A stretch of DNA of 41,660 bases from Dicyema japonicum (Eukaryota; Animalia; Dicyemida), in assembly GCA_011109175.1 (NCBI GenBank), contig RDEW01000034.1:106670-148329 (forward strand), read 5' to 3'. Shown here piece by piece: positions 1-41,660 of the stretch; positions within the stretch are counted from its first letter, which is position 1; the number at the start of each line of letters is the position of its first letter. The position numbers and the translations under genes are program-made. The notes under the pieces were generated by a model. That model did no database searches and was not told where the DNA came from. It worked only from the letters and a program-made list of their open reading frames with translations.

Positions 1-639
1 CTGTCACGTGGAGCATATGCTATTAATGGTGTAATTGTTAGTTTAGTGGACATCAATCGCAGAGACTAAATTAATTACAAAGTTAAACCTGACAGAGAGC
101 ACACTCTCCTTTATATCAAGCGTCACAGGAGTGGTCTTATTAATCTGTAGTGACTCTCTATCAGGATGTCTCTGGCTGAAGACTCGTTACAGCGTTCCAG
201 AACTTGACTGCAGGTAATTTCCCGGGGAATACATTTCCTCGGAGAGAATAGTTGGATCCTCTTGATGCCACAAGGACAAGGACGTCGACTAAGTAAGGTG
301 GATCATTTGACGCCATCGCAATGAGAGTAAATAATTTATGACCAACCAGCACATAACATCACATGGTGTCACGCGGCCAAAAACTAAATTATATGATATT
401 TAAAAATATTATAAATTTTTATCATCTTTATATTTAAATAATAATTTAAAAAGTTTTCAGTATCGATAATTTTTACTGACTATCGAAAAAAACCTGTAAG
501 AGCCATCTGGACTAAAAAGTAACATGTAATAAATATTATTTGTCACGTTTATATAGCGCATCCGACAAGTATGGAACTAACTCGTTAGGTAAAGAAGAAA
601 TAAAGAAAATGATGCAAAACTTTTGAAAAATGCTATCAC

Positions 640-1400
640 TGACTCGTACAAAGCAGCACAAAATGAGCCATAAGAGCTTTTTTGAGGTTATAAAAAGAAA
701 GATAATCTAAGCTGTTGCTGGACTTGTGTTTATGAAGCCTCAAAGTAATACCCTCTTTATTTTCATCTGTTAACATAAAAGTCAAGGTTTGAAAATCAGA
801 GGTAGACGCGTCAAATTGGATGTTTGCAATGCTTTTAAACGGTCAAAAGATAAATCATCATCACGTTTACTTGCAAAAAAAGCAAAAAAATATCTCTTTT
901 ATTCCACCTATCATNAATGAGCCATAAGAGCTTTTTGAGGTTATAAAAAGAATGATAATCTAAGCTGTGGCTGGACTTGTGTTTATGAAGCCTCAAAGTA
1001 ATACCCTCTTTATTTTCATCTGTTAACATAAAAGTCAAGGTTTGGGAATCAGAGGTAGACGCGTCAAATTGGATGTTTGCAATGCTTTTAAACGGTCAAA
1101 AGATAAATCATCATCACGTTTACTTGCAAAAAAAGCAAAAAATATCTCTTTTATTCCACCTATCATATTCAAGTCCTTCCCCCGTTTTGGAAATAAAATC
1201 ATTTCTTCTGAGACGGGAGTAAAACAAGGCAATCCACTGGGTCCCCCCTACCCCTTTTTCAATCGGTGATCGATCACATTGTACAAGATAACTCTACTGT
1301 CCTCAATTTATGATTCCTGGACCAATGAATCTTTAGAGGAAGCACTGAAAATGTCCTTCGAAAACAACCATGATTTTAGAGAATTATAGCGGATCAATCG
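640..1400 (+). mobile_element. CRE-clade non-LTR retrotransposon remnant (RT fragment)
   Basis: KLDVCNAF and SSETGVKQGNPLGP match CRE RT motifs (KLD.SNAFN; GVQQGDPLGP), as in the larger copy at 28074-28712. Partly duplicated across the n at 915. Confidence 0.7.
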
Positions 1401-2620
1401 CCTTCTACAAAAAAATTAAAAAAAGTTGTTTCAGATATCCCAATTACTTTCCTAGCTCTCTTGAATTCCTTAAATGTGGATTGAATAAGCGAGTAAAGGT
1501 CGAATATTGATTAATGCCTGTCAATGTTAAGACCCTCAAAAAACATTGTTGTGTGCAGATATGTTCCACGTGTATAATGGGCTCATTCCTCATCCGTACA
1601 TAAAATAAAGGGATTTTTACTTATGTGTAAACCACNAAAAAAAGTTGTTTCAGATATCCCAATTACTTTCCTAGCTTTCTTGAATTCCTTAAATGTGGAT
1701 TGAATAAGCGAGTAAAGGTCGAATATTGATTAATGCCTGTCTATGTTAAGACCCTCAGAAAACATTGTTATGTGCAGATATGCTCCACGTGTATAATGGG
1801 CTCATTCCTCATCCGTACATTAAATAAAGGGATTTTACATATGTGTAAACCACAATAAGCGAGTAAAGGTCGAATATTGATTAATGCCTGTCTATGTTAA
1901 GACCCTCAGAAAACATTGTTATGTGCAGATTTCTTCCACGTGTATAATGGGCTCATTCCTCATCCGTACATTAAATAAAGGGATTTTAAATATGTGTAAA
2001 CCACATTGCACAAAAAAAGAGTATTTATTTGAAATTGAAAAAAAATCATATATTAATCATAAACTGTGTCCCAGTGGAAGCATTCCGATCTACTATGAAG
2101 AACCGTGTCCAAATCGTAGAACTCCCATTAGGATTCTTCTCAAAATACAGTAGTCACTTCCTGAGAGCAGTTGAGTCGCTGGTGAGAAACTCAAGAAGAG
2201 TTGGGAACTTTTGAAGGCTAGAATCACCTAATCAGTTGGTTTAACATTTCTTTTTTGGTGGTTTCTTGGTTTAATAATAATGTGATCATCAGCACACCTC
2301 CGACGTAATCATTACTCATTGAAGAAGTTAGGAAAAAATTAGTTAAGTTGGAGAAATTCAGAAAATAATTTTGCTTCTGTTTCAAGTAAACAATAAAGTT
2401 TGAAATAAACGACGAAATAAATTCATCTCAAAGGTATCCATCCCCTCTCCTGCAGAAAGTCAAACGGATCAGGCTTTAACATCAATGCATTCCAGTTTAT
2501 AAAGTATGGTTTCGCATTTGCCAAGTTTTCGATTATTAGCCTTCTCCATCCATTTGTCGTCTTGCTCGCCTACTGAATTCGTCAAGATCATCTGCATCCA
2601 CAAGTCGGCCCCCATCTCCA
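1400..2620 (-). mobile_element. Penelope-like element remnant (RT plus GIY-YIG)
   Basis: Frameshifted motifs in the expected order: SSFISNFIVYLE, RRCADDHIII (YxDD-like), KNPNGS...TGTQFMIN, then VVYTY...PLYTR. The 3' part is repeated about three times around the n at 1636. Confidence 0.5.
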
Positions 2621-4360
2621 AGACGCTTATTAATACATTTGTAGATAAAATAATATTTAATAAAATTAGACGAACAAAATCAAAGATAAATAAAAACAGA
2701 AAAGATACCACATAGACGAGAACCAAAAGGACATTCAAAAGCGCTATTTTAGTAATATGGTTTACCGTATATTAAATTAAATTTTGTAAATTATTAAATT
2801 AAATAATTTATTTTCATGTAATAATATTTTCATATATCTTCGAATATAAAATTTTTCCTCTTTGGCTGAACGCAGTGTGCGATTACATCGAATGTGACTG
2901 TCATGGCATTGATCCGAAAAATGGACTTTTAGAGAAGGTCAATTCTCCCAACCAGATCCCACCCATGATGTGACGAGTCCTTCTTACACTACTCAGATAT
3001 TAAAAGGGATCTCCTATCTTTTCACTGACGAACTACACTTGTTAAGCTTTTCATCATGACATTATACGACACTCAAATGACATTTTGGAATCAGTAGCTT
3101 ATGCTTTCTCGGAATTACGGCTGAAAAATGCCGCAGTCTGAAAATATTAACATATGTGAGGTCCTAACAATGATCTACTCAACAGGAAATATTATTCTCA
3201 CAAGTCACCATTAGCTTGAGAAATATCCATAAACACAAAAAATAATAAACCGAATACTACCCTAATGGTTAGTGTTACACGTACAAAAATCCATACTCTC
3301 GTGATTAGTATGCGTAACTGTTCATTAATCTAAAATAAAGTGCATTTGTCTTGTCTTTAAGAGCTATAAGTATTATGGATCTCATGAAAGTGCTGTTTAT
3401 TTACTGCTAGTCGACATAACTCTAAAAGCCCTAAAACAAATGAATTTTTTAACGACAATGAAAAATGTGTTACTTAATAATTCTCTAATTATGAAATTTT
3501 TAATATAGAATGCAGTGTAGTTTATATTTTAAAAAACTCATTGGTGTTTATTGCAACAGTCTATCAGGAACAGGTAGCACTGGTTAGTGCTGTCGCTTGG
3601 GTCGCAGTTATTTGAGTTGGTCAAGAACGGTTGTTGGATTCTGAAACCCCCAGTTAAAATATCCCTGGCAACCCAAGTTAACAGAGAAGAGGAAAACCCT
3701 AGGAGCAGGATAATTGTCCAAGATAATATAGCCTTTAACTACTAATTTCTCGTTGTAATAAAATTGTTCATTGTTCATTGTCTCGATTAATTGTGTACTC
3801 GATTTGAAGTCGTAAATACTAAATTTAGGCTTATTTCGATAGACGGTTGTAATTTTTCCAAATTTGTTGTTAATTGTCTAGTTGGTAATATATTCAATTT
3901 TTTGTAGGAAATCCATTTTTTAAAATTGTTTTCTCTCTTTGCAAAGCGGTAAGAATAGGAACTTGAACCACTCCCCTTAACTGAGCTTGATTCGTATCTC
4001 TGTTGGTCCTTTAGGTTTTTTATGAAAATATACCAGAGTATGCTGCTAGTTGTACCTACAGATTACAACCGCCTTTGAATTCCAGGTTCCGAATCCACTA
4101 TGATTTTGTGTCTATAATTGTCCAGTCGATCTCTGAGCGATTTAATATAGCTGTCTGTCTCAGTCCCAAGTCATCCAAACGATCAAATCTTCAGATAGTC
4201 AACACTTTTTCTGTAAACTGGCAAAACAGGTTCATTTAAGTCCCGTAAGGCGATACTTTGTTAATAAAATAAATTGAGGAAGTATATTTTGTGAATTCCT
4301 TTTATTGATTTACGCTGGTCCACACAAATATATAAGCGATTCTTGTCAACTTCGAACAAA

Positions 4361-4738
4361 ATGTGCCGCGGTGATGATAAGAATACAAAGAATAAACTTA
4401 ACATAAATTTCCTATTACCTGAGGAAGAAGAATTAGCAAGCGAGAATGACCTTAACGACAAGTTCCCTCAGTTTTACATAGATGATTCAGAACTGCAACA
4501 AATTCTTCAACCTGACGAGTCATTCATTTCATGGAATGATGATGAGGACAACTGGGAGTTTGACGCGTTGCTAGATATTAACAACGCCTACATCATGTCA
4601 CAAGTTGAGAAGACAGAATCGGAGAAATCCGGAGATGAATGCACCGTTGATGAATCATTGGATAGCTGCGAGAAAACCGAAGAATCTAATGATTCAAATG
4701 ATAAGTCTAAGCCGGAAAAAAGTGACATTGTCGAATAA
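4361..4738 (+). CDS. Hypothetical acidic low-complexity protein (about 125 aa from the first ATG)
   Basis: Uninterrupted D/E/S-rich ORF in otherwise decayed DNA, followed by an AT-rich tract; no recognisable domain. Confidence 0.35.
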   Translation: MCRGDDKNTKNKLNINFLLPEEEELASENDLNDKFPQFYIDDSELQQILQPDESFISWNDDEDNWEFDALLDINNAYIMSQVEKTESEKSGDECTVDESLDSCEKTEESNDSNDKSKPEKSDIVE

Positions 4739-5239
4739 CTTTATTAATTTAATTTATTTTTTTTAATTTATTTTTTATAAATATTTTTGAATATTTATTT
4801 ATTCATGTTAGTTTTTTTTCACTTAAAGTGGCAGGAATTAAGAAGTATATATTCTCTTAATTTATAAGCTTTTCAAAAAGTCTACATCGAATGCCATATC
4901 ATCGGCTTTTAGTTTTTTGTGAAAGTTCCTAGGGAAGCTTATATTGTCAACAAATGGGAAATGAACCTCATGTAGACACCGCAATTAGTCCGAATGTGTT
5001 TTAGTTTCACCCTGCATTGGAGGACCCCGCATGTAGTCTGAAAATAATTTGAGCTTGTATTCCCATTTTAACTGAATGATATTTGTCTTCGAGTAAGAGG
5101 CTTATTAGTCGTGTGTTGTCTGAGTTGATAATTCTTTCAGAACCTTAATTAACATCCTTCCTTTGTTTTTTGACAAAAACAGTTGTTCATTGTTGGCTAG
5201 TCTGAGAGAAAGAATCGTGGAACATAAGAAGATCCAATT

Positions 5240-5990
5240 CAAGTTTAATTTTCAACAAGTAGGGGAGAACCAGGGTGTTGGATGCCAGTTGAATTGAAAC
5301 CGAATATGATCTCATGTAAAGATATCTGCATGATGCAATACACTACACAAACTTAGGGACTCTTTTGGACGACAAAATTTGAGGATTGGAGTCGGACAAA
5401 GGCTAGGACTATATGATTGCTAGGAGCACCGATGCCGATGCTGGAAAATAGTCGATGCGAAGGGATTGCACCCGTTGTCCTGTAAAAGATGCGCAGGAAG
5501 AGGACCACATAACGCTGCTCTGAACGATGTTATTGTCAAAACTATGAAGGCTACAGGCATCCCATAAGAGTCTGAACCAGTGTGCCGCGATCGAGGAGAT
5601 GAAAAGAAACCTGAAGGGATGACCAACTTTACTTACACATCCGAAAGATCTTTGTTCTGTGACGCATCTTGTGTTGACACATATTTAAGCACGACTATTT
5701 CAAATCAGACATTTGGAGCAGCTGCTGTAACTGTGGAAAAACTAAAAATCAAGAAATATTCTTTCCTCGGAGACTGGTACCGATTTACTCCTGTTGCTGT
5801 CAAGTTATCAGGAGTTGTTGGTCCTATGACCACTAGGTTCCCACGCAAACTCGGAGGAATGCTCGCAAGAAAAAAAGGGATCACCGAGAAGGGTTCTGGC
5901 TATACAAAAAATTTAAATGGCCATACTCCGATGGAACTCGTTCGCGATTACGCAACTAACAATTGTTTCTTTGTTAAATAATTGTCATTA
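5240..5990 (+). mobile_element. CRE-clade retrotransposon 3' remnant (CCHC plus restriction-like endonuclease)
   Basis: EHRCRCW...GLHPLSC...HNAALNDVIVK, DRGDEKKPEGMT, CDASCVDT and EKLKIKKY form the RLE PD-(D/E)xK domain. Confidence 0.85.
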
Positions 5991-6098
5991 AGCTACAATA
6001 AAAAATTTAAATAAAATATTATTTTACTTTAAACTTTATTTTTAAAACGAATTGTTTTTAATAATAATTTTTTTATTTCCTTTATTATGCATTCTCTA

Positions 6099-6365
6099 GC
6101 CGGGTGGTGCTACGTGGCTAATTGATTGAAGTTTTGTTCGTCTGTTCTTTCTTTCTTTTTATTAGAAAGGCGTCATGCGATCCACCTGTCTAGTTGGCGC
6201 CCAGTGCCAGGCCGGGACGAAAAAGGATCATTTGCTCTCCCCCACTCCACTGTAGGAATTTCCACAACTGCAACCTTGGACGTCTTACCCTTTATGCTGA
6301 TTTCTGATGGACTGTATCTGTTGAAGTGGAAACTGGATACATTTAATTAGTTGTTTACTTTTACT
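6099..6365 (+). repeat. ~270-bp SINE-like dispersed repeat, family A, copy 1
   Basis: Reverse-complement homolog of 14430-14702 and 20188-20433. Weak A-box-like head (GCCGGGTGGTGCTACGTGG), conserved core GATCCACCTGTCTAG, tail TTAATTAGTTGTTTACTTT. Confidence 0.75.
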
Positions 6366-6495
6366 TTTTTCTCGGTGTTTCCGTGATTAATTAATTATTT
6401 AAGGTGTCGGGCTAAATTGGCTCAAGTTTGATTCTCGCTGCTGTTCACCTGGTGGACAATTTCAAGCATGTACGAAAGGGCTTGACGAGTGGAGA

Positions 6496-7410
6496 AGTTT
6501 CCAAGACGTCTGAAAAACTCGAGTGTAGAGGAGTAGTAGGATCCGAAAGTCTCCATAGCAAAAAGAACAAATTTGACATTATTGGGAAAGTCGACGTATT
6601 TTTCAAGTTTGGCCTTTTCAGGCTTGACAGCTGAAGAGCAGGCCCTTGAAGCGCACTCGTAAAATTGTTCGAGGTGAACGTATCTGTACATGTCACGTCA
6701 CGAACAAGTGGTTTCCAGGTTTCAAAGGGAAATATGGTCATCCCGTCCGGTCGTTTCACGTCATTTCTGCATAACCCGATCGGTTCAAAAATAACCGAGT
6801 ATCCAGTAGCATCCAAAGCCCGCTTGACAATCTCATTGAGAGCCTTTTGACTTGGAGATCTGCCAGCGCACATCTTGCAGGCAATGGGGTGCAGGCCATA
6901 GCAGTCTATCAGGATGCCACATCAGCACGGGTGAGCTAAATATACTTTATGTCTCAGCCCCAGAGAGATATCATTTCAAACGCATTCATCATCCAGGAAG
7001 GCGCCTATAACTCCATTGGGGATGGCGTTTAGCCATGGTCCGCTCTCAGGGGAAGCCCCCGAAAGCAAACAAACACGTCGGTGCTGATTGGCTGATTCCA
7101 GTAAGAGTCCAATTGAATTCCAACATAATATATTGTCCAGGTTTCGCTGGCAGTNTTAGCCAAGATCCGCTCTCAGGGAAAGCCCCCGAAAACAAACAAA
7201 CACGTCGGTGTTGATTGGCTGATTCCAGTAGGAGTCCAAATGAATTCCAACATAATAAATTGTCCAGGTTTCGCTGGAAATCTTGTGAAGGAGACAGGGG
7301 AGGTTGGTGGCATTCCAGGCTTCTCGTGTGTGGATTATGTCTTGGTAAATTGAGAATTCGGGTAGGAAGTGTAGAATCCCGAAATAGTTGGAAACTTTTC
7401 ACTTTTCCTT
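6496..7410 (-). mobile_element. CRE-clade retrotransposon remnant (linker plus RLE)
   Basis: PESGPWLNAIP, ALNEIVKRAL...EPIGLCRNDVKRPDGMTIFPF...RDVTCTDT, EKAKLEKY...FAMETFG. Confidence 0.88.
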
Positions 7411-7421
7411 AAACCCAGTTA

Positions 7422-7622
7422 GCCAGGTGGCATAGTGGTTAGGTATCGCGCAAGGTGACTTTGGTCACGAGTTCGATTCTCTCTGGTGTTCACCTGGTGG
7501 AAGTTCCACGCATATACGTTGCGGAAATGGCTTGACGAGTGACGCCGTCGTCAGTGGAGATTCACTGCAGAACCGGATAGTCAAAAAAACTTACACACAA
7601 GAAAAAGAAAAAAACAAAGAAG
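7422..7622 (+). mobile_element. tRNA-derived SINE, family B, apparently full length
   Basis: A-box TGGCATAGTGG, B-box GAGTTCGATTC, imperfect cloverleaf, ~110-nt body and A-rich tail. A diverged partial copy lies at about 6418-6495. Confidence 0.65.
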
Positions 7623-7630
7623 TGAAGAGC

Positions 7631-7682
7631 ATTCTTTGGTTCTCCCTCTACGATTAGTTATTCTTTGGTTCTCCCTCTACGA
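7631..7682. repeat. 23-bp direct repeat, two copies
   Basis: ATTCTTTGGTTCTCCCTCTACGA at 7631-7653 and 7660-7682. Confidence 0.9.
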
Positions 7683-8016
7683 AGTGAAGGAGCTTCTGAT
7701 TATACGCTAAATACGTGCTTTTGTGGCCTAAGTAAGGTGACGTCATGTGACTCACCTTTCTCAATATTTGAACAAATCCAGCCTCAAAATGAAATCTTTC
7801 TTGCTAATCGTTAACTATGTGATAAATTTAAAATAAGAAAATATATATCTGTGGATTCTTAATGATCCCAATATCTATAATTTATGAATCTACCAAACTA
7901 AATAATAAACCACAACAACAATTAGTAAAATAGTTAATAGAAATTACTCAAATGTGTTAACTTTAATGATAATTGATGTAATTCTAAATTATAAAAATAA
8001 CAACATTGTAATTTGT

Positions 8017-10287
8017 TTAAAAAAGCTCAGCGTAGTAATAGATCTCTTTCATATCGGATAGTAAACATACAGTTTCAATTTTCATAATAATGTTATGAGA
8101 AACAAACATGTCCATAAATAAGGAATTATGATAGAATAATGTTTGATTGGCACATTCCCACACAGCCCAAAGCCAAATTCGTTCATCTGTGTTGACATTT
8201 AATAAATTTATTGTTGACTCCATTGACCTTAAGGAAATACCTAGGAAATACCTCATATCTAAATCAACAGAAAATATCGTTTCTCTGATATCACAGCCGA
8301 TTAGAAAATTAAGATTTTTTATAAAATGAACAATTTTTTCTAGAATGTGTTCACGTGGATTCAAATCACTAAAATCAGAATTCAAAAAAGTAGGAAAAAT
8401 ATCATTTGGATCACATAATATATGGCAGATACATCTATATAAAAAATAGGTGACATCAGTATAACGGTTTGAGTATTCAATTTCCCTTTTCAATAAACAA
8501 AAATATTACAATATAAGATCTAGTAGACGATGCGTCCTTATTAAATATCTGGTGTTTGAGGATTTAGCCATATTTTCCACAATTTTAAATAAAAGAATTA
8601 ATATATAATTGTCTTCATGGGTAGACACAGAAAATCTGTCGAAAAAATAATAAATATAATAAATTCCACTATAATCAAGAAACAAATTCACATTCTTTTC
8701 ATTTTCGTCTACAAAAATATATTTTAAATACCTAGAAGACACGTCAACAAACTAAAACGGAGTATATTATTTTTGTCATCTTTTTTAAACTGTTCAACGC
8801 ATGACTAAAAATTTATTGTTCTTTGAACTTTGACAAGTCCTTCAGAATAGCCAAGATAGGCAAGAAGATTGATACTCAATTTTTTTACAACACAACGAGG
8901 ATGACGATAAAAATCATTATTCCAGTAATAAAGTTTTATTAACACAATTGAAAGTGCAGGAAGCTAAAAATAAGAATTAACTAACAAAAATAGATATCGC
9001 CCACAATTTAAAATCATCCAAAAACTTACAATAAAAAGATCGCATTAAATTACACATATCTTTATACGTAATAATGTCAAGAAAAGTATCAAAAATAAAG
9101 CTATGGATGAAATCTACTTATACCAAGCATTAGCATATGAAATTGGTTGATTTATGATTATGCTGTTTAGAATTTCCCTGAAATTAAAATATTAAATTAC
9201 AGAATTGAAAAAGCATACAGATATTTACAATCATATAAAAAGCGACGGAGAAGCTAAATTTATATTTTAAAATACTCTCAAAAATGGTTTCAATAATTTA
9301 TTTTCAATTTTAAATTTAAAACTAATAATCGACTCAAAAACACCCGCCAGGAGATCAATGTCATTCAAACGTAGAGCAGATCTGACTATGTTATTTAAAG
9401 TTGATTCCGAATCATTCTATATTCTTTAATATAAATACAGAATCGGTTATATTTTTACTGAAATGTAAAATTTTCCCATCTTGAAATTTTTTAAATCCCA
9501 TTTTTTTAATTTTGCTAAGATTATTAAAATCAATAACTTTGTTAACTTTTTTAGTTTTCTTTTTTTAATAAAACATCCAGATAAATTTACGTAAGTAAGG
9601 TTCTTGGCTTTTTTGAAAAAAGAATAGAAATTACTGTCACATCCATTGCAGCGAAAATAACTTGTATGTATAAAATGTCTAAAATTGAGAGAGAATCTAC
9701 CTCAGAGACTCTGGACTGTTTAGGGTTGAAATAAAATTATCAAAATTGGAAATAAAAACATCGTGAAAATTTATGCGTTCCAGTTTTTCTATTATTTTCA
9801 ATGTACTGTTAATTTTGGTTTTTTTACCGAGTCCAACGAGGGAGAGATACTTTATTTTTCTAAATCCAGTCATAAATAACTGATTTAGCAAATCTGGGTC
9901 ATCGTACTTACAGAGTGTGAATGATTTAACGTTATTCGATAAATACGGTAGTTCAGGATTCTTTTCTGATGAAACAATCCTTCTTATTGTAATATTTGAT
10001 AAATTTGGATAAACTTGAATCATGTTAACAACCTTCTTAATGTCAACATTCTGATTAGTCAACTGAATGCAAAAAATGTCTTTCTGCACTACATCTGAAA
10101 TTTTATTTAAAAATGAATCTTTAAAAAGTAGATCTCTCTTAGAGTGAGGAATCAAATATTTCAATTCGTTAAGAGTTCTTTTGGAAATCATTTTCTTAGA
10201 TTTATCGCTTAATTTTATATATTTTTGTTCTTTAACGTTCGTTCGAATATTATTGATGCATAATGCATATAATGAAGGTGCTTCCAT
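8017..10287 (-). CDS. ZER1: ZER1/ZYG-11 family protein (BC-box, LRR, ARM; CRL2 E3 ligase substrate receptor), 11 exons, about 680 aa
   Basis: Exons (minus): 10287-9701, 9678-9538, 9514-9439, 9416-9276, 9253-9201, 9177-9124, 9100-8986, 8963-8829, 8804-8732, 8708-8510, 8485-8017. They total 2043 nt = 681 codons with no internal stop. N-terminal PSLYALC resembles the ZER1 BC-box, and KNLTYVNLSGC is LRR-like. The C-terminal LRFSLLTCLLDENEKNVNLFLDYSG, ENMAK, DVTYFLYRCICHILCD and SLRSMESTINLL...WLWAVWECAN align by eye with ZER1 ARM repeats (FSWSALWNITDETPDNCEMFLNFNG, GNVAE, EVSYNACGVLSHIMFD, NYRSFEPILRLL...QHWATWALYN). ZER1 versus ZYG11 orthology is not resolved, and the intron 2 boundaries are the least certain. 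Confidence 0.85.
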
Positions 10288-12329
10288 AATTGATGACCTT
10301 AATATAAATTTAATTTAATTTTTTATTTGAATTTATAAATTTGTATTATATTATTTATAATGAATAAATAATCTTTTCGATTTCAAGGATCTTATACCTG
10401 GTAATCGGTTCAACATGGCTTTCAAATCTTCTTTTTTCTGCGACCAAATTTCTTAGGATCACCGAAACTATCACGTCTACATTATATATAAATTATTCAA
10501 ATGAATGAAGAATCTCTATGGATGGAAGTTGGGTTGTGTAATATCTCATAAACATACTCTCTATCANAATTTAATTTAATTTTTTATTTGAATTTATAAA
10601 TTTGTATTATATTATTTATAATAAATAAATAATATTTTCGATTTCAAGGATCTTATACCTGGTAATCGGTTCAACATGGCTTTTAAATCTTCTTTTTTCT
10701 GCGACTAAATTTCTTCGGATCACCGAAACTATAAGGTCTATATTATATATAAATTATTCAAATAAATGAAGAATCTCTATGGATGGAAATTGGGTTGAGT
10801 AATATCTCATAAACATACTCTCTATCACAATTGTGTCAATATAAATCAACGTAATTTGGGTTCCATTTTCAACTTTCAGTTCAGAATAATTTCCATAAAA
10901 CTCTCTTATATTAATTCTCCATGTTCTCATATAAAATGGGATGCTAACATGTAGCTCTGTCTTATTGTATTTAGTTTGTTGTGTTTGGATAAGTATATCG
11001 CTTAATTATTATTAATATTATTATCGCATTCTTTTAATTCTGTAGTCACAAAGTGCTGTCATATGCAGGCAGAGAATTAACAACGACCAAGATGAGGACT
11101 TTGATAGAGCGAATCGGAGGCAAGTATCATACTTCTGGAAGATGAGTACATCGGGTAGGGTTGATCAAATTTAATTATTAAGCTAATATTGTTAAACATA
11201 AAATATTGCCAACTCTCAGAAAAGCCGCTAAAACTAGGGTCAACGATTTTCACGTCAAATCATGATAGTTCAAAGAAAGCAGCAGAGATCCTGAACAACT
11301 ATTAATTTAAATTAATTTTAATTTATTCAACCAAAACCACCGTCAAATCCAAAATAACCAATTTTCAGGTGATCCCAGCTTCCCTCAACAATCTCCGCAT
11401 CTTTTCTCATTGTTCTGACTCTGTTCCTGCGCATTCTTTTGACATGACGAGTCTCCACCGAATATGTGACCGGATGTGTAGAAAGAGCCGTCAGGGGAAC
11501 TTCTCTGGATGATCGTTGACAAATGGTTCTTTTGGATACATTTTGACATGTATCTTACGTTACCAGAGATGGCAACCACATGACGAACGTTAATTAAGGG
11601 AATTAGGAACAGACGAAAAAAACAGAAACTTTAAACAATTAGAACGAAGCACCACATGGCGTTACGTGGCTTTTTTAATCTATTCCAAAAAAGAAAGATG
11701 TCGAGGATGTGAACAACTATTCCTACCAAAAATAAAAAGGACGTCCGAGTTCAACTTTCTTGNGATGTGTAGAAAGAGCCGTCCAGGGGAACATCTCTGA
11801 ATGATCGTTGACAAATGGTTCTTTTGGATACATTTTGACTTGTATCTTACGTTACCTGACATGGCAACCACATGATAAACGTTAATTAAGGAATTAGGAA
11901 CAGACGAAAAAAACAGAAACTTTAAACAATTAGAACGAAGCACCACATGGCGTTACGTGGCTTTTTTAATCTATTCCAAAAAAGGAAGATGTCGAGGATG
12001 TGAACAACTATTCCTACCAAAAATAAAAAGGACGTCCGAGTTCAACTTTCTTGGAAAAAAATTATTATATTTTTACTAACATTGATGAGTAAATTTAATA
12101 AAATATTTATTTAAAAATATAAATTAAAATTTTTTTTAACTGGTCGACCATCATTAATTTATTAGACACGTTGTCATTGGTTCTCGTGGGCTTTGTGGTT
12201 GTGTTTTGTATTTTCCTGTACGTTTCTTCAACATTGAAAGTAACAGATTTTCAAATTTTTATTGGATAAATATTTGATTCATCAATAAATTGTCATTATG
12301 TTTTTTTAATTCTGAAGAAATGATGTGGA

Positions 12330-13210
12330 TGTACAATTCCCTCTCACCATGGTCTAGGCGGTGTTCACAAAAACATTATGATTCCTTGTTAGTTTTATAT
12401 TTATTAAAAATCAATTGTTGCATCGAGATAAAAATACTATGGTTTGACTTAATGATGTATTCATTACTACATTTCCCAACCATTTGAGCCGATACAAGAA
12501 TTCAATGGACGAATATCCATTTTTTAACATCCATAAATCTTCTCTATTTCTCTATTTTCCTACCAGACCAGATGCTTAAAAAAGACATTATTAAGATTGG
12601 TTGAAAATAGAAAATCTCGATGCTATTTCTAATGACTCTAAAAGCTACAATTTCTCAGTCAAAATTACAGTATTCTCAAAATATTATTAATTCAAGTTGT
12701 ATTAGAATGATGTTTTGTGAGTGAAATAAGGACTGTTCGAGATTTTCAGACAAATCAATTCTTCTTGCATTGTGTCGTTACTTAATGGAATATTGCTTAG
12801 TAATTCAGTAGATTTCCAACCAGAATATTTTTATTAACATTTTGCGCGAGAAAGTACAGATCTCTCAGTAATCAGGATTACCTATATAAATTAAAATAAA
12901 GAAAATCCAGTGGTGGCCATGATTTCTGCAACTTTTTTTTCCTGAAGAGTTTCAGCATTTGTCGCTATTAGTTGAGTTATTTTCGTAGTTTTTCCTTTGG
13001 CTTCAGAAAATTTTAATATCTTTTCCTATTGAGGACACTTGCTTTTTGGGTGTTCTAATAAGCGAGATGGCTTCATTGTTCCTTCATAGACCCACGTAAA
13101 TTAAGTGGATCCTTTGAATTTTGAATAAAACCATACGATAAATATTTCTTCTTCAACATTCAATTTGAAGTATTGTTCATTATGCAATTTATCCTTATCT
13201 ATCAACTTGT
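12330..13210 (-). mobile_element. hAT (Buster/Charlie-like) transposase remnant, copy 1
   Basis: Frameshifted YLSYGF, MKPSRLLEHPK and LSNDTMQRRID, characteristic of ZBED5/SCAND3-like transposases. Confidence 0.7.
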
Positions 13211-13549
13211 ATTCCGTCATTGCTCCAACAAGTAATCTTCTAGTGAAACTGCTTCTATTTGGACTTATGTTCATTTTCCAATGTATCATGGGATTATGCC
13301 AACTTGAATCTTATCATTTCTCAAGTTCTTTCAAATAAACTGTTTTGTTGCTTTGAGGAACATTATTAATGGCACTTTAACAAGATAATAATATTTTACA
13401 AGCTAACAGACAACCTCAGGAGGTATCCAAAGAGTCTCCATCGAAGCTTATGATCTCGTTGCTTATTGTTGTATAGACACTATTTTTTAATTGGAGATTT
13501 TTTTAATAAAGATATATTTATAATTAAATTTATTTTAAATAATTTAGAT

Positions 13550-14350
13550 AATCCATTTTTGGTGATGACGGAAGGTCATAAGGTCCGTTCTGACGGTGGC
13601 TATTTTTTCTCAGGATGGCCAGCGAGATTTGAGGAAATAACCAAATTTTAGTGGTACCCGATTTAAAAATAAAAAGACGTAAAAACCTGATTGCAGACGA
13701 GTAAATGTTCTGTTGCCTCTTCAGCAAAGATGTCGGACAATCCTCACTAGAATAGCTAGTATTAAGCGGAGGGTTTAGATTCGGAATCACTTATTTTCGG
13801 GGCAATTTGTAGAGGTGGTTTTCTCTTTATGTGTATTGACAAATCTGTTCTCAATTTTTTTGTTCGTATTTATTTGCAAGAGACAGGGAATTGGATCTTT
13901 AAACGGTCCTTAATTGATATCCATAAATAACATGTGTTATCTGCCTGGTATGTTTCTTTGTATACTGCCTCATTTCCAAACGTTTTGAGATAAAATACAC
14001 TGGGATGTCTCATAAGTGATGTCCTAAGGCCCCTAGTTCTAATCTTCTTACTGTGGTCTTGACTCAAAGCCAACCCCTGATCGGTGGTTTGTTCTCAATG
14101 TTGAAGTACTTGTATATTATGTTATTTGCGGGAGGATCTATATATTAAGATGAAATTATTCCAAACACCAACTGCAAAACCGAGTTAAATAATCCCGTGG
14201 TCCTGACGAGTTCCAGTTGACCTCTCATCTAGTACAGTGATCTAGAGGAAATTTCTGGGAGTTGCGGTCTAAGCGCAGGTGAAGTTGTATTCTTTTGAAT
14301 GGCAACGTCCTCTGAATTAAGTGAACATAGATCCCACTAGAATACAAGAT
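13550..14350 (-). mobile_element. Penelope-like remnant, copy 1 (lacks ~165 bp relative to copy 2)
   Basis: Homolog of 19170-20110; the SSAIRF...ISLAILRK end resembles the C-terminus of the Penelope GIY-YIG domain. Confidence 0.4.
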
Positions 14351-14429
14351 AAATTTTCAATTAAAAAAAAATTGTAGCACATCACACGTGACAATTAATT
14401 TAATAACCTCAGATTACCGATAAAGAAGT

Positions 14430-14702
14430 TAAAGTAAACAACTAATTAAGTGTATCCAGTTTCCATTTCTACAAAACAGAGTCCATCCGGATCAACATAA
14501 AGGTACAAGACGTCCATACATGCAGTTGTGGAAACCCCTCCAGTGGAGTGGAGAAGAGCAAATATCCTTTTCGAGCCGGGCTGGCACTGGGCGTCACCTA
14601 GACAGGTGGATCACATGTCGCCACTCTAATAGGAAGAGAGAGAGGAACAGACAAGCAACAGAAAACTTCAACCAATAAACCACGCAGCACTACATGGCCG
14701 CC
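14430..14702 (-). repeat. SINE-like family A, copy 2
   Basis: Reverse-complement homology to 6099-6365. Confidence 0.75.
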
Positions 14703-14869
14703 ACAGGCTTAATCAAAACAAATTTAACCTTTTCAATTACTTTCATGATATAATAAACAATATTTTAAATTAATTTTAATTTGATTTTAAATAATTTTAT
14801 TTTTTTTCAAATAAATTAATGGAGTGGTAGGCATTGAAGAAGCTAAGAGAACTCACCTAACTAGTCACA

Positions 14870-16000
14870 CAGTAAAAGGATCATTTGTTACCCAATCCAA
14901 GATGAACGTCTATCGGCACGGCTCTCTCTGTATTACTCATCTGACCTGTTAGAACGCTTTTAATCATTTATGGAGGCATCAAACCTAATCCGGGACCTAC
15001 GAAATCTATTCCATCATTCAACTCAACATAGGAAAGATAATCGAGGTCAGAACTTTCTCGAAGAAATACGACGTTGACGTGTTCCTCCCATGAGACGAAA
15101 CTGACATACTCTTCCCCAACTCCAACGCTTCCGGGATACACTGTTATCAGAAAGGATCGCCAGTTTTGAAATGGAGGAAGTAGTCATTACCCTCGTCAAA
15201 ATTGAGATCGGAACACAACAACGCCTTTGCATTATGATCCTCCATCTCCTATGGAATACATTGGGATCCCTATTCAAACCAATATTGTAAATATTACTAT
15301 TTGAACTTTTACATTCCTCTACCAGCTCCTACCCAAAAAATTTTCCTTCTCCCTTATGTGTTACATCAATAACAACATTTTTGATATGTGCCGAACTCCA
15401 CACGAAACACCGGACCTGGTACAAAAGCCTTGTCCTCTCTCATGGATAATTTCATAATCCTTAACGACTATCGGATGAACACAAGAACACATCATGACAA
15501 CAAGACTTCACCTAATTTCACCTTTGCTACTCCCAACATTACTTCTCCTGGAACTGGTCTGTGATCTATGACTTTAGGTACCACCATAATCCATCAAACA
15601 AATTTGGAGTGACTTCATAAATGGTTGAACTCAAATTCAATAGAAGGCTATCAAGTTATTCCGCCGAACTATTTTTGAATTGTGAACTAATCCCTCACAG
15701 GAAGCAAGCTAGAATGCTGGGAGTAACATTTGACATCCTCATGGCCTTCAGCACATATGTGTCAAACGTCATTAGTGTTTCGGCACGAATGCTTAAGTTC
15801 GTGAAGATGTCTTTAAATTCAAAAAAATCCTCAAACTGGTCATTTTCCACGTTGTACACCGAATTCATCGAGAAGACTATAAGTGATAAATGTGCACTTG
15901 AGGAACAAAACTTGCTCAATCCAGTATGATAAAAACAATCTCCCAAATCACAGGACTACTGATAAGGGCAACTCTATTGAGGTCATTGTGAGTAGTCGGG
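14870..16000 (+). mobile_element. APE-type LINE remnant with 2A-like motif, copy 1 (most of RT deleted)
   Basis: GGIKPNPGP, then APE motifs HETKL, LPGYTVIRKDR and an altered GDFN motif, then RT-thumb MLGVTFD...F..YV. Confidence 0.8.
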
Positions 16001-18089
16001 AGGCACATTCATCAAAAATGGAAAACCCCAAGAAGAACAGTGATGTCGGAATCACCTGATAGCCTTTTCCTTTTAATTAGTGTTTACCTGGTGACTTTTT
16101 TGAGAAAGTATTTTAGATAAGCACAAGTTCGGGATTAGGGAATCCAATGATGAATTCACATCTGATTCGACATTGTGTAAATATGAAGATGCTTAAAGAG
16201 ATTTCGGAGTCTCAATGTAAGAAAATATGAATTTTATAAAAAGTGTAAAGATTTTGATGATCAATTCAGCATTAGGGAACCACGTGGAGAGGTCTCCTAA
16301 CTAAAAGGATACGAAATTTTGATTTTGTTCAATAACTTTGGGGACGCGTAATCATGTCTCTTATTTGGACGAGTAAATGTGGCGGTAATCAAATAGTACT
16401 CCTAGTGTGTAGTAAATTACAAGTATTCTTCAGCTTATCTTAGATGATCTCCCTATGAGCATTACATCGTCGCCACCAAAACCTACCTAATAAATTAACA
16501 CAAAAACAGGAATAACGTCAAGTAATCAGGTGATCCTAATCACCAAAACCAACTGTGACATCCAAGGGCTGTGAGCATTCATTGTCCCGACCAATGAGCG
16601 AAAGTGCCAGTTCTCATTCCTGTAGAAGAATTCAATATGAGATGAAAACCTCTTCGCAGGAATTTGTCTTTAAATCTACATAAATTATCATAGAATTATG
16701 TTAAATTGATTTTTTTGTCAAGCTCCTAAAATTTCATTCGATCATAAGCATATCAAAGTAAATAAGATCATTATCATAATTACAATGCCTCAAGAGACAG
16801 TTCGATTTCTAGCAGACTTAGCCGTACCTAAGAAATTCATGACCCAAATCACTTTTCACAAAATGTGATCGGATATTTAACTGTCGAAAAAAGTAACTGA
16901 TTGAGCTCACTACCACTCTTAATTCATAGAGATATTTACTAATATGTTACATAATTAATTAAAGATGATTGATTTCTCTAACATTTTCCATGTCTTGTTA
17001 CTTTGGTTAAAGATTTATTTTCCATCATATAGATGATAGTATTGATCCTTCGCCTAGTTACAAAAACAAAAATCGATTCAGCAGGATTTACTGGATTCCA
17101 ACAAATGGATTTAACACCTAAATTAACTACTGGATTACATGGATGAGAGGTAAGTAACATACTTCTGGAAGATGATTACATCGGGTAGGGTTGATCAAAT
17201 TTAATTATTAAGCTAATATTGTTAAACATAAATATTGTCAACTCTCAGAAAAGCCGCTAAACTAGGGTCAACGATTTTCACGTCAAATCATGATAGTTCA
17301 AAGAAAGCAGCAGAGATCCTGAACAACTATTAATTTAAATTAATTTTAATTTATTCAACCAAAACCACCGTCAAATCCAAAATAACCAATTTTCAGGTGA
17401 TCTCAGCTTCTCTCAATAATCTCCGCATCTTTTCTCATTGTTCTGACTCTGTTCCTGCGCATTCTTTTGACATGGCGATTCTCCACCGAATATGTGCCCG
17501 GATGTGTTGAATGAGCCGTCCAGGGGAACCTCTCTGTATGATCGTTGACAAATGGTTTTTGGATACATTTTGAATTGTATCTTACGTTACCAGACATGGC
17601 AACCACATGACGAACGTTAATTAATGGAATTAGGAACAGACGAAAAAAACAGAAACTTTAAACAATTAGAACGATGCACCACATGGCGTTACGTGGCTTT
17701 TTTAATCTATTCCAAAAAAGGAAGATGTCGAGGATGTGAACAACTATTCCTACCAAAAATAAAAAGGACGTCCGAGTTCAACTTTCTTGGAAAAAATTAT
17801 TATATTTTTACTAACATTGATGAGTAAATTTAATAAAATATTTATTTAAAAATATAAATTAAATTTTTTTTAAACTGGTCGACCATCATTAATTTATTAT
17901 ACACGTTGTCATTGGTTCTCGTGGGCTCTGTGGTTGTGTTTTGTATTTTCCTGTACGTTTCTTCAACATTGAAAGTAACAGATTTATCAAATTTTTATTG
18001 GATAAATATTTGATTCATCAATAAATTGTCATTATGTTTTTTTTAATTCTGAAGAATTGATGTGGATGTACAATTCCCTCTCACCATGG

Positions 18090-18960
18090 TCTAGGCGGTG
18101 TTCACAAAAACATTATGATTCCTTGTTAATTTTATATTTATTAAAAATCAATTGCTGCATCGATGATAAAAATACTATGATTTGACTTAATGATGTATTC
18201 TTTACTACATTTCCCAACCATTTGAGCCGATACAAGAATTCAATGAACGAATATTCCATTTTTGTTTTAAGCATGTCATAAATCCTCTCTATTTCTCTAT
18301 TTTCCTACCATGACCAGATGCTTAAGAAAGACATTATAAGATTGGTTGAAAATAGAAAATCTCGATGCTATTTCTAATGACTCTAAAAGCTATAATTTCT
18401 CAGTCAAAATTACAGGTATTCTCAAAATATTATTATTTCAAGTTGTACTAGAATGACGTTTTGTGAGTGAAATAAGGACTGTTCGAGAATTTCAGACAAA
18501 TCAATTCTTCTTTGCATTGTGTCGTTACTTAATGTAATATTGCTTAGTAAATCAATAGATTTCCTACCAGAATATTTTTATTAACAATTTGCGCGGGAAA
18601 GTACAGATCTCTCAGAAATCATGATTACCTATATAAAATAAAATAAAGAAAATCCTGTAGTGGCCATGATTTCTTGCAACTTTTTTTTCCTGAAGAGTTT
18701 TCAGCATTTGTCGGTATTAGTCGAGTTATTTTTGTAGTTTTTCCTTTGGCTTTAAGAAAATTTCAATATCTTTTCCTATTGAGGATACTTGCGTTTTGGG
18801 TGTTCTAATAAGCGAGATGGCTTCATTGATCCTTCATAGACCCACGCTAAATTAAGTGGATCCTTTGGATTTTGAGTAAAACCATACGATAAATATTTCT
18901 TCTTCGACATTCAATTTGAAGTAATGTTCATTATGCAATTTATCCTTGGCTAACAACTTG
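18090..18960 (-). mobile_element. hAT (Buster/Charlie-like) transposase remnant, copy 2
   Basis: YLSYGFTQNPKDP, SMKPSRLLEHPKRKYP, LLSNITLSNDTMQRRIDLSEILEQ, YRLKWLGNV. Confidence 0.72.
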
Positions 18961-19169
18961 TATTCCGTCATTGCTCCATCAAGTAATCTTCAAGTGAAAC
19001 TGCTTCATTTGGAGTTATGTTCATTTTCCAATGTATCTAAGTCTTCACCGACCTTTAGTAGTCTGGTGTTGTTGTATACACACTTATTTTTTAATTGGAA
19101 ATTTTTTTTAATAAAGATATATTATAATTAAATTTATTTTAAATAATTTAGATAATCCATTTTTTGTGA

Positions 19170-20110
19170 TGACGGAAGGTCATAGGGTCCGTTCTAACGG
19201 TGGCTAATTTTCTCTCAGGATGGCCAGCGAGATTTGAGGAAATAACCAAATTTTAGTGGTACCCGATTTAAAAATAAAAAGACGTAAAAAACCTGATTGC
19301 AGACGAGTAAATGTTCCGTTGCCTTTTCAGCAAAGATGTCGGAAAATCCCCACTAGAATAGCTAGTATTAAGCGGGGGTTTTGGTTCGGAATCACTTATT
19401 TTCGGGCAACTTGTAGAGGTGGTTTTCTCTTTATGTGTATTGACAAATCTGTTCTCACTTTTTTTGATAAGACCATCATTTGTTTACAAGAGATGTCTCC
19501 CTGGACCGCGATATTTTTTACAAGGCATCTGAATAATTTGCAGTCGAACCTTTTCTGTTGTGGAAGATACATGGTTTGTTCGAAAGTTAGTTGAAAGAGT
19601 GAGATTGTGTTCATGATATCTTTCGTATTTATTTGCAAGAGACAGGGAATTGGATCTTAAACGGTCCTTAATTGATATCCATAAATAACATGTGTTATCT
19701 GCCTGGTATGTTTCTTTGTATACTGCCTCATTTCCAAACGTTTTGAGATAAAATACACTGGGATGTCTCATAAGTGATGTCCTAAGGCCCCTAGTTCTAA
19801 TCTCCTTACTGTGGTCTTGACTCAAAGCCAACCCCTGATCGGTGGTTTGTTCTCAATGTTGAAGTACTTGTATATTATGTTATTTGCGGGAGGATCTATA
19901 TATTAAGATGAAATTATTCCAAACACCAACTGCAAAACCGAATTAAATAATCCCGTGGTCCTGACGCGTTCCAGTTGACCTCTCATCTAGCACAGTGATC
20001 CAGAGGAAATTTTTGGGAGTTGCGGTCTAAGCGCAGGTGAGGATGTATTTTTTTGAATGGCAACGTCCTCTGAATTAAGTGAACATAGATCCCACTAGAA
20101 TACAAGATAA
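19170..20110 (-). mobile_element. Penelope-like remnant, copy 2
   Basis: Frameshifted KLFRC...RETS, SSAIRF and LAILREN.PPL motifs resemble the GIY-YIG region; heavily decayed. Confidence 0.45.
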
Positions 20111-20187
20111 ATTTTGAATTAAAAAGCAATTGTAGCACATCACACGTGACAATTAATTTAATAACCTCAGATTACCGATAAAGAAGT

Positions 20188-20433
20188 TAAAGTAAACTAA
20201 TTAAGTGTATCCAGTTTCCACTTCTACAAAACAGAGTCCATCCGGATCAACATAAAGGGTACAAGACGTCCATACTTGCATTTGTGGAAACCCCTACCGT
20301 GAGTAAGGAGAGCAAATGATTCTTTATCGCGCCGGTCTGTCACTGGGCGCCACCTAGACAGGTGGATCACGTGACACCACTATAATAGGAAGGGAAAGCA
20401 GAAAACATAAAACAATTAGCCACGTAGGACCAC
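20188..20433 (-). repeat. SINE-like family A, copy 3
   Basis: Reverse-complement homology to 6099-6365. Confidence 0.75.
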
Positions 20434-20629
20434 ATTAAGCACGCGCGCATTGATTAAGCCAACTAAGCACTTATTTAAAACAAGTTTAACCTTTTCAATT
20501 ACTTTCATTATATAATAATCAATATTTTAAATTAGTTTTAATTTGATTCTAAATAGTTTTATTTTTTTTCAAATAAATTAATGGTGTGGTAGCCATTGAA
20601 GAAGCTACGAGAACTCACCCATCTAGTCC

Positions 20630-21760
20630 CACAGTAAAAATAGGATCATTTGCTACCACAATCCAAGATGAACGTCTTTCGTCAACGGATCTCTCTGTAT
20701 TACTCATCTGACCTGTTAGAAACGTTATTAATCATTTCTGGAGGCATCAAACCTAATCCGGTACCTGCGAAATCTATTTCCATCATTCAACTCAGCATAG
20801 GAAAGATAATCGAGGTCAGAACTTTCTCGAATAAATACGACGTCGACGTGTTCCTCCATGAGACGAAACTGACATACTCTTCCCCAACTCCAACGCTTCC
20901 GGGATACACCGTTATCAGAAAGGCTCGCTAGTTTTGCTGTGGGGGAAGTAGTCATTACCCTCGTCAAAATTGAGATCGGAACACAAAAACGCATTTACAT
21001 TATGTCCTTCATCTCCCATGGAATACATTGGGATCTCAATTCGAACCAAAATTGTAAATATTACAATTTGAACTTTTACATTCCTCTACCAGCTCCTACC
21101 CAAAAAAATTTCCTTCTCCCTTATGTGTTACATCAATAACAACATTTTTGATTTGTGCCGACCTCAACACGAAACACGGACCTAGTACAAAAGCCAGGTC
21201 CTCTCTCATGGATAATTTCATAATCCTTAACGTCTATCGGATGAACACAAGAACACATCATGAAAACAAGACTTCACCTAATTTCACCATTGCTACTCCC
21301 AACATTACTTCTCCTGGAACTGTCTGTGATCTATGACTTAAGGTACCACCATAATCCATCAAACAAATTTGGAGTGACTTCATAAATGGTTGAACTCAAA
21401 TTCAATAGAAGGCTATCAAGTCATTCCGCCGAACTATTTTTGAATTGTGAACTAATCCCTCACAAGAAGCAAGATAGAATGCTGGGAGTAACATTTGACA
21501 TCCTCATGGCCTTCAGCACATATGTGTCAAACGTCATTAGTGTTTCGGCACGAATGCTTAAGTTCATGAAGATGTCTTTAAATTCAAAAAAATCCTCAAA
21601 CTGGTCATTTTCCACGTTGTACACCGAATTCATCGAGAAAACTATAAGTGATAAATGTGCACTTGAAGAACAAAACTTGCTCAATCCAGTATGATAAAAA
21701 CAATCTCCCAAATCACAGGACTACTGATAAGGGCAACTTTATTGAGGTCATTGTGAGTAG
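20630..21760 (+). mobile_element. APE-type LINE remnant with 2A-like motif, copy 2
   Basis: LLIISGGIKPNPVP, HETKLT, LPGYTVIRK, ICADLN, MLGVTFD. Confidence 0.8.
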
Positions 21761-23439
21761 TCGGGAGGCACATTCATCAAAAATGGAAATCCCCAAAAAG
21801 AACGGTGATGTCGGAATCACCTGATAGCCTTTTCCTTTTAATTAGTGTTTACCTGGTGATTTTTGGAGAAAGTATTTTAGATAACCACAAGTTCGGGATT
21901 AGGGAATCCAATGATGAATTCACATCTGATTCGACATTGTGTAAAATATGAAGATGCTTAAAGAGATTTCTGGGTCTCAATACAAGAAAATATTAATTTT
22001 ATAAAAAGTGTAAAAATTGATTTTGATGATCAATTCAGCGTTAGGGAACCACGTGGAGAGGTCTCCAAACTAAAAGGAAACGAAAATTTGATTTTGTTCA
22101 ATAACTTTGGGGACGCGTAATCATGTCTTTTTTTTGGACGAGTAAATGTGGCGGTAATCAAATAGCACTCCTAATGTGTAGTAAATTACAAGTATTATTC
22201 TGCTGATCTTAGATGATCTCCCTATGAGCATTACCACGTCGCTACCAAAACCTACCTAACAAATTAACACAAAAACAGGAATAACGTCAAGTAATCAGGT
22301 GATCCTAATCACCAAAACCAACTGTGACATCCAAGGGTTGTGAGCATTCATTGTCCCTACCAATGAGCGAAAGTGCCAGTTCTCATTCCTGTAGAAGAAT
22401 TTAATTGGAGATGAAAACCTCTTCGCAGGAATTTGTCTTTAAATCTACATAAATTATCATAGAATTATGTTAAATTGATTTTTTTGTCAAGCTCCTAAAA
22501 TTTCATTCGATCATAAGCATATCAAAGTAAATAAGATCATTATCATAATTACAATGCCTCAAAAGACAGTTCGATTTCTAGCAGATTTAGCCGTACCTAA
22601 GAAATTCATGACCCAAATCGCTTTTCACAAAATGTGATCGGATATTTAACTGTCGAAAAAAAGTAACTGATTGAGCTCACTACCTCTCTTAATTCATAGA
22701 GATATTTACTAATATGTTACATAATTAATTAAAGATGATTGATTTCTCTATACATAAATTATCATAGAATTATGTTAAATTGATTTTTTTGTCAAGCTAC
22801 TAAAATTTCATTCGATCATAAGCATATCAAAGTAAATAAGATCATCATCATAATTACAATGCCTCAAGAGACAGTTCGATTTCTAGCAGATTTAGCCGTA
22901 CCTAAGAAATTCATGACCCAAATCGCTTTTCACAAAATGTGATCGGATATTTAACTGTCGAAAAAAAGTAACTGATTGAGCTCACTACCATTCTTAATTC
23001 ATAGAGATATTTACTAATATGTTACATAATTAATTAAAGATGATTGATTTCTTTATTTTTATCAAAATTATAATCATTTTAACATCTACTCATTCGATCT
23101 CTAATTAAAGATCTATTACTTTACTTTTCCTACATTTTCAGGGATAAGTAAAAATTAAACTAATTAAAGCTAATAACTCAGTACAGTCTAATTACAGTAC
23201 AGCCCGACCCCGAAATGGTGCAATAATTCCTAAATTGTGAGGTTTTCACCAAAAAATGATGTCATATTTTGGTTGAACTGGAGACGTGGTTTTTAAAATT
23301 GTATCTTTAAAACACGTTTCAAATAATCTGTTCACATTGGTCTTATTAAGCCTAATAAAATGTGGAAAAAGTACTTTTATAATTAAAATTACTATAACAC
23401 ATTAAAAACAAGAAAAATTATTAGATTTTTATTTTGATA

Positions 23440-24330
23440 GAGTAAACGGTTATATAGCGGCTGCTCTGACTGCGTGGCTATTCCTTCTCATTATACGAGC
23501 GAGATTCGCTCAAATAACCAGCAACGCTCACGAGGGGTTCTTATTCGTGTAGCGATCCGATTCCCGAGACGACTAAAGAATTCATTATTTAAGAAGGTAC
23601 CCAGAACTCCATTGGGAATGACCTTGAGCCAGGCACAGCTCTCGGAAGACGCCCCCTGAATACAAACAGGCACGGCGATGTTGGCTAGATGAGACTAGCA
23701 AATTTTTGAAAGAATTCCAGCATATAGCATCGTCCAAGCTTCGCTGAGAGAACGAAAAAAACAGGGAAAGTTGATAAGTGCGTCTCCAGACTTCACGAGC
23801 ATGGCCTGCGTCCTTGTCAATAGAGAATTCAGGTAGAGAGTGTAGAATCTTCTCGACATGTGAGTCACAGTTAACTAGTGATGATAGGTATGAAAGGAGA
23901 GAATGGTCTACAGGGTTCCGAATTCCAAATCCTCCGAGTCTCACTGGCTGCGTGGCTTGCTTCCATGAGTAATTGTCGAACCGGACTTTGCAGTTACGTT
24001 CCGCTGTCATACGGAATATCTTGTTAATCTGTACGAGTTGGTCACATTTAGTGTAATAGGGAGCAATCTCAGGACATATGCAAGCCTCTGTATGTTGAGA
24101 CTGTTTTTCAGGAGAAGTAATGCTGTATGTATGTCAAGTAGACAGAAGCGGTTCAGAGTGTCTCCGAGTAACAGTAGTTTTTCACGCATAGCACATCCTA
24201 TTGCTTTTATGGTATTGGGGATCGCCGCTATATTACCGTTTACTCTTTTTTCTTTTTCTTTGATGAAAAAATCTGTCATTTTCATGATGTTAATTAACAC
24301 TGACGGCTTGAATGGAGTATTATATTTATC
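23440..24330 (-). mobile_element. CRE-clade retrotransposon remnant with internal deletion and intact 3' end
   Basis: WKQATQPVRLGGFGIRNP, ESCAWLKVIPNG.LGTFL, PRERCWLFERISL. Confidence 0.85.
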
Positions 24331-24949
24331 AAATTGAATAATTTTTCGTTTTTAAGAATTTTGAATTTTATATCAATCTTAAATCTTTGTAACAACCCAT
24401 TTGATGCACAGAGTATTTATTTAAAATTGTATAAGCCCATTCTCGAAGAAATAGTTATTGAAACTTTTTTTGGAGTTCCAGAAACTGGAAAAACGCATTA
24501 AAATTTACAAAAAATTGAAATTAAACGTTACTTTTAAAATATTTATTTTATAAAATCGGCTAGTAAAATTATATAATTAATTTTTTTTTCATAATAAAAA
24601 ATTATTGCCCAAATAGAGGTGCTAAATTTTATAGATTTGAATACTTTTGGTAGAAAATTTAGATAACCCCCAAGAGTTTTTACAATAACCTAGAAATTAA
24701 AGTATTTATATCTCCTTAATCACGATTTTAATAAAATTATGAAAATTTTATCTTATAATTTGTATGTTAAGCTGAATAATGTCAAATTATTCCATTTACC
24801 TCCGGAAGATTGACTGTTTTACCAAATTATTTCATTACCACATTCTAAATATACGACGAGGTAGTTTTATTATAGAATTTGTAAAAATCGACATTCGTGT
24901 AAATTTCTGATTTGAATGTGGCGATACTTAACGAAGTTTATCTTAATTT

Positions 24950-25560
24950 TACTTAAATGAGTTGTTTTTATAATTTTGACAGAATTTCTAATTTTCGATT
25001 TTATTGAGCAACAGTTTTCCCCTCAAGCGACTTTGAAGTTTTATTCCAGAGCCCTGCAAAATAGGTAGTTCCCACAGCTCTGCACTTATTCCATTAGCCA
25101 TAAAAGAATCAGGTCATTTGGATTTGTTCTGTAAACGATCTTTAAATAAAAATTCCATGTTTTCTAAATTTTTTACGAATTGAACCTTTTATGAAACATT
25201 GGAGAAATCAGGTTCTAGAGTTTCTGTTAGATAAATCCAAGTCATTATCTGAGGCTCAGGAAGAACTTCCATTTATAACAACAGTGACGAATGTAGGATG
25301 AACATAAAGAATGTGACCATCAATACTGAAGTCAGCAACGCAATCGTCCGTGTCCTTTTTTGAGACAAATTCGATACGCCTGAATTCCGCAGTGTACTTC
25401 GTGCCTTACTTGCTGTCGCAGATTAACTACGACTGAACGAAGTATCAAGTGAAATAAAGAAACTTGCTCATTGTCTTTTGTCAGCAGATCCAGCATCTTT
25501 ATATAATTCAGTAAAAAGAATTTCAAGCTCTTTTTGGATTTTGACATTTTGTGGGCTCCA
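24950..25560 (-). mobile_element. Possible hAT transposase remnant
   Basis: Weak: ELEILFTELY...ASFFISLDTS resembles the FSLALDES first-Asp region; many stops. Confidence 0.3.
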
Positions 25561-25634
25561 GCACATATCTTTTTTAGTGAAAGACGAATGAATATAATGT
25601 TTTATTAATTTTTATGATAATAAGTTGTAAGATT

Positions 25635-25716
25635 GCGAACATGGTCGAGCGGTCTAAGACGGCAGCTTTAGGTGCTGTTATCTTCGGATGCGTGGGTTCC
25701 AATCCCACTGTTGGTA
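25635..25716 (+). tRNA. tRNA-Leu (TAG) variant copy, possibly a pseudogene
   Basis: Differs from 28911-28992 at 4 positions: an acceptor-stem mismatch (C3>G), T-loop TTCCAAT instead of TTCGAAT, and a compensatory D-stem pair (GTC/GAC). Confidence 0.75.
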
Positions 25717-25899
25717 TTTTTCTAATTCTTATTATATATTTTTTTAAAATTGTAATTTTATAGTAGATTTTTTTATACAGTTATTTTTTAAAACACCCTC
25801 AGTTTTTGGGTGTTATGATAAGAATAATGTAGCAAACTCAAAAGAAAATTTTATGACATAAAATAAGCGCAGTTTCTTCTTTGATACAAGCAATTCACT

Positions 25900-26520
25900 C
25901 TTCCAGTGTATTTTGAACTCATTACCAACGTTAAAATTGCCATTAACCAATGCGACCAAACATCATTACTTGTCGCTTTAGTGTTTCGAAATACATTTCC
26001 CAGAAATGAGAATTTTCTGTATATCTATTCTCGTGAGATTGAATCAGTTGCTGATTTAAAAAGTTTCTTCGACTCCTACAGAATCTGCAGAAATCAGAAA
26101 TATAAATCATTTGATAGTCAGACCGACAGATAGACCTTTACTAGTTCTTTAGCTAAATTAATAAGAGAGGCTTCTAATTCAAACCAACACCGACGTGCCT
26201 GTATGAACACTGAAAGATCTTCGTAATCAGTGTTTGTATTAATGACCTCGCTATTGTTGGCACACATTTTGACGATACTCTCTGCATCAGACAAAGACTT
26301 TAGCCTGATATGACATGTGACGTCGATTGATATGGATATATCTAAGAACCTCAGAAAGATTCCCATGACAAAGCAATAAACGGAACCTAGAAACGTGCTC
26401 TGTAGTCTGCTAGATTCCCCTCTAAACTGAACCGCTCGGCCTAGACAGATAAGGAGAAGCCATTGGTTAGTTTTGTTCTTCCACATCGTCCCAGTAGTCA
26501 CGTTGTATGCCACCGCTAAA
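25900..26520 (-). mobile_element. Possible hAT (Tip100/ZMYM1-like) remnant inside the duplicated unit (also ~29180-29800)
   Basis: CLGRAVQFRGE resembles LA.QGL.FRG, and ISISIDVTCHI resembles FSI.ADETTDI. Confidence 0.35.
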
Positions 26521-26929
26521 GCCGAAGAGGCTTAGGGAGAAATACGATGGACATCTTGACCTGACTGGTACACGTTCTGTGATCCACTTTACCTAGGTGA
26601 CGACAATGTCTTGATGGTATTCATAAGAATCCATAGAATCCAGTACGAGGGAGGAACACCGGGAAAGAATGAAAATTTTAGCGGAGCTCATCGGGATCAC
26701 GGGATAGTTAGTTTTGGTTTTACCGTGGTCTTGGGTGTTAAATAAATAAATAAATATCTTCATTCTACCGAGAGACTATTCCGCTCCGTGGCGACGAGTT
26801 TTAGCTTAGACCTTACTTCCAGGAGAAATTGCTCTTAATCACTTCGCTGGATGAGGGTTCTACTGGAACGTATTGGTATCACGGGTCTAGTTAGTTTGTG
26901 TTTACCCTTGGTCTTCGGAATAATTCCAT

Positions 26930-28852
26930 GTTGAGACGTTCCGTGGATCGCACCTTTTTGAGGCGAGTTTGCTTCCAATGCTGTGGATAAAAGCTACCGT
27001 CTTCGCGCCTACAGCTCCAGTTGTTTCCATAGAAATGAGAGCGAAATGGTAATGGTCTTACTTATGGATCTTCTTAACTTCCGCCTAGTCGGCTGCGTCT
27101 CCAGGAGAATGCGTCGCTGTCAGCAATCTGGCTCCTGAGAAGTGTCCACACACGTTGCGTCCCAGACGAGTGATTTCCGTGGGAGAATGGGAATAACGTC
27201 ATTCCATCCGGCCTCTTTTCGTCGCCTCTGTCTAAGCCCAATGATTCCAATTGGGCAGGAAATTCCGCAGCCTTGAAGGCTCGAAAAATGATGTCATTGA
27301 GGGCTGTATGGCGTGGGGCTCGACCAGCACTCCCTCGGCAAGAAAGTAAAAGTAATCTTTCGTATCAACATCTCCGCCTCAATGGCATTTGTGTCTCTGG
27401 CATATGTCCAGTCCTAGGCGCAGTGCCACCCCGATCCTCAAGCTGTTTTCGTCAAAGAGGGTCCCCATATGTGGACAAAGTTGGGCCTCGAGCCAGACAC
27501 CATTTCCTCGATGTGCGGCCGACTTAATGCTTTTTAGTCGGTGTTGTTGGCGCTTTTCTTCGCGGCCTCCAGAGTGCTCATACATGTGATCGAGTCCTAA
27601 TTCTTCTGGCAAGCGAAGTTCGACGGGAATTCCAAGTCCAACTAACCACACAACTTGCAAACTCTGTCAAGCTCTGAGTCCAAGGTATGTCCGGTTGCGT
27701 TACGTAGGACTGCTTGGGCCAAGCGACTGCAGCTCGCAAGGGATGAAAAGTAGGCAGGCAGGGCGGCTTCAAGAAGGGATCTCAACCCAATGCCCCCATT
27801 TCTCGCAGGTTGTTTGCACATAGTCCATCCCAGATCATCGAATTTGACATTCAGTATTGACTCCGCCGATCGTCTCAGAGTTCCATCAGCAGACAATAGT
27901 GCATTCCTGTCGTTGTTTCCGAAAGGGCAGCCAAGGAAGTGTACCTTGTCCAAGGAGGATATGCTGAAACCTGGAAGTAGGAATCTGAATTCTTGGCAGG
28001 CATTAGAAAAGTTTGGAGATGAGCAGGAAATATTGATCAGTTCCGATTTTATAACGTTGACACTTAAACCCAATTAGTTTAGAGCTGGAATGGTTGTAGA
28101 AATATCCTGTTGTACGTTCTCCCATGGGCCAGCTATTGTGGCGTCGTCCAAGTCCCACAGGTTGAGTTCACATTTTATGCTTCGTGCCACTGTGTCAATT
28201 GTCATTGCAAAAAGCAAAGGCCCTAGATAGTCTTCCTGCTGAACGCCTGTGCGTGAATAAACGATATCGTTTCCGTAAACAAAGGCTGAGTCCGTCCCAT
28301 ACGATAAGTGTACAAGTCGCCCAATCTCTGGAGCTCTTTTCCAACAGGTTTCCAAAATACAGTCTCTCCTCAGCGTGTTGAAGGCATTTGATATATCAAG
28401 CTTCAGGCCTAGCCTTTGGGTCTGGGAATTATCGTTGTTGAAGTAACTCCTCGCGGCTTGGACTGCTGCCTCGCAACCGCCGCTCACTCCCACCCCAAGT
28501 TGAGTCGGAAACAGCTCTTCAGCAACATTGTGGGAGACTCTCCGGGCAGCGATTTTACCAGCAAACCTTCGAAAGTATGTACCGATTGCAATTGAGCGAA
28601 CACCATCTCCTTTTTGGAATGCCAATAGATGTCGACAAAAAAGATCTCTAGCAAATTTTGGAATATCACCATTAACTATTCGAGTGAGCAGCAAAATGAT
28701 AGACGTTAACAAGGCACGGCCGGCTTAAGCAGTAGCTTCAGAGGTTAAGTCCTTTATATGTCTTGGGCGCAGTCCGTTTAGGCCTCCGCAGCTACTGGGT
28801 GCAAAAGACTACTTCAAATTCCGTGGCAGTAAATGCCGGGAGGTCTTCTGGC
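26930..28852 (-). mobile_element. CRE-clade retrotransposon, largest and least decayed copy (RT plus RLE; frameshifted)
   Basis: GLNGLRPRHIKDL, LLAFQKGDGVRSIAIG, QLGVGVSGGCEAAV, LKLDISNAFNTL, GVQQEDYLGPLLF, WDLDDATI, GGIGLRS, LRIGVALRLGL.ICQRHKC, RHTALNDII, GDEKRPDGMTLFP, WDATCVDT. The 5' end runs into the N gap and the extreme 3' end is missing. Confidence 0.93.
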
Positions 28853-28908
28853 NNNNNNNNNNNNNNNNNNNNNNNNNNNNNNNNNNNNNNNNNNNNNNNN
28901 NNNNNNNN
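28853..28908. other. Assembly gap (56 N)
   Basis: Run of n. Confidence 1.
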
Positions 28909-29975
28909 TTGCCAACATGGCCGAGCGGTCTAAGGCGGCAGCTTTAGGTGCTGTTATCTTCGGATGCGTGGGTTCGAATCCCACTGTTGGTATTTTTCTA
29001 ATTTTAATTAGATATATTTTTAAAAATGTAATTTTATAGTAGATTTTTTATACAGTTATTTTTTTAAAACCACCTCAGTTTTTGGGTGTTATGATAAGAT
29101 AATGTAGCAAACTCAAAATAAATTTTTTTTGAAATAAAATAAGCGCAGTTTTTTCTTTTTATACAAACAATTCACTCTTCCAGTGTATTTTGAACTCCTT
29201 ACCAACGTTAAAATTGCCGATTAAACAATGCGACCAAACAGCATTACTTGTCGCTTTAGTGTTTCGAAATCCATTTCCCAGCAATGGGTATTTTCTTTAT
29301 ATCTATTCTCGTAAGATTAAATCACTTGCTGATTTAAAAAGATTTTTCAGAATCTGCAGAAATCAGAAATATAAATCATTTGATAGTCAGACAGATAGAC
29401 CTTTACTAGTTCCTCAGCTAAATCAATAGGAGAGGCTTCTAATTCAAACCAACACCGACGTGCCTGTATGGTCACTGAAAGATCTTTTGATCAGTGGTTG
29501 TATTAATGACCTCGCTATTGTTGGTACCCATCTTGACGATACTCTCTGCATCAGACGAAGACTTTAGCTTGATATGACATGTGACGTCGATTGATATGGA
29601 TATCATGGCCTTATGTCTAAGAACCTCAGAAAGATTCCCACGACAAGGCAATAAACGGAACCTAGAAACGTGCTCTGTAGTCTGCTAGATTCCCCTCTAA
29701 ACTGAACCGCTCGGCCTAGACAGATAAGGAGAAGCCATTGGTTAGTTTTGTTCTTTCCAAGTCGTCCCAGTAGTCACGTTGTATGCCACCGCTAAAGCCG
29801 AGAAGGCTTAGGGGAGAAATACGATGGACATCTTGACCTGACTGGTACATGTTCTGTGATCCACTTTACCTAGGTGACGACAATGTCTTGATGGTATTCA
29901 TAAGAATCCATAGAATCCAGTACGAGGGAGGAGCACCGGGAAAGAATGAGGATTTTTGGCGGAGCGCATCGAGAT
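28909..29975. repeat. ~1.06-kb duplicated unit, copy 2
   Basis: Collinear with 25631-26695; its left boundary is hidden by the N gap. Confidence 0.92.
28911..28992 (+). tRNA. tRNA-Leu (anticodon TAG), apparently intact
   Basis: Full cloverleaf: acceptor GCCAACA/TGTTGGT, D-stem GCC/GGC, anticodon stem GCAGC/GCTGT with loop TT-TAG-GT, variable arm ATC-TTCG-GAT, T-arm GTGGG-TTCGAAT-CCCAC. A T5 Pol III terminator follows immediately. Confidence 0.93.
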
Positions 29976-30129
29976 TTTGGCGGAGCGCATCGAGAATTTT
30001 TTATTGGTTCCGTTGATATAATAATTAGAGACCACACTAATTAATCATGTGATCCCAGCAAGCTCCAGCAGAGACCTTTAACTTAGCCCGACCTTTTTTC
30101 CATATACCCCAAATAAGCACGTATACGTG

Positions 30130-30450
30130 AATCTTCATAGTCAACACGGGAAGTTCTATGGTTCATGCGTATCATAGATTCTAGAGTCATTGAGGCTGGG
30201 ACTCTCCAAAAGTCATTCCTTCCGTAATTTTAGAGGCGTTCTTTCGGTTATCCTTGATCTCCAAAACATTTTTCCCAAGAAATGAATGGACCCCAGATTA
30301 AACATGCATAAGAAATGTGTGGCACTGAATTAGTTTTACAATGTTGTTGAAGATTTAGCATCAACATGAGGGTTATATGTTGCCTTGAAGAAGATTGAGT
30401 TAAGGGCTCTTAAGCTGATATTTGTAATCAAGGATTTGTTCTGTTGCTTG
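30130..30450 (-). mobile_element. CR1/L2-like LINE RT C-terminal remnant
   Basis: VPHISYACLIWGP...ASKITEG resembles RPHLEY...W.P...ATK.I.G. Confidence 0.5.
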
Positions 30451-30479
30451 ATCAACGCATTCACAATTCAACCCTTGAC

Positions 30480-31000
30480 ACTGTATTCGCAGACAAATAA
30501 GCACGTAAAGTACATATGTGAATGCTCTAGGCTTTTTCTAATTTAATTATCCCACATTTCCTGTCAAACACACAAGATTCAACCGCCAGGATCTTAAAGG
30601 AGATTTTATCATTCAAGTGAGTTACTGCAGACAACTTGCACCGAATTCAACACGTGTAAATATAGCTTTTCCTTATTTGCGAATCGGACAAGGACGCGGT
30701 TACCTTAATGCAGTCAATGTCATCGACTCACGTGACTCGACGTCTAGCTAAACAAAATCCCCTTAAGGTGATTCATATTAAAACAAACCTTCTCATAAAT
30801 GATAGGCATCTGTTAGAACTGAAAATTGATGAGTCTGTTCAACGGTGCGAGGCAGAACACAAAGACAAGCTTCGACATACTATCTTCTTGCAAAATCCCC
30901 TTGTAATTGAATTTATTTGTTTTATAAATTATTTTACAATATGGCAAATTTAATACAATTGTACATAATTCGTCGTGTGACGCCACGTGTGTTGTTTTCA
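30480..31000 (-). mobile_element. Penelope-like GIY-YIG remnant
   Basis: IVLNLPY...KLVFVF, then SFKILAVES...RK..IK. Confidence 0.45.
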
Positions 31001-32189
31001 TCGTCTTTTTCTGTTCTACGTTAATATATTTTCTGTTATATATAATATGTCACATGGGCAACATGAAGCCTATGAACAACCTGTTTTTTTTACATTCCAT
31101 GGTAACCAGAATATACATAATATGACTTTCTTGTAATTTACAAGAACAACATTTAACTAATTCATTAATTCTAAATAAAAAATTAATTTAAATTGTATTT
31201 ATTAAATGGCTAACCTGATTTCTTTTAATTTTAATAGCATGGCTTTAGTGATTTTGTATGTCTCAATTTAGCGGGTATATCAGAGATCTTATCGAATATG
31301 ACAAAATTAAAAAGATATTATGTGGAATCAATTTTTGGTGTATTTAATTAAGGTACGAATCGCGAAAGATCATGGAACTAACCCAGCATTGATGCTTGAA
31401 AAGTTTAATCCAACTATTCTGATACTTGCGAAATAGTCTTATCTAATTCACGTGTAGAGGTATTTTTCGAATGTATTTATAGGTTGAATTTTCTGATGGA
31501 TGAAGAAGACCGGTCTTAATGTCAAGACTTAAAAAATAATTGTTTTTTATTATATTAAATAAATTCTTTGCTAAATCTAGCAATTGATATCTTATTACCA
31601 TGGAAACACATGAAAAAACAGGTTGCCCATAGGCATCAAGCCATTCATGTGACATATTTTTTATTTTTTGTATCAATATTTTGAAATTTTATTGGTTTTT
31701 TCTGAAAAATTATCATTATTGCGAAAAGAATGCTGCGATTTTTTATTGTCGGTGTTCTGTTTCACAGACAGTGATATAGCCTTTACTTCCTGCAATTGAG
31801 CCTTTTTGAAATATGGTTAAATTCTAAACTGTCTTCAAATCTTATGTTGTTCTTTTCGTTCATTTTTTACTCAGATTAGCTTTCAATGTATAGACTTTTG
31901 AGACATCGTCCTCTTCTATTAAGCCAACTTCTTCGATTCGAGGGCTGTCTCCTTCTGCAATGTAACCACGTCATTGTACAGCCACGCCACATTTTCTCAC
32001 CGTGGATTGAATCTCCAACAATCAAAGATTTTTTCTTATTTTCGGCTGTGAATCTACAACAACCTAGTAACAAATAAGAAGGATCAATCATTATTGCATT
32101 ATTGGGCGTTTTTTGGACCCACTCTTGTCTTCCCCTTATTCACTTGAATCACCTATACTACATTTCTTTGTTTACACTATGATCGAACT

Positions 32190-32620
32190 AGAACTATGAC
32201 TGAGGACACTTGTCGCCTTTCCGAGTAATATAATTTCTAGTCCAACCTACAGTGCAGGTGAACAGTCTCGCGAAGCCAACACAACATCATCCGCATAGGA
32301 AAGTAGAACAGATTATCAGATGATATAAGTAAGACTAATTAATTTCTATTCTTTCCCACAGAATAAAGAATTGACTACAGAACATTGATTCTAAACTAAT
32401 CTAACCATGCAAGAACTAGTTGCTTGAGCTGGACTAACGATAAAGTCATCCTTGTGGCTCGCCGTTAGGAGGAATTTATAGCCGGACGATGTGAAGTCCC
32501 TAGTATACTTCCTCTCTGTCTGCTGAAATATAGTATGAATTCTAATGTCCCAATTCGCATAGTTATGATCTTTTTATAAAACCTTGTTTGATTTCTCATT
32601 TTGTCTCGGTTAGTTCTTTT
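32190..32620 (-). mobile_element. RTE-like LINE remnant, heavily deleted (APE start fused to RT YADD)
   Basis: MRIGTL at the APE start and LSYADDVVLASRD. Confidence 0.55.
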
Positions 32621-32894
32621 GACCACATTTTGTTCCCACTAAGAATGATCTCTAACTTAGGACAACCGACTGAATGTACGTTTTCATTGAGACACCAATC
32701 GATAAGAAGCATTGTTTAATTATGGTTAGAAATAATTGAGAATATATAACAGCGTCAAAGTTATCTTAAGTGGCATAAATGATACACAAATACTCTCACC
32801 AATAAAACACGATTTTGAAAAATATGTATTTTTATAATTTTAAAATTTTTTTTTCAAAAGAAACAATTTATTAAAATAAATTAAAATTGTTATG

Positions 32895-33560
32895 AAAGCT
32901 CTCCTTATGGGCTACAGGCATCGAGTACGCAATGAGAGTTACCTCTCATAATCGCGAGCCTAACTTTCACCCTTCAAGCCATCCAATTAACCTGATAAAA
33001 TCTGAAATGCTCGTGCCAATCACGGCAGACTTCTCAAAGGAGATCGGCTAGAAAACGAACCACTCCACGATGGTACTTCATCCTTTTCATATATTTGGCA
33101 GTCTCTCTGCAAAACCCACGTGCATCGAGGACTATATAGACCCATTAGATAAAGTTTCTATGTAAGTTGAATCCCAACCAATAAACCTCCCTCGGGTTTT
33201 TGTGTCATTTAGGTTCTTTCTATCATCTCTGTCAAGACCAACAGCTTCCAAGAGGAAGTGAGCCCTGCGCCTCTGACAACTCTCATGACAGTCGCGTTTA
33301 ATGTGGTGTACGAAGAAATCTTCCTGAGTTTACTCTGCATGAGTTCTCCAAGTAGAACCCACCACATCGGCGTCAGCTTTCAGGTAGACGCCAAGGTCTA
33401 GCCGAAGAGCAACTCCAACGGGGATTATATTCTTGTCAAGCTAAGTACCGACTGCCCGTATCGGGAAGCATTGAGCCAGGATCCAGAATTCTCAGCAACG
33501 CTGCATTCAGAACTCTGCAACGATGGGTATTTGCGGATTGTTTAAGTCCATTAAGCTTTT
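32895..33560 (-). mobile_element. CRE-clade 3' remnant (RLE to C-terminus)
   Basis: ENSGSWLNA, VGVALRLDLG, RHTTLNA, LEAVGLDRDDRK, GWDSTY, RLAIMRGNSHCVL. Confidence 0.8.
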
Positions 33561-33607
33561 TTCACAAAGGATTTCATCCCAGAGGTGATTCTATCGAATT
33601 AAAAAAT

Positions 33608-33700
33608 TAAAACTTTATAGTTATTTGAGCGAATATCTTCACAATTTTGAAAAGAAATACCCGCGCAGCCAGTGTGGCCACTGTATGGACCTCTGATTGA
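33608..33700 (+). mobile_element. CRE-clade extreme 3' end fragment
   Basis: GTTATTTGAGCGAAT (LFERIS) matches the 3' end of the 23440-24330 element. Confidence 0.55.
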
Positions 33701-33754
33701 TTGCTTTTTAGGGTAATAAATTGCTTTTTTGTGGGCATACACGAAAATCTGGAG

Positions 33755-33825
33755 CAGACATCCTAGTGGTTAGTGCTGTCCCTTGCGTATCACATAGCCG
33801 TGAGTTCGTTCCTCTCACAGGTAAG
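33755..33825 (+). repeat. tRNA-like SINE head, family C (related segment at ~3575-3610)
   Basis: A-box-like TCCTAGTGGTTAG and B-box-like GAGTTCGTTCC; shares TGGTTAGTGCTGTC(C/G)CTTG with ~3581-3600. Confidence 0.45.
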
Positions 33826-34829
33826 GAGTGATTTTCAGCCTCTTGATAGATATCTCTTTAATATTAAATTATGGATAACCATTTGTTTTATTGGTCAGAA
33901 GATTAAGATGGTCTCTTCTAGATAGTACATCAACTCGGACCCCTATTTATTGTGTGGCTTGTAGAAATGATGGAATGTATGTGCAGATTGGAGGAACTTT
34001 GAAGAATCTACTATACGAGAGAACAAGAGCTTGCGAGTATGTTATCAATATGACAATGGTATGTGAGTTGAATTCCCCTTTTTGATCATAAACTTCTTGT
34101 TCTATTTTCAATTCCTTCTTTTCATTAGCCTTGCGTCATGAATCCGCTTGCTTCAACAAGCACACAATACTATGACATCATGCACCTAAGAAAATCATTT
34201 ATTATTTAATTTTAAATAAATAAATAAATAAGTATAATAAATAAATAATTTACTATTTGATGACTTTGGTAATTTTCGTTACTTTTTCATTCTCCTTAAA
34301 GCGGTTTTTAAAAAATTGACAACTTTTTAGTGGAGAGTGTTATATCCCCCTCTGTAGAAATGTCTATAAGACAAATTCACTAGAGGAAATCTTCCGAATT
34401 AGTAAAACTAGTGTACTTAATGAAACTTTAAATATTGTCATAAAAATTATAAATAAAATCCAACAGAAAATATGCCCGCTTATTCAATATTTTTTGAATT
34501 GACGCGGAAAAAACGTGCATACGTATTATTCCCTTAAAAATGAAATTGACTTAGGTTCGCCGTTATCAAATGGAATTGCATTGAACAGATTTGTCACTTT
34601 TTATGTACATTTGTTGAATTTTAGAAATTAGGAGATGATAGCAACGATTTTAATGCATCGCAAAATTTTTTTTTTGATTTGTCTTTTTTCGAAACTTAAT
34701 GAGGTTAGTAGAAATAATACTACATTTAGGTATCTTTGATGTCACAAATTAATTATGTAACAATAATAAAAAATGTTGAAAGAATAATAAAATCTTTTTT
34801 GATAAAATCTAAATTTTTAATATTTTTAA

Positions 34830-35150
34830 TGGAAGATTGATCATTCAAATCCATAGTTTTAAACTCTGATGCCGAATTAGAGAGATCTCAAAAAATAACA
34901 CATTTTATGAAATTAATTTTCAGAAAATCTCAATTTCTCAGTTTTGGCAGAATTTGAAGATTAAAATTTGGAATTCGATCTCTCAGATAATCTTGTACTT
35001 TCAGACTTCATATCTTCTTGAAAGTGGATTCAGCTCACTTAATTATTTATTAAAAAGTGAGCGAAATAAATTGAAAGTTTGTGATGTTCGACTTCATTTA
35101 AGTCAAATCAAGCCTGATATCGAATTGTTGGCTTAAAGTCATCACTAATG
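34830..35150 (+). mobile_element. hAT (Buster-like) C-terminal dimerisation-domain remnant
   Basis: ILYFQTSYLLESGFSSLNYLLKSERNKLKVCDVRLHLSQIKPDIELL matches the FPTSYL.E.GFS...RNRL...DLRL.L..I.P pattern. Confidence 0.8.
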
Positions 35151-35849
35151 GCTCATTAAGAACATTGGCTATGAACTATTCTGGACTAGATCAGTTGCTC
35201 AGAGTCGCTGTAGACAGAAAAAATGTACATAAAGCAGATAAAGGATGAAATATTTGGATTTTGTGGAGGATCCAGTATCGACGAAGGCTTGCTTCGACGA
35301 GATGCGAACGTTGTCGAGAAAATTAAATTAAAAATATGAAATTTAAAAAATTTTCACTTGATGTTAAAATATGTCACAGTTCAGAGCTACCAGAACTGCG
35401 AGGTTTTAAAAATATTAATATTTGTTAATAAAAAAATACATTTCTGAAGTTTTATTCATTAAATATCTGAAATTATTAATTTTTTCCATATTATTTTGGA
35501 GATCGTGATCTTCTGCAAACCAACATCCCATCAAAATTATTGATTGAATGTAGCATGTTTTCATTTTATTTGGAAAATGGTTGACCAAACTATTTTTTAC
35601 AATAAAATTTATAAAACATTTTTTTTAATTTTTATATTCATTATTCGTATTATTTAAACAAGAATCACCTGCAATTCTATTCATCCTATCATTTCTCTCT
35701 TTGAGATGAGCCGATTCTGTTAAGCAGGGTCAGTGACCTGCTTCTTTAATTCCTGACGTTTCCACGGCGACTGGTTCAAAATGAACTGTCCATCAAAAAT
35801 TTTGTACTTTTTTCATCTTTAAGGTCTCAACTTTTTCTGAAGCAGAGCC

Positions 35850-36660
35850 TAGTTGCAGTCATATCAAGGTTGGGGGAGGGAGGCAATCCACACAGTTCCA
35901 TCTTCTAGTTAATTATTAGTAGGAGTTCAGGATTTCGGTTCTCATCCGAAAGCCATCGATCCTGTCTTCCACCACCTTATGAATCGAGTTTAGTAGTTTA
36001 CCCTCTTCCTCGCTCAAATCATCGATGCCCACTGCCATATTAATTTCCGCTCTTCTTTTTACTCCATAAACGAAAATATTTTGTCCTTCTTTGTTGAGAA
36101 GTATCATCCCTCACACCCATATAGTAAGCTAGGCAGAATAATCCCTGGAAGATAAACAGGAAGGTCTCCTTGTAGACTTGTAATTGCGCGGTACATAAAA
36201 GGCCCCAGGCAGATCTTTTCTTTCTTACTTTAATGTCATTAAGAATGTGTCTTCGTGATCGATTGTGACCCAAAGTAACTGAGTGACCACACTCTCGTTA
36301 CTCCCACTGTGTATAGCTGATCATGTGCCGTCTAAACCGACTTATCCTCATTGAGTTAGAGTTTTCCGTAGAGCTTCAGCTGTCAGGTGATCCTGGCCTC
36401 CTTAAACAGTCGTCTCATCTTGGTTCGGCGTTCGTCCCGAGAACCGACGCACTTCTGTATATACGAGACATTTTTGGGAATTTCGGAGCTGTCAATAGGT
36501 CTCCCGTTCTCCCCACTAGTTCTTCGAAAGGAGTTGGAATTATCGGGGACGAGAAAAACCTTTATACGGTCCATATGACTGTTGTTTGCAAGACATTAAT
36601 CTTCTTCAGGTTCGTATTGAACAGGAGTGTCCCCCATGCAGCACAGTAAACTGATTGTCG
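35850..36660 (-). mobile_element. LINE 3' remnants (RTE-like 35850-36290; probably a second LINE 36400-36660)
   Basis: SYFGS, IKVRKKRSAWGLL, IILPSLLYGCEG; upstream CAAWGTLL...KINVLQ. Confidence 0.6.
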
Positions 36661-37855
36661 GTTGTATGTATTATAGTGAGTTTAGAGTAGAGTAGAAACA
36701 ATATTTGTATATTCAGGAAGTGTTCTACAAAGTTTAGTTTTTGTAGAGAAGAAAATGTGACGGTGCTAACTATTTATTGAATGACATGAGGGGTCTTAAA
36801 GATACCCTATAACTCGATAGAGTTTGGAGGGAATTAAGTCTCCATGAAGAGTAAAAAGAGGTGCAGAGTTTGTTAGTCTTCTATTTGTTGTAAAAATCAT
36901 TGTGCAAGACTTCTATTAGTAGTAAAACCTTATAAAATAAGTTCCTCATAAGTAGGCTACCATTAGCCCGGATTAGTCTAGACAGTCCCAGATTTGGAGC
37001 TTTGCCGCAGATTTAAGTGTCCTAGATTATCAAATTTATTATTACAGTCGGACCCCGGTTTAGGGCACACCTCGGCTATGGGGCACCCGTATTTTGGGCA
37101 TTTTTTAATGACGAGTTTCCTACTAATTTTTTGAATTTAAAATTTAATGACCCCGCTTAGGGGCACCATAATTTATTTAATTTATTTTTTGGTTAAACAA
37201 TTATTTTATTTAAAATACTTTACACGTGTATTTTTAAATTATTTTTCTCGAACGAAAATTTTCCGTGGTGCCAAGTGGAGAGTTTGTCAAAATTATTTTC
37301 CTTCCTTCCGATGGCGCACTGGATCCACCTTACTGAAGAAGCGCCCAATGCCTGGCCGGCATCAAGAGGATCCAACAATATTTCCCCGGGGACAACGTCG
37401 TAACTGGAGACAAGTTCTGGAATGCTGAAACGAGTCTGGATCAAGGAGTTAGTCACTTGGGTTACCCTTGGTCTTTGGAATTTAATTTCCATCAGCGAAT
37501 AAAGAAAAACATTATTTCGTTTCTGAATACAAGATCGGTTCAAGACCAAGAACCTGAATTTGTTTTGAATTCAAAGTCCTCAAATCAATGCTATTATTGG
37601 ATGACCTAATGTACCAAACGATCGCTTTTAAGAGCTTAAAAATATTAATTTGAGAAAGTTATTTAACTTATTGGCTCGGCATGGTCAGAAATTACTAAAA
37701 AACATTCAAAAATTGCTGGGAAATGATTAAAGATTACGATAAAGATCAAACAAAGACGATTTTGACTCTGAGTTAGTTAAAAATATTATTACAGGTAACA
37801 TAGTTACAAAAGTAATTACGAACAACGAAGAAGTTCACATAGACGATTATGCTCC

Positions 37856-38530
37856 CAGGGGTCGGCAACCGTGGCTCTTTGGGTTTTTTATGTGGATCTT
37901 TCAATTATCGCAAATGATTACCTACATCTCCAATAAGCATTTTCAAAATAGTGTTCTTCTTGCAAAATGATTTTAATGTATATTTTATACTATATAATAT
38001 TTAAATGCTATTTTATATTAAATTGTTATTTTTATTTTAATAATTACATCTTTTTGCATATTTTAAAAAAATCTTACTCGCTTAATCATATATTCTGTTT
38101 GTGGCTTTTGTCTATAAATGAGAAAATAATTAAAAACGGATATAAAACGTCTTTTTCAACTTCAATGGACTGATACTTTTGCCAGCATATCAAGCTCAGA
38201 GTACCTTCCAAAATGTCTCCTTTTCGACGATCATTCAACAAGAGAAAAAAGTCAAATCTGGAGAGACACTATGAGATTTCAAAAATGGGAAAACCATTCA
38301 CAGATGATCCCACTTTTTCTAAAATTGTCACAACAACTATTTCAAAATTTTACGAATAAATAAAGATTTTAAATCAAATTAAAAATAAACCGTTATCCTC
38401 AGAAACAATTGTGAATAGAACTAGATGTCTTGCAATGTGAAGATGCAGCAACTTGATGACCTTAAAATAGCTCTGCAATTTCGATCAAAGTAGATAAGTC
38501 ATGTGATTTAAGTAAACGGCTCAGATTTTT
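37856..38530 (+). mobile_element. SPIN/GTF2IRD2-like hAT left end (TIR plus decayed transposase start)
   Basis: TIR CAGGGGTCGGCAACC at 37856; EISKMGKPFTD, IKNKPLSSETIVNR and ISIKVDKSCDL (FSIALDESCDI-like). Confidence 0.75.
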
Positions 38531-38879
38531 ATAAACTCAACATTATTTGTCCCCATTTATACTTTACGTTTCTCAAGACTTTTTTAAAAATCACTGTCAC
38601 CGTCCCTATGTGGAACTCAACTAGAACCAATCAAAATAAAAATTAGTTCTCTAGGTAAGTCAGATTTTTCTGAGTTGAATATTGTAATTTTTTAGCTAAA
38701 ATCGTTAATATTTTAAAAACATAAAATGGCAAAAAACTAGTTAATATGAATAGAATGTCTTAATTATATTTTATTATTCTTAATTAACAAAAAACTCTAT
38801 TAATATTTAAAAATAAAAAAAACATCATTTTATTTCTGCACGTTGTTTTAGTTCAAGTTGAGCTTGGATGAGTTGCGTC

Positions 38880-39990
38880 AGATAATTGAATATCTAGAAA
38901 ATGGATACTAAGAAATTTGTGACAGGCTAAATGATAAACATATATTTGACGACCAAGAGCACCATGGATTCAAGGACAGGTAGAGAGGTATCATTTATAT
39001 AATGTATAGGCTTTATCAATCTCTTAAAAATGGTTAACTGATTAGGATCGATGTTATGCATTGATTATGGTGTATGTTGAAGATTGCTTAGGGATGGTTG
39101 TCAAAGATTCAAGGTAATGTACCAACTTTCTGAACCATCCTTAATGATGAAGATGTGAATTTTGCGAAACAATTGAGGTACCGAATAAAAAGAAAGCTGA
39201 ATTTTTTGTTATTGATGAAAAGCTTTATTTGAAAGCTGTCAACGGATTTTACAAACTTGTGATACCCTCAACTAGTAAAGAAGAAATGAGGATTCACCAG
39301 ACAAATCACTGTGGACATAACGCTCTGAATGCGCTTTGTCGTCGGCGCTATCAAAAGAACTGTTATTAAAAGACCGCAAGTTTGCAGTGCATAGAAATAA
39401 TTTGACGATCATAGTCATATTTTTCAGATTTACCTAATGAGAGATTTCAAGTTGATCTGATTGATCTTGAAAGGTATAGATCACTGGGTTATTTGTGAAG
39501 ATTTGAAAGTCAAAATGATCATATTTCTTTGTTGTTGTCAGTTATAAACGGCCATGTTAGAAAATTGTGTGAGGATCACATAATTACTCAAATCCATGGA
39601 AGACCTAACAATCCCCAAAGTCAAGGGATCGTTGAAAGATTCAACCAGACGATCTCACGGAGTTTATCCAAAATGATGGTTTCGGATGACAGGAAAGAGT
39701 GGATAAAGCACGTTTTTATACAATCAAACGCCTCACTCACAGGTAAAATTGTGCTTTTATTTTTTTGTAGGTGTTAGTCCGTTTCAGAGATATCGAGGGA
39801 TTCTACAACACCATTGTTAAAAATACTGTAACGGAGACAGGCGGTGAAGACAACCTGGAAAGTGTAGATAATATTGCTGAATTAACAGAGCCAGACGGTA
39901 AGGACAGCCCCGAAACATATAGTAAAGGTTTTTTGTCTATAATTATACAAAACGTGATTTTCCTCGGTAGACTTGAATTCTCCTTACTAT
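38880..39990 (+). mobile_element. Ginger/KRBA2-like DDE integrase remnant with a 28-nt intron
   Basis: KRKAEFFVIDEKLYLK, NHCGHN (HHCC-like), ERFQVDLIDL, HGRPNNPQSQGIVERFNQTI, spliced NASLT|GVSPF. No RT or LTRs seen. Confidence 0.75.
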
Positions 39991-40599
39991 AAAAGGATGA
40001 ATAATAAGATGGGAGTGCATCGATCGAAATATGAAATTAACATTAATTTATTCAATTTATAATTACTTAAAAGGTTCGTATTCAGAAGAACTATGGAATT
40101 AATCTTCACTACGTATGCAAAGGTTTGAGCATTCCTACGGAGATTGTCACATTGTTGCAAAATTGTCTAATAATTTGTCAATGTTAAAGATAGTGAGGGA
40201 ATTGTGAAATTTCAATAATTAGTTAATGTTTGCTTTGAAATACTTGATTATTTTATTTTTTGACATTGATTTCAGCTGTCAAGGTAACGTCTGTGGCTCT
40301 AGACGTAATAAATTTCAATCGTGTTGATTAGGAGTAAGTACAAATGCTGTGTCGACAGAATAGATAGGAATAGACTATCTTTGAAAGGATCTCTCTAGGA
40401 CGGCTATTAATAAAATATGGAAAGATATTTCGGGCTAGAAATGAAAGGACGCAGCCTCAAAAGTGGATGTTAGAAATCATTCCGGAGGAGTTATCGAAAA
40501 CTTGTATGGCCTAGAAAAGGTGCGGGAAAAATATTTCTGGAGAAACCTGGAAAATATACAGGATGTTAACCGAATAAATAGAATTCCCGATAGATTCGA

Positions 40600-41660
40600 T
40601 AGATTTAATTAAATGTTGTGAGAGCACCGAATTTTTGGACGCATCCAAAAAATATTATATCCGAATTATGACTCTGCGGTTTAAGTAAACTCGGCACAAG
40701 ATAATTAATAATATTGGGCTCAGTACAGAGCCCTTTGGGACCCACGACACAAGCTGAGGCTTCACGACAAACACTGTTGAATTGACTTGGAAATATCAAA
40801 ACGTAACAGGTTATGTAGCCTTTAGGACTTCCGAATTTAGCAGGAAGAAACAGCCCCCACGACCTTCCTGGACAAAAACCATTAGTAGGGGATAAGAAAT
40901 TAGTTTCTTCAATATGCCGACACAAACGTTTGAAGATAATCCTCTCGCATATCTTAGAAATAAAGCACAAAAGAGTGATTGACCTATAGATCATATAGTC
41001 CTTTTTCGATTTCCCTGCCAAAGGATCATCTTCACTGTAGAATTTTTCCATAAGAGTGAATAAACCCAATAAACAGTTTTATAGAACACAAAACATTACT
41101 TCCGACCCCTCAAGGTCATACGAGCTTTCTATATCTTCCCAGAATGATGAATTTCCAACGTCGACTTTTGAGGCTTAGTCCTTCCATTTCCTCTCCGAAA
41201 CATCTTTCCAATCTAGACCAGATGCATCAAATCTGAGGGAATCGACTACATCAGCTTTAAGGCAGATTACAAGCTCCTGGGGAATATGATCACTTCCAAT
41301 ATCTAGTAAAGTCCTGGGTACGTCGACATAAGGGAGAAGGAGGATGAAATGAAAAAAGCCCCTAATTTGCCCCTTATAAGAGAAATGATTAGGACCAACC
41401 GACGTTAAGACTTCGAATCCTGAGATTTCAGATGAGATCTTCAAAGTCGTCCATCCCGATTCGTTTTGAAACACCCATGACTGATGTTATTCGTATTGAG
41501 ATCACCAACTAGAACGGATTCTTGTTGTAGATCTCAGAAATCTCCGTAGAACATGTCTCCAGATTCTTCGATTATAGACCTCCAACACTAATCCACAACC
41601 CCTTGCAACAAACATCGACGGGAATTTGTATCCCCTCAGTATTTGACTAATCGGCTTCTT
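40600..41660 (-). mobile_element. APE-type LINE remnant (APE plus start of RT), running off the window end
   Basis: LVGDLN, IGSDHIP and YRSITLLCFISKICERIIFKRL...GFCPGRS. Confidence 0.8.

Follow-up and report, generated by a model that had tools for sequence, protein, structure and literature searches.

Gene structure at the locus

A ZYG11/ZER1-like coding region occupies positions 8017-10287 on the minus strand of the window, by which we mean the whole 41.6-kb stretch of DNA that was analysed. In the ten-intron model, it runs from a start ATG at 10287 to a stop TAA at 8019-8017. Excision of ten GT..AG segments leaves 11 exons of 53-587 nt, which are joined in a single frame of 680 codons encoding 680 aa. 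Without splicing, the region consists of many short frames, and ORFs longer than 120 aa are obtained only from the first and last exons. Exon 1 (9703-10287, minus strand; 195 aa) has a VHL-box-like start followed by an LRR-like region, as suggested by ESM-atlas look-alikes and a low-confidence model. Neither TAA nor TAG occurs in frame within the exons, and TAA terminates the gene, indicating that the gene is read by the standard genetic code. The locus is very likely an ordinary protein-coding gene in the nuclear genome of a dicyemid mesozoan (almost certainly Dicyema japonicum), with ten, probably eleven, miniaturised U2-type GT-AG introns and ZYG11/ZER1 CRL2 architecture. No second copy of the gene was found in the window by tblastn with the spliced protein as a query. 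A Pfam scan of 20 other ORFs of the window gave a reverse-transcriptase fragment as the sole match.

The frame was compared with what chance would produce by a dynamic-programming search in which any GT..AG segment of 22-24 nt could be skipped in any codon phase. The longest stop-free path on the minus strand is 2069 nt and passes through exactly the ten segments that had been proposed as introns, and the plus strand gives 182 nt. In 200 dinucleotide-style shuffles, the same search reached 225 nt on average and 398 nt at most; with skips of 22-24 nt, the real path is five times as long as the best of 200 shuffles. When the whole window was searched with skips of 21-26 nt and a penalty for each skip, this gene was the top-scoring model, with a score of 1769, and the best paths of five shuffled windows reached 419-530. 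When the skip range was widened to 19-39 nt, many spurious "genes" of 160-700 aa appeared elsewhere in the window. This suggests that the narrow length distribution of the real introns is part of the signal. The spurious models could also be taken to mean that the 680-aa frame itself is a chance product of picking GT..AG segments in AT-rich DNA. However, this reading has practically no chance of being right, since the margin over the shuffles was obtained with skips restricted to 22-24 nt, two exons of 587 and 469 nt are each open unaided in DNA of 27% G+C, and hints of one protein family are found at both ends of the protein. The shuffle test and the window score refute it.

Introns and their signals

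The original prediction placed ten introns in this gene. All ten are present on the minus strand, start with GT and end with AG (10/10), and have exactly the claimed lengths of 22, 23, 22, 22, 23, 23, 22, 24, 23 and 24 nt. As for the count, all ten were found, but the number is probably eleven, because the sequence supported by reads also requires excision of 8228-8251, which is discussed below. Intron 1 (9679-9700, 22 nt, GTA..TAG) is spanned unspliced by a genomic contig. Intron 2 (9515-9537, 23 nt, GTT..TAG), intron 3 (9417-9438, 22 nt, GTA..TAG), intron 4 (9254-9275, 22 nt, GTA..TAG), intron 5 (9178-9200, 23 nt, GTA..CAG), intron 6 (9101-9123, 23 nt, GTA..TAG) and intron 7 (8964-8985, 22 nt, GTT..TAG) were identified in the sequence and in genomic contigs, and intron 9 (8709-8731, 23 nt, GTA..TAG) in the sequence. 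The other two introns have a length that is a multiple of three (3n). Intron 8 (8805-8828, 24 nt), likewise identified in the sequence, lies in phase 0 and its own terminal TAG is an in-frame stop. Intron 10 (8486-8509, 24 nt), identified in the sequence and in a genomic contig, lies in phase 2 and has an in-frame TAA 4 nt past the 5' splice site.

The introns are AT-rich, as had been claimed, with 18% G+C compared with 28% in the exons. Their 5' ends are GTA in seven introns and GTT in three, and their 3' ends are TAG in eight, CAG in one and AAG in one. In signal statistics that are weak because they come from ten introns (n=10) on an AT-rich background, an A is located 6-8 nt upstream of the terminal G in nine of the ten introns, and T is found at positions -3 to -6 in 6-8 of the ten. 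Introns of D. japonicum and of myxobolids have been described as having reduced signals, with a 5' GTa, a 3' AG and weak A residues ahead of the latter (PMC13644364). Since nine of the ten introns here show the same ending, an A followed by a short T run, the statement that there is no obvious branch-point consensus was slightly too strong. The A upstream of the terminal G is probably the branch point. Besides this A and the short T run that follows it, the reduced signals of these introns comprise GTA or GTT at the start and, in most cases, TAG at the end.

Retention of any single intron of the ten brings in a stop within 4-91 nt. In-frame stops are found in both 24-nt introns (2/2), as predicted, and this had been interpreted as the pattern of Paramecium, in which NMD removes unspliced transcripts. 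However, a random 24-nt intron of the same composition has an in-frame stop with a probability of 0.56-0.72, depending on the phase, and the chance that both 3n introns have one is 0.72 x 0.60 = ~0.43. Because stops in two of two introns are expected about 43% of the time, an NMD pattern is not supported by this gene. Furthermore, the candidate eleventh intron is also 3n in the window allele and is stop-free there. It was also proposed that introns this short imply a reduced spliceosome. This does not follow, because myxobolids, whose introns are equally short, keep canonical U2 snRNA and U2AF (PMC13644364).

Genomic reads across the gene

The stretch was found in four sequencing runs from a single sample of 2019, in a 2017 run from the same organism and in a 2015 run from a different one. 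Three genomic libraries show even depth across the gene and the flanking intergenic DNA. Genomic contigs run ungapped through the introns (e.g., 9435-9726, 9087-9307 and 8463-8618), and a Nextera junction adaptor was found at the ends of several contigs. The intron segments recur in independent Illumina contigs of genomic DNA, which shows that the assembly did not create them. In a further run, coverage is limited to exon 1 and 39 nt of the last exon, at a depth of 3-4, and no junction is seen. The D. japonicum genome project used four Nextera mate-pair genomic libraries and described a LINE-rich genome with 1.24% heterozygosity and 36.7% G+C (Lu et al. 2019, PMC6736024). The four Nextera mate-pair DNA libraries of 2019 fit the earlier guess, which had been made from the letters alone, that the DNA comes from a dicyemid-like parasite. 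Haplotype differences in this gene are ~1%, compared with the 1.24% heterozygosity of D. japonicum (PMC6736024). Since the four runs of the 2019 sample, the adaptors, these differences and the base composition of the window all agree with that project, we take the four runs to be its DNA libraries and the genome to be that of D. japonicum.

These reads also bear on the idea that the 22-24-nt segments are not removed as RNA, either because they are eliminated at the DNA level or because the DNA comes from a ciliate-like genome with Paramecium-type introns and a variant code. The segments do resemble the micro-introns of Paramecium and other ciliates: their sizes overlap, retention of any of the ten gives a premature stop, and both 3n introns contain stops. 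In Paramecium, retention of micro-introns is reportedly policed by translation and NMD. On the other hand, the 3n stop pattern is not significant, as its chance level shows, and two or three cases here are too few to show a deficit of stop-free 3n introns of the Paramecium type. DNA-level elimination is opposed by the boundaries of the segments, which are GT..AG and not TA..TA, and by their full depth in the genomic libraries. Unlike in ciliates, the gene uses the standard genetic code, with no in-frame TAA or TAG in the exons and TAA as its terminator, and it belongs to an animal gene family; ZYG11 homologues are restricted to metazoans (PMC4878042). In addition, the sequencing libraries fit D. 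japonicum. Taken together, both versions of this idea are highly improbable. The segments behave in silico as ultra-short GT-AG introns, and we infer that they are removed at the RNA level.

Identity of the predicted protein

ZYG11B, ZER1 (ZYG11BL) and C. elegans ZYG-11 are CRL2 substrate receptors for Gly/N-degrons (PMC13201589, PMC4878042). The BC-box consensus is (S,T,P)Lxxx(C,S,A)xxx-hydrophobic (PMC4878042), and residues 5-14 of the predicted protein (10246-10275, minus strand) match it as S-L-x3-C-x3-I. This motif occurs once in the protein, and it lies so near the start in 1.7% of shuffles. Residues 46-54 were compared with the Cul2 box (hydrophobic-P-x-x-hydrophobic-x-x-x-hydrophobic): the I-P and the final L fit, and a K occupies the middle hydrophobic position. 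The spacing between the BC box and the I-P motif is long and similar to that in ZYG11B.

At the other end of the protein, the last exon alone matches the Pfam family PF22964 (ZER1-like_2nd), the C-terminal ARM domain of the family, with 19.7 bits (E-value of 3.5e-4), short of the gathering score of 27. This match corresponds to 8065-8238 on the minus strand and to profile positions 278-334 of 356, and the portion past 8227 alone gives an E-value of 0.0074 and 15.4 bits. In the ESM atlas, exon 1 has LRR families as its look-alikes, among them an LRR_Zer-1 cluster in second place (score 0.94, 176 shared features); for exons 10 and 11, the atlas gives ARM families, some of them ZER1-like_2nd clusters. 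Exons 1, 10 and 11, which lie in different genomic frames, independently resemble the Zer-1 LRR and ARM parts in the expected N-to-C order. In line with the claim of LRR and ARM motifs, the joined product looks like an LRR and ARM protein, judged from the look-alike clusters and the sub-threshold PF22964 match. A Pfam match to PF25013 (LRR_Zer-1), the central LRR domain, was absent at E-values up to 10.

Searches for related sequences gave little. A word-indexed search with single exons found no protein homologues of exon 1 or the last exon even at an E-value of 10, an exhaustive HMMER search with the last exon returned only two chance matches, to low-complexity or LRR sequence, and PDB sequence searches with three exons returned nothing meaningful. 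Single-sequence AlphaFold2 predictions made without an alignment were unusable (pLDDT of 41.5 for exon 1 and 37.8 for the last exon). An alternating strand/helix pattern is seen in the exon 1 model, at low confidence.

The order of the BC box, the LRR part and the ARM part is the architecture of ZYG11/ZER1, and for this reason it is likely that the product is a member of the ZYG11/ZER1-type Cullin-2 substrate receptor family. Like ZYG11B and ZER1, it starts with a BC box, has a proline-containing motif ~40 residues further on, and continues through an LRR-like middle to an ARM-like C-terminal half. The human ZYG11B and ZER1 proteins are about 750 aa, and the length of 672-680 aa here is of the same order. 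It differs from them in being extremely diverged, with no pairwise matches, a Pfam match that stays below threshold and an imperfect Cul2 box. The first half of the 672-680-aa protein encoded by the spliced mRNA would be LRR-like and the second half ARM-like, with a BC box at the N-terminus. Judged from these motifs, the protein, a probable ubiquitin-ligase adaptor, may act as a CRL2 receptor.

Variation between haplotypes

Contigs and window differ by single bases at 23 sites in the coding sequence and at 2 sites in the introns. Twenty of the coding differences are nonsynonymous and three are synonymous, where 20% of random changes are expected to be synonymous, and none of the 23 creates a stop. 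A synonymous excess, which would have served as a check of each exon's frame, is absent among these 23 differences. The ratio of 20:3 therefore gives no sign of purifying selection on the amino-acid sequence between the haplotypes. The reading frame is kept open, yet there is no detectable amino-acid constraint between haplotypes. This lack of constraint fits the extreme divergence of the protein and is also compatible with a fast-evolving gene family.

Base 8231 and a candidate eleventh intron

The predicted 680-aa frame is found in the window sequence, but it needs base 8231, and this base is missing from every spanning Illumina contig in three libraries (236.5/236.5, 175.8/175.8 and 154/154). 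Reads and window differ by one base at three other places (7947, 10345 and 10384), all of them outside the coding region. Base 8231 lies in a GT..AG segment of the last exon (8228-8251, minus strand), which read contigs and the path search indicate as a candidate eleventh intron; its length is 24 nt in the window and 23 nt in every Illumina contig. In its window form, the segment is stop-free and is translated as eight residues of the last exon. A perfect 11-nt tandem duplication (8232-8253) is located inside the candidate intron.

In the read-supported sequence, translation through the unspliced last exon would end after about residue 609. The path search on this sequence picks 8228-8251, here 23 nt, and arrives at the same C-terminus in a protein of 672 aa; no other GT..AG candidate in the last exon restores the frame. 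The Pfam-matching part lies downstream, so that the read allele can keep it in frame only by removal of 8228-8251. On balance, we favour the interpretation that 8228-8251 is an eleventh intron. Its G+C content of 33% is higher than that of the other introns, and it does not have the A-Tn-AG ending.

These last two features are also what would be seen if 8228-8251 were not an intron and the gene were a decaying or fast-drifting copy on its way to becoming a pseudogene, in which base 8231 is a compensating insertion or an assembly error. This is a serious possibility, which we rate somewhat below even. It agrees with the loss of base 8231 from all spanning contigs of the three libraries, and with the perfect duplication, which would shift the frame and end the protein near residue 609; judged from the sequence, the read allele would be in frame if the duplication were taken away. 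The Pfam match also scores higher (19.7 compared with 15.4 bits) if it takes in the four final read-through residues and the portion of the exon upstream of them, and the 20:3 ratio of nonsynonymous to synonymous differences points in the same direction. However, both haplotypes keep the ten other introns and 2 kb of frame intact, and the exons have neither a stop nor another indel. Moreover, the sole GT..AG segment that restores the frame in the read allele is 23 nt long and brackets the lesion exactly, and an assembly error that restored the frame by accident would have to fall within ~10 nt.

If 8228-8251 is indeed an intron, it might be a very young one that arose from the 11-nt duplication by intronization, in a gene that is a member of a fast-evolving, so far unreported dicyemid expansion of ZYG11/ZER1-like genes. 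This combination is speculative and rather unlikely. By this route, the tandem duplication would have broken the frame of the last exon, and a spliceosome that accepts a 23-nt GT..AG segment would rescue the gene by excising the duplication together with 12 nt of former coding sequence. The difference between 23 and 24 nt would be tolerated because the segment is non-coding, and a fast-evolving expansion of receptors would fit the nonsynonymous excess.

Relation to known short introns and meaning of the gene

Short introns are a known character of dicyemids. Intron shortening in 40 genes of D. japonicum was reported by Ogino et al. (2010, Gene 449:70), as cited in PMC6543705. In the genome of Dicyema sp., the median intron is 27 nt and two thirds of introns are shorter than 30 nt (Zverkov et al. 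2019, PMC6543705), and intron miniaturisation is also described in the D. japonicum genome paper (Lu et al. 2019, PMC6736024). In a comparison of 2026, introns of this kind were attributed among animals to D. japonicum and myxobolids only (Hadjez et al., PMC13644364). The gene described here has GT/AG ends in 10/10 introns, lengths below 30 nt, reduced signals and one long frame after intron removal. It is like the published cases in that GT-AG introns shorter than 30 nt, with 5' GTa and a weak A before the 3' AG, interrupt an animal gene several times in an AT-rich genome full of LINEs. It does not differ from them in any essential respect. The ten introns of 22-24 nt are at the short end compared with the median of 27 nt in Dicyema sp. 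and the mean of 38 nt in D. japonicum, and the density of 10-11 introns per gene is about twice the published dicyemid mean of 5-6. Myxobolid myxozoans are also parasitic animals, with median introns of 22-27 nt and the same reduced splice signals (PMC13644364), but they belong to an independent lineage (Cnidaria). The years and library types of the sequencing runs point to the Dicyema project and not to one on a myxozoan.

Because the miniaturisation of dicyemid introns has been published (2010, 2019 and 2026), the general claim of ultra-short introns adds nothing new, and the gene is a correct but ordinary case of it. What is new is the absence of base 8231 with the possible eleventh intron, and the variation rich in nonsynonymous differences. 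The former is of interest because the site of the possible intron is also that of an 11-nt tandem duplication and of a 1-nt difference in length, and the latter because an open reading frame is found with no constraint at the amino-acid level. The gene is also a clean example of how introns of 22-24 nt hide animal genes from ORF-based and default eukaryotic gene finders. The published annotation of D. japonicum contains only 5,012 genes, and the first and last exons of this gene match no searched public protein. This suggests that similar genes may still be missing from the annotation.

Repeats and other sequences around the gene

The greater part of the window (1-41660) appears to be repeats or unrecognisable sequence. 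A unit headed by a tRNA-Leu(TAG) gene occurs twice, at 25633-26336 and 28909-29600; both copies lie on the same strand, are 85-96% identical and are separated by about 3.27 kb. Between them, on the minus strand, lies an ORF fragment of a reverse transcriptase (RVT_1; 28077-28712), and RVT_1 was the sole Pfam match among 20 ORFs of at least 90 aa in the window, the ZYG11/ZER1-like gene aside. Narrow-range micro-intron gene models, which skip only short GT..AG segments, were obtained at 21386-22205 (plus strand), 23492-24416 (minus strand) and 27174-28076 (plus strand), and their scores were near the shuffled background. About 340 nt 3' of the stop codon of the ZYG11/ZER1-like gene, a 23-nt sequence occurs twice as a perfect direct repeat (7631-7682; spacing 29 nt).

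Haplotype differences and the last exon

Comparison of genomic contigs with the window revealed 20 nonsynonymous versus 3 synonymous differences in the coding sequence of this gene (8017-10287), and none of the differences there was a stop. The reading frame is preserved between haplotypes, and no amino-acid-level constraint is detectable between them. The last exon carries a perfect 11-nt tandem duplication (8232-8242 and 8243-8253); the adjoining base, 8231, is present in none of the Illumina contigs. The stretch 8228-8253 holds either an intron of recent origin, 23 nt long, or a frameshift together with an insertion that compensates for it. In the same exon, 8156-8194 codes for the Trp-rich core of the sub-threshold ZER1-like match. 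One contig of X5, a run from 2017, is 571 nt long and overlaps the window in this 39-nt stretch alone, with 1 mismatch. The flanks of the shared stretch in that contig are unrelated to the window on either side; the contig may be a transcript or locus of a paralogue.
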